Source: a virus
Taxonomy: Duplodnaviria > Heunggongvirae > Uroviricota > Caudoviricetes
Strand: one strand, 5' to 3'
Virus record (IMG/VR): IMGVR_UViG_3300045988_154997
Location: 1 to 64,000 of that record
Length of the DNA stretch: 64,000 bases
Part shown: positions 1 through 64,000 of the stretch, one piece after another
How the letters are laid out: the number at the start of each line of letters is the position of its first letter
How positions within the stretch are numbered: the first letter of the stretch is position 1
Translations under genes and position numbers: made by a program
Notes under the pieces: model-generated
Databases searched by the model: none
Told to the model about the DNA's origin: nothing
What the model saw: the letters and a program-made list of their open reading frames with translations, nothing else

Positions 1-581
1 ATCGTTCTGCCTATAACGATATTCGCGACTGGCAGCGCCGTGAGAAAGAAGCTGACAAAAAAGAAAAATCAACCACCGACTGGGATGACGTGGTTTTTGA
101 GGTCGATTTGCTGAAGTCTCAGGAAATAAACCTGGATTATATCCTTGGACTGATTTTCGAACACAACAGACAAAATAAAGGCAAGGGCGAAATGATCGAA
201 GAGGTCAAACGCTTAATTCGTTCAAGCCTGGGGAACCGGGCGAAAGAGGGCCTGGTGGTCGATTTTATTCAGCAAACGAACCTGGATGATTTACCAGACA
301 AAGCCAGTATCATTGAGGCATTCTTTACGTTTGCTAAACGCGAACAGCAACGTGAAGCAGAAGCATTGATAAAAGAAGAAAATCTCAATGAAGATGCAGC
401 AAAACGCTATATTCGCACGTCTTTAAAACGCGAATACGCCACCGAAAATGGCACAGAATTAAACGAGACATTACCAAAACTTAGTCCGTTAAACCCGCAA
501 TATAAAACGAAAAAACAGACCGTTTTCCAGAAAATCGTCACGTTTATTGAAAAGTTCAAAGGAGTAGGTGGGCAGATATAG
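1..581 (+). CDS. hsdR: Type I restriction enzyme R subunit (HsdR), C-terminal fragment; 5' partial, ORF open from window start
   Basis: Reading frame open from nt 3 to the stop at 579-581 (ORF track begins at a GTG at 90). Tail sequence ...[28 protein letters not shown]...[17 protein letters not shown]...[14 protein letters not shown] resembles the C-terminal helical domain of type I R subunits as I recall it; no search run. Confidence 0.45.
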
Positions 582-639
582 TGTATTAATCTGAACCAGA
601 TCTGGCAGATATCTGTGCAAATTGCAGATAGCTGTCAGA

Positions 640-1116
640 TCAAGCCATCGTAGGGATGTCTGTATCCACTTTGAACTCAGGTACACCAACGAACTCTTTA
701 ACCTTCATCTGATAGCCAGTTCTGTCAGTCTTGATCGTTTCCTGCTTGCCCTCGATAAACTGCTCACGCCACTCGTCGCGACGGGAATCTGGCATAATCA
801 GCAGAACGTTAGTCATGTCCGTGACCTTCCTCCAGTACTCGGCCCAAATATTCTGTTTCACCCATTCCAGATCGACTTTATCCAACCAACCTCGATTTAA
901 ACGTGAGCGATCTTCATCTGGTCGATGGTTTAGTCTCAGCAGGCGATTAATCATGTTGTGGCGTTCGTCGCCATAAACGAAGTCGTGTACCTGATACATG
1001 AAGGCGATCTCTTTCTCGCACTCGGCCACGATTTCGTGGATGACATTCATTTCCTGACGATAGTCGATAGCCGTGTTTGAGCTGGCATCGTCGATGATGG
1101 AAAGGGCTGTATTCAT
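640..1116 (-). CDS. hypothetical protein
   Basis: 158-aa ORF, no motif recognised. Confidence 0.5.
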   Translation of the reverse strand: MNTALSIIDDASSNTAIDYRQEMNVIHEIVAECEKEIAFMYQVHDFVYGDERHNMINRLLRLNHRPDEDRSRLNRGWLDKVDLEWVKQNIWAEYWRKVTDMTNVLLIMPDSRRDEWREQFIEGKQETIKTDRTGYQMKVKEFVGVPEFKVDTDIPTMA

Positions 1117-1257
1117 AATTACACCATTAAATAATTTGTTTTCTGATTGGTGTAATTATCGCAAACTTGAAAAGGCATAAAAGCTGCATTCATAGGCGTT
1201 ACAGCAGATTTAAGGCGTAAAAATGGAGGCTGTCGCCCCCTGTCGACTGGTGCTGTA

Positions 1258-1824
1258 TTAGAGTGCGTATTGCGTTTTGTGCGGCTGCTTATTCAAGTCA
1301 TGGCGATGCGTGAGCTCCCGCATCATGTCTTCAAGGCGACTCTTTGTGTCGTCGAGCTGGTCGGCCATTGCACCTAAAAGCTGGCGAACGGCCATCGGAT
1401 CGTCGCTGTTTAGTGATGGCATTTTATAACCTGCTTTAGAAGACATAAGGTTGATTGCAGACATCAACATCGTTAGAGAGGATTTAAGCCCGGCAATTTC
1501 ACGATCTTTGCTGGCAATAATCGTCTCACTTTTGTTGCCGTCATCAGTTCCTTGAGTCTCGCTCACCATATCCAAAGTCGCTTGCAACTTATCAGCTCTC
1601 TCTTTTTCAGCAAGGTAATGAACACCGAAATGGTGTGCCAAAGCTACAATCTGAGTTGGCTCTTCAAAGGTGGAATTAAAATTAAGTATTGTAAACAGTC
1701 TCTCAAATATGGAAACGTCTTCTATTCCTCGAAGAATGGCTAACATTTTGACAAGTTCATTAGCATCCATTTCTTCGAATAGGGCGTTTTGTTCATCAGC
1801 TATTGCTTTGCATTTCTCGCACAT
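1258..1824 (-). CDS. hypothetical protein
   Basis: 188-aa ORF; start preceded by the shared initiation sequence (AAGGAAAACAC-ATG on coding strand) and the upstream palindrome 'TAAGAAAACAACTTGTTTAA' (1841..1860). Confidence 0.6.
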   Translation of the reverse strand: MCEKCKAIADEQNALFEEMDANELVKMLAILRGIEDVSIFERLFTILNFNSTFEEPTQIVALAHHFGVHYLAEKERADKLQATLDMVSETQGTDDGNKSETIIASKDREIAGLKSSLTMLMSAINLMSSKAGYKMPSLNSDDPMAVRQLLGAMADQLDDTKSRLEDMMRELTHRHDLNKQPHKTQYAL

Positions 1825-2121
1825 GTGTTTTCCTTAATGCTTAAACAAGTTGTTTTCTTATTGGCTTTATTGTGATGTGGCATATAAGGGGAGCAAGCTA
1901 AACGTAAAGGTGCAAACTCTCTATTTCGGTCAACGAAACACAAGGGCCAAATGGCCCTTGTCATTAACACTTTGCTTTACGAACTAACGGATAAGCGAAG
2001 TAGATCGCCAAACCAATGAGGACGCCATCAGAAATGACAGACATCATCTTTCCCGTAAAATCCACCAACACCGCCATCACCAGAAGAGCAATGACGATCA
2101 CAAGCCGGAATCTCTCAAGCA

Positions 2122-2547
2122 TTAGAGATAAGCATCCAGTGACAACTGAAGCGCCTGGGCGATCTTTTTCAGTGCCTGCTCTTCTTGTTCACCAATGCCA
2201 TCCTGATCGGCAATATCAAGGCACAGACACAGAACATCGACCGCCTCTGGAGTGCCCGCAATATCAGCCAGCTCACGCATAGCCTGCGCATTCGCAGAAC
2301 GAGGGGACGCTTCGTAACGAGCACGGATATTGGCGCTCATTTGGGCAATTTCACCAGCAAACGGAGAAAACGCAGGCAGAGCTGCAATTGTCTTCTCAAG
2401 AATGGCAATTTCTTTTGCGTCACATGTGCCGTCGGCATAGGAGATCATGTACGCGCCCCACACGGTGGCCTCAACCGCATCACGGTTCTCCATTTTTTTG
2501 ACTTCGATAACAGCTTTACGAGTTTTCTTTTTGAAGAAACCTAACAT
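2122..2547 (-). CDS. hypothetical protein (possibly TerB-like helical fold, weak)
   Basis: 141-aa ORF with shared initiation sequence and upstream palindrome at 2570..2587; acidic helical composition only. Confidence 0.5.
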   Translation of the reverse strand: MLGFFKKKTRKAVIEVKKMENRDAVEATVWGAYMISYADGTCDAKEIAILEKTIAALPAFSPFAGEIAQMSANIRARYEASPRSANAQAMRELADIAGTPEAVDVLCLCLDIADQDGIGEQEEQALKKIAQALQLSLDAYL

Positions 2548-2640
2548 GTGTTTTCCTTTTGTTATTTGTCAAAACAAGTTGTTTTTTAGTTTCATAAATT
2601 GCTTACGCAAAGATGGTCAATGCATATGCACTAACAGCCG

Positions 2641-2829
2641 TCAGAAATAACCAAGTACCGAACCGACTGGAAAAACAAAAATCCCAACTACACGAGCCAG
2701 AGTCATGCCAGCCTGAAACTTGAGATCACCTGAGCAAACGAGTTTTATAATGTTGGATACCCAACCGGCGGCCATGAGAGCCAGAATTGCCAGCCAAATT
2801 TTCCCAAAGTGATTTGAAAGCCAGTTCAT
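2641..2829 (-). CDS. small hydrophobic membrane protein
   Basis: 62-aa ORF, two hydrophobic segments (LAILALMAAGWV, VGIFVFPVGSVLGYF). Confidence 0.4.
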   Translation of the reverse strand: MNWLSNHFGKIWLAILALMAAGWVSNIIKLVCSGDLKFQAGMTLARVVGIFVFPVGSVLGYF

Positions 2830-3077
2830 ACAACCACCTTAGTCACAACATGATCCTGAGTAACTGGATGAACTTGAGGTATCGCATCCACCGTCATCCC
2901 ATCCAGAGTGACAGGACGCTCTACTGGAGTGGTGGTAATTGTCGTCGACGGAGGTGTGGTGATGGATGAATCCGGCATCAAAAGGCTCTGGCCGGCTGGA
3001 ACGGCTACCGTCGCCAGTGAAACTATAATGAGAACGTAGGCCATTGGTTTCAGCCTCTTTCTTTGAAAATTTTCCAT
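2826..3077 (-). CDS. small signal-peptide / Thr-Pro-rich protein (overlaps the alternative-frame ORF 2839..3333)
   Basis: 83-aa ORF; AAGGA RBS before ATG at 3077 and a second RBS (GAGG) before internal ATG; hydrophobic N-terminus MAYVLIIVSLATVAVPA. Confidence 0.35.
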   Translation of the reverse strand: MENFQRKRLKPMAYVLIIVSLATVAVPAGQSLLMPDSSITTPPSTTITTTPVERPVTLDGMTVDAIPQVHPVTQDHVVTKVVV

Positions 3078-3333
3078 TCGAACTGTCCTTGTTGTTTTTC
3101 TCCTTCACTAAAGGCCGTGCATTTTTCGCTTGGTGTGAAGAACCAGAGGTAACAATCGCCCCCACGTTCGCAACAACTGACGCTTGCTTATCTAAACGTT
3201 CATTCAGCAACCGAACGGTAGTCTCCAGTTCATCAAGACGTGACAGAACACGACCGCTAAATAATTCGGCCAAAATTTGACGTAGTGAACGAGGACGTTT
3301 AGTTGCAGAAGTGAAATAGGTTTGACGTGCCAT
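2839..3333 (-). CDS. hypothetical protein (C-terminal half overlaps 2826..3077 in another frame; one of the two is probably not real over the overlap)
   Basis: 164-aa ORF with GGAG RBS 5 nt before ATG at 3333; C-terminal part is Ser/His/Cys-rich and looks like an out-of-frame read. Confidence 0.35.
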   Translation of the reverse strand: MARQTYFTSATKRPRSLRQILAELFSGRVLSRLDELETTVRLLNERLDKQASVVANVGAIVTSGSSHQAKNARPLVKEKNNKDSSNGKFSKKEAETNGLRSHYSFTGDGSRSSRPEPFDAGFIHHHTSVDDNYHHSSRASCHSGWDDGGCDTSSSSSYSGSCCD

Positions 3334-3478
3334 GTGGACTCCATCCAGTGTCAGAAAGAGTTGCGGCTGGCGATCGCCAGCCGCCTTTCTCGTTCCATCC
3401 TGGAACTGTGTCTTACCGACACATTGTCATCCTGACGCTGATAAGATACATGATTTAATATGATAGGTAAACACTTAC

Positions 3479-4072
3479 TTACCACTTGTTGTAAATAAAA
3501 CCAATGTCTTTCTTGTGAGGCGTATCGGCTGCGGAAAAAGCTGCGATCTTCGCGAGTCGATCACATATTTCATTTTCACGATGCCCGGCGTGACCTTTAA
3601 CCCACTTCCAGCGAACATTATGTCGACTTGCGTCCTCATCCAGACGTTTCCACAGATCAACATTCTTTACCGGTTTTTTATCAGAAGTCATCCATCCATT
3701 ACGTTTCCACCATTTCATCCACTGTGTCATGCCGTTTTTCAGATACTGGCTATCAGAGTGCAAAATAACGTTGCATGGATATTTCAAACGCTCCAGCCCG
3801 ATAAGTGCCCCCATCATCTCCATGCGGTTATTGGTGGTGCTATGAAAACCATCTGAGAACTCGCGTTCCTCACCACGATACTGGAGAACTATACCGTAAC
3901 CGCCCGGGCCACCCGGATTTTTAAGGCAAGAGCCATCACTGTAGATTTTTACGGTTTTAAGCTGGGGATTGAACTCTACGACAGGCGTTGTGGGATTGGT
4001 GCGGGGAGAATTTTTGTTTTTGGCTTTTTTGCGAGTTTTTGCTTGCGATCGGGATGGTGTCTTCGTCGTCAT
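3479..4072 (-). CDS. rnhA: Ribonuclease H (RnhA-like)
   Basis: Core [17 protein letters not shown]...[11 protein letters not shown]...HSDSQY...KPVKNVDLW...[17 protein letters not shown] aligns closely with E. coli RNase HI; start moved to ATG at 4072 (AGGAG RBS) rather than the ORF-track start at 4126. Confidence 0.8.
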
Positions 4073-4656
4073 ATAAACTCCTGAATCAAGCGCCGCGCCG
4101 ATTTTTTTCCTCGCGCGTGCGCACACGCGTGCGTGTTAATAATTATTAAAATAAACAAATTACTTCCCAGAACAGGTTTTTATAAACCTGAACTGAACGA
4201 ACGAAGTGAGTGAAGTTCACCTCGAACGAAGTGAGAGGTTGTCTTTTCAGGTAATACTCTCCCAGGGAGGTGAGTATAAAAATCCCTCACCAACCTGGTC
4301 CTTTCATAACCTGAAAAGTTATGGTCTAAGTCTACTGCCAGCTTAGACTTGGGAAGTTATGGATGACAGCACCCCAGAACCGAGATCTTCCCACACTTTA
4401 TGAAGGGGAGTACTGGATTCAACCTCTCGAAACACCCCAGACTCGACAATCATAAAGTGACCCTTGTCTCCGCTCACTTTGGTTCCCCCTTCCCCGACAC
4501 CTAAACGGCACCGGTTCTACGCTGGTAGTGAGCTTTTTTAAACCTGACGCCAGTGACGCTTACCTCCACCCATCAGGTCGAGTCTCCAGTCTACGACTGG
4601 AAACTATCAGATCTTAGCACTTACAATTCATCTTATGAATAGTTTGTACTTATCTA

Positions 4657-4911
4657 TCATTTCGATTGATTATTTTCTCGACCATGTAGTTGAACATTCA
4701 AGGCAAACACCTCATTGATCAACTCACCTAAAAGCTGTTCAACAAGTTCGCGATGCTCGCCAAGATGCAAGCACTTAATTGCCCATTCGTACAAGTTGAA
4801 AGCCTGCTCACGATCTTTCATCATTTCACGAGCCTGGGCCAGAAAATCGCTCTCTACGAGCGCAACGACATTAGTCGGGTATGACATGTTGGTTTCCTTA
4901 AAGTGGTTCAT
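4657..4911 (-). CDS. hypothetical protein
   Basis: 84-aa ORF. Confidence 0.45.
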   Translation of the reverse strand: MNHFKETNMSYPTNVVALVESDFLAQAREMMKDREQAFNLYEWAIKCLHLGEHRELVEQLLGELINEVFALNVQLHGRENNQSK

Positions 4912-4992
4912 AAAATCGATTTTAAAGCGTCTGGGAAGGGGTTCTAGTGGATTCTGTAGTGATGTTCAGGTCTGGAGTCTCTGATACAAAAC

Positions 4993-5051
4993 AGCCTGCT
5001 TCCGTATAATAATAATTAATATGTAGTTATTTATATATACAGAAGCAGGCT
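4993..5051 (-). terminator. long-loop hairpin element (arms CCTGCTTC[C/T]GTATA, about 27-nt AT-rich loop) followed by a T-run on the minus strand; copy 1 of 2
   Basis: 16-bp inverted arms 4993..5008 and 5036..5051 with one mismatch; lies just 3' of the methyltransferase gene stop; near-identical copy at 53798..53852. Confidence 0.45.
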
Positions 5052-5072
5052 AATTACAGACGCCAGAACAAA

Positions 5073-5666
5073 CTAAGCAGCCTTCTTTGATGGTCTTTTT
5101 TTCCTGATCACATTCGCAGGATCATACCCTCCCAGACTTTTCATGACGTCCAAAGGGATCTTGCTTATAGAGTGCCCAGCGTCCTGACAGAATCCTCGAA
5201 AAACAACGAGCATACTGCCACCTGGGTTGATGTTTACTTCTACCTGACCCAGATTGACGTCAGGCTCGACAAACGCTACGCGGCCACCAGACAGAATAAT
5301 CGTCTCATTCGCACACTCTGTTGCACGCTCATACCACTTTGTATCTAGGGATTGAGGAATTAGCATCACTGTTGTAACTCCGCGAGCCTGCTCACGTATA
5401 GCCGCATCAATCCAGGGGGAGATTTTGGAGTAGGGTGGATTGAGGAAGGCAATTGTACCTGGCTGTCCCCATTCAGATTTCAAAGCATCACGCTCAACGC
5501 CTATGAAATTAGGCAGCTTTGCATTGTCCTTGTTGCAGGCAACGTCAACATCAAATGTCACTCCAAGATAACGTTGAATGGCAGAAAACAGCCAGTCAGG
5601 TGTTCTCCAGAGGTCACGAAGAGAGTTGTCGCGCTTTCGCTGTTTGATTTTTTCGGCTGCAATCAT
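5073..5666 (-). CDS. DNA N6-adenine methyltransferase (phage Dam-like)
   Basis: FLNPPYS catalytic motif (NPPY) and DVACNKDNAKLPNF region typical of phage N6-adenine MTases. Confidence 0.8.
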   Translation of the reverse strand: MIAAEKIKQRKRDNSLRDLWRTPDWLFSAIQRYLGVTFDVDVACNKDNAKLPNFIGVERDALKSEWGQPGTIAFLNPPYSKISPWIDAAIREQARGVTTVMLIPQSLDTKWYERATECANETIILSGGRVAFVEPDVNLGQVEVNINPGGSMLVVFRGFCQDAGHSISKIPLDVMKSLGGYDPANVIRKKRPSKKAA

Positions 5667-5676
5667 CTTCTTTCTC

Positions 5677-5697
5677 GATAGGTAAGTAAATACCTAT
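5677..5697. promoter_or_regulatory. recurrent roughly 21-bp palindromic element 'GATAGGTAAGTAAATACCTAT' (representative copy, 10 nt upstream of the methyltransferase start codon)
   Basis: Same element found by eye at about 3468, 10516, 15233, 19918, 23419, 28892, 35407, 41429, 45064, 47555, 53691, 59922. Confidence 0.4.
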
Positions 5698-5724
5698 TTT
5701 TGCATTTGATTTTATGTCTGGCAA

Positions 5725-5777
5725 TCAAATAAAACGCGCCAGAAATGCAAACGAGAAGCTCTCTGGCGCGTTTTTGT
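5725..5777. terminator. hairpin terminator (arms ACGCGCCAG / CTGGCGCGT) with T-runs on both sides; bidirectional
   Basis: aaaACGCGCCAGa...tCTGGCGCGTttttg read directly; downstream of the 5850..6659 gene. Confidence 0.5.
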
Positions 5778-5849
5778 GGTGCTGGGTATGTGATTGGCTT
5801 ACCCAGCACTATAAAGCTCTCTATGGGCTTTATTTTCAGTAGGGGAACG

Positions 5850-6659
5850 TCATCCAATAGTGTACTCCGCGACAAACTTCTTAACGATCGGTGATTCTTC
5901 GTTCAATGTTAGATTTCCACCGTCTCTAACGGCAATTCCTGTCGCTGGAAATACAGCCATCATTTGCCCAGCCTGAGTTGACGCAGTGTTAAGCGGATAC
6001 GGTTTTTCTGGATTGCTCATTAAAGCAATCTTAATACTATTACTTGTAGCCTTCTTTTCTGTGAGAAGGTGTCTCATGGAAATTACCGTGTAAACACTAA
6101 TATCTGGACCTCCGCTAAACCAATTAAGAAGGTTTAATATCTTATCCTTTGCTTTGACAGGCGCGTTATCGTAAGCGTCTAAGAAAATATCTTTTTCTAA
6201 GCCCGCTTTATTGAAAAACGAATCATCTTTATCACTTAAAGTAAAACGAGGACCTCTTGCAGTACGAGCTTTTTTATTTGTATTGCTATCATTTGACTGT
6301 TGAACTTTTAATTCATCATTAACCTCAACACACTCTTCAACCTCAATAAATCCCAATTGTTCTGGCTCGTTTTCGGCAGCTTCAACACTTTCAGCGTTAA
6401 TTACGTTTATAGGCTCATGCGCTAACTCCAACTCATTTAAAGCAGAGCTGAAATCACCTGCTTTTTCTTCATTGAACAGTTCTTCGGCAACATCATCAGA
6501 ACTCATGGCTACGCCAGCATCTAGGCCGAGCAGCAGATCGTCAATATCATCAGTATTTTCAACCTGTGCAGCTTTTTTTACTGGTTCATCAAGTGATTGC
6601 AACATGGCTGTCAGCTCGTCCAGATCATCATTTGTCATTACATTTTCAACCGAACTCAT
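5850..6659 (-). CDS. hypothetical acidic protein
   Basis: 269-aa ORF, strongly acidic N-terminal half. Confidence 0.5.
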   Translation of the reverse strand: MSSVENVMTNDDLDELTAMLQSLDEPVKKAAQVENTDDIDDLLLGLDAGVAMSSDDVAEELFNEEKAGDFSSALNELELAHEPINVINAESVEAAENEPEQLGFIEVEECVEVNDELKVQQSNDSNTNKKARTARGPRFTLSDKDDSFFNKAGLEKDIFLDAYDNAPVKAKDKILNLLNWFSGGPDISVYTVISMRHLLTEKKATSNSIKIALMSNPEKPYPLNTASTQAGQMMAVFPATGIAVRDGGNLTLNEESPIVKKFVAEYTIG

Positions 6660-6780
6660 GTAAGTCTCCTTCTGTTTGGTTACATTTGCGTTTCGATGGC
6701 TACATTTTGACTAAACCTATCAGGCGGAAAAGTATTAAATACAGGCAGGAAATGATTGAAAGGCGACTGTTCTTTAAAAG

Positions 6781-6820
6781 AAAGCCTACTTTAAACTTTT
6801 TAAAGTAGGCTTTTGTTTTA
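6781..6820. terminator. hairpin terminator (AAAGCCTACTTTAAA...TAAAGTAGGCTTT + TTTTGTTTT)
   Basis: Perfect 13-15 bp stem followed by T-run on plus strand and CTTTT on minus strand; immediately 3' of the exonuclease gene. Confidence 0.5.
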
Positions 6821-7375
6821 CACAATTTCAGAGGGTAATTTAAAAAATCCGTACTTATTACGTGCCTTAAAGAAGCATTGCATCATTAAGTTTGTGTCAT
6901 ATAAGGCACTATGTGCTTTGGCATGATCGTATATAAAGCCAAGAGAGAAGGCCAACTCTTCAAGGCGGGGACGTTTACCGTCTTCTGTGGCCCACAATCC
7001 CGATAACATAGTATCTATAACAGGAACTTCTGGCAGTCTTACTCCATACCCTGAAAACTCGTGTCGAATAAATGGTATATCAAATGCTTCGCCGTTATGA
7101 GCAACCCACACACTACATGCCCCCATATAAGCGCCAATTTCGCTGGCATGATTTGACAACAAAGGTTCAGCTGCGAGCTGTTCCAATGAAATGCCATGAA
7201 CGGCTTGAGCTTTCGGATCTATGTTTCTGCGAGGGTTAAAACGCATCTCCAGACTATCAACATGTCTCTGTGTCTCCAGTTCATAGCGGGTAATTGCGAT
7301 TTCAATAATTTTATGACCAGCAAGGAAATCCAGTCCCGTAGACTCGATATCGATGCCTGCAACAATCGTTGTCAT
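6818..7375 (-). CDS. DnaQ-like (DEDDh) 3'-5' exonuclease, epsilon-subunit-like
   Basis: Exo I motif GIDIESTGLD, Exo II HNGEAFDIPF, Exo III HSALYDT. Confidence 0.75.
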   Translation of the reverse strand: MTTIVAGIDIESTGLDFLAGHKIIEIAITRYELETQRHVDSLEMRFNPRRNIDPKAQAVHGISLEQLAAEPLLSNHASEIGAYMGACSVWVAHNGEAFDIPFIRHEFSGYGVRLPEVPVIDTMLSGLWATEDGKRPRLEELAFSLGFIYDHAKAHSALYDTNLMMQCFFKARNKYGFFKLPSEIV

Positions 7376-7384
7376 CAGAACTCC

Positions 7385-7804
7385 TTACAACTTCTTAGCG
7401 CCCTTAAGTAGTGCGCTACGTACAAATTGAGCCGCTTTTTTCAAAGTTTCTTCACTGGTTTCACAGACAATCGGATCTTTCCACTTACCTGACACAGTGT
7501 TGAGAATATTGATTTGGTTGCTATCCAGACAAACAGAGATATAAAGCACCGTGCCACCAGCCAGCATCAAATGCATAGGAAACAGAGGCTTTTTACTGCC
7601 TTCACTGAACTGAGACATGGCGATGTTAATGGCTTCACCTACTTGTGCGCCAACAAGCCCCTGCGCAGTTTCGAATATGGCACGAATAGCCAGACGAGCC
7701 TCTCGATCGCTCATAAGCGACCGGGAATGTTCGTCCGCTACACGAATCAAAGCCTCTGTTGTTTTCCGATCCAGTTCATCTTCAAGCAACATTTCACTAA
7801 ACAT
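7385..7804 (-). CDS. hypothetical protein
   Basis: 139-aa ORF. Confidence 0.5.
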   Translation of the reverse strand: MFSEMLLEDELDRKTTEALIRVADEHSRSLMSDREARLAIRAIFETAQGLVGAQVGEAINIAMSQFSEGSKKPLFPMHLMLAGGTVLYISVCLDSNQINILNTVSGKWKDPIVCETSEETLKKAAQFVRSALLKGAKKL

Positions 7805-7865
7805 TTTTTATCCTTAACCCATTTTGAGAGTTTTATTGTCGCAATGTCGAAGAGGCGAACAATTT

Positions 7866-8510
7866 CTAATGAACGGTCACTCGGCCACAGAACCGGTTTT
7901 CTATCTTTTCTACAGCGTTATCTAGCATTCTCATCACTGATCTGGCTCTTGCTTCAACCGTGCGATACCGGTTGGAAACGACGAAGGTTTGCAGATCTCC
8001 CCTTTGCGGATGCAGGTGAATTTTTGTCAGTTCCCCGCACATCAACGCATCAATACGAGCGACATACAGACGGTCTAATGATGCTCGTTGTGATCGCAAG
8101 TAATCTCGCTCTGAGAGAGCGACCCCCGGGCGTAAGCCAGCAATGGCGTTAAAGTTTGAAATAGCAGTTTTGTGGCAAAACTTTTCGATATCGAGGGCTA
8201 ACTCAATACACCGATCTTCATTTGTATGGCCGACCAAATCCAACGTGTAGGCCATAACATCAGCAGGTGTGCGATCGATAACAAAGCCTTCAACACCACG
8301 CGTAAGTAGCTCTATATGCTTTGCTATTTCCATTTGAATCTGAAGCCGCTCATATAGAGGCATAGAATCACCTACTCGAACACCGAGGCGGCTCATCAAA
8401 CTTCCGACACCAGCATCCACGTAAGGGATTCCGTAATGTTTGTCTATATATTTAGCCAGGGTTGTTTTCCCACTGCCCTGAGCACCAGTGATCCCAATCC
8501 GGTAATCCAT
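7866..8510 (-). CDS. P-loop nucleotide kinase (possible dNMP kinase)
   Basis: Walker A GITGAQGSGKTTLA at N-terminus; sits in the nucleotide-metabolism block, stop overlaps DHFR start. Confidence 0.5.
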   Translation of the reverse strand: MDYRIGITGAQGSGKTTLAKYIDKHYGIPYVDAGVGSLMSRLGVRVGDSMPLYERLQIQMEIAKHIELLTRGVEGFVIDRTPADVMAYTLDLVGHTNEDRCIELALDIEKFCHKTAISNFNAIAGLRPGVALSERDYLRSQRASLDRLYVARIDALMCGELTKIHLHPQRGDLQTFVVSNRYRTVEARARSVMRMLDNAVEKIENRFCGRVTVH

Positions 8511-8986
8511 TACGACCTTCTGTATACGATCTGCGAAAAGCCAGGCTCTTCCTCGCTGGCTCGTTGGGTATAAGCTGTTTCAACAGGCACAAAGCCTAAG
8601 TTACGCATCATGCTTGCCGGGAAGAATGCATCGGCGTTTGGTACATCAACGCCGATGTGGGAGAGCCAAATCTCTTCAACATGCGGCATGAATAGCGAGT
8701 AAATTTGTTCCCCGCCAATCACCCACACAGGCTCTGGTAATCGCAACACATCATCCACACCAGCAGGGTAGAATCCATTTGGTACAAAGCCATGAGAGCG
8801 CGTCAAAACGAGGTTATGACGCTCTGGAAGAGGGCGTTTGAGACTTTCCATCGTTTTACGCCCCATAACGACAGTGGCGTTTTTGGTGAGTCTCTTAAAT
8901 AGCTTCAGATCGGTAGAACAACGCCAGGGGAGTTCATTCGCTATGCCGATCTCATAGTTACGGCCAACAGCAGCGATCATCTTCAT
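8510..8986 (-). CDS. folA: Dihydrofolate reductase
   Basis: MIAAVGRNYEIG...LPW...DLKLFKRLT...VVMGRKTMESL...PLPERHNLVLTR aligns with E. coli FolA. Confidence 0.85.
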   Translation of the reverse strand: MKMIAAVGRNYEIGIANELPWRCSTDLKLFKRLTKNATVVMGRKTMESLKRPLPERHNLVLTRSHGFVPNGFYPAGVDDVLRLPEPVWVIGGEQIYSLFMPHVEEIWLSHIGVDVPNADAFFPASMMRNLGFVPVETAYTQRASEEEPGFSQIVYRRS

Positions 8987-9396
8987 TTGCTCACCTCATA
9001 GATGACCGGTCGATGGTGAGAGTCGGCTAAAGCGGCACGGAGTCGAGGATCGTGCACCAGCGCAGCGATAAGCAGATCGCCTTTATGCTCCGCTAATGTG
9101 CGCTTAATATGCTTCTCATAACTGGTGCCATTTGGTACGAGATGAAGCCAGTCATAATCAACGCCAAAATCTTTCAGCCATCGTTTAGTTGGCGCTTCAA
9201 GAGTTTCAGAGCGGCTACTGATAAGCACCACTTCAGCCCCTGAGCGAGCAAAACCACGCAACATACGGCTGGTGGGGAAAATGAGTTCATCACCGGCAAT
9301 GAGCTGGCCTGCATCCGCGTCAGATACTGATTTACGATGGCTGGCATTTGCCAGCACACCTTCAATTTCGCATAAGACATACATACCTCTTGCCAT
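8983..9396 (-). CDS. hypothetical protein (possible hydrolase/nucleotidase; not supported by catalytic motifs)
   Basis: ORF-track start 9444 overlaps the thyA 3' end; ATG at 9396 gives stop/start overlap TGA-T-ATG with thyA. N-terminal VLCEIEGVL is HAD-motif-like but has Glu where HAD enzymes have Asp. Confidence 0.4.
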   Translation of the reverse strand: MARGMYVLCEIEGVLANASHRKSVSDADAGQLIAGDELIFPTSRMLRGFARSGAEVVLISSRSETLEAPTKRWLKDFGVDYDWLHLVPNGTSYEKHIKRTLAEHKGDLLIAALVHDPRLRAALADSHHRPVIYEVSK

Positions 9397-9397
9397 A

Positions 9398-10528
9398 TCA
9401 CACCGCCACTGGAACCTTGATCCACGGTAGAGGGTCATAGCCAAGAATTAAAACTTCGTCCCATTTGAAATCATCCAACTCTGACCATTCATGAGGGAAA
9501 ATAACGACCGGATCTGAATGCTCTGGAGCCTGTCGTTTCATTAGCTCACACACACCTTCCATGTGGTTGTTGTACAAATGCACGTCAAAGCCAAAATGCA
9601 CAAATGCACCGGCCATGTGACCCGTAATCTTCGCGAGAAAATGAGTGAGAATGCCATAGCCAGCAATATTGAATGGCATACCAACAAAAGTGTCTACGCT
9701 ACGCTGTACGAGGCAGGAGTTGAGGATGCGTTTGGGGATTCCAAGTTCATCCAGTTCAGCTTCAGTAACACTGCCGTCCATCTCCAGATCGTATAGCATC
9801 TTGGTGTAGATAGACTCGTAACCGAGGCGACTGTGTTGAAGACCAATGTCAGTTGCCATCGTTAAACGGGTTTCAAAATCCAGCTCACGACTCCACAAAG
9901 AGAAGACAAAGTGGCAAGGTGGCAGTTTCATATCCTCAAGCTCGCCTACGTTCCATGCGTTAAGCATGATGCGACGATCGGTAGGGTTCGTGCGCAGTGT
10001 ATCGACAATACGCTGTAGCTGATCGATTTCACGGGACAGCACTACGCGATCTTCACTGATACCCAGGTATCCCTCGACTTTGTACCCGCGTTCACGGAAA
10101 GTAGCGATCTTGCTCAGATATTCACTATGGCTCACGATGCGGGTATCTTCCCATCGACGCCACTGCTTACCGTAAACCGGCCCCAAATCGCCATTCTCAT
10201 CGGCCCATGCATCCCAAATCTTAACGCCGTTATCCTTGAGAAATTGGATGTTGCCCGTGCCTTTCAGATACCACTCAAGTTCGACAAGCAGTGGCTTAAG
10301 ATTTACCGCCTTTCCAGAAATAAGCGGCACAGTCCCACCAGTAAGCATGTAGTAAGAGGGAACGTAGCAGGTGCTTAAAGTACCAGTGCCTGTGCGATCA
10401 TCAGCCTGCACGCCGCTTTTAAGCACCGTCTCAATAACTTTTGCATACGATGCGTTTGTTACCTGACCGTTCGTATGCTCACGATTCAAAAGGAGTGACA
10501 CAAAAACCTCACAAAGATAAGTAATCAC
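9398..10528 (-). CDS. thyA: Thymidylate synthase (ThyA)
   Basis: DRTGTGTLS, WADENGDLGPVYGKQWRRW and C-terminal IKVPVAV match ThyA; ORF begins with GTG at 10528, true start uncertain. Confidence 0.85.
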   Translation of the reverse strand: MITYLCEVFVSLLLNREHTNGQVTNASYAKVIETVLKSGVQADDRTGTGTLSTCYVPSYYMLTGGTVPLISGKAVNLKPLLVELEWYLKGTGNIQFLKDNGVKIWDAWADENGDLGPVYGKQWRRWEDTRIVSHSEYLSKIATFRERGYKVEGYLGISEDRVVLSREIDQLQRIVDTLRTNPTDRRIMLNAWNVGELEDMKLPPCHFVFSLWSRELDFETRLTMATDIGLQHSRLGYESIYTKMLYDLEMDGSVTEAELDELGIPKRILNSCLVQRSVDTFVGMPFNIAGYGILTHFLAKITGHMAGAFVHFGFDVHLYNNHMEGVCELMKRQAPEHSDPVVIFPHEWSELDDFKWDEVLILGYDPLPWIKVPVAV

Positions 10529-10578
10529 TTATTCATTAAGTGAGTTTACATTTATTGAGGAAACAAGGCCAGATAGAT

Positions 10579-10605
10579 AAAAAAAATGGTGGCCTATGGC
10601 CACCA
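10579..10605 (-). terminator. Rho-independent terminator (TGGTGGCC-tat-GGCCACCA followed by 8 T on minus strand)
   Basis: Read directly; 3' of the 10674..11543 gene. Confidence 0.65.
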
Positions 10606-10673
10606 AAAACGAATAGTTGCTTCAGGAATTTAACGCGCCAACACAATATACATAGATAGATAACTACCTACAA

Positions 10674-11543
10674 TTATTTTTTGATCATTCCGTACATTGC
10701 TGAGGCTTTAGCTTGCTCAACAAAGGAGGATAAATCGACATCACTATAGGTTGGAGACTTCAGAATCTTTCCATCGGAAATTCGAAAACCGATCATCTTA
10801 TCGGTACCATCAGCATGGCGAAATCCCAGGTCTGAAGAGTCGTATTTGCAGTTGGCCACAGCCTGGCGACGTTCCTCGACATCAGCAGGCCATAATTTTG
10901 TCATGTTAGACCGATGAATTTCGCCAACCAGCTCGACTACATTGATGCCGAGGAAATCAGCCAGTCGATAGGTCATCATGCACGCCACATAGATTTTGTT
11001 CATGACACGGCGCAGTTCCTGAATCAGCTCAGAATCCTTAACAGTCTTGTTCTCAAGTTTATCTGCCAGCTCTTCGAGCATACATGACGCCTCACGAGCT
11101 TCCTGAAATGGCATTGCCATATCATCGAAAACAGTGTTACCAGGCACAAAAATTGTCTGCATAAAGCGATCAATGCTCTGTTCCTGCGTGTAATAGGTCA
11201 TGCCGGTAGAAATACCACCTTTGATGGCGACCATCGTACCAACACCAACGTATAAAAAGTCGGCCATTGCATCCAGCAGTTGCTCAATATCCCCATTCAT
11301 TGCGGCTGGAATACCTTCCACTACAGCTTCTTCATGAATCAGGCTTGCACGGAGACGAAGCAGCTCTGGTGTCGGCATAACGCGTCTCGGATGCTGGAAG
11401 AGTTCATGAAACTGATCGACCATCTTGTAAATACTTTCAGTGGCTACACCATGGCCTTCATGCAACTCATATGGTTCTGGCTTAAATCCAATGAGTCGAT
11501 CGGTGGCAAGTTTCAGGTGGTCAGTCAGTTTGGTAAAGTTCAT
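10674..11543 (-). CDS. hypothetical protein; possibly all-alpha NTP pyrophosphohydrolase (MazG/dimeric dUTPase-like)
   Basis: 289-aa ORF; acidic helical motifs HEEAVVEG...DIEQLLDAMADFLYV are suggestive only. Confidence 0.35.
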   Translation of the reverse strand: MNFTKLTDHLKLATDRLIGFKPEPYELHEGHGVATESIYKMVDQFHELFQHPRRVMPTPELLRLRASLIHEEAVVEGIPAAMNGDIEQLLDAMADFLYVGVGTMVAIKGGISTGMTYYTQEQSIDRFMQTIFVPGNTVFDDMAMPFQEAREASCMLEELADKLENKTVKDSELIQELRRVMNKIYVACMMTYRLADFLGINVVELVGEIHRSNMTKLWPADVEERRQAVANCKYDSSDLGFRHADGTDKMIGFRISDGKILKSPTYSDVDLSSFVEQAKASAMYGMIKK

Positions 11544-11620
11544 GCTAGTTTTGTTCCTTCTTAATTCTTGTGATCCATTGTGGCCCAGCGTTGCCAGGCC
11601 ACATAATGCTTTGTATCGGT

Positions 11621-12763
11621 TTACAGGTCTGCAAACTGGCTTAGAGAAGCCTTATCCACGGTAGAATCGATCTGACCTACCAGATATGTGCTTTGCTCTG
11701 CCTCTTGTGGTGCAATTTGCAGTGTGTCGGTTAACAACCACTTGTTCATCCAGACCAGCGGATCAGTGGTAACTTCTGGAAATAAAGCCTTCAGGCCAAG
11801 ACGATTCATAGCCAGATTGGTTCGGTATTTTACATAGGTCTTCAGAATATCCGCGTTTAAACCAATCATCGAACCGTCTTTGAAGAGATAGTCTGCCCAG
11901 TTCATTTCTTGTTCGGCGACTGATTTCATGGTGTCGTAAATGACGTTTTCTTCATCAGCAGCAATCTCTTTCCACAATAAACCTTCGCGACCGGTACGCA
12001 TGAAGCGGATCATGCGTTCAGTTCCTTCGCAATGCAGAGCTTCATCACGGGCAATAAAGCGCATAATTTTGGTGTTACCCTCAAGCAACTTCCGTTCGCC
12101 AAAGGCAAACGTACATGCAAAACTTACATAGAAACGGATCGCCTCAAGCGCATTAATGGACACCAACGTGCGGAAAAGCTGACGGTGCAAAGGGTATGGC
12201 TCCCAGCCATATTCATTTACGTACAGACGTTCAAACTCTTTCTCACCTAACGACTGGCGCTCGCAGGTCATCCCATAAAGCCTGTCATATTCAGCAGAGA
12301 TACTGATCGCTCGGTTGATGATTTCTTCATCCGTAACAATACCGTCAAAAACAATGCTCGGATCGTCCACCATGCCACGAATAATGTGGGTGTAGCTGCG
12401 GCTATGGATAGTCTCAGAGAAAGACCATGTTTCAACCCACGTTTCCAGTTCAGGAATAGAGATAAGCGGCAGCAACGTTGCATTTGGGCTACGTCCCTGA
12501 ACTGAATCGAGTAACGTTTGATAACGGAGATTGCTCAGAAAAATGTGACGTTCGTGGTCCCGCAGCTTCGTGTTGAAGTCGATACGATCGCTCGAAATAT
12601 CAACTTCTTCCGGCCGCCAGAAGAAAGACAATTGACGTTCAATCAACTTTTCAAAATCACGGTATTTTTGCTGATCGTAACGTGCCACGTTGACAGATTG
12701 TCCGAGGAACATAGGCTCTTTGGTTGCATCATTAGCACCCAAACGGAACGTTGAATATGACAT
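11621..12763 (-). CDS. nrdB: Ribonucleotide reductase class Ia beta subunit (NrdB)
   Basis: [34 protein letters not shown]... near-identical in pattern to E. coli NrdB N-terminus; start set at ATG 12763 (shared initiation sequence), not 12799. Confidence 0.9.
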
Positions 12764-12790
12764 GTGTTTTTCCTTTTGCTTTTTGATATG

Positions 12791-12826
12791 TTTAAACAAG
12801 TTGTTATCTTATTTGTTTAAACAAGG
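12791..12826. promoter_or_regulatory. recurrent palindrome 'TTTAAACAAGTTGTTATCTTA' plus adjacent partial copy, upstream of nrdB (representative of 'TAAGAAAACAAnTTGTTTAA' family)
   Basis: Same element upstream of start codons at 1824, 2547, 24214, 52895, 56907 (read by eye). Confidence 0.4.
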
Positions 12827-12829
12827 CTT

Positions 12830-12863
12830 ACAAATCAAAGAGAAGGTGGGGATATACCCCACC
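12830..12863 (-). terminator. hairpin (GGTGGGG-atata-CCCCACC) with T-rich tail between nrdA and nrdB; terminator/attenuator
   Basis: Read directly, immediately 3' of nrdA stop. Confidence 0.45.
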
Positions 12864-12868
12864 ATATG

Positions 12869-15184
12869 TCAGATTTTGCAGGCTCCGTCGCACTCATCTT
12901 CTGGCTCGACGGCAACAGCTTGCGTAAGTGGATTCTTCGGTTCGTCGTCATCACGCTTTCCTGCCCCATCTCTGGTGTTGTGGTAGTAAAGCGTTTTAAC
13001 TCCCATCTTGTAGGCGAGAAGCAAATCTGACAGTAGCGTCATCATTGGGACTTTATCGCCTTCAAAGCGAGAAGGGTCATAGTTGGTATTGGCTGAAATA
13101 GCCTGGTCAAAGAACTTCTGGATGATCGCCACCTTTGTCAGATAGCCGCGGTTGTCCGGCATATCCCACAGGTATTCATACTGTTCCTTCAGTTTTTCAA
13201 ACTCAGGCACGACCATCTTAACGATGCCGTCCTTAGAAGATTTCACCGACACCGGGCCACGAGGCGGTTCGATGCCGTTGGTGGAATTAGTGATCTGGCT
13301 GGAAGTCTCGCATGGCATTTGTGCCGTCAGTGTGGAGTTGCGAAGGCCGTATTTTGCAATACGTTCACGCAGTTCTTCCCACGGCATCTTTAACTCAAAG
13401 TTGGTTTCGCCACTTTCGTCTAATGAAGAACGGTAATGGTCGATCGGCAACTGACCAATTGCGTACTTGGTCTGCTCAAACCAGTCACACTCACCTTTTG
13501 CTTCAGCAAGTCGGCAGCTGGCATCAAGAAGGTAATACTGGATAGCTTCGAACGTTTCATGCACCAGTTTATTGCCAGCGGTATCAGAATAACGAACGCC
13601 ATTCTTTGCCAGGTAATAAGCAAAGTTGGTTACACCAATTCCCAAGCTACGACGAGCTTTGGCAGGCACTTCGGCTGCCTCCATCGGATAGTCTTGATAA
13701 TCCAGTAACGAATCCAGTGCAGCAACGGCATAGAACGCCACCTCTTTAAGAGACTCCAGTGAACGGATGGCTCCGAGGTTAAAAGCGGATAAAGTGCATA
13801 GCGCGATCTCACCGTTCGGGTCGTCGGTAAATGCCAGTGGACGAGTGGGTAGAGTGATCTCCATGCACAGGTTTGACTGGCGGACAGGTGCAAGAGCAGG
13901 AATGAAAGCGCCATGCTCATTAATATGATCGACGTTCGCAATATAAATTCGGCCCGTGGACGCTCGTTCCTGCATCAGAGATGAGAACAGCTCAATGGCA
14001 GGTACTGACTTCTTGCGAATTGAATCATCGGCTTCGTATTTATGGTACAGCTTTTCAAACAGATCCTGGTCTGTGAAGAAGGCTTCGTACATATCAGGCA
14101 CATCATGCGGGCTGAACAGAGTGATGTTCTCGCTTCTGACGAGTCGACGGTACATTAGACGGTTACTCATGACGCCGTAATCAAGATGGCGAACGCGGTT
14201 TTCATCAATACCACGGTTATTTTTCACCACCAGCAGACTTTCAACTTCAAGATGCCAGATCGGGTAAAACGCTGTTGCTGCGCCACCACGAACACCACCT
14301 TGCGAACAAGATTTAACAGCCGTCTGGAAATGCTTCAGGAATGGAATAACTCCGGTATGGGTGGCTTCACCATTGCGGATCTTGCTGCCCAGCGCACGGA
14401 TACGGCCAAAACCAATACCAATTCCAGCACGACGTGAAACGTAGTCGATAATTGCGGCTGAAGCTGCACTAATCCCTTTCAGACTATCGCCAGACTCAAT
14501 CAGCACACAACTGGAGAACTGACGGGTTGGAGTACGGACGCCGGCCATGATTGGTGTGGGCAGAGACAGTTTGAACGTACTTGTAACGTCATAGAAACCT
14601 TTGACCATCTCCATACGTGTTTTGCCAGCGCAGTCGTCTTCCCAATTCTGGAACAGACACATGCCTACCAGCATATAGATATGTTGCGGCCCCTCATGAA
14701 TCTCACCAGTAACACGGTTTTGAACGAGGTATTTGCTTTGCAACTGCACCGTAGCTGCATAGCCAAAAAGATCGTCACGTTTCGGCTTAATGTAATTGCC
14801 GAGTTCTTCGATCTCTTCAAACGAATAATGTGTCAGCAAATCCTTGTCATAAACGCCCTTGTTAACGTTCTTGACAATGTGTTGGTAGAAGTTCGGATAG
14901 TCGTAACGACCGAAGGCATCTTTGCGGATTTTAAAAATGTTCAGGAGGGCAGCCACCTGTGAGTAATTTGGTGCTTCTGGTGAGATCAAATCAGCGGCAG
15001 ATTTAACCAAAGCCTCATGCAACTGGCTGGTGGTAATCCCATCAAAAATGCTGGCCGCAGCTCCCATTGCTACAGCGGATGCGCTTACACCACGAATGCC
15101 TTCTACGCCATACATTACGACGCGGTTGTATTTTTCTTCGGATAACGGCTCTGTTTGGCCGTTACGTTTTACGATGCTTATCAT
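12869..15184 (-). CDS. nrdA: Ribonucleotide reductase class Ia alpha subunit (NrdA)
   Basis: 771-aa ORF collinear with E. coli NrdA (e.g. VTGEI..., SLPTPIMAGVRTPTRQFSSCVLIE, NLCMEI, C-terminal DGACKI). Confidence 0.9.
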   Translation of the reverse strand: MISIVKRNGQTEPLSEEKYNRVVMYGVEGIRGVSASAVAMGAAASIFDGITTSQLHEALVKSAADLISPEAPNYSQVAALLNIFKIRKDAFGRYDYPNFYQHIVKNVNKGVYDKDLLTHYSFEEIEELGNYIKPKRDDLFGYAATVQLQSKYLVQNRVTGEIHEGPQHIYMLVGMCLFQNWEDDCAGKTRMEMVKGFYDVTSTFKLSLPTPIMAGVRTPTRQFSSCVLIESGDSLKGISAASAAIIDYVSRRAGIGIGFGRIRALGSKIRNGEATHTGVIPFLKHFQTAVKSCSQGGVRGGAATAFYPIWHLEVESLLVVKNNRGIDENRVRHLDYGVMSNRLMYRRLVRSENITLFSPHDVPDMYEAFFTDQDLFEKLYHKYEADDSIRKKSVPAIELFSSLMQERASTGRIYIANVDHINEHGAFIPALAPVRQSNLCMEITLPTRPLAFTDDPNGEIALCTLSAFNLGAIRSLESLKEVAFYAVAALDSLLDYQDYPMEAAEVPAKARRSLGIGVTNFAYYLAKNGVRYSDTAGNKLVHETFEAIQYYLLDASCRLAEAKGECDWFEQTKYAIGQLPIDHYRSSLDESGETNFELKMPWEELRERIAKYGLRNSTLTAQMPCETSSQITNSTNGIEPPRGPVSVKSSKDGIVKMVVPEFEKLKEQYEYLWDMPDNRGYLTKVAIIQKFFDQAISANTNYDPSRFEGDKVPMMTLLSDLLLAYKMGVKTLYYHNTRDGAGKRDDDEPKNPLTQAVAVEPEDECDGACKI

Positions 15185-15192
15185 GTATCACC

Positions 15193-15223
15193 AAATAAAG
15201 AGGGCCACTAAATATAGTGGCCC
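15193..15223 (-). terminator. hairpin (GGGCCACTA-aata-TAGTGGCCC) with T-rich tail on minus strand
   Basis: Read directly; 3' of the RuvC-like gene, 5' of nrdA. Confidence 0.45.
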
Positions 15224-15257
15224 ATGTTAATAGATAAGCACTTACCTATCAATGAAA

Positions 15258-15827
15258 TCAAATGAGAGACTTAAGAACATCGCGCACCTGGCGGAACTGA
15301 TCTGTTTGCATACCGGTATGGATGGCAGCCACCGCATCAGCCAAATGTTCGTTTTTGTTCACGAGAACATCCTGTCCAGATTGCTTACGACGCAGCCACG
15401 GTGCTTTAGGGTGTTTTTTCGTAGCCCACTGGATAATCTCTTCTTTCGATGTAGTAAGTTTATTGCCGACAAAATGCTTGATTTCGTTTGGAGTAACCTG
15501 GATCAATGGCTTATCCACACACGCAAGTACACCGATACAAATACCGTAAGACGTCTGCGAACGAGAGTTTTGGCTCCCAACCGGTAGCTCACAAAAAACC
15601 ATATTTGCCTTATCAATGATTGGCTTCGCAACACGCCATATTTCACTGGCGCGGCGCAGATCGTCACTGTTCACACGAACGGTCTTTTTGTTACTCCCCG
15701 CTTTAGTCTCAACAAGAGTAAGGCCGTGAATCTCAAGTTCGTCCGTCTCAAGGTCTAAAGTGCCCACAGCAAGCCCAAAGTTGCTCATTGAGGGATCAAC
15801 ACCAACTACGCTGATTTTTTTACTCAT
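15258..15827 (-). CDS. RuvC-like Holliday junction resolvase
   Basis: N-terminal VVGVDPSMSNFGLAVG and C-terminal HLADAVAAIHTG resemble RuvC catalytic and ADAxDALAIA motifs. Confidence 0.6.
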   Translation of the reverse strand: MSKKISVVGVDPSMSNFGLAVGTLDLETDELEIHGLTLVETKAGSNKKTVRVNSDDLRRASEIWRVAKPIIDKANMVFCELPVGSQNSRSQTSYGICIGVLACVDKPLIQVTPNEIKHFVGNKLTTSKEEIIQWATKKHPKAPWLRRKQSGQDVLVNKNEHLADAVAAIHTGMQTDQFRQVRDVLKSLI

Positions 15828-15836
15828 ATAGTCTCC

Positions 15837-16580
15837 TTACCATGTTCCCCATATAGGGTTTTCCAATAATCTCGCCTCCAACGAATTGGCTACTATTGCC
15901 GTTTGCAACGTTGGTTGGGGATAGTTTGCAAAGTCTGAATACTCATTTTCCTGCGTGACACGTTTATCTGCGGCATGTTTAACACCACTTGCTATGAAAT
16001 GACGCATGATGCCCAACAGCCTCCGACTGTCTGCACTATCGTTTGCTAAAACATGAGGGAGCTGAAGTTCGATTTCTACCATTTCTCCATACTTACCAAC
16101 AAACTGTAGTTTGTCCGCACTGTACTTTTTATCCCTCCTTTGGATAAGGAAACCAGTAAAAGCATCACCTGGCGATGCCAAACTATCCACCCGCTTATTG
16201 GCAAGTCGAATAAGGTTCGTGAAAGCCATACAGTGATGCGCACCCATTCCCCCAAAGAACCCTTCGCTATTAATGTTAAGATCTTCAGTTTCATGGGATG
16301 CAATAAACCCAGGCCCGACGTTGGGAAGATATCCCCCCTCAACAAAAGGATTAATCAGGATCGGCGCAATACATCCAGGTGGTAGTGATTTCAAACTTTG
16401 CATCAATGGCGTCTCGGATATTAGACCAAGCAACGCGGCGAATTGTACTCCGTCAATATTGTTGCTGCCCCACAGAATACGTGGAGCCGCACCATTGGAA
16501 GTATGCCCATTGATCAGTTTTATCGACTGCATCACTGCAAATACCTGCAAAAACTGCGAGCGGCTTAATTTAAACGACAT
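15837..16580 (-). CDS. hypothetical protein
   Basis: 247-aa ORF, overlaps the 3' end of the SbcC-like gene by 11 nt. Confidence 0.5.
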   Translation of the reverse strand: MSFKLSRSQFLQVFAVMQSIKLINGHTSNGAAPRILWGSNNIDGVQFAALLGLISETPLMQSLKSLPPGCIAPILINPFVEGGYLPNVGPGFIASHETEDLNINSEGFFGGMGAHHCMAFTNLIRLANKRVDSLASPGDAFTGFLIQRRDKKYSADKLQFVGKYGEMVEIELQLPHVLANDSADSRRLLGIMRHFIASGVKHAADKRVTQENEYSDFANYPQPTLQTAIVANSLEARLLENPIWGTW

Positions 16581-18486
16581 AGCTGCGCCCCTCTTTAACT
16601 TCCAGCGTAATAGTTTCCCGGAACCATGACTTCATCTCTTTATGGGAGATAATCAGCACAGTACCTCGCTCGCGAGCTTTGGACTCCAGAATACCCATGA
16701 GGCGTTCAAGACCGGCTGTATCGAGTGCATCGTCAATTTCGTCGCCGATAAACAAATCGATGTTTTTACTCGCCCGGTTACTAACCAGATCCTGCAATGC
16801 CAAAGAACACGCAATGCGAACCTTCCGCTTCTCACCACCAGAGAGGGTCTGGAACGACTTACTTGAACCTTTCTTCTGCACACTAATGTTGAATTTGTCG
16901 CGATACTCACCTTTTTTAGTGACATCCATCGTCGACCACTCAGCAGTAATATTCCCGTCAGACAACGTATTGAGATACTCGGCAGTGCGTGTATTCAGGA
17001 AAGGCGTAACAGACGTCAAAATATGAGAACGCACCCCGGCAGGAGAGTAGACCTGACGAGCTTTTTCCAATAGCAACGTTTGTTCCTGAATAGCCTTCAA
17101 CTCATCTTTTAAGGACTTGAAGGTAGACTTACTGGATACCAAGTTATCTTCGTGTCTGGCGATAAGAGCAATAAACGGATTAATCTCTTTTGATATACGA
17201 TCGACCTCAGTACGAGCACGAGTCACAAGAGACTCAATAGCAACAACCTCCTTCTCACGATGACGCAAAGATGAGAGTTGTTTCGTAAGCTCTTCAATCC
17301 GGGCAATGATAGCCGTTACATCAGGTGTCGTTTTAACAAGGGCAGACTCAATGCTTAACGCTTTCTCAAGATTCGTTTTGTGTTTAGCCATTGCCTCTGC
17401 AAGTGTCTTTGCCTGACCAATTTCCTGACGTGCTTGTTCAATGAAATTCTCCTTCACCGTTGATAGATCTTCTTCGCAGTAGGCTTTGCCACAAGTAGGG
17501 CATGGTGATCCCACTTTAGTACCAACCTCTTCTGCTTTGGTCTTAAAATTACGCGCGCGGTTCATTGCATCAGCCTGACTATTTTCTGTAGCTTTGATGC
17601 TTGCCCGAATATCAGTTATCGCACCACGAACTTTGAGCAACTTGGCGTCATGTTCTTCTTTTGAGGCTAACTTTTTGCGCTCACTTTCGATTGCCTTCTC
17701 GGTATCACGTATCTGTTCGGGAAGAGTGCGGATCTCAAGTTCAACTTCCGTTAACTCAACTTCGGCACTGGCCAGCCCAGCCAGGGCATCGTCATAACGT
17801 TTAGAACGCTCTTGCTCCCATGATTCAGAGGAGGCTTTCGCTGACTCAATTTCTGACTGTGTTGCCTCAATGGTCGAGATTGTCGACTCCAATTTGGTTT
17901 TAACCACATCCATACGTGCGGCAGCTGCATTAGCTCGCTCACGAGCAATAGCGTAGGCGCGTGTCAGTCTGTCAACGCCAGCGGCTTCTTCTACGATGGT
18001 TTTGAGGTTTTTGTCGGACATTCCAGGTAAATCTGGCATAGCTTCTTGGCTCGCATAGATGGAAGCCATGAAAACCTCTTTAGATGCACCGATCAGACGC
18101 TCGACGAACTCCTGCGTCAGCGCATCTTTGCCTTTCGTCATATCGCCATCTTCACCACGAACGATAAGACGATTTTTGAACTCTTTGTGTTTACGGTGAC
18201 GAATGATTGCGTATCTCTTGCCTTCATCCTCGATGGTTACTGCAACACGACAGTTCTTTTCATGGTCGGTAGACAACACATCGTCACCCTTCACACCATG
18301 AGCTGTTTCGCCATAAAGACACCACATCAGGCTATTCATTAGAGTTGACTTTCCAGAGCCATTACTTGATGCGGAACTATCATCACTATTAACACCCTGA
18401 ATAAGCACTAAACCACGCTGATCTAACTCGACCTCCGCGCTGGCGATAGCCATAAAATTCTCAACCTGGAGCTTTAAAAACTTCAT
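16570..18486 (-). CDS. sbcC: SbcC/Rad50-like recombination ATPase
   Basis: N-terminal LKLQVENFMAIASAEVELD...GVNSDDSSASSNGSGKSTLMNSLMWCLYGE (Walker A), long coiled-coil middle, C-terminal signature/Walker B region (LSGGEKRKVRIACSLAL...LFIGDEIDDALD). Confidence 0.75.
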   Translation of the reverse strand: MKFLKLQVENFMAIASAEVELDQRGLVLIQGVNSDDSSASSNGSGKSTLMNSLMWCLYGETAHGVKGDDVLSTDHEKNCRVAVTIEDEGKRYAIIRHRKHKEFKNRLIVRGEDGDMTKGKDALTQEFVERLIGASKEVFMASIYASQEAMPDLPGMSDKNLKTIVEEAAGVDRLTRAYAIARERANAAAARMDVVKTKLESTISTIEATQSEIESAKASSESWEQERSKRYDDALAGLASAEVELTEVELEIRTLPEQIRDTEKAIESERKKLASKEEHDAKLLKVRGAITDIRASIKATENSQADAMNRARNFKTKAEEVGTKVGSPCPTCGKAYCEEDLSTVKENFIEQARQEIGQAKTLAEAMAKHKTNLEKALSIESALVKTTPDVTAIIARIEELTKQLSSLRHREKEVVAIESLVTRARTEVDRISKEINPFIALIARHEDNLVSSKSTFKSLKDELKAIQEQTLLLEKARQVYSPAGVRSHILTSVTPFLNTRTAEYLNTLSDGNITAEWSTMDVTKKGEYRDKFNISVQKKGSSKSFQTLSGGEKRKVRIACSLALQDLVSNRASKNIDLFIGDEIDDALDTAGLERLMGILESKARERGTVLIISHKEMKSWFRETITLEVKEGRSYVV

Positions 18487-18761
18487 ATAACACCTTTGAT
18501 ACCGTGTGTTAGCTTTTGACCTTCTTTCAATCTGAACTCCGTATGCGCCGGGAAGGATCTGCGCCTCAATACGCCTTTTCTTGTTAACCTTCCAAGATAA
18601 AACGCTACGGGATTTCCTTGTGGCGGGTAGGGCTTGTGAAACATCACCGTCTGGCCTCGTTCAAGTCTTTTCATCGTGATGGCAAAGTCTCGAAAGCTCC
18701 CATAACGACTTTGCTTCACACAGCCTCCGAACTCTCCGCTTCGGTGAGGATTTCCTGACAC
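18483..18761 (-). CDS. hypothetical small protein between SbcD-like and SbcC-like genes
   Basis: 92-aa ORF overlapping both neighbours; may be spurious. Confidence 0.3.
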   Translation of the reverse strand: MSGNPHRSGEFGGCVKQSRYGSFRDFAITMKRLERGQTVMFHKPYPPQGNPVAFYLGRLTRKGVLRRRSFPAHTEFRLKEGQKLTHGIKGVI

Positions 18762-19801
18762 AAAATATCCAATTTGCTCAGATCAAATCCGCCGTCAGTA
18801 TCGTGGACAATCTTGCAATAAGCAGATACCGACTCTCCCAGGCTATCGATTTTGCTGGTTTCAGTTGTGCTGGCTGTACCTTCCATCATTGATGACTTAC
18901 GGATGAAGTTGCACACGACACCTTTTGCACCGATTGTTTTGAGGATGTTCTGGTACTTAATGCCTTCTTCATCGTTCTCAATTACGGCGCGGAAACGCAC
19001 GTAGTTGCCGCGAATTTGGTCATCAGCAACATCATCTTCCAGGTTAATGAATTTAGGCGCACTGGTTTCGTAGTGACTGAAACTGCCGTCCGGGTTTACG
19101 ATCATGTAGCCAGCCAGAGATCCAACATCTCCCCAATTTTGATGAGTCAGTGCACCGACACTGATAACTCCAGGAATGACCTCTTTGTGGTTGTGGTAAT
19201 GCCCACTAAGCACGAGACGAAAGCCGATATCCTTTAACTCCTGCGCATCGATACCGACGTCAGGCATTGTTGGAATGGCTTTGTTAATGGATGTATGGAT
19301 AACAACGTCATGATTATCACCTTCTACGCTCTTACGTAATGCTTTCAGATCGCTGATAAGCTCCGCATGATTGTTACGCCAGCTAATCAGGTGGACAGTC
19401 ACATCACCAATTTTTATTGAGTGTGGGCGCTTGCCACATACGATTACCACGCCGATAGAACTCAGCGATGCTGCTGCGTTGGCGCTATATACTGAATCGT
19501 TGGTTTCAAGATCGTGATTACCGGCCAGCATTACTACTGTCAGATCAAGCTCGTTGATAATCCACTTGTACGTTTCAGTTACGTAATGCAAAACAGAAGG
19601 GGACACAGTTCCTCGGACGTGAAATGTATCACCGGCAACCAACATGTACTTACAACCGGCCTTCTTCATGGCGATGGCTGCTTCTTTCGTTGCTTCCAAC
19701 TGTATTTCAAGTCTGGAGTTAAGCCCCTCAGCGTTCGTCGTGGAGAACGCATCCCATTTGTGGTAGTGGCAGTCAGAAATGACGCCGTATGGCAAAGTCA
19801 T
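18716..19801 (-). CDS. sbcD: SbcD/Mre11-like nuclease
   Basis: Calcineurin-like phosphoesterase motifs DCHYH, GDTFH, AGNHD, GHYH. Confidence 0.8.
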   Translation of the reverse strand: MTLPYGVISDCHYHKWDAFSTTNAEGLNSRLEIQLEATKEAAIAMKKAGCKYMLVAGDTFHVRGTVSPSVLHYVTETYKWIINELDLTVVMLAGNHDLETNDSVYSANAAASLSSIGVVIVCGKRPHSIKIGDVTVHLISWRNNHAELISDLKALRKSVEGDNHDVVIHTSINKAIPTMPDVGIDAQELKDIGFRLVLSGHYHNHKEVIPGVISVGALTHQNWGDVGSLAGYMIVNPDGSFSHYETSAPKFINLEDDVADDQIRGNYVRFRAVIENDEEGIKYQNILKTIGAKGVVCNFIRKSSMMEGTASTTETSKIDSLGESVSAYCKIVHDTDGGFDLSKLDILCQEILTEAESSEAV

Positions 19802-20055
19802 GTGTTTTTCCTTTGTGGTTATTTTGATACAAATTCTAAGAGCAATGAGGAGGTAAACAACTATGCATAACGGTATGTTAGGAATGAAACGAGCGCCTTA
19901 ATATACAAAATTTATAAGTAAGTATATACCTATTTATCGTGGCGCAACTTTGCTTGTCTGTATGACTAAAAATAAGACAGGATCACTGTAGAACGCTATG
20001 AGAGCTATTTTGAGGGGGCGTAGATTCTATCTACGCCAATATACGATCTGGAGGG

Positions 20056-20700
20056 TTACAGCGCGTCAGTGGGCTTTTTACGCGCTGCATTTATGCTTAT
20101 GACGCCAGCTTTTGGACGTGGGTCAACAAGGTTAAGCTCTTCTTCACTGTGGTATTCGAGGTCGAACTCACGTTTTACATGTCTGATGTAGATTGCGGTG
20201 AGCAGGCTATCTTTGGTCAGAAAGTGTCCGTAGGATTTGCGGATCACTTCTTCTACCTTCTCGATTTTCTCACCACCCATACAGAGATGATTAAACCGGC
20301 TGTGTTTCCGCAACATTTCGTCTACTGGGCCTGAGTAAACCTTGTCTACTTTCCCAAAACGGATGATTTTCCCTGTGTCTGCGGATACGAGGCAAATCAG
20401 CTTGTCTGGTGATAAACGATCTCGCCACGTCACACCTGAACGGAGTGTGTTGAAGTAGGGAGCATCCAATCCGATGATCGGTTTACGAAATGCGAGCAAT
20501 GGAACGTACCTGATGCAACTGTTTAAATGAAAATTCACACCAGCCTTATCAAGTTTAATTCTGGTTTCGTAGATCGGGCACTTCGCCGCTATACCGCAGA
20601 TGTCACAAAGCAACTTCTGCTTATTCAGGTTGGAATTTGATTCAATAGTGTAGGAGCCGTCTTCAAGACGACGAACCCAGCGCGTGCGTTTTAGATCCAT
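20056..20700 (-). CDS. hypothetical protein
   Basis: 214-aa ORF adjacent to the origin region; no motif recognised. Confidence 0.5.
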   Translation of the reverse strand: MDLKRTRWVRRLEDGSYTIESNSNLNKQKLLCDICGIAAKCPIYETRIKLDKAGVNFHLNSCIRYVPLLAFRKPIIGLDAPYFNTLRSGVTWRDRLSPDKLICLVSADTGKIIRFGKVDKVYSGPVDEMLRKHSRFNHLCMGGEKIEKVEEVIRKSYGHFLTKDSLLTAIYIRHVKREFDLEYHSEEELNLVDPRPKAGVISINAARKKPTDAL

Positions 20701-20778
20701 ATGTCATTTTTCTGTGATTGTTAGCCGAGGCAACGATAACCCACCAGGTGCGCCGAAGGTAGTAAATGCCTGTTTTAA

Positions 20779-20795
20779 TTATTCACATATCCACA
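20779..20795. promoter_or_regulatory. two tandem DnaA-box-like sequences (TTATTCACA, ATATCCACA)
   Basis: Match the TTATNCACA consensus; positioned at the outer edge of the iteron/GATC origin region. Confidence 0.5.
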
Positions 20796-20800
20796 GGATA

Positions 20801-20859
20801 GATCCTAATAAAGAGATCCATAGATAGATCCTTGTATAGATCAAATAAGATCCCCGATC
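20801..20859. promoter_or_regulatory. cluster of six GATC sites in heptamer-like repeats (AGATCC/TAGATCC) - candidate Dam-methylation-sensitive origin element
   Basis: GATC at 20801, 20815, 20827, 20839, 20849, 20856, read directly. Confidence 0.6.
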
Positions 20860-20899
20860 GCTGTAAGCCGCGCCACGACTGGTCTGAAGCCATGTTCAT

Positions 20900-21001
20900 G
20901 TATGCTGCCAGCGGTAATTGATAGTCTGTCAACGGTTCGCCGTATGCTACCAACTGTTTTTGGTATGCTGCCAGCGGCAAATCAAGTATGCTGTCAGCGG
21001 T
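20900..21001. repeat. iteron cluster upstream of rep: 4 copies of 'GTATGCTG(C/T)CAGCGG(T/C)' (one degenerate)
   Basis: Copies at 20900, 20942, 20963, 20986. Confidence 0.8.
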
Positions 21002-21021
21002 TGAATGACAAAGGTGTCCAC

Positions 21022-22116
21022 ATGTCCACAAAAAATAAAAAAGGTAAAAATAACAAAGAAGTAGAAGATAATCTCGACAACTTTGAAGAAGGTTCCCTTG
21101 AATTGTACACAGGGGAACTTGTCCCTAATAGCAACAATACAGTCCAACCAATTGCGTTGATGCGACTGGGGTTGTTCGTCCCCACGCTTAAGGGAACAAA
21201 ATACAGTAAACGTAACAAGCCAAATGAGATCGATGCTTCAAAGGAGCTTGTCCAGCTCGAAGTAGCCCGTTCTGAAGGCTATTCCGATATCAAGATAACC
21301 GGTCCTCGCCTGGACATGGATCATGATTTCAAAACGTGGGTGGGCGTTGTGCGTTCGCTGGCAGAATACGGCGAACCTAACGGTCGTGTCGAGTTAAGCA
21401 TCACGAAATTTGCGAAGTTTTGTGGCTATCCATCGTCACAGATCCGCAAAACACTCCGCGACCGGCTTACAAACAGTCTTTTGAAGATCATGCGTACAAC
21501 TCTGTCTTTCCAGAGAACGTATGAAGAAAAGAACGTCGACGGCTCTAACAAGATCTCGCTTCTGATGGTGCACCTCATCAATAGCGTGGACTACAACGAG
21601 CAGAAAGATACGGTGGTGTTCTATGCAGAACCGAAGCTGGCCGAACTATATCGCTTTGACCATAAGGTTCTTTTGCAGTTAAAGGTTATCAATAAGCTAC
21701 CACGCAAAGAAACAGCACAGGCTCTGTACACCTTCATCGAAAGTCTTCCAACCAAGCCTGCGCCGGTATCGCTTGCTCGATTGCGTGCGCGACTCAATTT
21801 GAGTAGCAGGAATGTCAGCTCGCAGAATCAGACTATACGCAACGGCTTAAAAGCTCTCCAAGATTTGGGTTATCTCGAATACAGCGAGATTAAGCGAGGG
21901 CGGTCGATCTATATCCAGATTCACAGCCGCAATCCAAAACTCAAAGTCGCACCGCCAAAACCTGAAGACATCGAACCCAAAAAACTAGATGAGAAAGCCG
22001 GGGAAATTGATGCCAAACAGAACATTATCAATAAGATAACCGAACTTTCGCAGAATTTGACGCCTGAAAATATCAAGATGATTGAGATCCTTTCCAATAG
22101 TCTCAAACTACTTTGA
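21022..22116 (+). CDS. repA: Iteron-type replication initiator (RepA-like)
   Basis: ORF flanked on both sides by iteron arrays; start set at ATG 21022 (AAAGG RBS) because the ORF-track start 20902 lies inside the iterons; Lys-rich N-terminus. Confidence 0.6.
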   Translation: MSTKNKKGKNNKEVEDNLDNFEEGSLELYTGELVPNSNNTVQPIALMRLGLFVPTLKGTKYSKRNKPNEIDASKELVQLEVARSEGYSDIKITGPRLDMDHDFKTWVGVVRSLAEYGEPNGRVELSITKFAKFCGYPSSQIRKTLRDRLTNSLLKIMRTTLSFQRTYEEKNVDGSNKISLLMVHLINSVDYNEQKDTVVFYAEPKLAELYRFDHKVLLQLKVINKLPRKETAQALYTFIESLPTKPAPVSLARLRARLNLSSRNVSSQNQTIRNGLKALQDLGYLEYSEIKRGRSIYIQIHSRNPKLKVAPPKPEDIEPKKLDEKAGEIDAKQNIINKITELSQNLTPENIKMIEILSNSLKLL

Positions 22117-22233
22117 TATGCTGTCAGCGGTGAAATGTATGCTATCAGCGGCTATTTTTCTGAAAAGTATGCTGTGAACGGTTAAAGATATGCTACCAGC
22201 GGTATAGTGAGATAAACGTATGCTGTGAGCGGT
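22116..22233. repeat. iteron cluster downstream of rep, 5 copies
   Basis: Copies at 22116, 22137, 22167, 22188, 22218 (about 21-30 bp spacing). Confidence 0.8.
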
Positions 22234-22393
22234 AAATCATCTATCACCACTCAATGCTCTTTTAAACCTCCCCAGTGGTTACTAACCTCGAAGAGTGCAT
22301 TCCATATAGGTTTGCGCTCACTAACATTCTATTCCCATTGCGTTGATTACTTGTAGTGAAAGGTATTTATTGCCTGCTGCCCCCTGATAGAAC

Positions 22394-22648
22394 GTATGCT
22401 GTCAGCGGTGTTTTATTGAGGAATTTTTGTTTGGATATGCTATCAGCGGTAATTAATGGCATATGTCAGACCTTCGTATGCTGCCAGCGGTAATTTTGTT
22501 CTGGTTATACCCATACCGGTACACATTATTCATGCAATGTCTTAAGTATGCTGTCAGCGGTAAAAAATCGAGTAAAGTATGCTGTGAGCGGTGAGATAGA
22601 CTCTCGATATGCTATCAGCGGCAGTTGATTGTGTATGCTGTCAGCGGT
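22394..22648. repeat. second downstream iteron cluster, 7 copies (incA-like copy-control array?)
   Basis: Copies at 22394, 22435, 22476, 22546, 22577, 22607, 22633. Confidence 0.8.
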
Positions 22649-22906
22649 GACGACTATGAAATATGACTGCGGAACGTGCCGCAGTCAGTTTGCATTTAGT
22701 GTATTTTCTTCAACAGACCCCAAAGTGTTCCGGCTTTTGTAGTCAGTTTTCCTGTTTCTGGATCGTACATACGCCATTCACGCCGCTGGTGGACGATATA
22801 CCCATCTTCACGTTCCAGACGCTCAAGAATGCCAGGCTGCTTGAACCCTTAGCACGCCAGTAGCCGCTTGTTTTCTCGATTTCCAGACCTGCCAGTGTTA
22901 ATGCCA

Positions 22907-23242
22907 TTATCCAACCTCCTTGCAGTCATCGAAAAGGTAGCTTTGCTGAGAAGCGTGAACGCCATAGAAGCCCTTGTATTTGTTGTATACGAAGTGGTCT
23001 TCTCCGACGCCGGTTAATTTGCCATTACGATTTGTGAGATATGGGGATGACAACACTCGATCGTCACGCACAACATAGAACTGGTCGCCGCTGTCTACGA
23101 CCATCGCTCCATATGGTGCTTTTATGACGTCGGTAAGAGCGCCATTCTTAACGTCGGCTACAGACATTTCACACTGATAAACAGTGGTGTCGGCCACAAC
23201 GATCGAAGAAAGGAACAACAGCGCGAATGGGATGGCCTTCAT
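22907..23242 (-). CDS. secreted protein (signal peptide), unknown function
   Basis: 111-aa ORF with N-terminal MKAIPFALLFLSSIVVA. Confidence 0.5.
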   Translation of the reverse strand: MKAIPFALLFLSSIVVADTTVYQCEMSVADVKNGALTDVIKAPYGAMVVDSGDQFYVVRDDRVLSSPYLTNRNGKLTGVGEDHFVYNKYKGFYGVHASQQSYLFDDCKEVG

Positions 23243-23418
23243 GCTGCCACCTCTTTGATTACATCAAATGCTGAATTAAATACGAGCACGATAGCCAAAG
23301 CGTTTATGACTACGTCGTGCACCGGGGAAAAGACTTTACGAATGACACCAGTGAAAATGCAGTCGATGACAAAAGCTATTGAAACGATGAGTAACAAGTA
23401 TTCAATAAAAATCTTCAT
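23239..23418 (-). CDS. small hydrophobic protein (59 aa), uncertain
   Basis: Unlisted ORF MKIFIEYLLLIVSIAFVIDCIFTG...; stop overlaps the start of 22907..23242; no obvious RBS. Confidence 0.25.
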   Translation of the reverse strand: MKIFIEYLLLIVSIAFVIDCIFTGVIRKVFSPVHDVVINALAIVLVFNSAFDVIKEVAA

Positions 23419-23457
23419 GATAGGTAGATACTAACTTATATAAATTTTACTGTAAAC

Positions 23458-23733
23458 TCACTCAAAAGTGCTGATGCTTAAAATACGCTCAAGATGTTCG
23501 GCATCTTCATCACTGATTTGTTGAGTCTCTTCTACGTACCAACAGTTGCCGTTATGCCAACAAACACCATCATCATCAACCATCACTGAATCAGCGTCAT
23601 GACCTGTATATTCAACGAGAATACGCTGGATCAGCGCGTCAGTTTCTTCGTCGTTAAGGCCATCGGCTTTGACCATAAAAAGCGGAAACACGTCATAGAC
23701 AGTGCTGGTAACGATTCGAACTAAAACTCTCAT
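23458..23733 (-). CDS. hypothetical protein
   Basis: 91-aa ORF with the shared initiation sequence. Confidence 0.5.
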   Translation of the reverse strand: MRVLVRIVTSTVYDVFPLFMVKADGLNDEETDALIQRILVEYTGHDADSVMVDDDGVCWHNGNCWYVEETQQISDEDAEHLERILSISTFE

Positions 23734-23788
23734 GTGTTTTTCCTTTTGTGGTTAGTGTTTACTTATTTTGTTAGTTATGAATAGGCGA

Positions 23789-24214
23789 TCAATCTTCTTG
23801 TTTAGGGAAAAACTGTTCAATAACTCTGTCAACGGCTGTGTCTATATGGAGTAGATGCCACACAACCATATCTTTGCTTCCCATGCCTTGTGTGAATATC
23901 ACGTCATACTTACGCCATGCGCAGTGGAACCAATATGCTGAGTCATCAATTGGTAAATCCTCTCCCGCCTCTTTGAAGTATTTCAGCAGCATTGCCTGCT
24001 CTGCCGTTGGCGTTGGACCTATTTCCTGAGCGTACATACGGATGAATCGCTGCCAGTCTGTCTCCTCGGTGGTCGGATCTGGTGGATTCATTTCGGCGAT
24101 AGCGTTTCGTAGCTGATGCGCCCAATCAGGTTCAGGAAAGCCTTTTGATACTTCATCATCAATAACATCCAGAGCCGCGTTTGCGGCATCGTAGAGTTTC
24201 TTAATAGCTGTCAT
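23789..24214 (-). CDS. hypothetical protein
   Basis: 141-aa ORF; upstream palindrome at 24228..24249. Confidence 0.5.
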   Translation of the reverse strand: MTAIKKLYDAANAALDVIDDEVSKGFPEPDWAHQLRNAIAEMNPPDPTTEETDWQRFIRMYAQEIGPTPTAEQAMLLKYFKEAGEDLPIDDSAYWFHCAWRKYDVIFTQGMGSKDMVVWHLLHIDTAVDRVIEQFFPKQED

Positions 24215-24262
24215 ATTTTCTTAACCCTTTAAACAAATTGTTTTCTTAATAAGATAATTGCG

Positions 24263-24288
24263 ATAAAAAAGGCGTCCAACTGGACGCC
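24263..24288 (-). terminator. Rho-independent terminator (GGCGTCCA-gtt-GGACGCC + TTTTTT on minus strand)
   Basis: Read directly; 3' of the SPFH lipoprotein gene. Confidence 0.65.
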
Positions 24289-24305
24289 TGAACTTTTAAG
24301 GGGAG

Positions 24306-25136
24306 TTATTTCACTGTAATGAAAGGAGTGTTAGCCCCTTGAGTCATGTACTGCGGTAACTGGCCATTCCATTTATTGATGGCTTCCAGCTCCATAACGT
24401 TCGGGTTTTGACGCAGAGCTTCACCGCGCAGACGAATGGCGTCGGCTTCTGCTTGCGCACGAGCACGGATAGCATCAGCTTCACCATTAGCCTGTTCACG
24501 TAGCATATTCGCCTCAGCTTTACGCTGTTCAACTTCCTGCTGACGTTGCAGAGTACGCTGGTTAGCCGTTACTTTGGCGTTGATAGATTCAATGACGGTT
24601 TTTGGGTAATCAGGCTTTCCAACCCATGACAGGCTCAGTACCTCAATACCAACCGGAGACATCTCTTTCTGAATATCTTTCAGTGCGTTGTCCAGCAATT
24701 GTGCCTTACCACCGTCGATAAATGAGTCGGTGGTCATACGGCTGGCCAAACGGTTTAGAGAGTCGGCAATTTTCTGACGCAGATCTGATTCGGTGATATC
24801 GTCTACGCCTTTGCGATAGGTCTGGAACACCGTCGTTACCTTGTCACGATTAACCAGATACGCAACGCCAATTTTGTGACCAATAGCAGTACCGTCACTC
24901 ATCTGGAATGTGAACGGCTCGTCGTAGGTCTTCATTTGTTTGAAGGTCGGGAATACGTAAAGTTCGGTGTTAAGACCTGTCCATTGGCGACCAACGCCAA
25001 CCACTTCACCAATCCCTTTGTCTTCACCTAATTTGTTTACTTTGATGCCAACGTATCCAGGCTCCACGCGATCACAGCCAGTAAGACCCATTGTGCAAAT
25101 AGCCGCCAGAGCAACTGCAAGTAAACCTTTCTTCAT
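24306..25136 (-). CDS. SPFH/band-7 domain lipoprotein
   Basis: Lipobox LTGC after signal peptide; Ala/Glu/Arg-rich coiled C-terminal region typical of stomatin/prohibitin-like proteins (assignment by pattern, moderate). Confidence 0.6.
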   Translation of the reverse strand: MKKGLLAVALAAICTMGLTGCDRVEPGYVGIKVNKLGEDKGIGEVVGVGRQWTGLNTELYVFPTFKQMKTYDEPFTFQMSDGTAIGHKIGVAYLVNRDKVTTVFQTYRKGVDDITESDLRQKIADSLNRLASRMTTDSFIDGGKAQLLDNALKDIQKEMSPVGIEVLSLSWVGKPDYPKTVIESINAKVTANQRTLQRQQEVEQRKAEANMLREQANGEADAIRARAQAEADAIRLRGEALRQNPNVMELEAINKWNGQLPQYMTQGANTPFITVK

Positions 25137-25139
25137 TAC

Positions 25140-25340
25140 TTATTTCCCCTTTGCTTTGATTAATGAGTTGATAAACTTACGACCAGCAATAAGACCGATT
25201 ACAGGAGCACCAAAACCAACGATAACTCCAAACATGACGGCTAAATCACTCTTGGTAGAAATCAGCGACGGAACCAGTAAACCGTAGATGAGAGCCACTG
25301 AAAGGCCTGTGGCTACTGCCAATAGATAGATTTTGATCAT
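25140..25340 (-). CDS. small two-TM membrane protein upstream of SPFH gene (NfeD-like partner?)
   Basis: 66-aa ORF with the shared initiation sequence. Confidence 0.45.
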   Translation of the reverse strand: MIKIYLLAVATGLSVALIYGLLVPSLISTKSDLAVMFGVIVGFGAPVIGLIAGRKFINSLIKAKGK

Positions 25341-25402
25341 GTGTTTTCCTATGTGGTTGTTATGCGAAAATAATAAGTAAGTGCTTATATATTTTCAAGA
25401 GA

Positions 25403-25426
25403 TAAAAAAGGCGTCCTGTGGACGCC
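25403..25426 (-). terminator. Rho-independent terminator (GGCGTCC-tgt-GGACGCC + TTTTTT on minus strand)
   Basis: Read directly; 3' of the RecA-like gene. Confidence 0.65.
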
Positions 25427-25432
25427 TTGTGT

Positions 25433-26506
25433 TTACTCTTCTACTGACTCGGTGGGGTTGTCTTTTGCTCTTCGGTCGTCGATTGCCTGCAAAGCCGCAA
25501 TGATTTCAGCCAGTGGCTTCTCCCGATACATCTCAACGATCTGCGATTTGGTGTATTTCTTGTCACCAATTTCAACTCGCCCGCTGGCGTTCTTTGGCAG
25601 GTATCCTTCTTCCAGCATGTACTCGACGAGCGATTCGATAACGTCGAGGCCACGAGTAGGATCGAAGTAGAATTTCCAGGTGCATTTGCCATACGGTGGT
25701 GCAACTTTGTTTTTGATGCATTCTGCGCCTACGTCCTGGCCGATCTTCTCTTTACCATCCTTCATCACCGATGCACCAAGACGGATACGTACAGAAGCGT
25801 AGAACTTCGGTGAATCTCCACCTGGCGACGTAGTAGGGTCGCCAAACATTACACCGATTTTTGTGCGAACCTGATTCAAGAAGATGATGCAGGCGTTGTA
25901 TTTGCGTGCCCACAAAGCCAGAGTAGGGAAGTTCGCACTCGTCGCACGAGCCAGTGCCGTATTGTCGTTCATGTTTAGCTGATCTTTGTCTTTGGCAGTG
26001 CCTTCAGCCATCTTTTCGAACTTCTCGGCTTTGGAGTTCGGAACCATAGACGCAAGAGAGTCAGCCACGATACAGATAGGTGCTGATTCGGGGATAAGCT
26101 CTTCATCACGAACCAATTTAAGTATTGTGCCGATCAACTCTACAGAGTCTTCGAAGGTATCTGGCTGCTTGTATACCCACTGACCGTCATCCTCATCTGC
26201 GTTCAGGCCATTGGCTACAGCCAGGCCAACGTCAAAACTGTTTTCATGATCGAGGAATACCGCCAGACCATCTTGTTTCTGTGCGGAGATCATTGCTGCT
26301 GTTGCAAGGAACGTTTTCCCTGCACTTGGAGGGCCGAATACTTCGACGATACGACCACATGGGAAGCCGCCATCGTAACGACCAGAAATAGCTTTGTTTA
26401 ACGGTGGAAAGCCTGTATCAATCCAATGAGTTACTTTCTGAATTTCGTCGTTGCTACCGATTTTCTTTTTCAGAGCAAGTGCCAGTGCGGATTTTCCTTT
26501 TGCCAT
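25433..26506 (-). CDS. RecA/UvsX-like recombinase
   Basis: GRIVEVFGPPSAGKTFLA Walker A in RecA-like context (compare E. coli RecA GRIVEIYGPESSGKTTL). Confidence 0.75.
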   Translation of the reverse strand: MAKGKSALALALKKKIGSNDEIQKVTHWIDTGFPPLNKAISGRYDGGFPCGRIVEVFGPPSAGKTFLATAAMISAQKQDGLAVFLDHENSFDVGLAVANGLNADEDDGQWVYKQPDTFEDSVELIGTILKLVRDEELIPESAPICIVADSLASMVPNSKAEKFEKMAEGTAKDKDQLNMNDNTALARATSANFPTLALWARKYNACIIFLNQVRTKIGVMFGDPTTSPGGDSPKFYASVRIRLGASVMKDGKEKIGQDVGAECIKNKVAPPYGKCTWKFYFDPTRGLDVIESLVEYMLEEGYLPKNASGRVEIGDKKYTKSQIVEMYREKPLAEIIAALQAIDDRRAKDNPTESVEE

Positions 26507-26508
26507 GA

Positions 26509-26781
26509 TCAGGCTCCTTTTGTTTCGTTGATTCGTTTTAAAGCGGCGGATTCGTCGAATACAATCGCATCGTGATTAAGGAGTCTGGATACACGAGCGA
26601 GGATTTTTACGACCTGCTCGCTGACTAATCCAAACTCGCGATCTGTCGCTTTCATTCCGGCAGCGCCCAGAATTGACGGCAGTGCGATGACAGCGTACTC
26701 ACCGTGATAAAAGACAATCTCTTTTGCCAGTTGGGTGGGGGTGGTTGTAGCGCCATTAATAATCGATTTAAGCATTAGCAA
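26509..26781 (-). CDS. hypothetical protein
   Basis: 90-aa ORF. Confidence 0.45.
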   Translation of the reverse strand: MLMLKSIINGATTTPTQLAKEIVFYHGEYAVIALPSILGAAGMKATDREFGLVSEQVVKILARVSRLLNHDAIVFDESAALKRINETKGA

Positions 26782-27719
26782 TACCTTTCGAATGGAAGAA
26801 CAAACACTTCAAGGTCTTCAAGGAACGAACGGAAATTCAGCTCGTAGCACAGTTGCTCGAATGCTTTCACGTCACGATTGCCTTTGATTGTTTCGATTTC
26901 GGTAGGCGGAAACTTCGTCTCAATCAGGTTCATTAGCGTGATGTTTCTCTTGAACGCTTCGAGCATTCGACAGCCTGTTTTCTCGTTGAAGGCATTCTTC
27001 GCTAGTTTGTTGAAGGCGGTCTTATGGCGTCCTTTGTCAACCACGATTGAGCCGTCGTTGATGCCGCGTACCATCGTTGCGACACTTCCCCATTCATGCA
27101 GCAGCTCTTTCGCACCGCCAGCACCAATGCCACCAACACCGCTAATGTTGTCCGATTTATCGCCTTGTAATGCTTTTGCTTCCAAAAATGCGCGAGGAGT
27201 AGCGAATCCTGTCAGCTCCGCAAATTGCTCAAAATTAACCTGCTTGTTTTTGGCGTCTTCACGCAGGCTTACCCAGCTTACGTTTTCACGAACTAACTGA
27301 AGCCAGTCGCTATCGCCTGTTAACAGATAGATGTGTTCAACGGTTGGCTGCGGTGCCATGCGGGATACCAGCAGCCCGGCCAGATCATCCGCTTCTGCAT
27401 CTTTTGCAATGAGTTGGGTAACTCCAAGCGCGGTCATCATTTTGAGGATGTATGGCTTCTGGATAGCAAAGCCTTCCTTCATCTTTTTCATATCAGGATC
27501 GTCGTCGCGATTTGCTTTGTAGTCCGGGTAAAAGTCGCGACGCTTGTCACTAAATCCATCCCAAAGAATCATAGGTCGGGCATGGAGGATGGAGGCATAA
27601 CGACGGACGTTCTTAACAAAGCCGAAAGCAGCCTGTACTTCCATTTCGCCGTTGTGCAATTTGTCAGATTGTTGGTGGTAATAACCCAGGCTATTGCCAT
27701 CTACGAAGAGATAATTCAC
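26775..27719 (-). CDS. 5'-3' exonuclease / flap endonuclease (FEN, T5 D15-like)
   Basis: YLFVDGNSLGYY N-terminal motif plus GDKSDNISGVGGIG helix-hairpin-helix region; start moved to GTG at 27719 (GGAAGG RBS). Confidence 0.8.
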   Translation of the reverse strand: MNYLFVDGNSLGYYHQQSDKLHNGEMEVQAAFGFVKNVRRYASILHARPMILWDGFSDKRRDFYPDYKANRDDDPDMKKMKEGFAIQKPYILKMMTALGVTQLIAKDAEADDLAGLLVSRMAPQPTVEHIYLLTGDSDWLQLVRENVSWVSLREDAKNKQVNFEQFAELTGFATPRAFLEAKALQGDKSDNISGVGGIGAGGAKELLHEWGSVATMVRGINDGSIVVDKGRHKTAFNKLAKNAFNEKTGCRMLEAFKRNITLMNLIETKFPPTEIETIKGNRDVKAFEQLCYELNFRSFLEDLEVFVLPFERYC

Positions 27720-27732
27720 CGGTACATTCCTT

Positions 27733-27764
27733 CCAAAAAGTAAGGCGTCCGTAGACGCCTTACT
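27733..27764 (-). terminator. hairpin (TAAGGCGTC-cgta-GACGCCTTA + TTTTT) between SSB-like and FEN genes
   Basis: Read directly. Confidence 0.5.
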
Positions 27765-27779
27765 GGTCACGTAATGGGA

Positions 27780-28808
27780 TTACAGAGAGTCCAGCTCTCT
27801 CAGTAGCTCATCCAGACCTTCATCTTCCGTCGCAGATGCGGTTGCTACAGATGTCGCTGCGACTGCTTCAGACTCTTTGACTGATACGGCAACGGCAGCG
27901 GAACTTGCCTCTGGTTTAAATTCAGTTTCAACGGCACGGAGGATTTCTTCATCAACCAGACTGGTTGGTTCAGAAGCCGGTGTGTGCGCGGTTGCTACAG
28001 CCGTCGCTCCTTCTGTATGACCAGTGACAGAGCCAAATCCAGGTAGTGCCGCAGCCGATGTTTTCGCGGTTGAGGAAATTGCTGGTGCAGATGCTGCGGC
28101 AGTTGGTGCAGCGATGCCAATCAGACGACCCATAGTGCGAACTGTCGACAGAAGACGAGTTTCATCAGCCTGATTTGCGTATGCGATCAGATCATGCTGG
28201 GTGTTCCAGAATTTATCTTCGATATCGCCTTTGTAGACTTTACGCTTAGGCGAGACGTCATATTTGGTATCGCGACCAGAGCCAGTACGTTTAATCAGGA
28301 ATGCGTAGCCTTCCTCTTTGCTCAGTGGATTGCCGATATCATCAGCGATGTCTTCGGTGATTGCTTTGCAGATATCATCGAATACAGTAGACGGCAGCTC
28401 GATTAACTGGCATTTCTCAGCATCTGCGAAATCCTCACGAGCAGAAAGAATGCCGTTGACCAGGTAGCGAGGAGTGGCACGCATTTGACCGATGCGTTCT
28501 TCCATTGCTTTGTTACCCTTGTGACGAGCGCGACCTTCCATCACCATTTCGCATAGCTGACAAGCGCGACCGTGAGTATGTTGCTCACAAATATAAGCGT
28601 TGGTTGCTTCTTTACCTTCCTCGTTCTGATACTTAACGTAGTGCATACCGAAAGTCTGGAAGAACTTACCGTTTGGGTCGTCTTTATTCGGGAAGATGCG
28701 GATATAGTTGACGCCGTCTTTTAAGCGAGTCAGATCAACGTTGTTACCACGTTTGGCGGCAATGTCTTCACGAGTTTTGTTAAGCAAATCAAGTAATGTC
28801 TTAGACAT
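27780..28808 (-). CDS. putative ssDNA-binding protein (gp32-like?)
   Basis: Cys/His cluster CEQHTHGRACQLC, Ala/Ser/Thr-rich linker and acidic C-terminal tail DEGLDELLRELDSL; function inferred from architecture and neighbourhood. Confidence 0.4.
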   Translation of the reverse strand: MSKTLLDLLNKTREDIAAKRGNNVDLTRLKDGVNYIRIFPNKDDPNGKFFQTFGMHYVKYQNEEGKEATNAYICEQHTHGRACQLCEMVMEGRARHKGNKAMEERIGQMRATPRYLVNGILSAREDFADAEKCQLIELPSTVFDDICKAITEDIADDIGNPLSKEEGYAFLIKRTGSGRDTKYDVSPKRKVYKGDIEDKFWNTQHDLIAYANQADETRLLSTVRTMGRLIGIAAPTAAASAPAISSTAKTSAAALPGFGSVTGHTEGATAVATAHTPASEPTSLVDEEILRAVETEFKPEASSAAVAVSVKESEAVAATSVATASATEDEGLDELLRELDSL

Positions 28809-28925
28809 GTGTTTCTCCTTGTTGTGATTTGGCCGATGGCGCTATGCGCGTTGGGCTTTCGTTCATTCGTGGCTCTTTCGAGCTGTTAAATGATAGATCA
28901 GTACTTACTTATTATCTATCAAAAA

Positions 28926-29357
28926 TCAACGGGGAGTAATAAAGCGTTCAGAGCCTAATCGCTCTAATTCAACGATGGCCATCTTTGACGCCTGAACGAT
29001 CATGTCTCGGCGATGCGAAAAGGCGGCGACAGCATGTTTGTATATGTCTGCGATGTGCCGTGCTTCATCCAACTTCTGCCGTTTAGACAGATACTGTGGG
29101 TTTGTTTTAACCTTAGCGTCCAGTACAGATTCGTTGAACTTAATGCCGTTCATACTCAAGTTCTTACGCTCTGTGTCGTATAGCTTTGCTTCAACAGCTT
29201 CAAGGTTAAGTTTTGCTTCTGCGACACTTCTTTCTGCATGGGCGAGTTTTGAGCCATATTCCATCAACAGGCGGGGTTGTCTACGCCAGACTTCTTCCAG
29301 ATTGTCTCGGTCAAACTCGAGATCGGACATGATTTTTTCGTATATATTGGTGCTCAT
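28926..29357 (-). CDS. hypothetical coiled-coil protein
   Basis: 143-aa ORF. Confidence 0.5.
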   Translation of the reverse strand: MSTNIYEKIMSDLEFDRDNLEEVWRRQPRLLMEYGSKLAHAERSVAEAKLNLEAVEAKLYDTERKNLSMNGIKFNESVLDAKVKTNPQYLSKRQKLDEARHIADIYKHAVAAFSHRRDMIVQASKMAIVELERLGSERFITPR

Positions 29358-29601
29358 TTTGATAGATTCTCACTTATCATGATGTATTGATTATAGAGCT
29401 TAAATTAACGCTAATCCAAGATAGACCGTTATGCTATCTGCTCGAACAACCATTTCTTAGGGCTTGTTAATTGCAGGAGTTTCTCCTATTGTGTTCGTGG
29501 ATTTAATCGAAAGAAATATGGGTTTTGAAAAGGATAGAATCTTCATGTTTCCGCACAGCATTTATCATTAATTATTCAAATTAAAAGGAAATATTATCCT
29601 C

Positions 29602-30192
29602 ATGTTTGATATTTATAATTTATTAAAGCAAATAGCAGAGAACACGAAACCTGACCATTCTGCTATTTGGATTGCTGTAATATCTTCAATATCAGCTATT
29701 GCAGGCGCTGCTATTGGTGCATATTTGTTATATCGAGGCACAAACGAACAAATTAATTCTGCTGCTGCTATTGAAGATAAAAAATTAAAAGCAACTATAA
29801 TTACCGCAGAAAGACTTCGTTGGCTTCAAGAGCTAAGGTCAAGAAGTAGTGAGTTTTATGCGAATCTCGATATGAATTACAACTTATTAAAACGACCGAT
29901 AAATCCGCAGGCAATCCCGACATATCAACAAGCTGGGGACGAACTGGCGAAAATTGTAATGATTCAATGCAATCAGATAATTGTATTGCTTAATCCTAAA
30001 AAAACTCATCAGCAAACTATTTTTAATAAATGTAATGATGCACTTAAATTTTTCATGGAATGCGTCGAAGAAAAAAATAATGGTAATCTGAACTTTGATG
30101 ATTCCAAGTATGCGGAAATAAAAAACGATTACTTTAATGCTTTAACTGAAATAGGTATTGAAACTTGGAAGCAGATAAAAGAGTTAAGTTGA
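29602..30192 (+). CDS. AT-rich membrane-anchored protein, unknown function (accessory)
   Basis: 196-aa plus-strand ORF with N-terminal TM segment AIWIAVISSISAIAGAAIGAYLLY; visibly low GC; own terminator. Confidence 0.5.
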   Translation: MFDIYNLLKQIAENTKPDHSAIWIAVISSISAIAGAAIGAYLLYRGTNEQINSAAAIEDKKLKATIITAERLRWLQELRSRSSEFYANLDMNYNLLKRPINPQAIPTYQQAGDELAKIVMIQCNQIIVLLNPKKTHQQTIFNKCNDALKFFMECVEEKNNGNLNFDDSKYAEIKNDYFNALTEIGIETWKQIKELS

Positions 30193-30253
30193 TGTCTTAT
30201 TGGCGGAAGATAATTAATAACTATCACTACACGGAATCTGCAATTAATAAATG

Positions 30254-30280
30254 AAACCCGCGATTGGCGGGTTTTTTATT
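30254..30280 (+). terminator. Rho-independent terminator (CCCGC-gattg-GCGGG + TTTTTT)
   Basis: Read directly, 60 nt after the 29602..30192 stop. Confidence 0.7.
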
Positions 30281-30410
30281 TATGCGACTTTCTTACCCAA
30301 GATGTTGGATAGAGTGACTCTGGTCTAGCGTTTCAGCCTGTACTATCTCACATCGCCAATCTTGTTTACTTTCATAAACTCTTTGGCCTCCTTTATGGTG
30401 TTTTCTTTAT

Positions 30411-33400
30411 TCATTTGCTAATAGTCTCCGCTACCTCTGCCAGAATTGCTTCCAGCTTTTCGCCTTCCTCTGGGCGAAAGTACAAAATATTCGGGTTAAA
30501 TCCGTAGAAAACAGTCACATCCAGCTCCGGCAGATACTCTTTGCGTCCAACCAGGTCGGATGGTTTGATCTTGTTGTTGAAGAGCGACGTTGCCCGGCTG
30601 CCACACGTCAGCACATAGGTCGGACGCACCAGATTGATCTCTTCACGCATAAAGTCGGTGAACTGGCCGATCTCGTCTTTGGTGTAGTCTTTTTCTTTGT
30701 CTTTAACCTTCTTGCAAACGCCTGTGACATAGAGATCGCCCATGCGTAAATCTCCAGCCGTCAATAGCTTGGCCTTAAAATCGTCGTATCCGTTCTCCAT
30801 AAAGTAACCGGTTCGAGCATCATTGCCGTTCGCATTGTCCAGAATGATCATGATTTTCGGCTTAATACCAATGCTGGGGCGGATTAGTTCATCACCTAAG
30901 CCCATTTCAGCCGCCATCCGTGTCATGAGCACGTTAATCTCAGCCGAACGTTTGGGGTTCATCTCAAACGGACGTGAGGCTTTAACTGCATCTATGACAA
31001 GGTTTCCCATCAATTCAGCCTGGTCGCGGAGGCGCTCTGGATCAGTTGCTGGCAGACTACCTGGCTCGATGGATGCAAACGCCCCTACTTTTTGCAGCGA
31101 TTCGCGCACTCGACTATTACAGGCACGTTTCTCGACAGCTTCTTCGAATTGCGCAAGTGACTCGAATTTGCCGCCAACCTTTTCTCGCGCTCTCATGATG
31201 GCCTGGCAGCCATTCTCAGAACACCCCTTCACAGCAGAGAAGGGCGCATACAGCACCTGGCTGCCATCTTCAAGCGTGCGGATCTCGATTCGGTTAGATG
31301 ACATGTTAACGTCTGGTGGCAATACGCGAATACCATAGGTCAGCGCATCTTTAACCAGCCCCTGGTGTTTATCTTCGCCAAGAATAGTGAGAGCAGCAGC
31401 GAAAAACTCTGCGGGATAATGAGTTTTCAACCACATAGATTGATAACTGATTAAGGAGTAAGCAACAGAGTGTGATTTGTTGAACTGGTAGGCACCATTC
31501 TTTTCGAATGCGGTCCAGATCTCCTTCGCTTTCATCTCTGATAGCCCTGGATGTGACGCTGTAACGCGTACTGCGTTTATAGGTAGTTTTGCACCGAACT
31601 CAAGTGCCTCTTCGACAGTTTTCAGAGTTCCGTCTTCGCATTTAAAATGTTCCGCACGGTGAATGCGCTGTGTAGTGCCATCTTCCAGCTCAACGTCGAT
31701 CCAGCCAGCTTGAGCCTGAACGATGAACTTCTCACCCATGCTCTTCATTTTCTCCATGTCTTTTTTGCCGATCGCTTTACGAACGCCGTCAGCTTCAGCC
31801 ATTGTGAAGCCGGCAAGCAATCGAGTCGCGTTCATCGTCTGTTCCTGATAGAGAATCACGCCATTTGTTTCTGCGGTAAGTTCATCAAGAACGGGGTGTA
31901 ATGATTCCGGCGTCATAAAGCCTTTGGCGACAGAAACATAATCATCCAACATGCCTGACTGAATTGGCCCCGGCCGGAAGAGCGCAGTCGTAGCAACGAC
32001 CGTTTTAAAGCTCATTGGCTCAATTCCACCACCTAAATCTTTAAGCAGCTTGCGCATTGGGCCTGATTCAAGCTGGAAAACACCTTGAGTGTACCCAGCA
32101 GCAAAACCATCCAGCACCTTGCGATCTTCAAGAGAAATGGCATCAAGATTGATATCCTCACCTGTGTTCTCTTTAATGTAGCGTTTTGCACTATCGAGCA
32201 AATCGAGAGTCGCCAGGCCAAGTACGTCCAGCTTAATTAGGCCCATAGCCTCGCAGTAACGCTTGTCAAATGCGATACAACGCGCGTCACCACGTCGTTC
32301 AACCGGTGTTCGTTCTGTCAGAGGAACACCTGCTACGATCATCCCTGCCGCATGTCTACCATAGCCACGCATAAGGCTTTGTAACTTGCAGGCTGCATTG
32401 AATGCATCAGGATATTTTGTCGCGTATTTGTCGAGGCTTGCCAGTTGTTCGCGCAGCTCTTCCAATGGAAGGCTATCATCCTCGACGTTCTTCAGTTCTT
32501 TTGATACCGCCATATCTGCGGACTCCACACCATAAATACGAGCGGTGTCACGTAGTGCAGAGGCCGCGCCCAGGTAGGTGAAGTTCGGAATGCCTGCAAC
32601 GTAATCTTCGCCGTAGCGTTCATTCAGATACTCGATCACCTCATGGCGACGTGCCTGGCTGAAGTCCAAGTCCGCATCTGGCAAGTCGAGACGCTCAGGG
32701 TTGATGAAACGTTCAAACAGAAGACCGTGACGGATAGGGTCGACGTTGGTTATGCCTATGCACCATGCCACCAAAGAGCCAGCGGAGGAACCACGACCAG
32801 GCCCGACAGGAATGCCAGTTTCACGGCTGTGATTCATCAGATCGCGTACCATCAGGAAGTAACCACAAAATCCCAGGCGAGTAAGCGTGTCCATTTCGTA
32901 CTTAAGTCGCTCAACATAAACCCTGTTCTCAGAAGCCGGTGGTGTGTAGCCAAACTCTTTTGTGGTAAGACGTTTACGCAGCCCAGCAACGGCCAGTTTC
33001 ATCAGCGTTGCAGGCTCGTCGTCTGCCATCTTTGGCAGTGCTGGTGGCAATTCATGCCAGCGCCATGTGCAGGCATCGATAATGGTATCCTGCGTTGTTG
33101 AGGCCATTGCGGCTGTTACCGGCACATCCATGCGAACGGAGAAGGCTTTCAGCGCCTCAAGGAGATGGCGGCGACCATTGACGGCGTTATCTCGCTGGTG
33201 GGGGATACGCAGACGATGCGGCTGGTCGATTTTGATGTTGTTCGTAACCATGTGCGCAATGTCTTTAATGTCTGCATCGTCGATCGATTCGTAATAAGCG
33301 GGATAGAACGCTACTGGCTCTATTTTCAGTGCGCTGGCGACTTTCATCGCCCGGACGTTAATCTGGTCGTAGAATGGGGTAGGGTGCGGATAAACCACAC

Positions 33401-33929
33401 TATAGAAGTTGTTTTTTCCACCCGCTGTAATCAGTGAGCTTATGATTTTTGCAAAATCGTTGCGTTGGTACACGCTACCGATGTCGGCAGTGAGCAGGAT
33501 GATGTTGCCTTTGGCATATGTAGAAACCAACTGTTCGAGCGAGAGACGCGGTACAAAGTAGAACTGTTCTCGTGTGTTGGCCGCCGTCATTAGTTCGCAG
33601 ATGTCTCGATATCCCTGCTCATTTTTAATTAGAGCGGTAAAGGAGTAGTTCCGCCCACGCTCTAATGATTCCATACATCCCATAGACTCTTTAGCAAGTT
33701 TAGCCCGGTGCTCGTATGTGGGATCATCAACAATGTTTAGTTTCACACCACAAATAACCGCCATGTCGTCACCAGCGGCACGTTGTAGTGGAATAACACT
33801 CGCAATATTCATGCTATCTGCCGAAATTACAGCGGTGTAGCCAGCTTCTCTGGCAATCTTCACCGCGTTTTCTGCTTTTAGAGCCGACTCCCCAAGAGAG
33901 AAGTCAGTTCGAACCATCAGAGCCTTCAT
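30411..33929 (-). CDS. dnaE: DNA polymerase III alpha-type (DnaE-family) replicative polymerase
   Basis: 1172-aa ORF; N-terminal PHP-like region (VRTDFSLGES...), central regions GxGRGS...SLV and C-terminal regions typical of DnaE. Confidence 0.85.
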   Translation of the reverse strand: MKALMVRTDFSLGESALKAENAVKIAREAGYTAVISADSMNIASVIPLQRAAGDDMAVICGVKLNIVDDPTYEHRAKLAKESMGCMESLERGRNYSFTALIKNEQGYRDICELMTAANTREQFYFVPRLSLEQLVSTYAKGNIILLTADIGSVYQRNDFAKIISSLITAGGKNNFYSVVYPHPTPFYDQINVRAMKVASALKIEPVAFYPAYYESIDDADIKDIAHMVTNNIKIDQPHRLRIPHQRDNAVNGRRHLLEALKAFSVRMDVPVTAAMASTTQDTIIDACTWRWHELPPALPKMADDEPATLMKLAVAGLRKRLTTKEFGYTPPASENRVYVERLKYEMDTLTRLGFCGYFLMVRDLMNHSRETGIPVGPGRGSSAGSLVAWCIGITNVDPIRHGLLFERFINPERLDLPDADLDFSQARRHEVIEYLNERYGEDYVAGIPNFTYLGAASALRDTARIYGVESADMAVSKELKNVEDDSLPLEELREQLASLDKYATKYPDAFNAACKLQSLMRGYGRHAAGMIVAGVPLTERTPVERRGDARCIAFDKRYCEAMGLIKLDVLGLATLDLLDSAKRYIKENTGEDINLDAISLEDRKVLDGFAAGYTQGVFQLESGPMRKLLKDLGGGIEPMSFKTVVATTALFRPGPIQSGMLDDYVSVAKGFMTPESLHPVLDELTAETNGVILYQEQTMNATRLLAGFTMAEADGVRKAIGKKDMEKMKSMGEKFIVQAQAGWIDVELEDGTTQRIHRAEHFKCEDGTLKTVEEALEFGAKLPINAVRVTASHPGLSEMKAKEIWTAFEKNGAYQFNKSHSVAYSLISYQSMWLKTHYPAEFFAAALTILGEDKHQGLVKDALTYGIRVLPPDVNMSSNRIEIRTLEDGSQVLYAPFSAVKGCSENGCQAIMRAREKVGGKFESLAQFEEAVEKRACNSRVRESLQKVGAFASIEPGSLPATDPERLRDQAELMGNLVIDAVKASRPFEMNPKRSAEINVLMTRMAAEMGLGDELIRPSIGIKPKIMIILDNANGNDARTGYFMENGYDDFKAKLLTAGDLRMGDLYVTGVCKKVKDKEKDYTKDEIGQFTDFMREEINLVRPTYVLTCGSRATSLFNNKIKPSDLVGRKEYLPELDVTVFYGFNPNILYFRPEEGEKLEAILAEVAETISK

Positions 33930-34107
33930 GTGTTTTTACCTTTCTGGTTTTTTTGATTTTGTCATTGGGGAAGCCTACGAATTTCCCATACATCGAAATC
34001 GCAACTTCTTTTGCTGATTGGTGACAATCGGGCTTGTCTGGACACACCAGACAAGCCTTGCCAGTTTCAGAAGCAGCGATAAGAGAGCCGAAACATCCTT
34101 TACGCAC
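33904..34107 (-). CDS. small Cys-rich protein, uncertain
   Basis: 67-aa ORF with CLVCPDKPDCH; overlaps dnaE start by 26 nt. Confidence 0.3.
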   Translation of the reverse strand: MRKGCFGSLIAASETGKACLVCPDKPDCHQSAKEVAISMYGKFVGFPNDKIKKTRKVKTHEGSDGSN

Positions 34108-34109
34108 GA

Positions 34110-35345
34110 TTAACCAAATATTTTTTGAACAACTTCACGTGCCGCTTGCGCAGAAGCTGAAGGGAGTTTGTTAATGAAAGAACGCTCAATACCTGTCACA
34201 AAGTCGCCTCGCATCATTCCAATCTTGGCCGACAACAAAAGTTCACGAGGGCCAATCGGCTGACTGATCAGGTGTTCTTCGTATCCATCGCGAACGATAC
34301 CGGCAAACTTAACCATCTTTTCAGCGTATTCATCCACGATGCCAGCATTTATCAACATGTTGATCTCTGCCTCTTTGCTCATGTATTTCACATTCGAAAC
34401 GATGCCAAAACGCGAAAAGTTAGCGGCGTTCTGGATGTTTGTACCCTGGTACAAGCCGGTTTCATCACCAGATCCGTTCGTGTTGCCAGTGCCAATGAAA
34501 GCAAACCGTTCATGCGGAGTAATGCGACGCCATTCTTGAGTCGCCTCTTTGATGACCAACGCTTCACCTTCCAGCACTGGCTGATACACGCCAAGAATCT
34601 GTGGAAACGCAAAGTCGTATTCATCCGCGAGGTAAACCCAGCCATGCTTCATTGCGAGCGCAAGCAAGCCAGGCTCGAAATACGTAGAGCCATCACGCGC
34701 CAGAATTTGTCCCGTAACATGAGCCTCTTCCATTGATGCTGTATGTTGGGCACGGATTAACGGACGATTGAGCAAAGCACATAGTTGTGTAGGCAATGAA
34801 GATTTGCCTGTTCCTGCATGACCCCACAAATAGCCTGGTATGCCAAGTTCAAGCATCATGAAAATGTCTTTGATCAGTTCGAAGTCGCCATATACGTATC
34901 CCTTCTTCACTTCTGGAACGAACTCTGGAAACGGCGTATTGACGTTGACGCTAACCATGAGCGGCGTCCCACGTTTTGTTCCGAGTTCTTTCACCGTTAC
35001 ATTTAGCAGTTCGTGAGCTGCGACCAGATCTGTCTTGTACTCAACTGTGCCTGTATAGCCTGGGCTATTGGTCACGCCAGATGATTTGGCCATTTCGCTT
35101 ATTTGCTCGGCACGTTTAGCTTGAATTGCATCAAGTGCCTTTTTCGATAGCGTTGGCTCATCTGGAAACTGCGTTGTGTACATTTTCAGTACGGTGTCAG
35201 GATCGGCATCTTTTACTGACTCAGGAATGCCCTCGCAATTACCATTGGCTACATGGGACTTAAAATAGTGAAATGATTTTCCGCACCACTTGCAAACAAG
35301 GTAATCAGAAGGATTTTTTTCATTTTGCAGTGCAGTAGTAGTCAT
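34110..35345 (-). CDS. MoxR/CobS-like AAA+ ATPase
   Basis: Walker A GHAGTGKSSL, Walker B-like WVYLADEYD; N-terminal Cys/His (CKWCGKSFHYFKSH) zinc-finger-like segment. Confidence 0.75.
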   Translation of the reverse strand: MTTTALQNEKNPSDYLVCKWCGKSFHYFKSHVANGNCEGIPESVKDADPDTVLKMYTTQFPDEPTLSKKALDAIQAKRAEQISEMAKSSGVTNSPGYTGTVEYKTDLVAAHELLNVTVKELGTKRGTPLMVSVNVNTPFPEFVPEVKKGYVYGDFELIKDIFMMLELGIPGYLWGHAGTGKSSLPTQLCALLNRPLIRAQHTASMEEAHVTGQILARDGSTYFEPGLLALAMKHGWVYLADEYDFAFPQILGVYQPVLEGEALVIKEATQEWRRITPHERFAFIGTGNTNGSGDETGLYQGTNIQNAANFSRFGIVSNVKYMSKEAEINMLINAGIVDEYAEKMVKFAGIVRDGYEEHLISQPIGPRELLLSAKIGMMRGDFVTGIERSFINKLPSASAQAAREVVQKIFG

Positions 35346-35440
35346 GCGTTTTTCCTTTGTTTTCTAATGAGCTTTCAACTTCTTATATAAATATACCATC
35401 AAATATCGTAAGTGATTACTTATCATTAAGGCTATTCTAA

Positions 35441-37549
35441 TCACTTCAAAATGATACGAGATAGTTCAGTAACTACAGATGAACCAAGACTATCAACGCT
35501 CGTTACCAGGGCATGGTTTGCGTAAAATCTCTCCGGTGCGTCAGTCATGATGCCAATTGCCATCAAATCAATGTCAGTCTGCGTTTCAATTTGCTTCGCA
35601 ACCGAACGCAAATGAGCGTCAAAACCTCTCCCAACAGCCCACGGCGCGCCATCGCTTAGAACAAGCATGATCTTCTTGTCCTCCATGCGACCAGAAAATA
35701 ACGATGCAAGGCTGGCTATGCTTTCACCATCCACGTTATTAAGAAGTGGGAATGTGTAGCCTACGCACCCCATACGTGAGCGAACTTCGCGAGAATTGGC
35801 CTTTTCATTCCAATTTTTGATGATAGGTAGCATTAAAGATTCAAAGCGAGAGAACTCATACTTGATTGCCTTAAGCTCTCCTGCTGCCATATGACTACCA
35901 AATGTTGTGAAGCCGGTGATAATGTTGGGAACATTTATTCGATCAAGCGCATCGGCGATGGTATATGCACTTGCAAGAGCCAGTTTAATCGTTTCGCCGC
36001 TCATTGAACCTGATAAATCAATCACTTGTTGAACACAGGCGTTAACGGCCTTAGATTCTTCTTTTTTACGAAACACGCGATCATCATTCATTGCTAATCT
36101 GTAGATACTAGAACCATGAATGCGCCCCCGACGCTGGCCCGGTATAAACTGAACTCTGTTTCTGCTTGCAATTGCACGCTCCAGGTCTTTTGCCAGCGTC
36201 GACGAAACACCTGACGAAAGATGCTTTTCAATATATTTGTCGAAGAGTTGGTTGCCTTCAGGAACGATGCGATAACGGCTGATTGGATATCCACCTAAAT
36301 CAATATCGGAGAATGTTTTAATAAGCCGTTTGATATGGGCTTCTGCCTGATCAATCGAACCGATGAAGTCGTATGAGCGATTGTATGGCCTGTATTCGCT
36401 TTTCGAGCTTTCTGTTAACTCGCTTTTAATCGTTTCGGATAGTGCATCTTCTGTCATGCCTCCGACTTCATCTTCCATGCTATCAAGCTCCTCTAAAGCC
36501 TCTTCCAGACTCATTTTGGACGGAGTGGGAATGTCTGAAGAGCCGTCTTCTGCCGTTTTTCTTTTTTCGTGATCCGAGGTAGTTGCTTCTGTCGTCGCGC
36601 TATTGGAAGTATCAGAATCTAATACCTCTTTATCATTTTTTGTATCATCGAATATTGTTTCTGATGATTCAGAATTATCTGAATCATCACTATCGTTATT
36701 ATCATGTATGTACTTACCTTGTGACTCATCATCTATAGATATGTGGTTATCTAGCATCTCATGTGTCTTGTGATCTTCATTGTCTTCATTACTTTCTCCA
36801 GAGGAATCCGCTTGGTCAGCGTCTGAAGGATCGGGAGTTTTTCCCGGAGCTGACTCCTTACCTTTGCTTTCACTTTCAGTGTCTTTGAGGATCTTAGCTA
36901 TGGTCGCAGCCACCTTTACACAATCCTCGGTGCAGGACATGTTACGCGCGGCCACATCGATACCATGTTTTTTTAATAATGAAATTGGTTTCTCAATGAC
37001 AGGCCAGTATTCATCCATGAAATCTACGAACGGTGCTTGGCCATCCCAGGCTCTTACAACCGGACAGAGAAAGAAGTTTAGAAAAAGCGCGCGCTGATCT
37101 TTGCCACAATAAGCAATAGCCTCTGAAGCCTTTGGTTTAAAGACTTTTTCGATTATAAGGCGCTGAGTTGCCATCAGATTACGTCTTGTTCCGTTAAAGA
37201 CCTGACCCATTTTTCGCTCGATGAACACGTCTTCTAAGGCATTCCATAGCGACCAGGAAGGAACGCGTCCTTTTTCTCTCATTTTGTTGGACACACGAAT
37301 ATCGGTAAACAAAATGTGAGCAACCTCATGATCGAGAAATCCGCGCACAGCATTCATCAATGCCGGTGTTGCGTTATCCGGGATTGATGGGATGTTTACG
37401 AGAATTGGCTCTCCATCATCGTTATAGCGTACATAAGCGTCGTCCCCTCGTTCTGCAACAGGGATGTTTTTACCTGAAAGGAGAGCGACTACTCGTTTTA
37501 CACTGTCACGGAAGTCCTGAACCTCTTTGATGGAACGTTTTTTAGACAT
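35441..37549 (-). CDS. von Willebrand factor A (VWA) domain protein, CobT-like partner of the AAA+ ATPase
   Basis: MIDAS motif VIDLSGSMSG; long Asp/Glu/Ser-rich low-complexity central region. Confidence 0.7.
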   Translation of the reverse strand: MSKKRSIKEVQDFRDSVKRVVALLSGKNIPVAERGDDAYVRYNDDGEPILVNIPSIPDNATPALMNAVRGFLDHEVAHILFTDIRVSNKMREKGRVPSWSLWNALEDVFIERKMGQVFNGTRRNLMATQRLIIEKVFKPKASEAIAYCGKDQRALFLNFFLCPVVRAWDGQAPFVDFMDEYWPVIEKPISLLKKHGIDVAARNMSCTEDCVKVAATIAKILKDTESESKGKESAPGKTPDPSDADQADSSGESNEDNEDHKTHEMLDNHISIDDESQGKYIHDNNDSDDSDNSESSETIFDDTKNDKEVLDSDTSNSATTEATTSDHEKRKTAEDGSSDIPTPSKMSLEEALEELDSMEDEVGGMTEDALSETIKSELTESSKSEYRPYNRSYDFIGSIDQAEAHIKRLIKTFSDIDLGGYPISRYRIVPEGNQLFDKYIEKHLSSGVSSTLAKDLERAIASRNRVQFIPGQRRGRIHGSSIYRLAMNDDRVFRKKEESKAVNACVQQVIDLSGSMSGETIKLALASAYTIADALDRINVPNIITGFTTFGSHMAAGELKAIKYEFSRFESLMLPIIKNWNEKANSREVRSRMGCVGYTFPLLNNVDGESIASLASLFSGRMEDKKIMLVLSDGAPWAVGRGFDAHLRSVAKQIETQTDIDLMAIGIMTDAPERFYANHALVTSVDSLGSSVVTELSRIILK

Positions 37550-37647
37550 GGCTAATCCTTTGTTATGAAAACAAATTATTTACTAGTGTGTTTAATGTAG
37601 CACTGCGCGAACAGGGAACTAAGCCATTCGCGCAGGGAGAAGAGGGG

Positions 37648-37860
37648 TTAACAGATTCTGACGGCTAAAGACCCGGAGCCGGTATTGAGAAGCGTGAAGC
37701 GTTTGTTGTTAAGTTCGAATATAAAGCCAGTGGTGTCATTCACACCAACCTGAATCTGCTCATTCGGTAGATCGGTAAGGATGTCTGTTACACACTCAAC
37801 AGCTAATTTTTGTACGTGTCCGATCTCAAGAGCGATTAGGCTGGAAATAGTGGTGTTCAT
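37648..37860 (-). CDS. hypothetical small protein
   Basis: 70-aa ORF. Confidence 0.35.
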   Translation of the reverse strand: MNTTISSLIALEIGHVQKLAVECVTDILTDLPNEQIQVGVNDTTGFIFELNNKRFTLLNTGSGSLAVRIC

Positions 37861-38105
37861 TCAATCAATCCATTCTAACTTATACTATGGTAAGGAATAC
37901 TACTAAAATTTGTATCAATACTGAATACATTCATATCATATGCAAGTTACTTTTCTTACCTATTTTGGGCTAATTTTTCTCCGTGCAATGGCCTTTAACC
38001 GGTCTTTTAAGTGCCTATCGAAAAAAATGATAATAGCTTTACAACCCTAACCTTTGATGTAATATCGGTAAGCACTTACCAGAGAGAATTGAACGCGCAA
38101 AGGTT

Positions 38106-38498
38106 GTGACCATGTCTGATAACAAGATTGAATTTATAGAAAGTCGCTACGCTGCTTTTATCGCAGGGTTGATTGAATCCTCACCTATGAGCCAGGCCCA
38201 GATAGCCAAAACAATTGGGTATAAAAACGCCAACAACCTTTCTTTAATTAAAAGCGGCAAAATTCCTTTGCCTATCGATAAGGTTCGTCCGCTGGCGCTG
38301 GCACTGGGTATTGAGCCAAGTCGTCTTATGATGATGGTGCTGGAAGAACGCCAACCCGAACTCGCAGCATTTTTATACAAAGAAGGCACTGCTCCTCTTA
38401 ACGAGGACGAAAAACAGGTTCTTGCTGCATATAACGAGCGATTCGGTAAAGAGAAAGGCGCATCACAAAAGGTTGTTGAGGCCATAAAGTCTCTATGA
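38106..38498 (+). CDS. XRE/Cro-type helix-turn-helix transcriptional regulator
   Basis: MSQAQIAKTIGYKNANNLSLIKSG...ALALGIEPSRL HTH pattern. Confidence 0.6.
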   Translation: MTMSDNKIEFIESRYAAFIAGLIESSPMSQAQIAKTIGYKNANNLSLIKSGKIPLPIDKVRPLALALGIEPSRLMMMVLEERQPELAAFLYKEGTAPLNEDEKQVLAAYNERFGKEKGASQKVVEAIKSL

Positions 38499-39596
38499 AA
38501 AATTTACACGAATAAGCTCTGTTGATAGACGATCTCCCTTAAATTTGTGGTCAATTTCGTCTAAATCCGGTTGCTCTACGATTGATGCGATGTACGTCGA
38601 GAAACTTTCTAAGGCGTCTCGCATCTCGTCCATATAATCGTGCCGGTCGTAGACCCGATCTATCCCCTCAAGACTGTGGTTCATGATTTTACGTGATACC
38701 TCCTGGCTTATGCCTAATGCTGGGAAGTAACTACGCGCAGTACGGCGCAAATCTCGGGGTGTAAATGGCTCAAGCTCCATCAGTTCTGGTCGTTCCAGAA
38801 TACGACGTAATGCCTGGGCTATTGCCACTTTAGACATAGGAAGGTCTTTCCCGATTTTTTTATTCGAAGGCACGAGCCACTGGCTGTCTTTACCATATTC
38901 GAACAACTCTTCAATACATGTGCGCATTAATGAGCTTAAAGGCAGAGAATGCTCACGGGCAGATTTGTTCCTCTTGCCTTGATTCCAAACCCCACGCTTA
39001 AGATTGAACTCACTTTTTTTAGCCCGCAGTACTTCGTCAGGTCGTCTTGCGGATACAAGACATAGCCTGGCCGCCCATTTTGTACCAGCACACACATTGA
39101 AGTAGTCCCATATATTCCAGAACACCCATACCTCTGCGTCGGTCAGCTTCCGCTCGCGAGGTGTGGGCTTTGCGCCACCGGCAACTTTGTTAAGTGACAT
39201 ATCGTTTAACGGTGACACGTCGATCATCCCCTGGAAGGCGCACCAGCTGAGGAACTGCTTCATCAGAGAGAAAACGCGGCGACCCATAACAATTTTGCCA
39301 TCCAGTATTAGTGGGTTGACCAGTTGGTTCACCATGAACCTATTAATATCACTTACTTTTACATCGGCAATGTGCGGCAAAACATGTATCAAAATACAAT
39401 GAACAGCGATCTCTGGCCGACGTCTTGTTATCAGCAGAGATAAGCGAGTGAATAACATGAATGCGTCCGAGAATCTCATGTCATTGCTGACCTGGGAGAT
39501 CATAACGGCCTGCATTTGAGATGCTCTTTCGAGATACTCAATCGCCTCTTTTGAGGTGTTCTCCGCAGCGCGTGCTCTGTCAAAGCTATTTTTCAT
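38493..39596 (-). CDS. tyrosine recombinase / phage integrase family protein
   Basis: C-terminal catalytic region ...RDLRRTARSY...HSLEGIDRVYDRHDY (R, H-x-x-R, Y pattern). Confidence 0.7.
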   Translation of the reverse strand: MKNSFDRARAAENTSKEAIEYLERASQMQAVMISQVSNDMRFSDAFMLFTRLSLLITRRRPEIAVHCILIHVLPHIADVKVSDINRFMVNQLVNPLILDGKIVMGRRVFSLMKQFLSWCAFQGMIDVSPLNDMSLNKVAGGAKPTPRERKLTDAEVWVFWNIWDYFNVCAGTKWAARLCLVSARRPDEVLRAKKSEFNLKRGVWNQGKRNKSAREHSLPLSSLMRTCIEELFEYGKDSQWLVPSNKKIGKDLPMSKVAIAQALRRILERPELMELEPFTPRDLRRTARSYFPALGISQEVSRKIMNHSLEGIDRVYDRHDYMDEMRDALESFSTYIASIVEQPDLDEIDHKFKGDRLSTELIRVNFS

Positions 39597-39804
39597 ATGA
39601 CAATCACCGAGTTACGCCGATGCACTGTATAAGTAAACAGTATATTAGGCATAGATTCTTATAGGATCAAGAGTAAAAGTAACTCATTTTCAGTAATGAT
39701 TCCATACATAGTAGGTATGGAATCATTGGGGGGCGATTTTTTTGAATCTATCTTTTCGAACGGAGGGGTTGGCTTCACTTTTATCTTCATCACCTAAAAG
39801 GTAA

Positions 39805-40794
39805 TTGATTTACTTGAAAATGGCTGGTTTTATAGTATTGTCATGCGATCGCTGCAACAGGATAAGAAAAATGATAAAAGAGACACCGGAAGTCAACACG
39901 CTATCTGAGTTATTAGGGGCTACGCCTCCCAAACCTCAGCTAGTAGTGACGACTAAAGGTATTGATTTAGGTCTGGATATCTCCCTCGGAGATTGGAATA
40001 ACTCTTCATTATTATCACGACCTTCAGCTTTGTTAGCAATTGAGCATGGGGAAAATTTATTTGAACTCATGGATAAAGAGTTAGGTCTTGTTGGTATTAA
40101 TGAAGAAGGAGTGATCAAGTCAAACATCATTATCGAACTAGATCCCCATAAAACAACTATGAGAATATTAGGTAAAATTGCGGAAGCACTCATTGTTGAA
40201 GAATGTGAAAAAAACGCGAAACAAAATGAAAACTGGGCATTATTAGCAAAGAGATATACCCCTTTCACAGATAGTTTGTCTAATTATAAAGCTGTTGGGA
40301 CTGGACTCAACTATACGAAAATTAACTATCCTACTAAATATCAACCTAATGATACTCAACGGGACATTGTGTGGATAGACAAACGAGACCCACTTTCTCA
40401 ATTACTTATTTCTGCTCCAACGTCGAATTCAGGTATACAGGCTGGAATTCAAGTGAAGGTCAGTGCAAATGGTCTTAACTATCTATCACCAATGGATTTT
40501 TCTAGCAGAAGATATGAGGTCCCTATTGTTTACTTTGATTTAAATAATGATTTTTTTGAAATTCAGATGAAGATAGTGAACTCAGGAATTGATTCGGTTT
40601 ATGGAATGGATTATCACCGTGGTAGAAACATTTCTCCTGAAATACATGAAAAACTATGTGCATATTATAACCTTATATACTCCATTATCATTGGTGATAT
40701 GAAATTAGAGGCTCTGTTACTAAATGAAGAGGCACTGAAAGGGTATGTGACTGAGATTAAAGATAGACAAGGTAAAAGAATAATCGTGACGTGA
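39805..40794 (+). CDS. AT-rich hypothetical protein (accessory, unknown function)
   Basis: 329-aa plus-strand ORF immediately after the integrase; no motif recognised; true start may be an internal ATG. Confidence 0.45.
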   Translation: MIYLKMAGFIVLSCDRCNRIRKMIKETPEVNTLSELLGATPPKPQLVVTTKGIDLGLDISLGDWNNSSLLSRPSALLAIEHGENLFELMDKELGLVGINEEGVIKSNIIIELDPHKTTMRILGKIAEALIVEECEKNAKQNENWALLAKRYTPFTDSLSNYKAVGTGLNYTKINYPTKYQPNDTQRDIVWIDKRDPLSQLLISAPTSNSGIQAGIQVKVSANGLNYLSPMDFSSRRYEVPIVYFDLNNDFFEIQMKIVNSGIDSVYGMDYHRGRNISPEIHEKLCAYYNLIYSIIIGDMKLEALLLNEEALKGYVTEIKDRQGKRIIVT

Positions 40795-40986
40795 AAACCT
40801 AAACTGTAAAGGCAACAAAAGGTGAAATAATAACTCATTAAAAGCACATTGTGTGAAATTTTAATCTGATAATTCATATATCGGAAGGGATTTTAGATAT
40901 TTTTAATATTTATAACTGTCCTTTTCATAGATATAGTTGATTTGAGCGCACACTTTCATGTAAAAAGCCGCCTAAGCGGCTCTTAA

Positions 40987-41232
40987 TTATAATGTACTCA
41001 CCAGAGCGGCGAATTCCGTATAGCCACCGATAGATTCGCCATTTACGAACACCTGCGGTATGGTCTCCACCGGCTTGCCAACCAGGGCGCTCAATTTCTC
41101 TTTGTCTATCCCAGCAGACACAATATCGATGTATTCGTAATCGCCAAAACCGTGACCGTGAAGCTGCTTCGCCAGCTCGACCGCACGTTTGCAGTATGAG
41201 CAGTTATCTCGTCCATAGATAGTGATCGTCAT
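40987..41232 (-). CDS. Glutaredoxin (NrdH/Grx-like)
   Basis: 81 aa, active-site CSYC, thioredoxin-fold length. Confidence 0.75.
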   Translation of the reverse strand: MTITIYGRDNCSYCKRAVELAKQLHGHGFGDYEYIDIVSAGIDKEKLSALVGKPVETIPQVFVNGESIGGYTEFAALVSTL

Positions 41233-41521
41233 TGCTTTGCCTCGTTATGCGCTTCGCTGGGGAACGTGTAGCGGTTAGTGAAAGAGCTGAGGTGGTAGTG
41301 CTCGTGAATGTATGGATTTGACTTCTGCACCTGACGAGATGCGCGACGCGCATGTTTACATTTATTTCCCATATTGAGTCCTTTCAAGTGAGTATCCGAA
41401 AGAACTATACAGTTAACGTGCGTAAAAAGTAAGTGCTTACCTATCATTTATTGATAGAAGAATAGCCGCCTGTCGTGTGATACTATTTACAGAACTAAAC
41501 TGGCTTTCCACAAGGTGTAAA

Positions 41522-42343
41522 ATGACTATCCTTGAAAATCCTGATGCGAATGTTGAATCTGTTTATAGTCTTCATCCAACCACGTTGTTTCATTTTACAA
41601 AAAACGAAGATGCTTTCTATAGCATATTGGCTGAGAAATATTTTAAACCATTTCTTGCTCGCGAGGAAATAAGAGGAGTCGGGGGACGCAGGAGGTTTGC
41701 AGTACCAATGGTATCGTTTTGTGACATAAAACTATCACAAATCAGAGATCATAGCGGAAAATATGGAGAATTCGGTCTTGGGCTAACTAAGTCTTGGGCG
41801 GAAAAGAAAGGTCTACACCCAGTTCTATATATGAATAAGAGTAGTGAAATATTTTCTAAATACAATGCCAGAATTCGACTTATTAAAAATAAGTTGGTGC
41901 CGCTTTGGAAGGCTAGAGGAAATTTAGATACCAAAAACAGAATAGAGTTTGAGAAATTGAAAGCAGAATATTCTGATCTATATAATTTACTGCGTTATAT
42001 GAAAAATTACAGAGGCAAGCTAGAGCGAAAAGATAATAAAACAATAGAGAATTATATATATGCAGACGAGAAAGAGTGGCGTTATGTGCCAGCTCCTTTT
42101 ATTGGTGATTTATGGCCTAGTCTGAGTTTGGAGCGTGTTATCACTTCTGATGACAAAGCAAAAATTAGCTCAAAATTTTCAAAGTTTGGCATTGATTTTG
42201 AGTTCAATGATATAAAATATATACTTATACCTAAAGAACAACATATCCAAAAGCTAATTAACTTTCTCTCAGGTTTAGATGGATTTGAATCTTCAATTAT
42301 TAGCAAAATTCTGACCATGGATAAAGTAAAGCAAGATTTTTAA
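41522..42343 (+). CDS. DUF2971-like protein (candidate defence cassette, gene 1)
   Basis: RBS AAGGTG-N4-ATG at 41522; motifs LFHFTKNEDAFYSIL and HSGKYGEFGLGL resemble the LYKY.../...HKG.C.GF signatures seen in the clearer DUF2971 protein at 55116..55835; AT-rich. Confidence 0.45.
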   Translation: MTILENPDANVESVYSLHPTTLFHFTKNEDAFYSILAEKYFKPFLAREEIRGVGGRRRFAVPMVSFCDIKLSQIRDHSGKYGEFGLGLTKSWAEKKGLHPVLYMNKSSEIFSKYNARIRLIKNKLVPLWKARGNLDTKNRIEFEKLKAEYSDLYNLLRYMKNYRGKLERKDNKTIENYIYADEKEWRYVPAPFIGDLWPSLSLERVITSDDKAKISSKFSKFGIDFEFNDIKYILIPKEQHIQKLINFLSGLDGFESSIISKILTMDKVKQDF

Positions 42344-42369
42344 TTTTTGGTTTAACGGGAGCCTAATTA

Positions 42370-43581
42370 GTGTCAATATTTTTAAGCGAAAAGGAAATGC
42401 AAAATTGGATAATTGACAAATTATCTGATCAAGATGGATTATATAATTCAATCATCAATATTGATAAATTAAATGAATTTAATCCGAAAAGACCCGAAGA
42501 GAAAAAAATTAAGGAGAGTTATCAGTTTTGTTTAAAGAACATAACATTGTTACATTTAATGACAGATGATGAGAATATCTCAGCAACAAAATCTGAGATA
42601 TTAAGACCTGATGTCGTTGCTTATTCAACAGAGAATGAATCCTTAGTTCTTATTGAGTTAAAAAATTTTTCAACACCAACAAGGGAAGCTGGAACTGAGC
42701 TAGTGGCATATGCTGCGGAACTAAAAAGTTACTTGTCATACTTGTCTGATGGAGATATTACCAATGTACTTATATCACCTGACTGGCCACCTTTGGTTAG
42801 ACACTTTATTTTTAATATGATCGTGTGGCAGAAGAAAAACTTTCTATGTTTAGAACCTTGCTATGATTTACAAGGTAACGTATCACTTACTCCTTTAGAT
42901 ATTAATAAATTAGTTATTGCGGAAGAAGCACTCAAGTTCTCATTTCGTCATCTTGGCGGGTTTCATATATGTTTGTATGATGATGAAATGTATAATCAAC
43001 CGACTTCCACTTCTCGTTTACATTCGAAATTGAATGTTATTAAAGCCAGCATGGCAAAAATGTCCTCAGACGGTGAAAAGACTAATAGCCATGGGTTTGC
43101 TATTTTATGTAGAAATTTGAACGAGAGAACTTTAGCACCATATACGATTACTCTAGTTAATGTTTCTGCGTTTTCTTCCATAGAGCGATACTTTCATTCG
43201 CCACAAATATCCAATGCTTCTCAACTCCCTAGAATAGGACAAAAAATTTATGACATTTACACTCATTACCAACCATCAGGTTTTGGGGCATCAATGTCGA
43301 AAATTTACAATTCTGGGAGGGCATATTTAGAAAAAATTAATTGCAAGCCGCGGATCGAGGTTATAGACACCTGGGATGTATTGCAAGTACATACACATGC
43401 GCCTTATATGGAAATGGTTCATATTGAAACGTGGGGAGTTTTTAAAGAAAAATTGATTGAAGGTCTAAATGAATGTTATGAGGATGAATATTACACACCT
43501 GATTTTAACGATGTAGATTTTTGCATGGTGTGTATTGAATCCTTAATTGACCAGAATTATGAATTTATAAAACTTTTTTGA
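42370..43581 (+). CDS. PD-(D/E)xK nuclease-like protein (candidate defence cassette, gene 2)
   Basis: GTG start with GGGAG RBS; N-proximal RPDVVAYSTENESLVLIELK fits D...E-x-K restriction-endonuclease-like motif; rest unrecognised. Confidence 0.45.
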   Translation: MSIFLSEKEMQNWIIDKLSDQDGLYNSIINIDKLNEFNPKRPEEKKIKESYQFCLKNITLLHLMTDDENISATKSEILRPDVVAYSTENESLVLIELKNFSTPTREAGTELVAYAAELKSYLSYLSDGDITNVLISPDWPPLVRHFIFNMIVWQKKNFLCLEPCYDLQGNVSLTPLDINKLVIAEEALKFSFRHLGGFHICLYDDEMYNQPTSTSRLHSKLNVIKASMAKMSSDGEKTNSHGFAILCRNLNERTLAPYTITLVNVSAFSSIERYFHSPQISNASQLPRIGQKIYDIYTHYQPSGFGASMSKIYNSGRAYLEKINCKPRIEVIDTWDVLQVHTHAPYMEMVHIETWGVFKEKLIEGLNECYEDEYYTPDFNDVDFCMVCIESLIDQNYEFIKLF

Positions 43582-43584
43582 AGA

Positions 43585-43608
43585 AAAGGGGCCGAAGCCC
43601 CTTTGAAT
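43585..43608. terminator. bidirectional hairpin terminator (GGGGC-cgaa-GCCCC) closing both the plus-strand cassette and the minus-strand tRNA operon
   Basis: Read directly; T-run TTTTCTTCAAAAAA on minus strand, weaker T-run on plus. Confidence 0.6.
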
Positions 43609-43679
43609 ATTGCGCTGAAAAAAAGTGTTGCTAGGATGTTAGCAAGCTATGGTTAAGAACGTCTGCCGTAATTGTCAAT

Positions 43680-43757
43680 CACAGCGTTGAGCGGTCTGGT
43701 TTATGTTAGCGGAGTCTTAATCGAGTTGATTAAAAGGCCAAACCGCTCAACGCTGTG
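43680..43757. repeat. perfect 16-bp inverted repeat (CACAGCGTTGAGCGGT / ACCGCTCAACGCTGTG) with 46-nt loop, abutting the tRNA-Ser 3' end
   Basis: Read directly. Confidence 0.6.
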
Positions 43758-43759
43758 TC

Positions 43760-43846
43760 TGGCGGAGAGTAATGGAATCGAACCATCATCGTTTGCACAA
43801 TGGGACGATTTTCAAGACCGCTTGAGCACCATGCTCCCTACTCTCC
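43760..43846 (-). tRNA. tRNA-Ser (anticodon UGA), type II (long variable arm)
   Basis: Acceptor GGAGAGT/ACTCTCC, discriminator G, encoded CCA; anticodon loop CTTGAAA; T-arm GATGG-TTCGATT-CCATT; D-arm non-canonical (A8), so needs tRNAscan confirmation. Confidence 0.6.
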
Positions 43847-44070
43847 GGCCGTTGTGGTGGCCGGTACTGAATCTCCGGCATACGGTGCAGCCAATTAGGA
43901 CTACGGACGATCACCGCTCGCGAAAGGGAAGATTTGCGGCCGCATTTCCCTAACATCCAAGAAAGCTATCGCATCAGTCTGCGAATCCACCACAACGGTA
44001 AGATCACTACCTTTCGACCAGTCATTGTGCACATGAACGACGATTAACCGTAATGATCTTATCGTTGTAT

Positions 44071-44146
44071 TGGTGCCGGTTAACGGACTCGAACCGCTGA
44101 CATCCTGCTTACAAGGCAGGCGCTCTACCAACTGAGCTAAACCGGC
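44071..44146 (-). tRNA. tRNA-Thr (anticodon UGU)
   Basis: GCCGGTT-TA-GCTC-AGTTGGTA-GAGC-G-CCTGC-CTTGTAA-GCAGG-ATGTC-AGCGG-TTCGAGT-CCGTT-AACCGGC-A-CCA; canonical cloverleaf, 76 nt. Confidence 0.85.
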
Positions 44147-44150
44147 AATT

Positions 44151-44237
44151 TGGTGGGGAGTGATGGAGTCGAACCACCCGAGTCGCAATGACAGTAGATT
44201 TACAGTCTGTCCCGCTACCTCTACGGACTAACTCCCC
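44151..44237 (-). tRNA. tRNA-Tyr (anticodon GUA), type II
   Basis: Acceptor GGGGAGT/ACTCCCC, discriminator A, CCA; D-stem GTCC/GGAC; anticodon loop CTGTAAA; T-arm GGTGG-TTCGACT-CCATC; overall similar to E. coli tRNA-Tyr. Confidence 0.75.
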
Positions 44238-44242
44238 TAAAT

Positions 44243-44317
44243 TGGCGATGGTGGGTGGATTCGAACCACCGACCAGTTGGTTAACAGCCAACTGCTCTAC
44301 CGCTGAGCTACACCATC
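44243..44317 (-). tRNA. tRNA-Asn (anticodon GUU)
   Basis: GATGGTG-TA-GCTC-AGCGGTA-GAGC-A-GTTGG-CTGTTAA-CCAAC-TGGTC-GGTGG-TTCGAAT-CCACC-CACCATC-G-CCA; canonical, 75 nt. Confidence 0.85.
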
Positions 44318-44581
44318 AATTCAGCACTGCCAGTATTTATTACTCAACAGTGCCAATCGCGGCGGTGTTAGTTTCTGCCAGGAAACACACCGCTACTGGC
44401 ACTTTCCGTTAGTGCCAGACGTTTTCGACTTCGCTCAATAGAAGGCAAAATCTTTAAGTAGATGATGTTTCTGAGGACAGCACCTACTTTGTAATTTATA
44501 CAATGTGATGTATGGAATCATTTGTTGTGAAAACAGGCACTAATGGCAACAGTGGTTAAACCTATACAACAATCCTGTCTT

Positions 44582-44705
44582 CACAACGTTGAGGCCACTA
44601 CTCCGATTGAATGTTTGCCCAACATGTTACATATCAACGCTCGCCGGTATCTCTGTGAATAGAACCTTAGAATTGATAAAAATGTAATGGCCTCAACGTT
44701 GTGTG
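44582..44705. repeat. perfect 16-bp inverted repeat (CACAACGTTGAGGCCA) with about 92-nt loop, upstream of the tRNA cluster; arms similar to the repeat at 43680..43757
   Basis: Read directly. Confidence 0.6.
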
Positions 44706-44781
44706 CTGGCTAACCATACCAGCCGGGCTACGTCGCCGCTTTTTAACCCAGTATAAACGACATAATTGAACAAAATGACGT

Positions 44782-44857
44782 AACAGGATGGGCGGTCATT
44801 GGCTAAGAATCCGGGAGTCGTATATGAGTTGAAAATATACTGACCGCCCATTCTGTT
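44782..44857. repeat. 17-bp inverted repeat (AACAGGATGGGCGGTCA / TGACCGCCCATTCTGTT, 1 mismatch) with about 42-nt loop
   Basis: Read directly; followed by a 9-bp hairpin GGAGGGAAC-tctcat-GTTCCCTCC at 44866..44889. Confidence 0.55.
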
Positions 44858-45094
44858 ACTTCATCGGAGGGAACTCTCATGTTCCCTCCTGCGTTCTGCA
44901 ATCACACTCGCTCAGTGTGTCCCATTTCGGTAACGAGGCTGGAAACTGACCTCGCTGGTGTTTGGCTTATTAGGCTACTGCCAGATAGACTTCTTCGTTT
45001 GCACTTGTATTTAAGTTCAAACAGTCGCGTCTCAACGAAAACAAAGTCATCTTATACATAAAAGATAGGTAAGTAAATACTTATTATTGTATTT

Positions 45095-45385
45095 TTATTC
45101 GGTTGTGACTTTTTTGATCAAGGCCACTCTACGACTAGGTGTTCTTGTGATGGTGGCAGTGAATTGTTTCGCTTGGATAGTAATGGTTTCGTTCTCCTTA
45201 AGTTGCCCGTAGCGAGTTTCCACCAGGGTGCCAAGACGCCACAGACCATCATCGATACGTTTATGACTAGCAAATTTAATCAGCAACAGTTTTACGACTA
45301 ACTGACCTACGTAAAAGGCGAATGCGACTCCGGCCGCTAAGAAATAGGTGACCAACCACCATTCCCAAGAAGTTAACTTGCTCAT
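45095..45385 (-). CDS. small membrane protein
   Basis: 96-aa ORF, N-terminal TM WWLVTYFLAAGVAFAFYVGQLVV. Confidence 0.45.
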   Translation of the reverse strand: MSKLTSWEWWLVTYFLAAGVAFAFYVGQLVVKLLLIKFASHKRIDDGLWRLGTLVETRYGQLKENETITIQAKQFTATITRTPSRRVALIKKVTTE

Positions 45386-45530
45386 TTTTTCACCTTTGTT
45401 TCATGAACTACTCGATACACGCGCTTTCCGATGCACAGTGTTTTGGTTTTAAGTTCCTGCTTAATCAAATCATGACAGATGCCGAAGCCGATAAGGAAGC
45501 CAGCCATAAAAGCCAATGAGATGTATGGAA

Positions 45531-45746
45531 TCATTTAAAGGCTCCTGATTCTACTAATTGCTGTAGCAATAATTTCCCTTTATCAGTTAACTGGTAGTTG
45601 GCCGAGCGCCACGTTTCAGAAACGTTTGCAACCAACCCTAAACGCTCTAACTTAGCTCGCGTTTTAGGCTTCCAGTACTCAGGGAACTCCGGCCACTTAC
45701 TTATTTCATGAAGCGTTTCTTTCTCCCGTTTACTTAATACGATCAT
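45531..45746 (-). CDS. hypothetical small protein
   Basis: 71-aa ORF overlapping ligase stop (ATGA-type coupling). Confidence 0.4.
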   Translation of the reverse strand: MIVLSKREKETLHEISKWPEFPEYWKPKTRAKLERLGLVANVSETWRSANYQLTDKGKLLLQQLVESGAFK

Positions 45747-47065
45747 TCTTTATCTCCGATTCGATCTTCGGTATCGCGTAAGCAACGCGGCCATTTCAGT
45801 CGTGGGTGGCGTAAGCTGCCATCAGGTGTTTTCTCGTGACAATGAACCTCGACAATACGACCACGGTACTTCTCTTTGTTGTTCCAGATCTCGTCCAGAT
45901 ATTTATGCTTAATGCCGCTCGCACGAACGATGACGCCGTTTTCAAGACGAATAACAATTTTCCCAAGCGTGTTGGCAAAACCAGAGTCCGGGTCGCCCGG
46001 CTCAAAATCGATAATTTCACCATCTTCTGAATCTTCGTCTTTTAACTTCCACCAGCTGCGGGTACGTTTAAACTCGTAAACAGAGTTCGGATCTTTGCCC
46101 ATCTCCCCTTCTTCGTTATCGTCCAGGCGTTTCATGAAGCGTTCGATGAAGTCTTCGTGGCTATGGATGATGTAGAACGGATGCAGGTGAATGTCTTGTG
46201 CGTAGCCTTCACTGCGATCGTTTTTGAACAACGCCACGAGCATAGCCAGGCGCTCTTTCAGCTTCATACCTGTCTTTGCATACTCTTTGGATTTAGCCTG
46301 TGCTCGCCATTCCGGTAGGAAGAAGTCGAAAACATGATAAATAGCGCCAATTGCCTGCACGTTCTTTTTGCGCAATGCAGATACGGACTGGTTAAATGAA
46401 CCGGCTGTGCCTTCACCATCGAAGAAGATGTGTTTGTGGCCTGAAAGTTTGCCTAATTCGAGCATGGCTGGCTTTAGGTGATCGAGAGACGTGATTGGAT
46501 TACCAGTACGAGAAAGGAAGTTAACCTCTTCTTCGTCAACAATAACCTCGCAAATTACTCGCAAACCATCGAGCTTAAGGCTGCCAATCATCGGCCATTT
46601 TGCTTTAGGGTTTGGCTTGAAGGGGTATTTGTCGCCTTTTTCTTTATACGGTGACGCCAGCTGCACCTCGAATTTCGGAATGGGATTTTCAAAAACCTTG
46701 TTGCATAGGCTAATCCCAACGCCAGCTTTCGGATCTTTTAAGAGGAAACGACGGAAGACGTCCTGCCCATCGGCGCACATTGACGCCACGATAGACTCAA
46801 CAGCAGCTATTGCTGCGTTCCCCGTCAGCTCGCGAGAGGCCAGCTTATTCAGTACATCAATGGCTTTTTCGTCACTTGGGACGGACTCACTAAGCGGCTC
46901 TGCCACTTTGTATTTCTTTACCCCAAAACGGATGAAAGGGTTGAGCATCAATGAAACCATGCTTTGTTCAAAGTCATCCATGTTGGCCAATGCCTCTTTT
47001 TTTGCATTGGTTCCCATAGCTTTCATTTCGTCCAGCTTATGCTTAAGTGCGATCAACTTTTTCAT
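45743..47065 (-). CDS. ATP-dependent DNA ligase
   Basis: Adenylation motif I SLKLDGLRV (K-x-D-G-x-R) and downstream nucleotidyltransferase/OB pattern. Confidence 0.8.
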   Translation of the reverse strand: MKKLIALKHKLDEMKAMGTNAKKEALANMDDFEQSMVSLMLNPFIRFGVKKYKVAEPLSESVPSDEKAIDVLNKLASRELTGNAAIAAVESIVASMCADGQDVFRRFLLKDPKAGVGISLCNKVFENPIPKFEVQLASPYKEKGDKYPFKPNPKAKWPMIGSLKLDGLRVICEVIVDEEEVNFLSRTGNPITSLDHLKPAMLELGKLSGHKHIFFDGEGTAGSFNQSVSALRKKNVQAIGAIYHVFDFFLPEWRAQAKSKEYAKTGMKLKERLAMLVALFKNDRSEGYAQDIHLHPFYIIHSHEDFIERFMKRLDDNEEGEMGKDPNSVYEFKRTRSWWKLKDEDSEDGEIIDFEPGDPDSGFANTLGKIVIRLENGVIVRASGIKHKYLDEIWNNKEKYRGRIVEVHCHEKTPDGSLRHPRLKWPRCLRDTEDRIGDKE

Positions 47066-47532
47066 TGTTGTTTTGCCTCCATATGTTGATCGATTTGCTC
47101 ATGTGTTTCTTTTGTTGTTTCTTCAATCAACGCCGCATACACGTCAGTGATCGCTGTTTGTGATGTGGCGCTCTTCTTAACCATGCTATTAATCGTTACA
47201 CTGTCACGTTTTCGTTTTATAGTTCTGGCTTGTTTATTCCGTTCTTCAACCTCCTTAATGAGTGCGGTCATATCTTCGTAATACAGAGATTCTCCTTTAC
47301 GAATCTCTTCAACCATCATTTTTAACGCCTTGCATTTGCCTGCTTTAATAGCGGTTGCGCACGACTGGAAAGACGTTCGAGGAAGACGGTTTTCTTTGAA
47401 GGCAAGAATGGTGTGCTGGCAAACGGAGTAGCTGCAATATGCCGACTCACCGTTTATCTTTACTTCCTCACAACGAAGTGAATAACCGTTATTTCCTGAA
47501 ATAGAAGGGATTTTTGACAAATCAGCTTTCAC
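47062..47532 (-). CDS. hypothetical protein
   Basis: 156-aa ORF, GTG start. Confidence 0.45.
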   Translation of the reverse strand: MKADLSKIPSISGNNGYSLRCEEVKINGESAYCSYSVCQHTILAFKENRLPRTSFQSCATAIKAGKCKALKMMVEEIRKGESLYYEDMTALIKEVEERNKQARTIKRKRDSVTINSMVKKSATSQTAITDVYAALIEETTKETHEQIDQHMEAKQQ

Positions 47533-47599
47533 AATTACCGCCAGAAATAATCTTGTGCTTACCTATCATTATTTGCGTAAAAAACGACACACAGAGAGC

Positions 47600-48382
47600 T
47601 TACCAACTTCCCCAGCTAATCATCTTGCGCTGATCGCTTTCTAAGCGATAGGGGGCAAGAAGCTCTGTGACATGATTGGTGGCGTATGATTTGGCCTCTT
47701 GCTCTATCATCGGTAATTCGTTAGCAATCCTGACCATCTTCCCAGCAAATTCCGCCATTACGCCATCACACGCCTTACCCGCATCAACAATGATATGCAC
47801 AAGATCCAACTGGCTTTTGCACATGTCCCAAAGAGTCGAATATTCGCTCTCCCTGATTAGATTTACAGCATCATTAGCCCCTTTATTAATCAAAACCTCC
47901 AACAGATTTGTCGGGGTGACGAAATCGGCTTTCAGAGACAATGTTGGTTCAGCTTTTACCGACAGCAAGTAATCTTCAAAGTTTTGCTTGTCTTCCAGCA
48001 AAGCTAAACTACGCATAGCTCGAATTGATTCTCGAATAACGGCTTCAATATGTTCGTCACCTGGAGGACAGATAATGGTATCTGTATAGATGACTCTGCC
48101 ATCAAACCACGTCCCAACCTGCACTTTTAGAGTTCGTAAGTTTTCTTTGCGTACAAAAACAACTAATGCAGAACGTCGTGCATGTGCAGGTTCGCCCCAT
48201 ACGCACAACTTAACCTTCAGATAAGGTAGCCCCGGTAGCGGGATCTCGACCAAACGAGTGGCGATATGATCCATTGCCGTATTGACGGCTTTTCCAATGA
48301 TGTCTAGCCGATTGCTCTCGCTGATTTCTAAACCAGTTTTATCAATGATGTTGCAGGCTAATCTCTTAATTTCTTCTTTCAT
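47600..48382 (-). CDS. hypothetical protein
   Basis: 260-aa ORF. Confidence 0.5.
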   Translation of the reverse strand: MKEEIKRLACNIIDKTGLEISESNRLDIIGKAVNTAMDHIATRLVEIPLPGLPYLKVKLCVWGEPAHARRSALVVFVRKENLRTLKVQVGTWFDGRVIYTDTIICPPGDEHIEAVIRESIRAMRSLALLEDKQNFEDYLLSVKAEPTLSLKADFVTPTNLLEVLINKGANDAVNLIRESEYSTLWDMCKSQLDLVHIIVDAGKACDGVMAEFAGKMVRIANELPMIEQEAKSYATNHVTELLAPYRLESDQRKMISWGSW

Positions 48383-48507
48383 ACCAACTCCTAGCTAACG
48401 GATGAAAGTATTCTTACAAAAACTTAAGTATGTATATACTTATCATTTTAGGTGCAATAGTTCTTTATACTAAGATGCCGGGCGTATCCGCAGCCCAGCA
48501 TTCACCT

Positions 48508-48921
48508 TTAATGAGCTACAGCCTCACTGTTGCACATCTTTCTGTAGACCTGCTTATAACGCTGTAAATCATGAGGATCATTAGGTGCCAACGACTTCGA
48601 TAGGATTTTGTATACCACCCCTTTTGAAAACATGCCCTTTGGCTTCATTTCGAGTTCAACAACATATGAGTGATAGCCCACGTATGCACCAAAGCCATTT
48701 TTGGCGTTTAATTCACCACACACAAAGCCTGTCACACTCCCATCATCATGATCAGTCCTGACAAACTTATCTTTCCTAAACATCACCGACGTGGGATCTT
48801 TCATATCATCCGCAATTGCCTGTTGGCCCAGAGTAATAGCCTTCTCGTCTGTAGGCTTACACCCAACTAATGCAAACAAAGACAATAAAGCACCTGTTAA
48901 AATCAACTTCTTTTTGCTCAT
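48508..48921 (-). CDS. lipoprotein, unknown function
   Basis: Signal peptide + lipobox LVGC (MSKKKLILTGALLSLFALVGCKP). Confidence 0.5.
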   Translation of the reverse strand: MSKKKLILTGALLSLFALVGCKPTDEKAITLGQQAIADDMKDPTSVMFRKDKFVRTDHDDGSVTGFVCGELNAKNGFGAYVGYHSYVVELEMKPKGMFSKGVVYKILSKSLAPNDPHDLQRYKQVYRKMCNSEAVAH

Positions 48922-49154
48922 TTTGACTTCCCTTTATTTATATTTATCGTAGGTATTAGTTAACCAAAACACGAGCCGTGTCACAATAATTCCATAGCTC
49001 ATTATTTCCATCGGTGATTAATATCACATCAACTTTACAGTTCATAAATTAAATTATCAAAGCTGACAGATTAACTAAATTTAAGTACCCTTTTCGCACA
49101 CTTGACGCTTGCCGCGTCTAAACTGTTCATCCTATATCAACAGAACAAAAAAAC

Positions 49155-50300
49155 ATGAAATACATAAAATCTTCATCGTTGCTGGCATTAACTTTGCTTT
49201 TTAACTCTGGATTCGTTAACGCAGACAATAAACAAACGCTGATAGAAGCCGCTACCGCAGGGGATACCGCAGCACAAAGTGAGTTAGGTACAAATTATTT
49301 TGATGGTGTCAATGGTTTTGATAAGGATGTAGTTGAGGCCAAGAAGTGGATTGATCTAGCTGCAGAAAAGGGAGATAAAGTAGCATATTATGCACTTGGA
49401 GTTATGTACACATTTGGCGAGGGTGTAGATAAAGACCTAAATAAAGCTGTTGAGTACTACAAACTTGCGGGGGATGCTCGTGAAGGTAGAGCCTACAACA
49501 ATCTTGGTGCTATTTATCAAAAGGGGATGCTTGGTAAAGTAGATCATGCACTCGCCATTAAATACTTCAAACTAGCCTCTGATGCCGGGTATGTTAAAGC
49601 AACTTCAGTTCTTGGGGCGTATTACCAATATGGTAAAGGCGTTAAAAAGAATTATAAAAAGGCTTTTACTTATTACAAAAAGGCGGCAGACCAAGGCAGT
49701 TCAGAAGCTATGATAGGATTAGGAATACTATACGATGATGGGTTAGGCGTTAAACGCAATGATGCAGAAGCAGTTAAGTGGTATAAAAAGGCAGCGGAAC
49801 TTGGAAACGCCGACGCCATAACCAATCTTGGCATTATGTATGAGAATGGGGAAGGTGTAAAAAAGGACTATAAAAAAGCAGCCGACCTTTATCAGACTGC
49901 TTGCGATAAAGGAGAAAAAAGAGGCTGCGATTACATTGCAGAACTGAAAGAAAGCGGCAAATATCGAGCGCCGGCTTCCAAAGCCAAAACAAAATCCGCC
50001 ACCCAGCGACTTATTGCTAAATCCATTGATAAGGGCGTTAACGCTACATTTACCTGGCAGGGTGATGATGCTACCTTCACCGCTAATGATGGCAAAGTTG
50101 ACTGCACCTTCCTGAAGGATTTTTCAGAGAAAGGAGGCAATCTGGCTACCTCGTTTGTTTGCACCGACAACGTTCAAATCATCCTGAAGCAATTCAGAGA
50201 TACCAAGAATGCCTACCTCGCGGTAATGACTGACAACTTCAACACAGAAGTTAAATCATTTTCGGTCAATGTGTACGTGACTAATACTGGTTCAAACTAA
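49155..50300 (+). CDS. secreted Sel1-repeat (TPR-like) protein
   Basis: Signal peptide; at least 6 tandem Sel1-type repeats (G.GV.KD..KA..WY.KAAE.G); non-repeat C-terminal domain. Confidence 0.7.
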   Translation: MKYIKSSSLLALTLLFNSGFVNADNKQTLIEAATAGDTAAQSELGTNYFDGVNGFDKDVVEAKKWIDLAAEKGDKVAYYALGVMYTFGEGVDKDLNKAVEYYKLAGDAREGRAYNNLGAIYQKGMLGKVDHALAIKYFKLASDAGYVKATSVLGAYYQYGKGVKKNYKKAFTYYKKAADQGSSEAMIGLGILYDDGLGVKRNDAEAVKWYKKAAELGNADAITNLGIMYENGEGVKKDYKKAADLYQTACDKGEKRGCDYIAELKESGKYRAPASKAKTKSATQRLIAKSIDKGVNATFTWQGDDATFTANDGKVDCTFLKDFSEKGGNLATSFVCTDNVQIILKQFRDTKNAYLAVMTDNFNTEVKSFSVNVYVTNTGSN

Positions 50301-51473
50301 TGCTGCTATGCCTTTTACCTTGCTTAAAAGTTCAAGCTGTCGTGAGTAAGGTTTTGCGCAATAGTAGGCTTTGATAATCTGCCCCGGGGTCGCATCGCCG
50401 GGGTCGAGTCCTTCCTCGCCCAAACATGCAATTTTCACATTAAGACCGATACTGGTCAGTCGCCTGGCTGCGGCCATAGTGTTTCGTATAGCTTGCTTTT
50501 CACTATCCCACATCATGATCACATTACGTAATCCACGCGCCTTGAGCGTCAGGAACGCGCCCAACTGATCTTCTGCATCCTGAGTGGTGTTACCAGATAG
50601 ATGCATCCCGAACGTTCCTATTGGTTCCACGTAATCGCGTAATGTTTCTTCGTCAAAAATAGCTCGTTTGACCCCCATAACATCGAACGCCCCCTCACAG
50701 ACAACTACAGTCTGTTTGCCGACTGCATTGTGGCCGTTGTAGAGAAACTTACCTGAAGCTGGAAGCTGCATAGGAAAGAGGTAGCGGCGTTCTGCTGTAC
50801 CGGTAATGTCTCGTCCTTGAAATGTCTTCATTACCCCATCCAGATCGTAAACCGGTATCAGTATTCGCATATCGAAAATCTGTCCTTTAACCTGATCTGT
50901 ATACGGATCTACATAAGCGTGCTTGCCTTCGACGCAGTATCGTAGGTCAAAATACTTTGCCATTTCAGGCGATATATTTCGTTCAACCAGATAGTCTGGA
51001 AGATGGCCATCTATAGGAAGATCGTAATGACGAGGGAGTGCAACTGGTCCCTCTAACTCGACTGTGCTTGCAAGCACTATCTCTTCTTTCTTTGGTGCCC
51101 ACCCCTGGGAAAGAAGAGCGTTCTGCACATATTCCTCGAACTGTCGTCGTGATTTACCGCTGTAGTGCTTGAGGAAGACCAGCTTATTGAACTGAATCTC
51201 TTCGGGATGATCACCAGCGAAGCATTTACCGACGCCACTGGTCAGATTGAAATATACCTTCCAGTTGGAGCTGCCGCATACCGGACACTCCTTGATATTC
51301 ACTTCACGACCGCGAGTACTCACGCCTCCACGTCGATAAACGATACCTTCAGTATCCAACCATTGTTCAAAATCTAATTCGGTAATTAGCTCTTTCAGCT
51401 CGCTCACGATAATTCCACTTTTAACAGGCAATATTGTGACCAACCTAAATGTTGATATAACATAAAGGCTCAT
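50292..51473 (-). CDS. DNA primase (zinc-ribbon + TOPRIM, T7 gp4/DnaG-like)
   Basis: Zinc ribbon CPVCGSS...GKCFAGDH and TOPRIM VVVCEGAFDVMG; start set at ATG 51473 (shared initiation sequence) rather than 51545. Confidence 0.75.
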   Translation of the reverse strand: MSLYVISTFRLVTILPVKSGIIVSELKELITELDFEQWLDTEGIVYRRGGVSTRGREVNIKECPVCGSSNWKVYFNLTSGVGKCFAGDHPEEIQFNKLVFLKHYSGKSRRQFEEYVQNALLSQGWAPKKEEIVLASTVELEGPVALPRHYDLPIDGHLPDYLVERNISPEMAKYFDLRYCVEGKHAYVDPYTDQVKGQIFDMRILIPVYDLDGVMKTFQGRDITGTAERRYLFPMQLPASGKFLYNGHNAVGKQTVVVCEGAFDVMGVKRAIFDEETLRDYVEPIGTFGMHLSGNTTQDAEDQLGAFLTLKARGLRNVIMMWDSEKQAIRNTMAAARRLTSIGLNVKIACLGEEGLDPGDATPGQIIKAYYCAKPYSRQLELLSKVKGIAALV

Positions 51474-51554
51474 GTGTTTTTCTTTTGTGGTTTGGCAAAA
51501 GAAAAGTTGTTTCACCAATGAATCAAGCGTGGAGGTGTTCTCCACGCTTATTTT

Positions 51555-52895
51555 TTAGGTAACGTCTAAGATTCGCTCAATGAAGCGCATTTGTTCGAGG
51601 TTTTGTTTAACGCGAATGCTGATCCCTCCCTGCTGGTTACGCGAACCAGCAAAGTAGAGACGAGCCTCTCCTTTCGCTTCTTCTTCTTCGGTTTTGTTGA
51701 TCGTTATTACCAGGTCAGCAATACGTACTTTTTCGATGTTGTCGGCAGCGTGCATCATTGTGGCAACTTCTGACGCGCCACCTTCACGGTTTGTTTGCGA
51801 CGCCGTGATACCAGCAACGTTATGCTTGTCATAAAGAGCACGTAAATCGGTGTAGATACTACGAATGTTGGCGCGATCATCACGAAGGTCATAACTGGCA
51901 CGCATCAAATCTGCGTAGTCGACAACAACCATGTCAGGCACCATGCCGTTGGCTTTCATGCTGTTAAGCATACGGTCCAGATCTGCCGGTGACATACTTC
52001 CTGACGGACGCTCAACCACCCACAAACTACCAATCCCCTTCGTGGCTCCCAACTCTGCCAACTTACGATGAACCTCATCGCGCCGTTCCACCAGCTTGGA
52101 CATTTCTGTCTCCGACAATCTTGCATCAAAACGGTCGGATAAAATGGTGGTGTGAACCTCCAGCGAGAGATACAGAACATTGTAGCCAGCAAGCGTTGCG
52201 TTTATGGAAAACTCACCCATTGCGGTCGATTTGCCGGATTTAGCGAACCCCATGAAGAGCACCATTTCACGCTTCGCCCAGCCTTTTTGGTACAGCAACC
52301 TATCGAGCAGAGGGAGTCCAGTTGTAATGCTGTTTGGCACATACTCCTCTGAAGCCTCATATTCACGCGCTTTCAATCGCTCACTTGCGGAGGTGTAGTA
52401 GTCATAGATTCCGGTCGCTTCGTTCGAGCCTATCTGCTGAACCTTGGCCATGATTGCCATCGCCCCCTGAAAGTCGCCCTTCTCTTTCAGTTCAGCAGCT
52501 TTAATCAGAGCATCATCAAACGCTACACTTTTTGCGAATGTGGATACCTGGTCAACCATGTACGAGGTATCAGACAATTTTTCTGCAAGGATGCGCTTAA
52601 ACGCAGCAACAACATCCGGGAAGAGTTCCTCACGGATGGTCTTATCGCGTTTCGCGCGCTTAAGCATATCCAGAATCGCAGATGAAGAAGGCGCGCTCTT
52701 GTACATACGGTAATAGCCCGAAACCATATTAACCAATATGGCATTGGCCGCATTGGCAAATTGGCTAGGCACAACCAGATCTCCCGCACGAGTAAGAAAC
52801 TCGTGATCACGACAAAAATATGCCGTCAGTCTGTTCTGGAAATCTTCATCAAACTCTTCGGACAGCCCGCGTCCTGTATGGCAAAGTTCGGTCAT
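51555..52895 (-). CDS. DnaB-like replicative helicase
   Basis: Walker A GFAKSGKST, Walker B-like VVVDYADLM in RecA-fold C-terminal domain; upstream palindrome at 52911..52931. Confidence 0.8.
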   Translation of the reverse strand: MTELCHTGRGLSEEFDEDFQNRLTAYFCRDHEFLTRAGDLVVPSQFANAANAILVNMVSGYYRMYKSAPSSSAILDMLKRAKRDKTIREELFPDVVAAFKRILAEKLSDTSYMVDQVSTFAKSVAFDDALIKAAELKEKGDFQGAMAIMAKVQQIGSNEATGIYDYYTSASERLKAREYEASEEYVPNSITTGLPLLDRLLYQKGWAKREMVLFMGFAKSGKSTAMGEFSINATLAGYNVLYLSLEVHTTILSDRFDARLSETEMSKLVERRDEVHRKLAELGATKGIGSLWVVERPSGSMSPADLDRMLNSMKANGMVPDMVVVDYADLMRASYDLRDDRANIRSIYTDLRALYDKHNVAGITASQTNREGGASEVATMMHAADNIEKVRIADLVITINKTEEEEAKGEARLYFAGSRNQQGGISIRVKQNLEQMRFIERILDVT

Positions 52896-52938
52896 GTGCT
52901 TTCCTTTGTTTTTTAAACAAATTGTTTTCTAGTATTAG

Positions 52939-53679
52939 TTAATTAGATAGGGGATCAATAAACCGCCGTGCTTCTTCCAGTTCTTCTGGAAAGTGGGCGG
53001 AAATAAGGCGCTCTGGAACGATTTCCATTAGCCAGATAGCAGAGAAAATTGCGCGTATGCGCTTGCTGCGGGGGATGATGCGCAAACGCTCCAGAATCCA
53101 CTCAAAATAGCTTTCCTGAATCGGGTTGAACTGCATGTCTCCCATATGCTTAAAGCTAACCAGAGAGTCATCCAGACGGGTTGTTGCGCGTCTGGATAAT
53201 TTCTCTTCGAATATCTCAATCAGTTCTGGCTGCCATAAATGCTGTGGGCGCGGCAACTTGTCCCACAGACGCCGTGCAGCTGCGGAAAGAACCGTGGAGA
53301 TAAAGTAGTCGTATGAACAGCAATAGCGATCAGCAAACTGGCGTGCTTTCCATAGCGACGTTTTATTGGCAGTCGACAACTCCTGATAAGGCAGGCGTTT
53401 TAACCCGGTGGTGAACGGAGCTGTTTCAAAGTGTTCGCGACCGTGCGTCAGCATGATATTTGAGTACTGACGTTTGTATGCCTCCGTAAAAAGACAGGTG
53501 GCCATGAGAGGATGCATGTCGCGGTAATCAAACCACTTCGTCTCGAAGAGTTCAGCCTCGTCATTGCAGCGCGACAAACCAATGTTTTCAGCGACCCACT
53601 TGTCCATAACAGCGGTATTCCACTCTGTCATGAAGTCGTACTGGTCGTTGTCAATGGTATCAAAAAAGATTTGGCTCAT
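52939..53679 (-). CDS. hypothetical protein
   Basis: ORF-track start is GTG 53688; ATG at 53679 has AGGTGA RBS and the 21-bp palindromic element directly upstream (53691..53711). Confidence 0.5.
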   Translation of the reverse strand: MSQIFFDTIDNDQYDFMTEWNTAVMDKWVAENIGLSRCNDEAELFETKWFDYRDMHPLMATCLFTEAYKRQYSNIMLTHGREHFETAPFTTGLKRLPYQELSTANKTSLWKARQFADRYCCSYDYFISTVLSAAARRLWDKLPRPQHLWQPELIEIFEEKLSRRATTRLDDSLVSFKHMGDMQFNPIQESYFEWILERLRIIPRSKRIRAIFSAIWLMEIVPERLISAHFPEELEEARRFIDPLSN

Positions 53680-53797
53680 GTGGCTCACCTGATAGGTAGT
53701 TACTTACTTATTGCAATGAGCGGATGATAGCGACTGGTGGCAGTTTTTGGAAGTGGAAACGGAAGGGAATGTGTCTGGGAAGTTGGCATAGAAAAAG

Positions 53798-53852
53798 ACC
53801 TGCTTCCGTATAAATAATAATAAGTAACTTAGTATTTATATACAGAAGCAGG
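53798..53852 (-). terminator. long-loop hairpin element, copy 2 (arms ACCTGCTTC[C/T]GTATA) followed by CTTTTTCT on minus strand
   Basis: Near-identical arms to 4993..5051; immediately 3' of the 53877..55073 gene. Confidence 0.45.
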
Positions 53853-53876
53853 TTCCAAATTCAACCAGCAGGATGC

Positions 53877-55073
53877 TTAAACATCTTTTAGAAAGCCTGG
53901 AAACCAATGTTTCATGATATACCTAAAATGTGCTCTAGTTGGTTCAAAAACCTGTCTAGATACCAGCGCTCCATCAGGATGATTCTGAACAGACTGTTCT
54001 TTTTCCATATCGTAAAAATTATGAGTTATCTCTGGGGGGAAGAAAATATTTCTGTCCAGTGGCACTGTCGCAAAAGGATTGTAGTAAATATGAAGGCCGT
54101 CAAAGTGCGTCTCTTCATGAGCAGTGGAATGGCAAACTACAATATCCGCACCAGTGACTTCGTTATTTAAAAAATGCCGATATGTAGTGATGAAATGATC
54201 AGGACCTATCCTTTGTGTGTGCTTTCCCTCGTTTTTCATCCCTTCATTGGCGATGAAATCATTCACATCAATGGCTCGATATCGTGTTGACCTTACATAT
54301 CTACCGATACCGCTTTGAACCACGGCTTTTCCAAAAGTGCCGGTGGTGGAGAAAATAACCGCACTTATTTCTTTATATGAGTCGTTAGTAAATATACCTA
54401 ATGGAATTTCAACGTCTTCATTCTTTTTGATTGAGGTAACTTTAGTTTGGCTGCCAGTCACCAAATTTCTGGTGGTAGGTTCCTCAATGCCAAACAACAC
54501 TCGATTGATGATTGTGTTATTTTGAGACAATGATAAATCGGAGTCAAAGGGTGCAAGCGCCAGAACAAACGGCTTATTAACTACATGAGACATCGTAGAG
54601 TACGGGAATTTTTTGCCATTAACTCCTGTAAAAAGATCATGTTTGTCTTTGATTTTTCCGATTAATTTTAGCGTTGATTGATGTTTGAATTTTGATTCGC
54701 TAAAAAGAGCACCTGCAGGTGGATTATGTGGCCGATCTGATATCACAGCTTCGACGTTAAACTGGTAGCCTGACGGTGTAGTAACACAGAAATCGGGACT
54801 GTCTTTTGTGTAGTCGACAGAATAATCGAGACGAATAAACATTTCGTTCAGATACAATTCCCATAAGGCGGAATTGAAGGTTGTCTGAAACTCTTTAACG
54901 AATTTAGTCTGCTCACCGCTACGCTCCAGTAACCCACGCCCCCACGACTGTATCACTTCTCTTACTGGAGCATATGTATTATCTTGATAAATCTGTTTAA
55001 AAGATTCGTGCAGCTTGTTTTTTGCTATTTTGGTTGAGAACAAATCCATTATTAGCCTCACTAACCAGTTCAA
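53877..55073 (-). CDS. hypothetical protein, possible degenerate PD-(D/E)xK fold (partner of DUF2971 protein; candidate defence cassette)
   Basis: 398-aa AT-rich ORF directly downstream of the DUF2971 gene; SPDFCVTTPSGYQFNVEAVIS loosely fits a D...E-x-x nuclease core (weak). Confidence 0.45.
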   Translation of the reverse strand: MNWLVRLIMDLFSTKIAKNKLHESFKQIYQDNTYAPVREVIQSWGRGLLERSGEQTKFVKEFQTTFNSALWELYLNEMFIRLDYSVDYTKDSPDFCVTTPSGYQFNVEAVISDRPHNPPAGALFSESKFKHQSTLKLIGKIKDKHDLFTGVNGKKFPYSTMSHVVNKPFVLALAPFDSDLSLSQNNTIINRVLFGIEEPTTRNLVTGSQTKVTSIKKNEDVEIPLGIFTNDSYKEISAVIFSTTGTFGKAVVQSGIGRYVRSTRYRAIDVNDFIANEGMKNEGKHTQRIGPDHFITTYRHFLNNEVTGADIVVCHSTAHEETHFDGLHIYYNPFATVPLDRNIFFPPEITHNFYDMEKEQSVQNHPDGALVSRQVFEPTRAHFRYIMKHWFPGFLKDV

Positions 55074-55115
55074 TAAGAAAAGCGCCCAACATAATCATTT
55101 GAGGAAAGTCTGGAG

Positions 55116-55835
55116 CTACTTCAGCTTTTCTTTGACAAGAAGATAACCATCATCAGGTGTACTCATTTTGTAAACCTCGATGCTCGTGTCTAGCTGTGTC
55201 CGGGCATATTCTTCTACTTCAGGAGAAACGTTATACCCAAGAATGATCTCTCTAATATATTTCTTATCAAATGCCTGAGCGCCTATTTTTTTAGTAATAA
55301 CCCTTTGTTCTTCCTCATATTTCCAGCATTCGTGCTTGTAGAAAAAGAGCTTATCAAAAAGTACCTTAAACTCATCTGTAACTTCATCGAACACGGGAAC
55401 AGAAGGTATATATTTCACATTATCAAAGCTGTGATACCCCTCAATAGAGGTAACAAAATCATCATCAAAGCCTATGCAGAAACCTTTATGCGACACTGAG
55501 TAATGTGACCACATCAAGATGTTATCTTCGTTTGGTGACAAGCACACCACACCAAAAGCCCCTAATGATTCTTTCCGCAAATCCACAGCCAACGATTTTG
55601 CAGCTTCAGGAGCTACAGCATCCCAGTCTTCAAAGGAAAAATCCTTACATCCATTGTCTTCAAAGTGTTTCCGGCGCTCCACTTCTGTACCTCCCATCGT
55701 TATCGAAACTTTGAACTCTGATGGGTCGTTGAATGAAGAAGGTGCGCTAGCAGAGATAGTGCCGTCCTCTACAAACCGTTTGAGGTTACGTAACACTTTT
55801 TGCGAATCTTCACTTCCAATATATTTGTAGAGCAT
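55116..55835 (-). CDS. DUF2971 family protein
   Basis: N-terminal MLYKYIGSEDSQKVLRNL...SSFNDPSEF and central LMWSHYSVSHKGFCIGF match the DUF2971 signatures as I recall them; start may instead be the upstream TTG at 55874. Confidence 0.55.
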   Translation of the reverse strand: MLYKYIGSEDSQKVLRNLKRFVEDGTISASAPSSFNDPSEFKVSITMGGTEVERRKHFEDNGCKDFSFEDWDAVAPEAAKSLAVDLRKESLGAFGVVCLSPNEDNILMWSHYSVSHKGFCIGFDDDFVTSIEGYHSFDNVKYIPSVPVFDEVTDEFKVLFDKLFFYKHECWKYEEEQRVITKKIGAQAFDKKYIREIILGYNVSPEVEEYARTQLDTSIEVYKMSTPDDGYLLVKEKLK

Positions 55836-55879
55836 TAGGGAACCTATAGAAAGAGGTGCCAAGCAGCACCTCAATAAAA

Positions 55880-56239
55880 TTAACCTTTCTTCATCAACTC
55901 GCGTTTGATTTCATCGGTACGCATCGTGACGTCGGCAGCAGTGATCGCCTCGTTAAGTTTCACGATATCCTCGATTTCCTGCGGCGACTTCTCTGCCAGA
56001 TGGAAAATAGCAGCACGAATCACATCAGAGCGGGTGAATTTCTCGAAGCGAGGGATGAACTTCATCATCTCCAGCAGTTCGAAGTATTCGTCTTCCAGTG
56101 ACATTGTGCGGCTTTTAATTTTCTCTTTGCCACGAGTCGGGCGTCCCTGTGGTCTGACTGGTTGGCGCAAAGGAGTTGTGTTCTTAGCCGGTGCATCAGG
56201 CTCTTTGCGCTTTGCTAGGTCACCCATTTTCATGGACAT
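55880..56239 (-). CDS. ribbon-helix-helix centromere-binding protein (ParG-like partner of ParA)
   Basis: Basic/Pro-rich N-terminal tail then RHH-like SRTMSLEDEYFELLEMM...RSDVIRAAIFHLAEK; directly downstream of parA. Confidence 0.5.
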   Translation of the reverse strand: MSMKMGDLAKRKEPDAPAKNTTPLRQPVRPQGRPTRGKEKIKSRTMSLEDEYFELLEMMKFIPRFEKFTRSDVIRAAIFHLAEKSPQEIEDIVKLNEAITAADVTMRTDEIKRELMKKG

Positions 56240-56907
56240 TATTCTTCTTCCTCCAGACTCAACAGATAATCTACAAATTCTTCAAACTCGGCTTCCGCCT
56301 TTTTGTCGCGCTCGCTACCGGTCATTTCAAAGATAGAACGACCAGACTCTTCCGCATCATCGTAGACGTTGCGGTTATATAGATTGACAGGCGCAGACTC
56401 GATGCCAAACGTCTCGACAATCTCTTTAGCCGCCAGAATGCGAGACACTTGTGATGGCAAAGCCGGGCACTGGTTCATGACCGCGCGGACCTTCACTTTA
56501 TCGTTTACATTGCGAACATTGTCGATAATAGGATCGATGTCACGTAAAGATTTCAAATCACGACGCTTAGGACGCAGCGGGATAATGATAACGTCAGCCA
56601 TCAGCATCGCTTGTCGCTGAATTTCGGAGTCGAAGCCACCAGCATCTACCACTACATACTCAGCTCTACCCTGAAGCGATTTTAGGTGCTTAATGATGTC
56701 ATCCTGAACGTATGCAAAAGGAATCAGCTCAAGGTCTTCGTTCTGTCGACGGTCTTCACACCAGCTCGTTGTCGTGCGCTGAATATCTATATCGGTGATA
56801 TAAACCTTCTTCTTCTTTTTGACTTTCAGGCAAACGGCAATTTGCTGGGCAACGGTGGATTTGCCAGGCCCGCCCTTTGTGCCGCCAACCACAAAGATCT
56901 TGGTCAT
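56239..56907 (-). CDS. parA: ParA-family partition ATPase (small, type Ib-like)
   Basis: Deviant Walker A KIFVVGGTKGGPGKST; 222 aa. Confidence 0.8.
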   Translation of the reverse strand: MTKIFVVGGTKGGPGKSTVAQQIAVCLKVKKKKKVYITDIDIQRTTTSWCEDRRQNEDLELIPFAYVQDDIIKHLKSLQGRAEYVVVDAGGFDSEIQRQAMLMADVIIIPLRPKRRDLKSLRDIDPIIDNVRNVNDKVKVRAVMNQCPALPSQVSRILAAKEIVETFGIESAPVNLYNRNVYDDAEESGRSIFEMTGSERDKKAEAEFEEFVDYLLSLEEEE

Positions 56908-57041
56908 TGGAGAGTTCCCTTTGCGTATATAATTATCGTCTGAAACAACTTGTTTTCTTATATGTGATATAGCCTAAATGCCTACGGCTGTGGTGTAAAG
57001 GTTTAATGATAGGTACATAGATTTGGTAAGGACTTAATAAC

Positions 57042-57065
57042 AAAAAACCCGCCGTAGCGGGTTTA
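57042..57065 (-). terminator. Rho-independent terminator (CCCGC-tacg-GCGGG + TTTTTTG on minus strand)
   Basis: Read directly; 3' of gene 57070..57846. Confidence 0.7.
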
Positions 57066-57069
57066 GGAA

Positions 57070-57846
57070 TTAGTGGTTGGTAGACCTGGCATCAAATGTT
57101 GTAACGCCCACTTCAATGTGGCGGTCTTCTTTGGAGATGATGGTGAGAATCTGACTAGATGGGTCTATGCTGACAGCCATAGGGTTCCAGTGACGTAACT
57201 GAGCCTCGCTGTTCAATAGCAGCGCATCCCACGGTTTGACGCCATTCTGCCCAATACCACCTTCAACAAGGACATCTATAAATTCTTTATTTAAATTGTC
57301 ATAGATTTGGACACGCCCGACCAGAAGCATACCGACCGCCCAAATTCTGGCACCGTAAACCGTCTGATGGTCATCACATACCACATGGTCATGCCAATTG
57401 AGAAGGAAATTGTAAACTCTTCTAGCAAGTCCCTTTTGTTCCTTTGAAGGGGTTACAAATGCCCCTTTGATCTGGACACCAAGGTGAGAGCCTTTTTGTG
57501 AGCGAAACTGGAAACGTTTGTAGACGAACCTGGCAATCTGAATGCCGTCATCATCTTCTTGTTCATCACCAACTAACTCACGAACACTATGAACTATCTC
57601 TGCTTCTGAATACCCCTGCTCGTCAAGATCCATTGCATGTTCTTGAAGCCAATCTGCATCAGGGTCGCCTACAAATGATACTGTCAAACAGTAATCATAA
57701 TTAGATCCCGTCAAGGACCATTCTGTGAGCCGTAAAACAGAAAAATCAGAGTTAACCATGTAGCCAACTCTGATTTTCTCTCTTGCTTCACATTCAGGGA
57801 AATCAGACAGAACTTTTGAATACTCTGCTATGAATGATGGTGACAT
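57070..57846 (-). CDS. hypothetical protein
   Basis: 258-aa ORF, start adjacent to stop of 57847..58245. Confidence 0.5.
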   Translation of the reverse strand: MSPSFIAEYSKVLSDFPECEAREKIRVGYMVNSDFSVLRLTEWSLTGSNYDYCLTVSFVGDPDADWLQEHAMDLDEQGYSEAEIVHSVRELVGDEQEDDDGIQIARFVYKRFQFRSQKGSHLGVQIKGAFVTPSKEQKGLARRVYNFLLNWHDHVVCDDHQTVYGARIWAVGMLLVGRVQIYDNLNKEFIDVLVEGGIGQNGVKPWDALLLNSEAQLRHWNPMAVSIDPSSQILTIISKEDRHIEVGVTTFDARSTNH

Positions 57847-58245
57847 TTAGTTCGCAAGCCGCATATCCGTAGATGAATCCAGTTTCGCTATTTTAACATC
57901 TACGCGGTATTTATCTTTGATAAATTTAGCTATTTTGCTTTCAATCTCATAGAAAGCATCCTGTTCACAACGCACAACATCGGGAAACTGTTTTTCTGGC
58001 TTAACAAGAAAACGTAACCGATTGTTGAGCACCATCATTTCTGCAAACAATTTGATGGTAAACTTGCCTTCTTCAACGTCACTTTTAAGGTTAACGATGA
58101 AACGCTGATCCTTAAGCATACCCGGTTTGTTCATTTCACGAATTTGGAGCGAGTCATTCCAATGCCGCAACGGAACCGATGCGATCATCTTGGTACAGTC
58201 TCTTATCGTCTGAATAGAACGAGATGCGTTAAGTGCAGTATGCAT
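57847..58245 (-). CDS. hypothetical protein
   Basis: 132-aa ORF. Confidence 0.5.
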   Translation of the reverse strand: MHTALNASRSIQTIRDCTKMIASVPLRHWNDSLQIREMNKPGMLKDQRFIVNLKSDVEEGKFTIKLFAEMMVLNNRLRFLVKPEKQFPDVVRCEQDAFYEIESKIAKFIKDKYRVDVKIAKLDSSTDMRLAN

Positions 58246-58419
58246 GTTTCCACCTTAGCCGGTAATAACTTTATGTCATAGCGGCGACCTTGTCGGTTTA
58301 GAGGCTACGAGTATGCGTCGATTTATTAAAACAAGGTATGATTTACTTGACATCCATGCTTCAAATCTACCTTGTGCTCTAATAATATGCAAATTTTATG
58401 TTAGAAAATTCCGCTTTTA

Positions 58420-58650
58420 TTATGGCACTTTTCTGCCCCATCCACACAATCGCTCCCCTATCATATTGTGAAAAAGTACTTCCCTTTCAGTCTCTTCGGT
58501 CATGAGATCATCACGGCTGATGTATAGCGGTGTAGCCGCATCGCAGAAAAGCACACCAGAGGATTGAGGCTTAATCACGCAACCACTTATTGTGCAACTC
58601 ATGATGAACAGTAGAAGCATCTTTGCGCCGTAACTCATCAAGTGTTTCAT
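58420..58650 (-). CDS. o-spanin (Rz1-like outer-membrane lipoprotein), partly embedded in the i-spanin gene in another frame
   Basis: Signal peptide + lipobox MLLLFIMSCTISGC; overlaps 58571..58822 out of frame; exact start uncertain. Confidence 0.4.
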   Translation of the reverse strand: MKHLMSYGAKMLLLFIMSCTISGCVIKPQSSGVLFCDAATPLYISRDDLMTEETEREVLFHNMIGERLCGWGRKVP

Positions 58651-58822
58651 TTTTGACATCCACTGTGCTTTGAAGTCGTTTCCTGTCTTCCTGTTTTGCC
58701 TTCTCTTCCATTGCTCGTCGCGCCGCATTTCCGCCCATCGTGTAAGCGCCGACCAGAACGAAAAGAACGGCAGCCAGCGTAATCAAAGCAACTTTTAGCT
58801 TTGTCATCAGGCTGCCTAGCAT
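58571..58822 (-). CDS. i-spanin (Rz-like)
   Basis: N-terminal TM anchor LKVALITLAAVLFVLVGAY followed by charged coiled region. Confidence 0.5.
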   Translation of the reverse strand: MLGSLMTKLKVALITLAAVLFVLVGAYTMGGNAARRAMEEKAKQEDRKRLQSTVDVKNETLDELRRKDASTVHHELHNKWLRD

Positions 58823-58823
58823 A

Positions 58824-59543
58824 TTAGACCATCCCTTTCTGGTGTCTTCTTACCTGCGACCAGGCGATAAATCCAGCCACAACAATAGTGGCAATACCGA
58901 AGATGATGCGTACTGTATCCCCACTAGAGATATGACCTTGTGCTTTATCCATAGCAGCGGAAACCTGCGGCATAACATCGGCCAGCTGCGCCAGACCAAT
59001 ACCTGCTGTAACAGTTGCGCCTGCTGTTTCTTTAGTTACAGGAACAGCCTTCACGGTTTTCACCGGCTTAACGACGCCAGCTCGACGCAGACCTTCCTCA
59101 ATAACTTCTGCCGCATACCAGGTGTTCAGCGTTTTTAGCGGACCTCGCCCATTCTCATGGCGAATGATTGCCTCAACCAAAGGTCGAAGAATGTCGTAAT
59201 CATGCAGATCGATGATCATGTCTGCGGTTACACCAACGGCTTTAGACACCTCATTAATGTAGGCGTCAGTGTTGTTTTCATTCGGCGGTGCCCAACGTTC
59301 AATAACTTCACGAATGGTATCGATACTTGAGCCGTCTTTTGCGCGACGTTTGTCGTGGTAGGTAATTAGAGTCACCGCCAGCGCACGAATCCCCCAAACA
59401 GGGTCTTTAAACGTGCAAAAGCGCGGTTCGTCTGGATTCGCAACCAGACCTTGCCACGGTGATCCTTTATCAAGATTACCGGGGTTATTATTACGAATGC
59501 CTCTCGGAGTCTTCATCCTTGATCTCCTGTTATTGCAGTCCAT
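58824..59543 (-). CDS. putative endolysin / peptidoglycan hydrolase
   Basis: Position between holin-like gene and spanins; N-terminal GIRNNNPGNL motif which I associate with phage cell-wall hydrolases (unverified); C-terminal hydrophobic segment IIFGIATIVVAGFIAW. Confidence 0.4.
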   Translation of the reverse strand: MDCNNRRSRMKTPRGIRNNNPGNLDKGSPWQGLVANPDEPRFCTFKDPVWGIRALAVTLITYHDKRRAKDGSSIDTIREVIERWAPPNENNTDAYINEVSKAVGVTADMIIDLHDYDILRPLVEAIIRHENGRGPLKTLNTWYAAEVIEEGLRRAGVVKPVKTVKAVPVTKETAGATVTAGIGLAQLADVMPQVSAAMDKAQGHISSGDTVRIIFGIATIVVAGFIAWSQVRRHQKGMV

Positions 59544-59853
59544 TTTTTACGCCATACGCGGCTAACCCCAAAAGCAGTGCAGTAATAAAGAACGACGTTA
59601 TTTTAGAAACAATGCCGCCAAAGAACCCACTGGAGATGGAATCTAACCGGTTAAGGAGTTTGTCCAGATTGGAGTGTTGAATACTATGTTGCGCCGGGGT
59701 CATATCACCAAAGTAGGTTTTCAGCTGATCATTGACCTCCTGGCCAATTTCTTCACGTAGCTCTTTACCTAATTTGCCAACAACCTCCCGAGCAACGATC
59801 GCGGCAATACGCTCAACTTGCTCTGTTGTAACGCTCGCCATCTCGTTCGACAT
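59530..59853 (-). CDS. holin-like small membrane protein
   Basis: Start set at ATG 59853 (GGAGG RBS); single C-terminal hydrophobic segment; first gene of lysis cluster. Confidence 0.3.
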   Translation of the reverse strand: MSNEMASVTTEQVERIAAIVAREVVGKLGKELREEIGQEVNDQLKTYFGDMTPAQHSIQHSNLDKLLNRLDSISSGFFGGIVSKITSFFITALLLGLAAYGVKNGLQ

Positions 59854-59934
59854 GTTTTCCTCCATGAAAAGTCAAATCGGGATGGCGGATTTATATCACA
59901 TTTCACCCTTTTGTTGTAGGTGTGTACTTACCTA

Positions 59935-60168
59935 TCATTCAGCATTGCAACGAACTGATGAGAAAGCACCTACTCCTACCCATCGCCAGTTATAGATGCT
60001 ACCCGCTTTGTATAAGGTATAGTCGTTCACTTTTTTAACAGCATATATGGGTATGACTGTCTCCTGTCCACCAATGATAGCCTCACCGTAACATATAGGT
60101 GTCGGCAATTTCTGGCAGCCAGTAAGAGAGAGAACAACAGCTATTGTTAGAAATAATCTTTTCATCAT
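59935..60168 (-). CDS. small lipoprotein (candidate superinfection-exclusion/receptor-masking protein)
   Basis: 77 aa, signal peptide + lipobox LTGC; located directly downstream of tail-fibre genes. Confidence 0.5.
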   Translation of the reverse strand: MMKRLFLTIAVVLSLTGCQKLPTPICYGEAIIGGQETVIPIYAVKKVNDYTLYKAGSIYNWRWVGVGAFSSVRCNAE

Positions 60169-60175
60169 TTACTCA

Positions 60176-60784
60176 TCAGTTATACAGATTTCTATTTATT
60201 ACCGGTACTCTGCCATTTACGCTAAAACTATGGCCGCCATTAAGTTGGTTTACGAATATCGAGCTAACAGTATTTCCATATGCCGCATATCCATAAACCA
60301 TTGTCATGGCCCCGCCCGGTACTGGAACCGCGAACACATTTGCATATGTTGGGATTATCGCTGGCGGGTAATCAAAAACATGCCCTCCAGAACTGTTCCA
60401 CTCCGTATTATTAAGAAAGGTAAATGAAAGTGGGATATTTGCCGTATTATAGATCTCCTCTCCTCGCGCATTGAAAAAACTCATGCCCCAAGTTTCTTTT
60501 TTGGCTATACCTTTCGAAAATACGTATATCGTGGCACTAGAATCGCTACCCTGACCTCCGAAACTGTAAATCACCTGGTTGTTACGCACTATTCTGTTGG
60601 CTATTAATGAAACAGCTTTCGAATAGGCAACAAAAATCATCGGTGAACGATCTGGAGATATTTGGGTGTTAAACTCTGTCCCGCCAGACAAAGAAACAAC
60701 CTGCTTTCTCTGAAAAACGATAGGAGACAAAGAAGGAGACATCCAGACCTTCCCGTCAGATCGATATATCTTGCTTCCGTACAT
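60176..60784 (-). CDS. hypothetical protein, possibly tail-fibre-associated
   Basis: 202-aa Gly/Ser/Asn-rich ORF downstream of tail fibre. Confidence 0.45.
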   Translation of the reverse strand: MYGSKIYRSDGKVWMSPSLSPIVFQRKQVVSLSGGTEFNTQISPDRSPMIFVAYSKAVSLIANRIVRNNQVIYSFGGQGSDSSATIYVFSKGIAKKETWGMSFFNARGEEIYNTANIPLSFTFLNNTEWNSSGGHVFDYPPAIIPTYANVFAVPVPGGAMTMVYGYAAYGNTVSSIFVNQLNGGHSFSVNGRVPVINRNLYN

Positions 60785-61038
60785 TATTTTTGAAAAACCA
60801 ATATGTTTAAATTGCCACTAGCTCCAGACCATGAAATGGTATTTCCAGAAACCGTAAGACTTGTGTATTTCCCATTGGTTACGTCCATTATGTAATAGTC
60901 GATTCCCAATCCCGCCTCAACCTCATATGTTCTACTTCCTGAACCAGAGGGAGTAAAATAATCGAGGTAATAAACAGGGGCCAACGCATCGACCATCTCC
61001 TGTCTTGATGGCGACCAAACCTGTGCACCATAGCTCAT
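60784..61038 (-). CDS. hypothetical protein, possibly tail-fibre-associated
   Basis: 84-aa ORF, stop/start overlap with 60176..60784. Confidence 0.4.
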   Translation of the reverse strand: MSYGAQVWSPSRQEMVDALAPVYYLDYFTPSGSGSRTYEVEAGLGIDYYIMDVTNGKYTSLTVSGNTISWSGASGNLNILVFQK

Positions 61039-61098
61039 AAATATATCCTTATACTTTTAAGCAGGGGCTGGTTTAGTTCCAGCCCCGATTGAAGTTGT

Positions 61099-63909
61099 TT
61101 ATTCTTTAGGTGAATTTAACTTCGTTTCAAGCTCCTCAACCCTTTTGGTCAATTGCTGAATATGATGAATGAGTGGTACAACCAAACGCTCATACATCAC
61201 TCCTTCAGCGACCATACCATTTGAGGAAATATCTCCTGGAGAATCATTATTTGTTGGTTCACGCCAATGGACATATTGCGGGGCAATCTCACCAACCTCT
61301 TCAGCAATAAGGCCGTAATACCCCCAATCCTTTCGGTCACCTCGACAAATTGAACGATACCAAACAGGTCTTAATGACAAAAGTTCATCAGCATATCGAT
61401 CTTGTAATGTTTCAATATCCTTTTTATAGCGCCTTGAAGATGTTGAACGCCAAACTGTATTGATACCTGGGTTTGGATCAATGTACATATTGGCACCGCT
61501 AGTAGTTGTGCCAATATCCCATATAGCAAACCCTCCACTACCGCCTGATTTGACAACCAGTGTTTCAGCAATAATATCCAGGTTGCCACTATAGCCTGTC
61601 AGTGATGATCTGCTTGCATAGGAACTTAGAAGGTTTGTTACCTCTGTTTTCGTATAAGCATTAAGGTTAGCCGCAGTCAAAGTAATATCGGCAGAGCCAT
61701 CAAACGCCACACCAGCAATTTTCCTTGCTGTCTGCAATTTTGTGGCTGTTGCGGCATTACCAGTAGTATTCTGATTACCGGTTGTATTCACACCAGGGAT
61801 TGAATCCTTAGCGGTATATACCTGCGCCCACGCTGACCATGCCGCATCAGTGGTATCTCTTCTGGAGCGAATGAAAACCGGCGCATGTGCACCGCTCGTA
61901 CCACTCCAGCCAATAAGCAACTCGCCCTCACCAGCAGCACTCGCACCTTTCATGTGCAATACGTTGCCATACGTGGTCGGGTAGCTATTGTTGTACGCCT
62001 CGTACATTTGAATGCCAGCAGTACCTTGAGTAGAACCGCTTAAAGCCGTAACTCGACCACGAGAAACCAATGTATTAATATTGATATCACCTGAACCATC
62101 AAACTTAACACCATTGATGTTTCTCGCTGTTTGCAACTTCGTAGCTGTTGAAGCATTGCCATTCAAGCTACCATTTACGCCACCAGTAACATTTAGTCCA
62201 TTACCAATAGACACAACACCGCTGCTATTATTAATTATAATCGGTCGCAAACTGTTCCATGAACCTAACGTATCTCCTGATGCTGTTAGCATGAAATATG
62301 TGCTGCCGCCGTCATTACGGATAAAGAACCCGTAGTTACCGTAAGCAATGCGGAAACCATTTGCATATTTTGAAACGATCTCACCAGAAGACGTTAACCC
62401 TCCAGATAATGTGCCACCTGAAAGCGGTAATGCTCCTACATCAGAAGCTGTTGGTTTGTTTCTAGTGTTATAAGAACGACGCCAGCCTGGTGCATAATCA
62501 CTTCCATTGTACACATAAATAAATTCCGCATTGTTAACACCACCATGACCCGATGTTGTTGTCGTTGTAACACGAATAGTGTAGTGGCTTGTTGCCTTAT
62601 TACTAAACACCTCAATCACGGAACCAGATAGATCGATCCTACCGCAACCAGTGTCGTCTATATAATTATTGTTGGCGTAAGTCCATGAGCACCGTGCGAT
62701 CCAATGTTTGTTTGTAAATGCCCCCTGATTATTTAGCCAAGTTATAAATTGAGCAGTCGTAAATGCCGTTCCGTTACCACTATTTAACCATCCAGCGGCA
62801 GCGGTTGGCGCGTTTATATCAGCCGGCTGAGGCATAAATCCAGTCGTGTAAACCTGCTCCCAACCACTTTCAAAACCATAGCCATCTCTTGAGGAACGGT
62901 AGAACAGACCACCATTTTTATAGTGAGCTTTAATTTGAAGCGTACGGCAACTACCTACACCGGTATAAAAGTTGGCAAGAATATAACTGTCGCCTGTTCT
63001 AGTTACATTGTAAGCACCAGATTCAGCATTCCACGGCACGCCACCATCAGCATCCGCATATGACCCTGTTGCCCTTCTTGCGAAAGCGGCAACATGCGCA
63101 GCGGTTAAAGTGATATCAGTAGAACCATCAAATGGAACACCGGATATTTTTCTTGCAGTCTGAAGTTTTGTAGCAGTTGCAGCATTACCAGTGGTGTTCT
63201 GATTACCCGTAGTGTTTACACCTGGAAGGTTGATATTTGCAGAACCGTCGAAACCAACTCCACCGATAGATCTTGCCGTCTGCAATTTCGTTGCTGTACT
63301 TGCATTACCATTTAATGTTCCGGTGATCCCACCAGTAACAGACAACGGACCTGAAACTGTTCCTCCGGTTGTTGGCAGTGCTCCAATATCTAACGGCGTC
63401 GGTTTCTGATGTGTGCTATACATCGTATAAACAACACCATCGGTAACGCTGGAAGGCTTACTCGCTGAATATGTTGGCGATGTATAAATAGAAACTGACG
63501 CATTTGCAGTACAATCCCAATGGATATTTACACTCGTCGCATAATTGCCAATTTCAACGTAAATATCATATGTATCGCCGGATGTGTTGATCCAGGCGAA
63601 ATTCGTTAATCCGACAGCTGTACGCTTCCACAAAGCACCTGTAATCCCTTTGGGGTTTCCATTGCCTGCTCGTAGAACCAGTTCTGAAATGCCTGCCTGA
63701 TGTGGGGAGCCGACGTTGTAACCAGCGCCACCAATCAATGCGATGTAAACGATGGAACTCGCTTGTGGCATTGTAACAGTAGCCAGTTTGAACCACCCGG
63801 CCCCGCCAGAGAAAGACATCGTTATTGAATTTAAAGTACCAATATCTTTCGGCGTTAATGTGATATCCGCAGTCAGTGCTTTCCCGTTAATTTTTCGGTT
63901 AGATGGCAC
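61099..63909 (-). CDS. tail fibre protein with phage tail-fibre repeats and C-terminal intramolecular chaperone (S74-like) domain
   Basis: At least 4 copies of GNASTATKLQTAR.I.GV.FDGS.DI.L; C-terminal ...SSRRYKKDIETL... autoproteolysis-type motif; N-terminus may extend beyond the ORF-track start. Confidence 0.8.
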   Translation of the reverse strand: MPSNRKINGKALTADITLTPKDIGTLNSITMSFSGGAGWFKLATVTMPQASSIVYIALIGGAGYNVGSPHQAGISELVLRAGNGNPKGITGALWKRTAVGLTNFAWINTSGDTYDIYVEIGNYATSVNIHWDCTANASVSIYTSPTYSASKPSSVTDGVVYTMYSTHQKPTPLDIGALPTTGGTVSGPLSVTGGITGTLNGNASTATKLQTARSIGGVGFDGSANINLPGVNTTGNQNTTGNAATATKLQTARKISGVPFDGSTDITLTAAHVAAFARRATGSYADADGGVPWNAESGAYNVTRTGDSYILANFYTGVGSCRTLQIKAHYKNGGLFYRSSRDGYGFESGWEQVYTTGFMPQPADINAPTAAAGWLNSGNGTAFTTAQFITWLNNQGAFTNKHWIARCSWTYANNNYIDDTGCGRIDLSGSVIEVFSNKATSHYTIRVTTTTTSGHGGVNNAEFIYVYNGSDYAPGWRRSYNTRNKPTASDVGALPLSGGTLSGGLTSSGEIVSKYANGFRIAYGNYGFFIRNDGGSTYFMLTASGDTLGSWNSLRPIIINNSSGVVSIGNGLNVTGGVNGSLNGNASTATKLQTARNINGVKFDGSGDININTLVSRGRVTALSGSTQGTAGIQMYEAYNNSYPTTYGNVLHMKGASAAGEGELLIGWSGTSGAHAPVFIRSRRDTTDAAWSAWAQVYTAKDSIPGVNTTGNQNTTGNAATATKLQTARKIAGVAFDGSADITLTAANLNAYTKTEVTNLLSSYASRSSLTGYSGNLDIIAETLVVKSGGSGGFAIWDIGTTTSGANMYIDPNPGINTVWRSTSSRRYKKDIETLQDRYADELLSLRPVWYRSICRGDRKDWGYYGLIAEEVGEIAPQYVHWREPTNNDSPGDISSNGMVAEGVMYERLVVPLIHHIQQLTKRVEELETKLNSPKE

Positions 63910-64000
63910 CCTGCTGTTCGCATTGTCATTGACTACTTTAACTGCTTTTGGCGTTGCGGCCAGCGATTCACTGGTGCTGTCGACAGCACTGCTAAGTTTC

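Follow-up and report, generated by a model that had tools for sequence, protein, structure and literature searches.

A predicted P1 RepA/RepFIB-family replicon in an SSU5-supergroup phage-plasmid of Escherichia coli

The DNA analysed here, a stretch of 64,000 nucleotides referred to as the window, carries at positions 20779-22649 a gene for a replication protein enclosed by arrays of short repeats. This arrangement raises the question of whether the region maintains its element as a plasmid, and whether its likeness to the replicon of bacteriophage P1 reflects descent or only a similar layout. The answer favoured here, with a probability of about 0.85 judged from the sequence, is that the region represents the low-copy, theta-type plasmid-prophage replicon of an SSU5-supergroup phage-plasmid of the pECOH89 lineage, and a diverged member of the P1 RepA/RepFIB replicon family. 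At the level of sequence comparison, the likeness to P1 is true homology, beyond mere resemblance, and the replicon function of the region is deduced from that homology. No experimental work on this replicon was found in the literature searched, and the published descriptions that were found say nothing beyond "RepA", "IncFIB-like" or four downstream iterons in Klebsiella relatives.

The host element and its Rep protein

The window is 100% identical to the E. coli plasmid pEc2-51408 (112.6 kb); its identity with Escherichia phage PhiR41_1 is 98.9%, and pECOH89 belongs to the same lineage. The element corresponds to an SSU5-supergroup phage-plasmid, that is, a circular element of about 100-115 kb with an SSU5-like gene set; its genes include those for a tail fibre, a DnaB-like helicase, a primase, DnaE, a ligase and nrdAB, and the genes flanking the replicon are common to the window and SSU5. 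Since helicase, primase, DnaE and ligase genes are encoded by the element itself, its reliance on host replication proteins may differ from that of P1. Among 5,426 complete E. coli genomes, 120 (2.2%) contain the replicon; all 185 matching places lie on plasmids and none on a chromosome. MOB-suite types rep_cluster_488 as the sole replicon of the source plasmid, and likewise of E. albertii derivatives of 62-64 kb. The comparisons below draw on 76 related loci whose Rep proteins are 77-100% identical to the one described here; a scan of GTDB genomes contributed just two loci, from Klebsiella sp. and Rosenbergiella.

The rep gene (21022..22116, plus strand) encodes a RepA-type iteron initiator of 364 amino acids, which was identified from the list of open reading frames, Pfam, BLASTP and a fold model, and it is indeed the 364-aa frame that the sequence-only reading had placed between the iteron arrays. 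In two lineages an in-frame stop sits 3-4 codons before the start codon at 21022, which supports this start. By BLASTP, Rep and P1 RepA show 46% identity along 278 aa (E 4e-86); by tblastn, Rep is 47-50% identical to the RepFIB RepA of IncF plasmids (E about 1e-84), thousands of IncF plasmid records being matched. Pfam Rep3_N (PF01051) is detected with 37.5 bits against a cutoff of 22.4 (E 3.9e-9). A sequence search against the PDB returned no match at E <= 1, and the fold search alone was informative. The AlphaFold model is of medium confidence (mean pLDDT 72), and Foldseek matched it to RctB domains 2-3 (E 4e-7, the top match), RepE (3e-6), a WH1 domain (1.5e-4), pPS10 RepA and TrfA, with low global TM-scores of 0.33-0.40. 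As modelled, Rep is a tandem winged-helix (WH1-WH2) iteron initiator of the Rep_3/RepE class. Its N-terminus is disordered, and at the C-terminus two further helices form an extension missing from P1 RepA; with its N- and C-terminal extensions it is 78 aa longer than the P1 protein.

The origin core and the upstream iterons

The left edge of the predicted origin is formed by two tandem DnaA boxes (20779..20795, plus strand), found by pattern scan and aligning to the annotated DnaA-binding site of P1 oriR. Two such 9-mers had been noticed from the sequence alone; one is exact and the other matches at eight of nine positions. Box 1, TTATTCACA (20779-20787), fits TTWTNCACA exactly and is one of six such matches in the window, while box 2, (A)TATCCACA (20787-20795), agrees with TTATCCACA at 8/9 positions and overlaps box 1 by one base. 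A second tandem DnaA-like pair, GTGTCCACA / ATGTCCACA, was read from the sequence at the right edge of the origin (21014..21030, plus strand), where it overlaps the rep start codon. This motif is kept in relatives, including Rosenbergiella, although the start codon is shifted there. P1 also has extra DnaA boxes on the rep side of its origin.

Next to the left-edge boxes lies an AT-rich GATC cluster (20796..20860), a putative Dam-methylated, SeqA-sequestered opening region recognised from the GATC count, the alignment to P1 and duplex stability. The earlier count of six GATC sites within about 60 bp holds: the sites start at 20801, 20815, 20827, 20839, 20849 and 20856 and span 59 bp. Five are units of the heptamer type (AGATCC/AGATCA) and one is CGATCG (20800-20860). 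This density is unique in the window, where the runner-up 70-bp stretch holds three sites, and the Poisson expectation of such a cluster over the whole window is about 6e-4. In the alignment the cluster falls on the Dam sites annotated in P1 oriR, of which there are five against six here, and it is found in related loci too. The GC content of the region is 35%, and its 40-bp duplex stability of -43 kcal/mol (window mean -53 +/- 4) places it among the least stable duplex stretches of the replicon. Between the cluster and the iterons there is a GC-rich spacer (20861..20899; GC 57% over 20856-20899) containing GCCGCGCCACG (20867-20877); the GC-rich block is identical in P1 and in the Cronobacter and Klebsiella relatives.

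Taken as a unit, the DnaA boxes, the GATC heptamers and the GC-rich block (GCCGCGCCACG..CTGG) align base-for-base to annotated P1 oriR. Identity to P1 is 77% in this core, 60% in rep coding DNA and 47% in the iteron region; together with the RepA homology, the core value bears out the P1-like architecture that the sequence-only reading had proposed. Compared with a Klebsiella relative (Rep 85% identical), the core shows 75% identity. It is thus about equally close to P1 and to this relative, which suggests constraint from host factors. Both SSU5 and an IncF RepFIB replicon also have this core, with a DnaA box and five GATC sites.

The iterons were located by a repeat search, and a position weight matrix (PWM) built from the resulting 16 copies was scanned over both strands of all 64,000 bases. 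The 16 copies lie on the plus strand, belong to one family and score 19.7-30.0 bits; no further iteron above 12.1 bits was found in the window on either strand. The match at 12.1 bits itself, ATAGTCTGTCAACGGTT at 20921, lies 21 bp from each neighbour, and the position is occupied by a perfect iteron in the Cronobacter and Klebsiella relatives. This phasing and the perfect copies in relatives indicate that the upstream array comprises five iterons rather than four, 17 in total. The sixteen iterons described earlier as flanking rep are therefore all in place, and the upstream count had missed the degenerate copy. The five origin iterons (20900..21002, plus strand), equivalent to P1 incC, start at 20900, 20921, 20942, 20963 and 20986; their spacing of 21, 21, 21 and 23 closely follows that of P1 incC (21, 21, 21, 22), and in both replicons five iterons phased at about 21 bp stand directly upstream of rep. 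Inside rep, an inverted partial iteron (21356-21377) matches the complement of iteron 3 plus its left flank at 17/19 positions; it was judged a chance match because its PWM score is below 8 bits and nothing iteron-like lies inside rep of the scanned relatives.

The iteron core TATGCTnnnAGCGGT, the layout of five upstream iterons plus two downstream arrays, and the overlap of an iteron with the rep stop codon are kept across the 76 loci, while flanks and spacers are not conserved. The sequence-only reading had named absence of conservation in relatives as grounds for giving up its proposal; core and layout were found in 76/76 loci. Among close relatives, variation amounts to 5.5% in iteron columns against 6-13% in spacers and the gap, a weak signal, and it is the between-lineage comparison rather than the close-lineage one that serves as the informative test of constraint.

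A sigma-70 scan found no plus-strand promoter upstream of rep, and a looser scan gave only weak candidates (7-9/12) overlapping the iterons. The positional equivalent of P1 PrepA reads TTGGTA (20960), 18 nt, AAGTAT (20984), merely a 7/12 match. With candidates this weak, the overlap of iterons and promoter is deduced by analogy: from the position of this equivalent, the rep promoter would lie within the upstream iterons.

The downstream arrays and where the origin lies

Downstream of rep, the twelve iterons reported earlier in two clusters are confirmed as five plus seven by the repeat search and PWM. The proximal array, equivalent to P1 incA (22116..22234, plus strand), has five direct copies starting at 22116, 22137, 22167, 22188 and 22218 (spacing 21, 30, 21, 30). 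Its first iteron begins at the final base of the TGA stop, an overlap kept in 75/76 relatives and shared with P1. The distal array (22394..22649, plus strand) has seven direct copies starting at 22394, 22435, 22476, 22546, 22577, 22607 and 22633 (spacing 41, 41, 70, 31, 30, 26). All 12 are direct, as they are in the 76 relatives save for one distant minus-strand match in three loci. The proposed mirroring of P1 thus stands for the layout, the five phased upstream iterons and the stop-codon overlap, and fails for orientation: P1 incA has nine iterons, three direct and six inverted, whereas here there are twelve in two arrays, all direct.

The arrays are separated by a 160-bp gap (22235..22393). 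It contains a conserved block, CCCAGTGGTTACTAACC (22271-22287), with the palindrome GGTTAcTAACC, and also TCACTAAC (22318-22325). The block is kept in lineages whose Rep is 100%, 92% and 87% identical and is absent from the Klebsiella lineages. A search for structured RNA gave no Rfam match at E <= 1 over 20000-23500, gap included. Part of the gap, CAGTGGTTA, resembles part of the SSU5 iteron; relic SSU5-type iterons were rejected here, as a PWM built from 26 SSU5 iterons gave no match of >=12 bits. Beyond the distal array, a GC-rich hairpin with a 9-bp stem (22664..22687), found by a terminator-like scan and as inverted repeat I2, looks like a bidirectional terminator and would mark the outer boundary of the replicon against converging minus-strand genes.

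Copy number at the outer end of the distal array varies among close relatives. Phage PhiR41_1 is without 87 bp, equal to three iterons, and plasmid p4_0.2 has one additional 26-bp unit, so that near-identical elements of the E. coli lineage have 9, 12 or 13 downstream iterons. Across relatives the downstream arrays comprise 8-13 copies, and spacing varies too. It is conceivable, though on balance unlikely, that the all-direct distal array acts as an evolvable copy-number rheostat, expanding and contracting by recombination between iterons. If so, plasmid copy number would shift and with it cargo dosage, for example of CTX-M-15 on pECOH89-type phage-plasmids, and the uniform direct orientation would impose an origin pairing geometry unlike that of the mixed-orientation P1 incA.

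With 12 iterons downstream of rep and five upstream, the true origin might be sought in the downstream arrays, a placement commonly predicted for Rep_3 plasmids, the upstream iterons then being merely the rep operator. A study of IncpKPHS1 replicons in Klebsiella relatives implies this placement, since the iterons it lists are just four, all located 48-218 bp past repA (PMC6735626). Yet the DnaA boxes, the GATC cluster and the AT-rich stretch of low stability occur upstream only, the segment carrying them can be aligned with P1 oriR, which was defined by experiment, and the free variation among relatives in array size (8-13 copies) and spacing is more in keeping with a dispensable control locus than with an origin. 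A downstream origin is therefore considered very improbable.

Even less weight falls on the idea that the downstream arrays form a partition centromere or another cis site for a protein other than Rep. Direct-repeat arrays can be plasmid centromeres, and no recognisable par operon or parS lies beside the replicon; however, the downstream repeats share one 16-bp core with the origin iterons, and in P1 the homologous place is taken by incA, a locus that RepA binds. Moreover, a small ParA-type ATPase (222 aa, 56239-56907) is encoded with a 119-aa downstream partner at 55880..56907 on the minus strand, as found by NCBIfam and among the open reading frames. The ATPase matches NCBIfam ParA_partition at E 2.3e-33, under the curated cutoff, and the pair is likely the partition system, situated about 34 kb from the replicon and hence not adjacent to it as in P1. 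The reading of the rep-flanking repeats as phage attachment or recombination sites is scarcely credible. It derives from the GenBank record of Klebsiella phage pJN2-26, in which two 20-bp sites flanking rep are labelled attR/attL; both coincide with iterons of a 13-copy family, and the matches in complete E. coli genomes were all on plasmids, with 0 integrated. Most likely a prophage-finding tool produced the label in error. The upstream region thus remains the preferred origin, with the downstream iterons as a control locus.

Relation to known replicons, proposed mechanism and significance

Among the closest known replicons is that of P1 and P7 (oriR-incC-repA-incA, IncY), with homologous RepA, DnaA boxes, GATC heptamers and GC-rich block. 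The iteron consensus is GTATGCTGTCAGCGGT here and GATGTGTGCTGGAGGGAAA in P1, so a different incompatibility specificity is expected. In P1 the parA-parB-parS operon directly follows incA, whereas small converging minus-strand genes are found here. Of the marks of the P1 replicon proper (IncY), the iteron sequence, the mixed-orientation incA and the adjacent par operon are all lacking; those of the wider P1 RepA/RepFIB family, namely a homologous initiator, DnaA boxes, GATC heptamers, and upstream and stop-codon iterons, are all present.

RepFIB of IncF plasmids (P307/F type) likewise has iterons on both sides of rep and an upstream core of the same kind. Typing tools assign the replication genes of the SSU5 group to IncFIB (bioRxiv 10.1101/2025.09.12.675607), and MOB-suite gave a Klebsiella relative the same type. 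The differences are that RepFIB has iterons of the ACATAAGCTGTGG... type, mostly inverted downstream in the example compared, and is carried by a conjugative plasmid rather than a phage-plasmid. Salmonella phage SSU5 and pHCM2, the type members of the supergroup, share the genomic position, the flanking genes, the RepA family and the DnaA/GATC core. Nevertheless, SSU5 RepA is just 48% identical, its iterons are AACCACTGTAGAGAGTA, it has two copies of the origin core, one of which has decayed, and its approximately 15 downstream iterons occur in both orientations, mostly inverted. Such differences within an otherwise conserved phage backbone indicate that the replicon has diverged or been swapped. 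As downstream iterons are mostly inverted in P1, RepFIB and SSU5 and all direct here, the pairing geometry may differ. A functional analogue is ori2/RctB of V. cholerae chromosome II, where an origin with iterons and a DnaA box depends strictly on Dam, is sequestered by SeqA and is accompanied by extra initiator sites that regulate it through titration and handcuffing (PMC6090056). Although RctB domains 2-3 are the best structural match to the Rep model, sequence homology is undetectable (the structural alignment gives 12-13% identity). RctB is a four-domain protein that uses 39-mer sites, and GATC lies inside the iterons in ori2, as opposed to a separate heptamer cluster here.

Rep-iteron binding, dependence on Dam and DnaA, autorepression and copy control by the downstream arrays are all proposed by analogy with P1. 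Rep monomers would bind the five phased iterons (20900-21002), and host DnaA would bind the left-edge boxes (20779-20795) and probably also the weaker boxes of the right edge (21014-21030). Melting would occur in the AT-rich stretch of GATC heptamers between them (20796-20860), firing being predicted to need its Dam methylation, and the hemimethylated stretch would afterwards be sequestered by SeqA, delaying re-initiation. Origin-bound Rep may also repress the rep promoter. The 12 downstream iterons (22116-22234, 22394-22649) would limit copy number by titrating Rep and by handcuffing with origin iterons, the general mechanism described for downstream iterons (review PMC12361487).

The sequence-only reading had further suggested that a Dam-like methyltransferase encoded by the element at 5073..5666 could gate initiation. 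The gene exists (minus strand) and is a genuine phage N6-adenine DNA methyltransferase, matching TIGR01712 with 113.9 bits against a cutoff of 97 and labelled "phage N-6-adenine-methyltransferase" in RefSeq; its membership in the replicon is only putative. Methylation of the GATC cluster by this enzyme rather than by host Dam would agree with the six sites in the origin and could permit firing in hosts without Dam. It is nonetheless regarded as improbable: a GATC specificity of the enzyme would have to be assumed, and IncF RepFIB plasmids have the same GATC core. Furthermore, Dam is present in Escherichia, Shigella, Salmonella and Klebsiella, the known hosts of these elements, and the Dam homologue of P1 serves packaging instead of plasmid replication. 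Host Dam is thus the preferred agent in the proposed mechanism.

The replicon reveals no new mechanism, and its map corrects a start codon propagated through databases and the attL/attR mis-annotation. It is predicted to constitute its own incompatibility group, and its iteron-number polymorphism is a simple, checkable candidate source of copy-number variation. Placement in the P1/RepFIB family turns three decades of P1 genetics into directly testable predictions, including Dam/SeqA gating, chaperone-activated RepA and handcuffing, for what would be the maintenance replicon of a phage-plasmid family widespread in E. coli, Shigella and E. albertii, some members of which carry ESBL genes.

Iteron arrays and origin core

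The replicon at 20779-22649 contains a single repeat family of 16 direct copies, all on the plus strand, as established by a repeat search and by direct reading of the region. These copies lie exactly where the sequence-only reading had placed them, with four (20900, 20942, 20963 and 20986) upstream of the 364-aa rep ORF (21022..22116, plus strand), five in a proximal array immediately after rep (22116-22234) and seven in a distal array beyond it (22394-22649). A PWM built from the 16 copies was scanned over both strands of the entire 64,000-base window, and these sites scored 19.7-30.0 bits, against 12.1 bits or less in the rest of the window. The best outside score, 12.1 bits, occurs at 20921, exactly 21 bp from either adjacent iteron, and relatives from Cronobacter and Klebsiella have a perfect iteron at the equivalent position. 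The upstream array thus comprises five iterons (spacing 21, 21, 21, 23), of which the one at 20921 has decayed in this lineage; the four originally described are present, while their count requires correction. A 19-nt inverted match (17/19 complementary) was also noticed between iteron 3 with its left flank (20934-20952) and a site within rep (21359-21377), which is probably due to chance, since relatives show no iteron-like site at that place in rep.

To the left of the iterons, six GATC sites at 20801-20859 form the sole cluster of more than three per 70-bp stretch anywhere in the window (Poisson expectation ~6e-4). The sequence TTATTCACA at 20779, among six sites in the window that match TTWTNCACA exactly, is directly followed by (A)TATCCACA as a tandem DnaA box. 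Both the cluster and the tandem 9-mers proposed earlier were therefore confirmed. The heptamer stretch (35% GC) is among the least stable duplex segments of the replicon. A second tandem DnaA-like pair, GTGTCCACA / ATGTCCACA at 21014-21030, overlaps the ribosome-binding region and start codon of rep, has the same one-base overlap as the left pair, and its motif is retained in Rosenbergiella despite a displaced start codon.

The annotated P1 oriR can be aligned with this origin at its tandem DnaA boxes, its GATC heptamers and its GC-rich block GCCGCGCCACG..CTGG. Identity to P1 is 77% across the origin core, 60% across the homologous rep coding sequence and 47% across the iteron region. P1 and a Klebsiella relative with an 85% identical Rep are about equally close to this core (77% and 75%), a pattern expected if host proteins (DnaA, Dam, SeqA) constrain the core while iterons co-evolve with Rep. 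The same kind of DnaA/GATC core occurs in an IncF RepFIB replicon and in Salmonella phage SSU5.

The Rep initiator

Rep carries the Pfam Rep3_N (WH1) domain and is 46% identical to P1 RepA across 278 residues (E 4e-86), 47-50% identical to RepFIB RepA from thousands of IncF plasmids, and only 48% identical to SSU5 RepA. An AlphaFold model based on an alignment of 34 sequences (mean pLDDT 72) predicts two winged-helix domains, preceded by a disordered N-terminus (residues 1-43) and followed by a two-helix extension at the C-terminus (331-363); P1 RepA, which is 78 aa shorter, lacks this extension. In a Foldseek search of the PDB, this model matched RctB domains 2-3, RepE, a WH1 domain, pPS10 RepA and TrfA.

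A longer version of the protein is annotated in RefSeq (WP_162534749, 404 aa), and represents a protein cluster with 667 members. RefSeq/PGAP places its start codon within iteron 1 (ATG of GTATGCTG), and the extra part corresponds to 20902-21021; its first 40 residues are therefore translated iterons. Because an in-frame TGA lies 3-4 codons 5' of the conserved ATG at 21022 in two related lineages, and the P1 RepA alignment begins only at residue 32 of the shorter form, the evidence argues for the 364-aa version starting at 21022 as the real Rep.

Conservation and the downstream control locus

The sequence-only reading had made its case dependent on conservation of the repeats, and these are kept in the 76 relative loci scanned (74 from IMG/VR and 2 from GTDB; Rep 77-100% identical). 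The upstream array is present in every complete locus, with 3-5 copies above the threshold used, and the GATC cluster in all 76. Two downstream arrays, with 8-12 copies in total and all in direct orientation, are likewise found in all of them; the most distant locus, Rosenbergiella, has only 4 downstream iterons, also direct. The iteron core (G/A)TATGCTnnnAGCGG(T/C) is identical across lineages, with variable flanking bases and spacers.

The P1-like reading is supported by the RepA homology, the oriR-core alignment and the layout, in which the last base of the rep stop codon is also the first base of the first downstream iteron, as in P1. The iteron sequence differs from that of P1; thus, the replicon is not IncY and is expected to constitute a separate incompatibility group. 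The downstream iterons are direct throughout and divided into two arrays, whereas P1 has six inverted copies alongside three direct ones, and those of RepFIB and SSU5 are mostly inverted. Unlike in P1, no par operon follows the arrays, and a small ParA-type ATPase is encoded 34 kb away.

The 160-bp gap between the arrays (22235-22393), a further difference from P1, holds a block composed of CCCAGTGGTTACTAACC (palindrome GGTTAcTAACC, 22277-22287) and TCACTAAC (22318-22325). This block is kept in three lineages (Rep 100%, 92% and 87% identical) and absent in Klebsiella lineages, where the inter-array gap is merely 75-87 bp start-to-start. Among near-identical elements, the distal array is polymorphic at its outer end (22546-22649), with 9, 12 (most) or 13 downstream copies. 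Escherichia phage PhiR41_1, with 9, lacks exactly 87 bp, or three iterons, between two iterons (L002, 3990-4080), which equals the distance between iterons 22546 and 22633; plasmid p4_0.2, with 13, has one additional 26-bp unit (L089, 757-890).

Two observations concern other relatives. SSU5 (L004, 1760-2400 and 3500-4110) has a duplicated origin, in which copy 1 (~1760-1995) has an intact DnaA-box/GATC core and 5 iterons, while copy 2 (~2150-2400), adjoining repA, has a decayed core (GATC to GAACC/GACCC) and 6; about 15 downstream iterons occur in both orientations, and the iteron, AACCACTGTAGAGAGTA, is unrelated to that of the window. In Klebsiella phage pJN2-26 (L009, MZ779062), two rep-flanking iterons (1333-1352 and 2603-2622) are labelled attR and attL in GenBank, almost certainly in error by a prophage-prediction tool.

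Proposed mechanism and host element

ORF 5073..5666 (minus strand), previously called Dam-like, encodes a true phage N6-adenine methyltransferase, scoring above the TIGR01712 cutoff. Gating of the origin by this enzyme is possible but unsupported, as the GATC sites are the sole link and the hosts of these phage-plasmids have Dam. A mechanism can be derived by homology from P1 and RepFIB, following the general iteron mechanism (PMC12361487) and Dam/SeqA logic (PMC6090056). Rep monomers would occupy the five phased iterons, DnaA would bind the left tandem boxes and probably the second, weaker pair, and the heptamer stretch between the bound sites would open. Dam methylation would license the origin, and SeqA would sequester it in the hemimethylated state once fired. 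Rep sitting on the origin iterons would repress the rep promoter. Since the upstream gene is divergent, this promoter must lie within 20701-21021; the candidate corresponding in position to P1 PrepA matches at only 7/12. The 12 downstream iterons would limit copy number via titration and handcuffing.

The 2-kb replicon region matches E. coli plasmid pEc2-51408 (112.6 kb) at 100% identity and PhiR41_1 at 98.9%. At 97-99% identity it also matches ~120 plasmids, roughly 100-115 kb in size, whose hosts are E. coli, E. albertii, E. fergusonii and Shigella sonnei; pECOH89 and E. coli O104:H4 p09EL50 are among them. The surrounding genes (tail fibre, DnaB-like helicase, primase, DnaE, ligase, nrdAB, thymidylate synthase, integrase), together with flanking genes common to SSU5, identify the element as an SSU5-supergroup phage-plasmid. 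The replicon is present in 120 of 5,426 complete E. coli genomes, with all 185 matching places plasmid-borne and none chromosomal. MOB-suite detects rep_cluster_488 as the sole replicon on the source plasmid, and finds it on reduced 62-64-kb E. albertii derivatives, which fits a role as the maintenance replicon. The latter (e.g., NZ_CP034165.1, L087) and 72-76-kb E. coli plasmids have the replicon in identical form, including all 17 iterons; these much smaller elements resemble deletion derivatives of the phage-plasmid that now persist as ordinary plasmids, probably after losing phage functions. Candidate defence cargo, based on RefSeq annotation of the identical plasmid with approximate converted coordinates, includes a type I restriction HsdR subunit gene (minus-strand end, 1-582) and, at 41500-43600, an antitoxin gene of the AbiGi family together with an adjacent ORF.

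The PlasmidFinder reference 'IncFIB(H89-PhagePlasmid)' presumably corresponds to this replicon. SSU5-group rep genes are filed under IncFIB by typing tools (bioRxiv 10.1101/2025.09.12.675607). All that the pECOH89 announcement mentions is a RepA identical to the p09EL50 protein and 48% identical to its pLF82 counterpart, and the IncpKPHS1 study of Klebsiella relatives (PMC6735626) describes just four iterons downstream of a repA whose product has no known domain. Neither the full origin architecture nor an experiment on this origin was found in the literature searched. Overall, the evidence supports a well-preserved member of the P1/RepFIB family in a clinically common phage-plasmid. This placement is unsurprising to specialists; of modest interest are the all-direct, two-part and length-polymorphic control locus and the strongly conserved host-factor core.

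Follow-up and report, generated by a model that had tools for sequence, protein, structure and literature searches.

HK97 gp15, T4 Imm, P22 SieA, lactococcal Sie2009 and Deva (BrcWGS21) are small membrane-anchored proteins that stand alone on mobile elements. AbiP of lactococci combines an N-terminal transmembrane (TM) anchor with a cytosolic domain. Phage morons and hotspots, such as the lambda and HK97 morons, the defence hotspots of P2 and P4 and the accessory regions of phage-plasmids, are discrete, sharp-edged inserts between two backbone genes; morons lie on the opposite strand, deviate in G+C, have a terminator behind them and are replaced or missing in sister genomes. About one third of the tested mobile-integron cassettes of unknown function protect from phage, and TM helices are present in about one third of those protective cassettes; one of these is Deva, which interferes with the injection of the T7 genome (bioRxiv 10.1101/2024.07.02.601719).

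The window analysed here (the whole stretch of 64,000 nucleotides) is an E. coli SSU5/pHCM2-like phage-plasmid. Elements of this type are common in E. coli, S. Typhi and Shigella and are usually called cryptic. Between its uvsY-like gene and dnaE the window carries a 196-aa gene which, by what we infer from its setting and relatives, is a plausible new anti-phage gene. Like the morons and hotspots described above, it forms a discrete insert with sharp edges between two backbone genes, on the opposite strand, of deviant G+C, with a terminator behind it, and it is replaced or missing in sister genomes. Unlike those of phage morons, its terminator is shared backbone sequence outside the insert and no clear promoter was detected; the carrier is a plasmid prophage, and the slot lies in the replication/recombination module, away from the tail and lysis genes.

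The protein resembles gp15, Imm, SieA, Sie2009 and Deva as a small membrane-anchored, stand-alone product of a mobile element, and it shares with Deva that its relatives are integron cassettes. Unlike all five, the bulk of it is a predicted cytoplasmic four-helix bundle, and no similarity to them was detected in sequence or fold. The order of an N-terminal anchor followed by a cytosolic domain, in one gene on a mobile element, recalls AbiP; in contrast to the membrane-anchored Abi proteins, no PADLOC Abi model matches the window protein.

Organization of the uvsY-dnaE slot

The features of the locus, in window coordinates, are as follows.

28926..29357, minus strand: gene of a UvsY-like recombination mediator (143 aa), the left backbone neighbour (ORF list; annotated in Cyrano as "UvsY recombination mediator").
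29395..29390, minus strand: candidate -10 element of the UvsY-like gene, TATAAT, read from the sequence and placed exactly at the left edge of the slot.
29396..29601, plus strand: cargo-specific upstream region of 206 bp, missing where the slot is empty or otherwise filled.
29464..29469 and 29487..29492, plus strand: weak sigma-70-like candidate promoter, TTGTTA and TATTGT with a 17 nt spacer, picked by eye.
29518..29571, plus strand: 17-codon uORF in the upstream region.
29602..30192, plus strand: CDS of the 196-aa, probably bitopic membrane protein, ATG start (orphan family; phrog_24982).
29602..29664, plus strand: residues 1-21, a short conserved amphipathic N-terminal helix (LLxQIAxNT), predicted from the K+R bias and from family variants to be periplasmic.
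29665..29733, plus strand: residues 22-44, predicted TM helix (per-column statistics; AF2 model).
29734..30189, plus strand: residues 45-196, predicted cytoplasmic four-helix bundle (AF2 model).
29809..29838, plus strand: residues 70-79, the family signature ERLRWLQELR (alignment of 44 members).
30253..30281, plus strand: intrinsic terminator hairpin and T-run, 60 nt past the stop codon; backbone sequence at the right slot edge.
30281..30410, minus strand: remnant of a DUF7740 gene (blastn against pHCM2).
30411..33929, minus strand: dnaE, DNA polymerase III alpha subunit (1172 aa), the right backbone neighbour.

SSU5/pHCM2-type elements were found in 218 of 5426 complete E. coli genomes; 16 of these 218 elements carry the 196-aa gene and 202 do not. 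In S. Typhi pHCM2 the same slot holds the 196-aa gene, and SSU5 itself is without it. Alignment to relatives placed the slot limits at 29395/29396 on the left, homology to empty-slot relatives stopping at 29395, and at about 30247-30271 on the right. The uvsY-dnaE gap is empty in many relatives, including PhiR41_1 and two E. coli plasmids; among the relatives compared individually it was vacant in three and held different cargo in four.

The alternative occupants of the slot elsewhere are defence or TA-type genes. SSU5 has the HicAB-like pair SSU5_055/054 in it, which matches PADLOC PDC-M06A/B at 1e-21 and 6e-31, respectively. HicA/HicB-like genes fill the slots of Cyrano and pRM9975-1, the latter with CspG in addition, and one set of occupants consists of a HicA-like gene, an HTH gene and CspG. 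In other E. coli plasmids the slot is taken by a gene for a nuclease-domain protein, DUF4365, that matches a defence-associated REase model (2e-10).

The 196-aa gene is thus very probably a moron, cargo acquired horizontally and lodged at a recombination hotspot that separates the uvsY-like gene from dnaE. A moron-like organization had already been proposed in the earlier note, and the patchy presence, sharp limits, alternative cargo and foreign composition support it well. The ORF list and the G+C scan likewise agree with its description of an AT-rich plus-strand gene among minus-strand replication genes. The neighbours had further been called convergent backbone genes, which has to be corrected: the UvsY-like gene and dnaE are minus-strand genes and therefore co-directional, and the cargo gene forms a divergent pair with uvsY and a convergent pair with dnaE.

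Base composition, terminator and upstream region

Measured over 300 nt at a time, G+C is 0.31-0.37 across 29400..30300 and 0.45-0.53 on both sides. The cargo gene has a GC of 0.33 and a GC3 of 0.25, compared to 0.50 and 0.515 for dnaE, and its composition is foreign. A second AT-rich plus-strand island in the same window encodes AbiGi (5e-47).

Folding and shuffling confirmed the strong intrinsic terminator that had been noticed behind the gene. A 9-bp stem at 30253..30275 with five G-C pairs is followed by TTATTTAT; the hairpin has an MFE of -18.3 kcal/mol (z = -4.25), and none of 200 shuffled sequences folded equally well. The hairpin had been taken as the gene's own, a view we could not uphold: positions 30247..30393 of the window align at 89% with SSU5, whose slot cargo differs. 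The terminator is shared and roughly bidirectional, lying between the cargo gene (plus strand) and the DUF7740 gene (minus strand).

The DUF7740 gene is whole in pHCM2 (147 aa, the protein matching Pfam DUF7740) and in SSU5 (SSU5_053). In the window about 301 bp of it are deleted, with an overlap of 8 bp at the junction, where blastn aligns window position 30393 with pHCM2 locus position 4018 and window position 30386 with 4320; the ORF list contains no surviving ORF of at least 40 aa in the remnant region.

A strict promoter scan of the plus strand upstream of the cargo gene returned nothing, and inspection by eye gave the weak candidate listed above, with 8 of 12 positions matching. The upstream region also contains small palindromes. 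An Rfam search of 29300..30450 yielded a single sub-threshold match to a Trp leader, which is due to the terminator.

Selection and exchange of the cargo

For the cargo ORF, dN/dS amounts to 0.20 in the comparison with pHCM2 and to 0.08 in that with the Vibrio copy, and the protein is under purifying selection. Compared with pHCM2, dS is 0.43 for the cargo, whereas the flanking genes have values of 1.95 and 1.0; since the cargo dS lies below that of the flanks, the cargo was exchanged after the backbones diverged. Over the 206 bp upstream the window is 95% identical to pHCM2, over the ORF 86%.

A rare family found in integrons, prophages and islands

The protein is a member of a rare orphan family, represented in PHROGs by the entry phrog_24982 only, where its function is given as unknown. 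The family comprises 94 clusters at 50% identity among 1.84 billion representatives and ranges over Gamma- and Betaproteobacteria and Verrucomicrobia. Searches of Pfam, NCBIfam and PADLOC with the protein and family members gave sub-threshold noise only (e.g. YfbR-like at 17 bits against a cutoff of 25.9). PADLOC-DB v2 returned no families for the window protein and two divergent relatives, and a third relative had only a chance-level Cmr6 match (E 0.0076); one family member weakly resembles a ZapG-like protein. A second-round profile built from 44 diverse members did not lead to any relative with a Pfam annotation, PDB sequences searched with a profile yielded no match at E ≤ 10, and Foldseek against PDB and BFVD found generic helical bundles, none of them at E ≤ 0.001. 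No match was obtained by tblastn against 50,697 phage records, i.e. the gene is in none of that collection. No paper came up when the literature was searched for the accession of the protein, its PHROG id or its locus tag. Taken over Pfam, PHROGs, NCBIfam, PADLOC, PDB and Foldseek, no kinship in sequence or fold emerged to any described family of defence, Sie or Abi proteins, holins or toxins. DefenseFinder 1.3.0 has been reported to detect no system in pHCM2-like elements (bioRxiv 10.1101/2025.09.12.675607).

The homologues are single-gene modules, found as integron cassettes, at prophage ends and beside defence candidates. We looked for backbone, structural or lysis genes among them and found none; to this extent the homology and structure searches are in line with the reading of the earlier note, and the part of it that named superinfection exclusion or abortive infection drew no match to a known Sie or Abi protein.

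Nucleotide homology to the copies in Vibrio, Pseudidiomarina and Thiotrichaceae is limited to the ORF. The Pseudidiomarina homologue is a genuine cassette flanked by attC sites, with intI fragments adjoining, and the array L008 has TAACAA...GCGTTA attC repeats behind every ORF, together with intI fragments. The homologue adjoins intI in two betaproteobacterial MAGs, and at the loci L017 and L018 an intI-type integrase (PF13495; at L017 also PF00589) is present and imperfect inverted repeats directly follow the gene. The window copy shows no attC-like site or remnant, and its homology to the cassette copies ends at the ORF ends. In Enterobacter and on IMG/VR contigs the homologue is found at the ends of prophages, next to umuDC and tail-fibre genes, in Proteus in an island with a P4-like integrase (judged from its N-terminal sequence, without a domain scan) and in Vibrio in an ICE/IME with ToxN nearby; homologues also occur in chromosomes without phage genes.

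No partner gene is conserved across at least 14 contexts, and neighbours are shared only among closely related prophages. Upstream ORFs of 206-217 aa in Vibrio and at two other loci were considered as a possible partner and discarded, being mutually unrelated. Within a small, hand-picked sample of 10 neighbouring proteins, PADLOC identified PDC-S06 (4e-281), PDC-S33, PDC-M66A/B and an Aga-type REase. Further neighbours are GmrSD_N with HEPN, SNF2 with DUF1156, HipA_2 with DUF3037, AAA_15, MmeI_TRD and an EcoRI methylase. Conjugation entry exclusion, suggested by the Vibrio ICE, was rejected as a general function, as most contexts are without conjugation genes.

Predicted structure and topology

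The ORF is real and, as noted earlier, its 196-aa product has an N-terminal anchor, a hydrophobic helix rich in small residues at positions ~22-44. The AF2 model has a mean pLDDT of 82.8 (86-96 for most of the bundle) and consists of helices 19-97, 106-128, 135-159 and 167-194, with the TM segment lying within the one long helix 19-97. Across 44 family members a ladder of small residues is conserved in the TM helix at positions 25, 28/29, 31/32, 35/36 and 39/40; this helix-packing, glycine-zipper-like pattern is a predicted oligomerization motif. In the signature, which takes the form ERLRWLQxxR across the family, R71 is invariant, and W74 and R79 are retained by 95% or more of the 44 diverse members.

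Topology prediction, a check suggested in the earlier note, gave one hydrophobic helix (residues 22-44), a positive-inside bias and a predicted inner-membrane location. The K+R value is 1.0 before the TM helix and 3.4 after it, and family variants with a signal peptide and two Cys, or with three extra TM helices, all put the bundle in the cytoplasm. On account of this bias and these variants, the protein is likely a bitopic inner-membrane protein with N-out/C-in topology. A truncated metagenomic fusion (DUF4062-TM-half bundle) would, if real, imply the reverse topology; we discounted it, as it ends prematurely and sits on a 1.3-kb scaffold. The longer relatives have no recognizable additional domains.

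Like in the ligand-binding domain (LBD) of Tar and Tsr (4HB_MCP), the TM helix continues without a break as the first helix of an antiparallel four-helix bundle, and the Tar LBD accounts for the best Foldseek matches (E 0.016, TM-score 0.47-0.56). This similarity is generic for helical bundles. Unlike the 4HB_MCP sensors, the protein has no Pfam match, one TM helix only, a bundle predicted to be cytoplasmic and no signalling output domain.

Proposed function and alternatives

We put the probability that the protein serves in defence or exclusion, in whatever form, at roughly 0.5. From this single, self-sufficient gene the resident element would express an anti-phage (or anti-mobile-element) factor protecting the host cell, and the protein would reside in the inner membrane as an oligomer. 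On infection, the cytoplasmic bundle, or the variable periplasmic N-terminus of the longer relatives, would sense a phage cue; the TM helices would then rearrange, the membrane would be compromised and the infection aborted. An Abi-like, membrane-permeabilizing mode of this kind is a tentative proposal and, taken by itself, somewhat unlikely. The superinfection exclusion or abortive infection guessed at in the earlier note is consistent with the integron cassettes, the defence-island neighbours and the defence-type hotspot.

Several points speak against a defence function. Guilt by association is weak for cargo of mobile elements; the slot can hold CspG, and many genes on integron cassettes and islands have nothing to do with defence. 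The four-helix bundle is without an evident catalytic or pore-forming signature. A gene of 33% G+C may be silenced by H-NS in E. coli, and the promoter scan gave nothing convincing. A further-reaching form of the defence reading, which we rate a little short of even odds, makes the protein the founding member of an unrecognized single-gene inner-membrane anti-phage family that moves among integron arrays, prophage ends, ICEs and phage-plasmid hotspots and gives pHCM2 and its E. coli relatives a superinfection immunity missed by defence finders.

Should the protein be a defence or exclusion factor, pHCM2-like elements would gain a selectable phenotype, a single-gene membrane system of very small size (0.6 kb) would join the defence catalogue, and the family would offer a concrete case of shuttling among integron cassettes, prophages and phage-plasmid hotspots; the uvsY-dnaE gap would be marked as a place to mine for further systems. 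Without a phage phenotype, it would be merely another orphan cargo gene.

Within the defence reading, superinfection exclusion is the alternative to the Abi-like mode. The protein would bind a host inner-membrane component or incoming ejection or tape-measure proteins, and DNA translocation would be stopped without killing the cell, in the manner of HK97 gp15, T4 Imm, P22 SieA or Deva. Deva offers a precedent, the gene is borne by temperate elements (prophage ends, phage-plasmids), and this predicted inner-membrane protein has a conserved N-terminal helix facing the periplasm, which a subfamily of ~260 aa swaps for a secreted two-cysteine periplasmic segment, suggesting a variable outward specificity part. 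However, most of the chain, the best-conserved section included, is predicted to be cytoplasmic, no Sie family shows homology to it, and its spread over three bacterial groups, chromosomal integrons, defence islands and phages is wider than the narrow phage-specific range typical of Sie proteins; we consider exclusion unlikely.

Host-adaptation cargo unrelated to defence, which also strikes us as doubtful, would make the product a membrane stress, envelope or regulatory factor, e.g. an orphan immunity protein, or an adaptor tethered to the membrane that ties up a cytoplasmic partner. Many regulators are built in this way, as bitopic proteins whose helical domain lies in the cytoplasm, and the faint ZapG-like resemblance of one family member points the same way, as do the lack of a defence HMM match, the cspG found in the same hotspot and the many non-defence functions on integron cassettes and islands. 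Set against this, various defence genes recur beside homologues in unrelated taxa and in the slot of sister elements, and the rarity and patchiness of the family fit conflict genes better than housekeeping adaptation.

A role in plasmid maintenance or addiction appears very improbable. Here a membrane toxin, restrained by an antitoxin or antisense RNA missing from the annotation, would stand in for the HicAB-like module that sister elements (SSU5, Cyrano, pRM9975-1) have in the slot; the element is a low-copy plasmid prophage, and the region upstream of the gene is unusually conserved relative to the ORF. But the module is a single ORF with no second gene or conserved partner in any context, and distant copies share no homology beyond the ORF, so that a conserved antisense RNA locus does not accompany it. 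Rfam gave no relevant match, and 196 aa with a predicted folded soluble domain is unlike type I toxins.

A lysis or structural backbone function (holin, antiholin, spanin or injection protein), for which nothing speaks except an N-terminal TM helix on a phage-derived element, is effectively refuted by the presence/absence pattern, the gene being missing from most related E. coli elements and from SSU5; moreover, it lies on the opposite strand among replication and recombination genes, outside any lysis-cassette setting, and its homologues extend to integrons and phage-free chromosomes.

Organisation of the cargo gene

The window is assigned by comparison to the SSU5/pHCM2-type phage-plasmids of Escherichia coli: a 1-kb region around the cargo gene is 99.8–99.9% identical to eleven ~72–113-kb non-mobilizable E. 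coli plasmids and 86% identical to pHCM2 of Salmonella Typhi CT18, and the flanks match SSU5, PhiR41_1, Cyrano and Klebsiella relatives. The surrounding minus-strand genes encode RecA, a 5′-3′ exonuclease, a gp32-like SSB, a UvsY-like mediator and DnaE. The features discussed are:

28926..29357, minus strand, UvsY-like gene, left neighbour of the cargo gene
29602..30192, plus strand, cargo ORF, ATG start, 196 aa
30253..30275, terminator hairpin (9 bp stem with 5 G-C pairs, then a T-run), 60 nt past the cargo stop codon
30411..33929, minus strand, dnaE, right neighbour of the cargo gene

An earlier note had described an AT-rich, moron-like membrane-protein gene with its own terminator between convergent backbone genes. 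The AT-rich plus-strand ORF for a 196-aa protein is present (GC 0.33 and GC3 0.25, against 0.50 and 0.515 in the adjacent dnaE), with G+C in 300-nt windows of 0.31–0.37 from about 29400 to 30300 and 0.45–0.53 on either side, and its organisation is that of a textbook moron or hotspot cargo. The flanking genes, however, both lie on the minus strand and are hence co-directional. A strong hairpin with a T-run does exist (−18.3 kcal/mol, z = −4.25; none of 200 shuffles as stable), located between the cargo and the minus-strand DUF7740 gene, but it is shared backbone sequence and not the cargo's own, because SSU5, whose slot holds another cargo, has 30247..30393 at 89% identity.

A cargo hotspot between uvsY and dnaE

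Comparison with relatives identifies the uvsY–dnaE gap as a cargo hotspot, in which every occupant, in all variants, lies on the plus strand.

Occupancy of the uvsY–dnaE slot (contents: elements; remarks)
Empty, about 126 bp: PhiR41_1 and two E. coli plasmids
SSU5_055/054: SSU5; match PADLOC candidate system PDC-M06A/B (1e-21, 6e-31)
HicA/HicB-like genes: Cyrano and pRM9975-1; pRM9975-1 also has CspG
321-aa DUF4365 protein: other E. coli plasmids; matches a defence-associated REase model (2e-10)
196-aa cargo gene: pHCM2 and the window

By their homology matches, the alternative occupants are defence or TA-type genes. The flanking uvsY sequence was found in 218 of 5426 complete E. coli genomes, always plasmid-borne, and only 16 of these 218 carry the cargo gene, whose status as mobile cargo in this hotspot is very likely.

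In several variants the left slot boundary falls at 29395/29396, precisely where a minus-strand TATAAT (29395..29390), likely the −10 element of the uvsY-ssb-exo-recA operon, has its upstream edge. Since the slot edge abuts this perfect hexamer, each cargo variant brings its own different −35 region, and the cargo may change expression of the recombination operon; empty-slot relatives have TGnTATAAT at this edge. The right boundary lies at 30247–30271, within or beside the terminator. In the window, loss of about 301 bp, with an 8 bp overlap at the junction, has left only a remnant (30281..30410) of the DUF7740 gene; pHCM2 and SSU5 have the gene intact. An E. coli plasmid with the DUF4365 cargo has the same right flank, homologous from 30271 through the DUF7740 remnant, so that the cargo appears to have been swapped on this common flank.

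The cargo also includes the 206 bp preceding the ORF (29396..29601), where identity to pHCM2 is 95%, compared with 86% for the ORF; a regulatory role for this region is possible. No sigma-70 promoter upstream of the ORF passed the promoter scan; a weak candidate, TTGTTA-17-TATTGT (29464..29492), was found by eye. Short palindromes occur at about 29419..29439 (AGATAG-N9-CTATCT) and at 29475..29487 (AGGAG-TTT-CTCCT), and the frame of a 17-codon uORF (29518..29571) is kept in pHCM2.

Between the window and pHCM2, dS is 0.43 for the cargo, far below 1.95 for the flanking uvsY and 1.0 for dnaE, so the cargo was exchanged after the backbones diverged; the low value indicates that it moved recently, by recombination, between Salmonella and E. 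coli phage-plasmid lineages. Its dN/dS of 0.20 against pHCM2 and 0.08 against a Vibrio homologue show purifying selection; the gene is selectively maintained.

Protein family and predicted architecture

The protein had no match in Pfam, NCBIfam or PADLOC, and its PHROGs match (phrog_24982, E 6e-139) is listed with function unknown. HMMER, run exhaustively against 1.84 billion representatives, returned only 94 clusters; a second-round profile search reached no annotated relative, and a profile search of the PDB with the family gave no match. An AlphaFold2 model built from a 32-sequence alignment (mean pLDDT 82.8) places helices at 4–14 (short), 19–97 (very long), 106–128, 135–159 and 167–194, which suggests a TM helix continuing into a four-helix bundle. 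Foldseek against PDB and BFVD found nothing at E <= 0.001 and only generic bundles, such as the Tar ligand-binding domain (E 0.016, TM-score about 0.5).

The family conserves an N-terminal helix (LLxQIAxNT) and a signature, E70-R-L-R-W-L-Q-x-x-R79, in which R71 is invariant and W74 and R79 occur in at least 95% of 44 diverse members. Small residues in the TM segment (25, 28/29, 31/32, 35/36, 39/40; 68–95% G/A/S) form a ladder that looks typical of helix packing or a glycine zipper. The 15 residues before the TM segment hold on average 1.0 K+R, versus 3.4 after it. A subfamily of about 260 aa has its N-terminus replaced by a signal peptide and a two-cysteine segment, and in other members the bundle is preceded by three additional TM helices or by one TM together with a soluble domain; all these architectures are predicted to put the bundle in the cytoplasm. 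The opposite topology suggested by P0040, a metagenomic DUF4062 fusion, was discounted; this sequence is cut short and comes from a scaffold of 1.3 kb. The product is probably a bitopic membrane protein, predicted to be oriented N-out/C-in, with a TM helix of the oligomerisation type and a helical bundle in the cytoplasm.

Genomic contexts of homologues

Sequence comparison shows a rare family, patchily distributed over a wide range of taxa, that recurs within integrons and defence islands. It always takes the form of a single-gene module; the adjacent genes are unrelated from one context to the next, and distant copies share nucleotide homology only up to the ORF ends. Some homologues are integron cassettes. 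The Pseudidiomarina copy lies between TAACAA...GCGTTA-type attC sites, in an array beside intI fragments downstream of glmS; in two betaproteobacterial MAGs an intI-type integrase is one or two ORFs away, and imperfect inverted repeats directly follow the gene. Prophage-end copies sit beside umuDC and tail-fibre genes (Enterobacter, two IMG/VR contigs), a Proteus copy in an island with a P4-like integrase (called from the integrase N-terminal sequence only), and a Vibrio fluvialis copy in an ICE/IME with relaxase, T4CP and ToxN. The Trabulsiella homologue is near PDC-S06 (4e-281); other defence-rich neighbourhoods contain PDC-S33 (RelA/SpoT-type), PDC-M66A/B (HipA_2 and DUF3037) plus AAA_15, GmrSD_N with HEPN, SNF2 with DUF1156, MmeI_TRD or an EcoRI methylase.

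Also among the defence-rich neighbourhoods, an Aga-type REase gene is conserved downstream of the homologue in three contigs. In the soil or freshwater metagenome contigs L038 (6001..8109), L039 and L040, different upstream genes precede the homologue and the same two genes follow it, encoding a 281-aa DpnII-MboI/Aga-type REase-domain protein and a 190-aa secreted protein, which may represent a lineage-specific three-gene module.

Possible functions

We infer that the cargo protein protects the element's host from other phages or mobile DNA, with a probability of about 0.5 that it has some role in defence or exclusion, whatever its kind. As to mode, it could tentatively act as an infection-triggered membrane effector in the manner of abortive infection (Abi). 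A block of phage entry (superinfection exclusion, Sie) is rather unlikely in itself, yet nearly as likely as the Abi-like mode. In its favour are the predicted outward-facing N-terminus, conserved and of varying architecture, and a precedent in Deva, an integron cassette protein that interferes with genome injection by T7 (bioRxiv 10.1101/2024.07.02.601719). We lean slightly towards a general Abi-like system over a phage-specific entry block because it better suits the packing motif of the TM helix, a cytoplasmic domain that stays constant and the occurrence in chromosomal defence islands. A non-defence adaptive role, to which the presence of CspG in the slot of one relative would point, has a likelihood similar to that of the entry block. 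An addiction function or a role in lysis is unlikely. By sequence and fold, the family is outside all described Sie, Abi, TA, holin and defence families.

In pHCM2-like elements, DefenseFinder reportedly detects no system (bioRxiv 10.1101/2025.09.12.675607). The cargo family may be a new family of single-gene membrane defence, and the gene is a credible and cheaply testable candidate in a clinically widespread "cryptic" element; membrane morons that await characterisation are common, however, and this one has so far offered no mechanistic surprise.

Other features of the window

A second AT-rich plus-strand island (41477..43581, GC about 0.27) is by its matches a cargo island with a known abortive-infection system, so the element's AT-rich plus-strand cargo includes at least one recognised defence system. 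The first of its two ORFs, of 288 aa, encodes AbiGi (PADLOC 5e-47, Pfam 5e-25); the second, of 403 aa, gave no hit and could be the AbiGii partner. The stretch 41501..43700 is the most AT-rich of the window (GC down to 0.27), and the surrounding backbone is mostly on the minus strand. Another AT-rich island (39801..41000, GC about 0.31) holds a 329-aa plus-strand ORF (39805..40794) with no Pfam or PADLOC match, which may be another orphan cargo gene.

RecA (25433..26506, minus strand) is uninterrupted in the window, with 357 aa; its counterpart in PhiR41_1, Cyrano and pDETEC87 spans 2340 nt and is annotated with a LAGLIDADG homing endonuclease (intein), which marks the RecA intein as a presence/absence polymorphism among sister elements.

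Follow-up and report, generated by a model that had tools for sequence, protein, structure and literature searches.

An AbiGi-family gene and a predicted PD-(D/E)xK nuclease gene share a variable cargo site in an SSU5-type phage-plasmid: candidate single-gene anti-phage modules

The DNA analyzed here is a stretch of 64,000 nucleotides from a Caudoviricetes record (IMGVR_UViG_3300045988_154997, positions 1 to 64,000), referred to as the window. The carrier is an SSU5-type E. coli phage-plasmid, in which a two-gene cassette occupies a variable slot flanked by the grx/(gp49/phoH) operon on one side and by the terminator of the tRNA operon on the other. Two co-directional plus-strand ORFs, each with a ribosome-binding site (RBS), had been described at this position in the first-pass annotation, and both are present as described. 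The start of protein 1 agrees with that of its 273-aa homologs P0057 and P0058, and the start of protein 2 with its own homologs, which carry an MSIF N terminus throughout the family. The features of the locus are as follows.

41229..41447, minus strand: left slot border, a 72-codon scar ORF in which the phoH 5' end is fused to the last gp49 codons
41448..41521, plus strand: upstream region of the protein 1 gene, with the RBS AAGGTG at 41512-41517
41522..42343, plus strand: protein 1 gene, 273 aa, ATG start
41591-41599, 41714-41722 and 42068-42076, plus strand: candidate catalytic signature of protein 1 (H24-F-T26, S65-F-C67 and E183-K-E185, respectively), a sequence pattern
42344..42369, plus strand: intergenic spacer of 26 nt, including the RBS GGGAG (42357-42361) of the protein 2 gene
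42370..43581, plus strand: protein 2 gene, 403 aa, GTG start
42547..42864, plus strand: predicted nuclease domain within protein 2 (residues ~60-165)
42610-42612, 42655-42663 and 42697-42711, plus strand: conserved motif residues of protein 2 (D81, E96-x-K98 and E110xxxY114, respectively)
42952..43482, plus strand: two β-α-β units making up the protein 2 C-terminal half (residues ~195-371)
43585..43608, no strand assigned: G+C-rich hairpin with an 8-bp stem, about -13 kcal/mol, belonging to the backbone and not to the cargo

The suggestion that the block is AT-rich and of foreign composition was borne out by a check of GC and GC3. The protein 1 and protein 2 genes show a GC of 0.339 and 0.333 and a GC3 of 0.281 and 0.280, respectively, compared to a GC of 0.447 for the whole window and a GC3 of about 0.5 for the backbone genes, and the 2134-bp cassette has the lowest GC for its length anywhere in the window (0.08th percentile). 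A terminator scan found no terminator-like site between the two genes, and co-transcription is therefore likely. A promoter scan of 41448..41521 identified no consensus promoter and gave fewer consensus matches than shuffled sequences; both this upstream stretch and the 26-nt spacer are unchanged in 99.2%-identical variants.

Comparison with relatives confirmed that the cassette is foreign cargo in a true hotspot adjoining the lysogeny module and the tRNAs, as had been proposed. The corresponding slot is empty in Cyrano, and in two E. coli plasmids it carries unrelated cargo of one or two hypothetical genes. AbiGi without protein 2 occupies it in Klebsiella relatives, whose AbiGi locus aligns at 70% to window positions 41317-42132 with the upstream region included. 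Whatever the cargo in these elements, the right junctions all fall at 43573-43584. On the left side, phoH and gp49 are both intact in the relatives, unlike the scar ORF of the window, in which residues 26-71 share 38% identity with the Klebsiella PhoH N terminus (E 1e-6) and the C-terminal EAKQ matches the Gp49 C terminus; no other copy of phoH or gp49 was found in the window. Swapped cargo and clean junctions are likewise seen in the accessory defense loci of P2-like prophages (old, tin, int-att) and of phage-plasmids. A literature search returned no description of the SSU5-type slot or its cargo.

The hairpin at 43585-43608, previously read as the terminator closing the cassette, is real, but it is not the cassette's own, as backbone homology resumes at 43573-43584 with any cargo. 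Its fold energy is -13.2 kcal/mol on the plus strand and -13.6 kcal/mol on the minus strand, and the minus strand carries a UUCG loop and a U-rich UUUUCUUC tail, on the basis of which it is likely the conserved terminator of the leftward, minus-strand tRNA operon. Possibly it also stops cassette transcripts, bidirectionally at best.

Protein 1 is an AbiGi-family protein, with a PADLOC match over its full length (E 5.5e-47), a score of 89.3 bits to Pfam PF10899 (AbiGi; cutoff 22.4), and a PGAP annotation that already names AbiGi; the NCBIfam AbiGI equivalog model gave 52 bits, under its cutoff of 300. The initial label "DUF2971-like" was thus a near miss, since the motifs belong to AbiGi. DUF2971 (PF11185) has a similar N-terminal H-x-T motif, and it was rejected at the family level, with Pfam at E≤1 returning only AbiGi and a chance CASP_C match. 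AbiGi, DUF2971, and DarT have been reported to share significant sequence similarity as related ADP-ribosyltransferase (ART)-like families (PMC12522546). The residues H24-F-T26, S65-F-C67, and E183-K-E185 of protein 1 are invariant or at least 90% conserved among 41 homologs, and this H-x-T … S-x-C … E-x-E series fits the published tripartite ART signature [R/H]x[D/T] - [S/Y]xx - [Q/E]x[Q/E/D] (PMC12522546), as assigned by pattern and strand position. Additionally, the best structural matches of the predicted model were to DarT, and they point to protein 1 as a candidate enzyme with a DarT-like ADP-ribosyltransferase fold. It differs from DarT in that residues 110-157 form a long inserted helical hairpin and the C terminus has an additional region, and no sequence match to DarT was found (Pfam, E≤1; PDB profile search, E≤10), nor any AbiGi sequence link to solved structures at E≤10. 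It also stands apart from DarTG, where the partner is a macrodomain antitoxin, as no DarG-like macrodomain was present in protein 2 or in three ORFs scanned.

Protein 2 corresponds to PHROG phrog_30092 (E 7e-243), which is listed there with function unknown. The statement that the pair matches no named system stands for this protein, with no PADLOC or NCBIfam match and a Pfam match to HSDR_N_2 of 16.7 bits, short of the cutoff (25). Its homologs form 54 clusters, every one annotated as hypothetical, and a profile search placed the family at about 450 representatives at 50% clustering; tblastn gave no match among 50,697 deposited phage genome records, and no solved structure was matched by sequence at E≤10. 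In the AF2 model (pLDDT 91.1, pTM 0.86), the D … (D/E)xK residues lie on an α-β-β-β-α-β core as in the PD-(D/E)xK superfamily, and the motif noted at the outset proved real and invariant in 32 homologs. Protein 2 is therefore a predicted stand-alone PD-(D/E)xK nuclease of the NucS/RecB type.

In its fold and its D … ExK … (Q/E)xxxY series, protein 2 resembles the NucS/EndoMS, RecB/Cas4-type, and restriction PD-(D/E)xK nucleases, and like Shedu SduA it combines, in one gene, a nuclease with a noncatalytic accessory domain. However, no HMM match to NucS, Shedu/DUF4263, Cas4, or Mrr was found in Pfam or PADLOC, and assignment to Shedu (SduA, DUF4263) was rejected because the family models were not matched. 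Protein 2 further differs from these nucleases in that its nuclease domain is N-proximal and followed by an α/β half that could not be placed, and in that its context includes neither a methyltransferase nor a helicase nor clamp binding. A Type I HsdR identity was also rejected on the basis of the subcutoff HSDR_N_2 score, the lack of a helicase domain, and a slot without restriction-modification genes. The C-terminal α/β half is presumed to be regulatory or a sensor, and no modified-base reader fold of the kind seen in Type IV restriction was recognizable in it. Long-form relatives of about 720 aa carry an extra 350-aa C-terminal domain, which was considered as a Rosetta-stone fusion; this extension lacks any Pfam or PADLOC match, resembles neither AbiGi nor AbiGii, and shows no self-similarity, and it thus provides no fusion link.

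AbiG, first known in 1996, is reportedly still listed in a 2026 review without a recognizable fold or mechanism. It pairs AbiGi with AbiGii, in Lactococcus pCI750 and Firmicutes, and is an experimentally validated abortive-infection system (PMC12184496). The trigger of lactococcal AbiG is the major tail protein. Lactococcal AbiGi alone is nontoxic in E. coli (PMC3985639), a point against the putative effector role of AbiGi. The cassette resembles AbiG in its full-length AbiGi-family protein, in a gene order that places AbiGi promoter-proximal with a gene of about 400 aa shortly downstream, and in its mobile carrier, but differs in lacking AbiGii (PF16873). Protein 2 gave no AbiGii match in Pfam or PADLOC at E≤1, whereas true AbiGii proteins score 153-524 bits, and its candidacy as a divergent AbiGii was rejected by this result and by an hhalign comparison of its family with AbiGii (probability 0.12%).

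Protein 1 is only 25-30% identical to Firmicutes AbiGi and falls in a clade of Proteobacteria and Bacteroidota whose members are usually solo, while the canonical Firmicutes AbiGi always has a downstream partner as long as protein 2, at about 400 aa. Across 95 AbiGi loci, no AbiGii HMM match was found, and protein 2 lay beside AbiGi in only one (L078), an identical element. No coupled ORF was present in 27 of the 49 loci having room on both sides. The closest relatives of protein 1 are solo, located within a defense island, at the end of a prophage, or on IncF plasmids beside Avs4. Some AbiGi genes adjoin restriction-endonuclease-fold genes (Mrr_cat twice, a NERD-helicase, and a PD..ExK-motif ORF), and one other is fused to HNH. 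The PD..ExK-motif partners (L094 and L141) were examined as distant relatives of protein 2 and rejected, with hhalign probabilities of at most 1.2%.

A different setting was found for protein 2. Its closest homologs (41-52% identity) lie 2-13 bp after int at 18 loci in 186-like prophages, where they form the final gene of the cI-int operon and so occupy the int-att region, a minor defense hotspot of P2-like phages (PMC13586616). No AbiGi was found at 33 and a further 16 loci with protein 2 homologs (tblastn and phmmer for the 33). At the 33 loci, all-against-all BLAST of the neighbors revealed no recurrent neighbor family, and bulk Pfam and PADLOC annotation of 112 neighbors returned a heterogeneous mix. 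The homologs are scattered across phyla, and in 55 of 58 loci their AT content is lower than that of the flanking DNA.

Among 5426 complete E. coli genomes, 19 carry intact copies of both genes, always together, and synonymous changes exceed nonsynonymous ones among their variants. The pair is seen, however, in a single near-clonal E. coli plasmid lineage (at least 99.2% identity), so its co-retention carries little weight. Protein 2 was matched in two pieces on plasmid CP116917.1, where a frameshift is possible.

The proposal that the two genes constitute one system was not upheld, as the protein 2 loci and the 95 AbiGi loci showed them to be unlinked outside this one lineage. All other sampled genomes carry one of the genes but not both, and the cassette most likely represents two stacked single-gene candidates. 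On balance, we favor two independently mobile anti-phage candidates that are stacked and co-transcribed in a recombination-prone accessory slot; for both genes, we infer the defense function from family and context. In the first module, the orphan AbiGi would be an active effector, an NAD+-dependent ADP-ribosyltransferase and not an "antitoxin." It would be kept silent before infection and would then abort phage development through modification of nucleic acid or protein. In the second, protein 2 would be expressed in lysogens and would cut invading DNA, gated or targeted by its C-terminal half. With its own RBS, protein 2 may have been gained as a neatly bounded unit of 1.24 kb that runs from the AbiGi stop codon to the backbone terminator, or this unit may have been lost in Klebsiella.

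The near-equal GC3, the 26-nt gap without a terminator, and the constant pairing would also fit an operonic two-component system. Such a true abortive-infection system would be an AbiG variant in which a nonhomologous PD-(D/E)xK nuclease replaces AbiGii, with one protein sensing or regulating, the other executing, and both needed. We consider this rather unlikely, although the operon-like layout, the common composition, and the joint intact maintenance in 19 genomes agree with it, as do the constant partner of about 400 aa in Firmicutes and the coupling of other AbiGi genes to restriction-endonuclease-fold proteins or HNH. Hotspot-assembled chimeric systems have also proved functional in P4/P2 (PMC13586616). 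It is weakened by the confinement of the pair to one near-clonal lineage, by the overwhelmingly solo occurrence of both families, by AbiGi standing alone in the equivalent slot of the Klebsiella relatives, and by the long-form extension of protein 2 that is unrelated to AbiGi or AbiGii.

A role outside defense appears improbable. Protein 2 would then serve selfish or maintenance purposes as a nuclease (acting as an addiction module, as a restriction-like element that lacks a methylase, or as an aid to recombination or excision beside integrases), and protein 1 an ART toxin for plasmid stabilization or host manipulation. The position of protein 2 homologs directly downstream of integrase genes would suit this explanation, as would the housekeeping genes that make up many neighbors of solo protein 2 genes and the many effectors and toxins among ART families (PMC12522546). 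However, only some of the prophages and phage-plasmids that otherwise resemble one another carry protein 2, which indicates an accessory gene and not integration machinery. It is also AT-rich, mobile, and spread over phyla, and it lies in slots reported to carry defense genes (PMC13586616), while AbiGi comes from an experimentally validated abortive-infection system (PMC12184496).

A more speculative idea, to which we assign a slim chance, is that AbiGi is the long-sought AbiG effector, a DarT-like ART that is solo in most Proteobacteria and Bacteroidota, joined here by a recruited PD-(D/E)xK nuclease that would read or cleave ADP-ribosylated nucleic acid or replace AbiGii as second executioner. 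If true, such an ART-plus-nuclease pair would be a new two-step abortive-infection mechanism. Finally, decay of both genes to functionless remnants, to which the deletion scar adjoining the slot and the two-piece match on CP116917.1 might point, is very improbable given that the ORFs are full-length for their families, keep every catalytic residue, and vary more at synonymous than at nonsynonymous sites.

Returning to the favored reading of two stacked modules, adjacency, common AT-richness, and a hairpin are insufficient to call a "system" where hotspot modules stack and swap. The mostly solo AbiGi clade, its intact ART-type signature, and DarT as the best model match lead to a testable hypothesis in which AbiGi acts as an ADP-ribosylating effector and not as an antitoxin. 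The family of protein 1 is already named, as an AbiG component, whereas that of protein 2 is uncharacterized. Protein 2 defines an unnamed nuclease family, found in the lysogenic operons of 186-like prophages and in the phage-plasmid slot, and this family offers an inexpensive candidate for a new single-gene defense.

The window comes from an E. coli phage-plasmid of the SSU5 type; among phage records, Escherichia phage CMS-2020a and Cyrano are closest to it, with SSU5 further off. A 2134-bp block (41477-43610) between the glutaredoxin (grx) operon and the tRNA operon holds two genes that the first-pass annotation had put forward as a two-gene defence system. The features of this site are as follows.

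Features in and around the variable slot
41229-41447, minus strand: 72-codon ORF at the slot's left edge, a scar, phoH 5' end joined to the last gp49 codons
41522-42343, plus strand: protein 1 ORF, 273 aa, own RBS
42370-43581, plus strand: protein 2 ORF, 403 aa, GTG start, own RBS
43585-43608: hairpin, UUCG loop and U-tail on the minus strand, fold about -13 kcal/mol
43760-44317, minus strand: four tRNA genes (Ser-TGA, Thr-TGT, Tyr-GTA, Asn-GTT)

Both co-directional ORFs were found as annotated, 26 nt apart and each with an RBS, and a terminator scan identified no terminator-like site in the gap. The AT-rich character of the block was also borne out, as the genes for protein 1 (GC 0.339, GC3 0.281) and protein 2 (GC 0.333, GC3 0.280) compare with a window GC of 0.447 and a backbone-gene GC3 of ~0.5, and no other 2134-bp stretch of the 64-kb window has so low a GC. 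Eighteen PLSDB plasmids (~111 kb) carry the 2.1-kb cassette at 99.1-100% identity, and a search of 5,426 complete E. coli genomes found it in 19, each time on ~111-kb SSU5-type plasmids. One of the 18 plasmids (CP116917.1) has a cassette 2 bp shorter with the protein 2 match split in two, which a frameshift, or else a sequencing error, could explain.

Protein 1 matched AbiGi, one half of the lactococcal abortive-infection pair AbiG (AbiGi and AbiGii), along its whole length (PADLOC E 5.5e-47; Pfam PF10899, 89 bits), and "AbiGi family" is its existing PGAP name; against the NCBIfam equivalog it scored 52 bits, the cut-off being 300. It had been called DUF2971-like, and at family level this did not hold, since the Pfam DUF2971 model gave no match at E<=1. 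A 2025 survey counts AbiGi among the ADP-ribosyltransferase (ART)-like families and reports DUF2971 as significantly similar to AbiGi and to DarT, the ART toxin of DarTG (PMC12522546); the superfamily kinship therefore stands, and the motif call was a near miss inside one superfamily. Among 41 homologues of protein 1, H24-F-T26, S65-F-C67, and E183-K-E185 are kept, in agreement with the published signature [R/H]x[D/T] - [S/Y]xx - [Q/E]x[Q/E/D]. For the AF2 model (pLDDT 90.8), Foldseek ranked DarT first without significance (E 0.12). A 2026 review of lactococcal Abi systems lists AbiGi and AbiGii without a known fold match (PMC13064643), whereas the 2025 survey has AbiGi as ART-like, and the two literatures appear unconnected. 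Because lactococcal AbiGi and AbiGii each lacked toxicity in E. coli (PMC3985639), Pfam's "antitoxin/toxin" labels are to be read as putative.

Protein 2 had no PADLOC or NCBIfam match, matched HSDR_N_2 below threshold, and belongs to PHROG 30092, a function-unknown group. The family counts 54 clusters when grouped at 90% identity and 450 representatives at the 50% level; every member that has a name is called "hypothetical". The proposed N-proximal PD-(D/E)xK-like signature was upheld, with P80-D81, E96-x-K98, R105, G108-T109-E110, and Y114 among the residues that are invariant in the family, and the D...ExK...(Q/E)xxxY pattern is presumably of the RecB/NucS type. The protein 2 model is a confident one (pLDDT 91.1, pTM 0.86). 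Identity with AbiGii was rejected (hhalign family-versus-family probability 0.12%); true AbiGii proteins score 153-524 bits with PF16873. Among the best 150 of the 450 superfamily representatives, 64 are ~720 aa long (among P0288-P0386) and carry, after the whole protein 2 module, a conserved C-terminal domain of ~350 aa, which matched nothing in Pfam or PADLOC and neither AbiGi nor AbiGii. The family of protein 2 has no name, and the nuclease superfamily to which it belongs is very common.

The cargo hotspot supposed from the position of this site is real, and the compared relatives have other cargo, or none, in the same slot. The grx operon of Cyrano is followed directly by tRNA-Ser, pGD31-F25 carries one 302-aa hypothetical gene, pHH107-1 carries two unrelated hypothetical genes, and Klebsiella SSU5-like elements carry AbiGi alone, 64-65% identical to protein 1, with tRNA-Ser ~200 bp further. 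As backbone homology restarts at 43573-43584 in all of these, the hairpin, downstream of the leftward tRNA genes, is backbone; it exists as described and is not part of the cassette. The Klebsiella AbiGi stop lies 15 bp short of the backbone flank, so protein 2 with its RBS is a clean 1.24-kb gain or loss. At the left edge, residues 26-71 of the 72-codon ORF resemble the PhoH N-terminus and its last residues the Gp49 C-terminus; phoH and gp49 are intact beside the slot in relatives and were not found intact in the window, and the ORF is a deletion scar. The tRNA cluster shares 79-93% identity with clusters of unrelated phages (P7, D6, N4-like), and tRNA-Tyr is absent from Cyrano. A second variable slot, between integrase and grx, holds a third AT-rich plus-strand ORF (39805-40794, probable start 39874, 306-329 aa, GC 0.36), for which Pfam, PADLOC, PHROG, and NCBIfam gave no match; its 68 homologue clusters, all "hypothetical", come from Proteobacteria, Clostridia, and one Clostridium phage. 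The cargo of relatives at that place is either a YafO toxin with a hypothetical gene or one hypothetical gene of 184 aa.

Comparative genomics spoke against the conserved pairing that a two-gene defence system implies. Protein 2 occurred in 1 of 95 AbiGi-family loci (L078, the identical element) and AbiGii in none, while 33 loci of protein 2 homologues from many phyla showed no AbiGi and no recurring neighbour family. A coupled downstream ORF was present in 15 of 60 AbiGi loci, and 27 of the 49 with room on both sides had no coupled ORF on either. The nearest relatives of protein 1 stand alone, whether in a defence island, at the end of a prophage, beside AbiH, or beside Avs4 on IncF plasmids; the Firmicutes arrangement is AbiGi then AbiGii, 1-2 bp apart. 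On the E. coli IncF plasmid pEQ011 (L071), a solo AbiGi gene 71% identical (4001-4822) lies between DUF905/ParB-like/psiB leading-region genes and an Avs4 gene; this AbiGi gene is present in ~40 plasmid records. Neighbours of protein 2 homologues are mixed (housekeeping genes, integrases, IS elements, scattered defence genes), and in 55 of 58 loci the homologues are AT-poorer than their own flanks. The closest ones (41-52% identity) close the cI-int operon of P2/186-like prophages, beginning 2-13 bp past int; in P2-like phages, int-att has been described as a minor hotspot for defence (PMC13586616).

The main rival, an AbiG-like pair specific to this lineage in which the partner has been swapped, we consider less likely. 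It draws on the operonic, compositionally identical, and intact state of both genes, on the synonymous to non-synonymous changes (9:4 and 2:0 for protein 2; 2:1 and 3:1 for protein 1), and on a few other AbiGi genes coupled to REase-fold proteins (L122, L137, L124/L126, L094/L096), namely Mrr_cat, Mrr_cat with an M78 peptidase, a NERD-UvrD helicase, and an ORF with RPDLIAY..IEAKG, besides one AbiGi homologue (P0090) fused to HNH nuclease domains. However, the pair is known from one near-clonal lineage only, so co-retention carries little weight. The family of protein 1 is a known one, whose solo, ART-like guise has been under-appreciated. We infer a defence function and an enzymatic activity for each protein, and on balance favor reading them as single-gene anti-phage candidates that are independent of each other and are stacked in this phage-plasmid hotspot, where they are co-transcribed.
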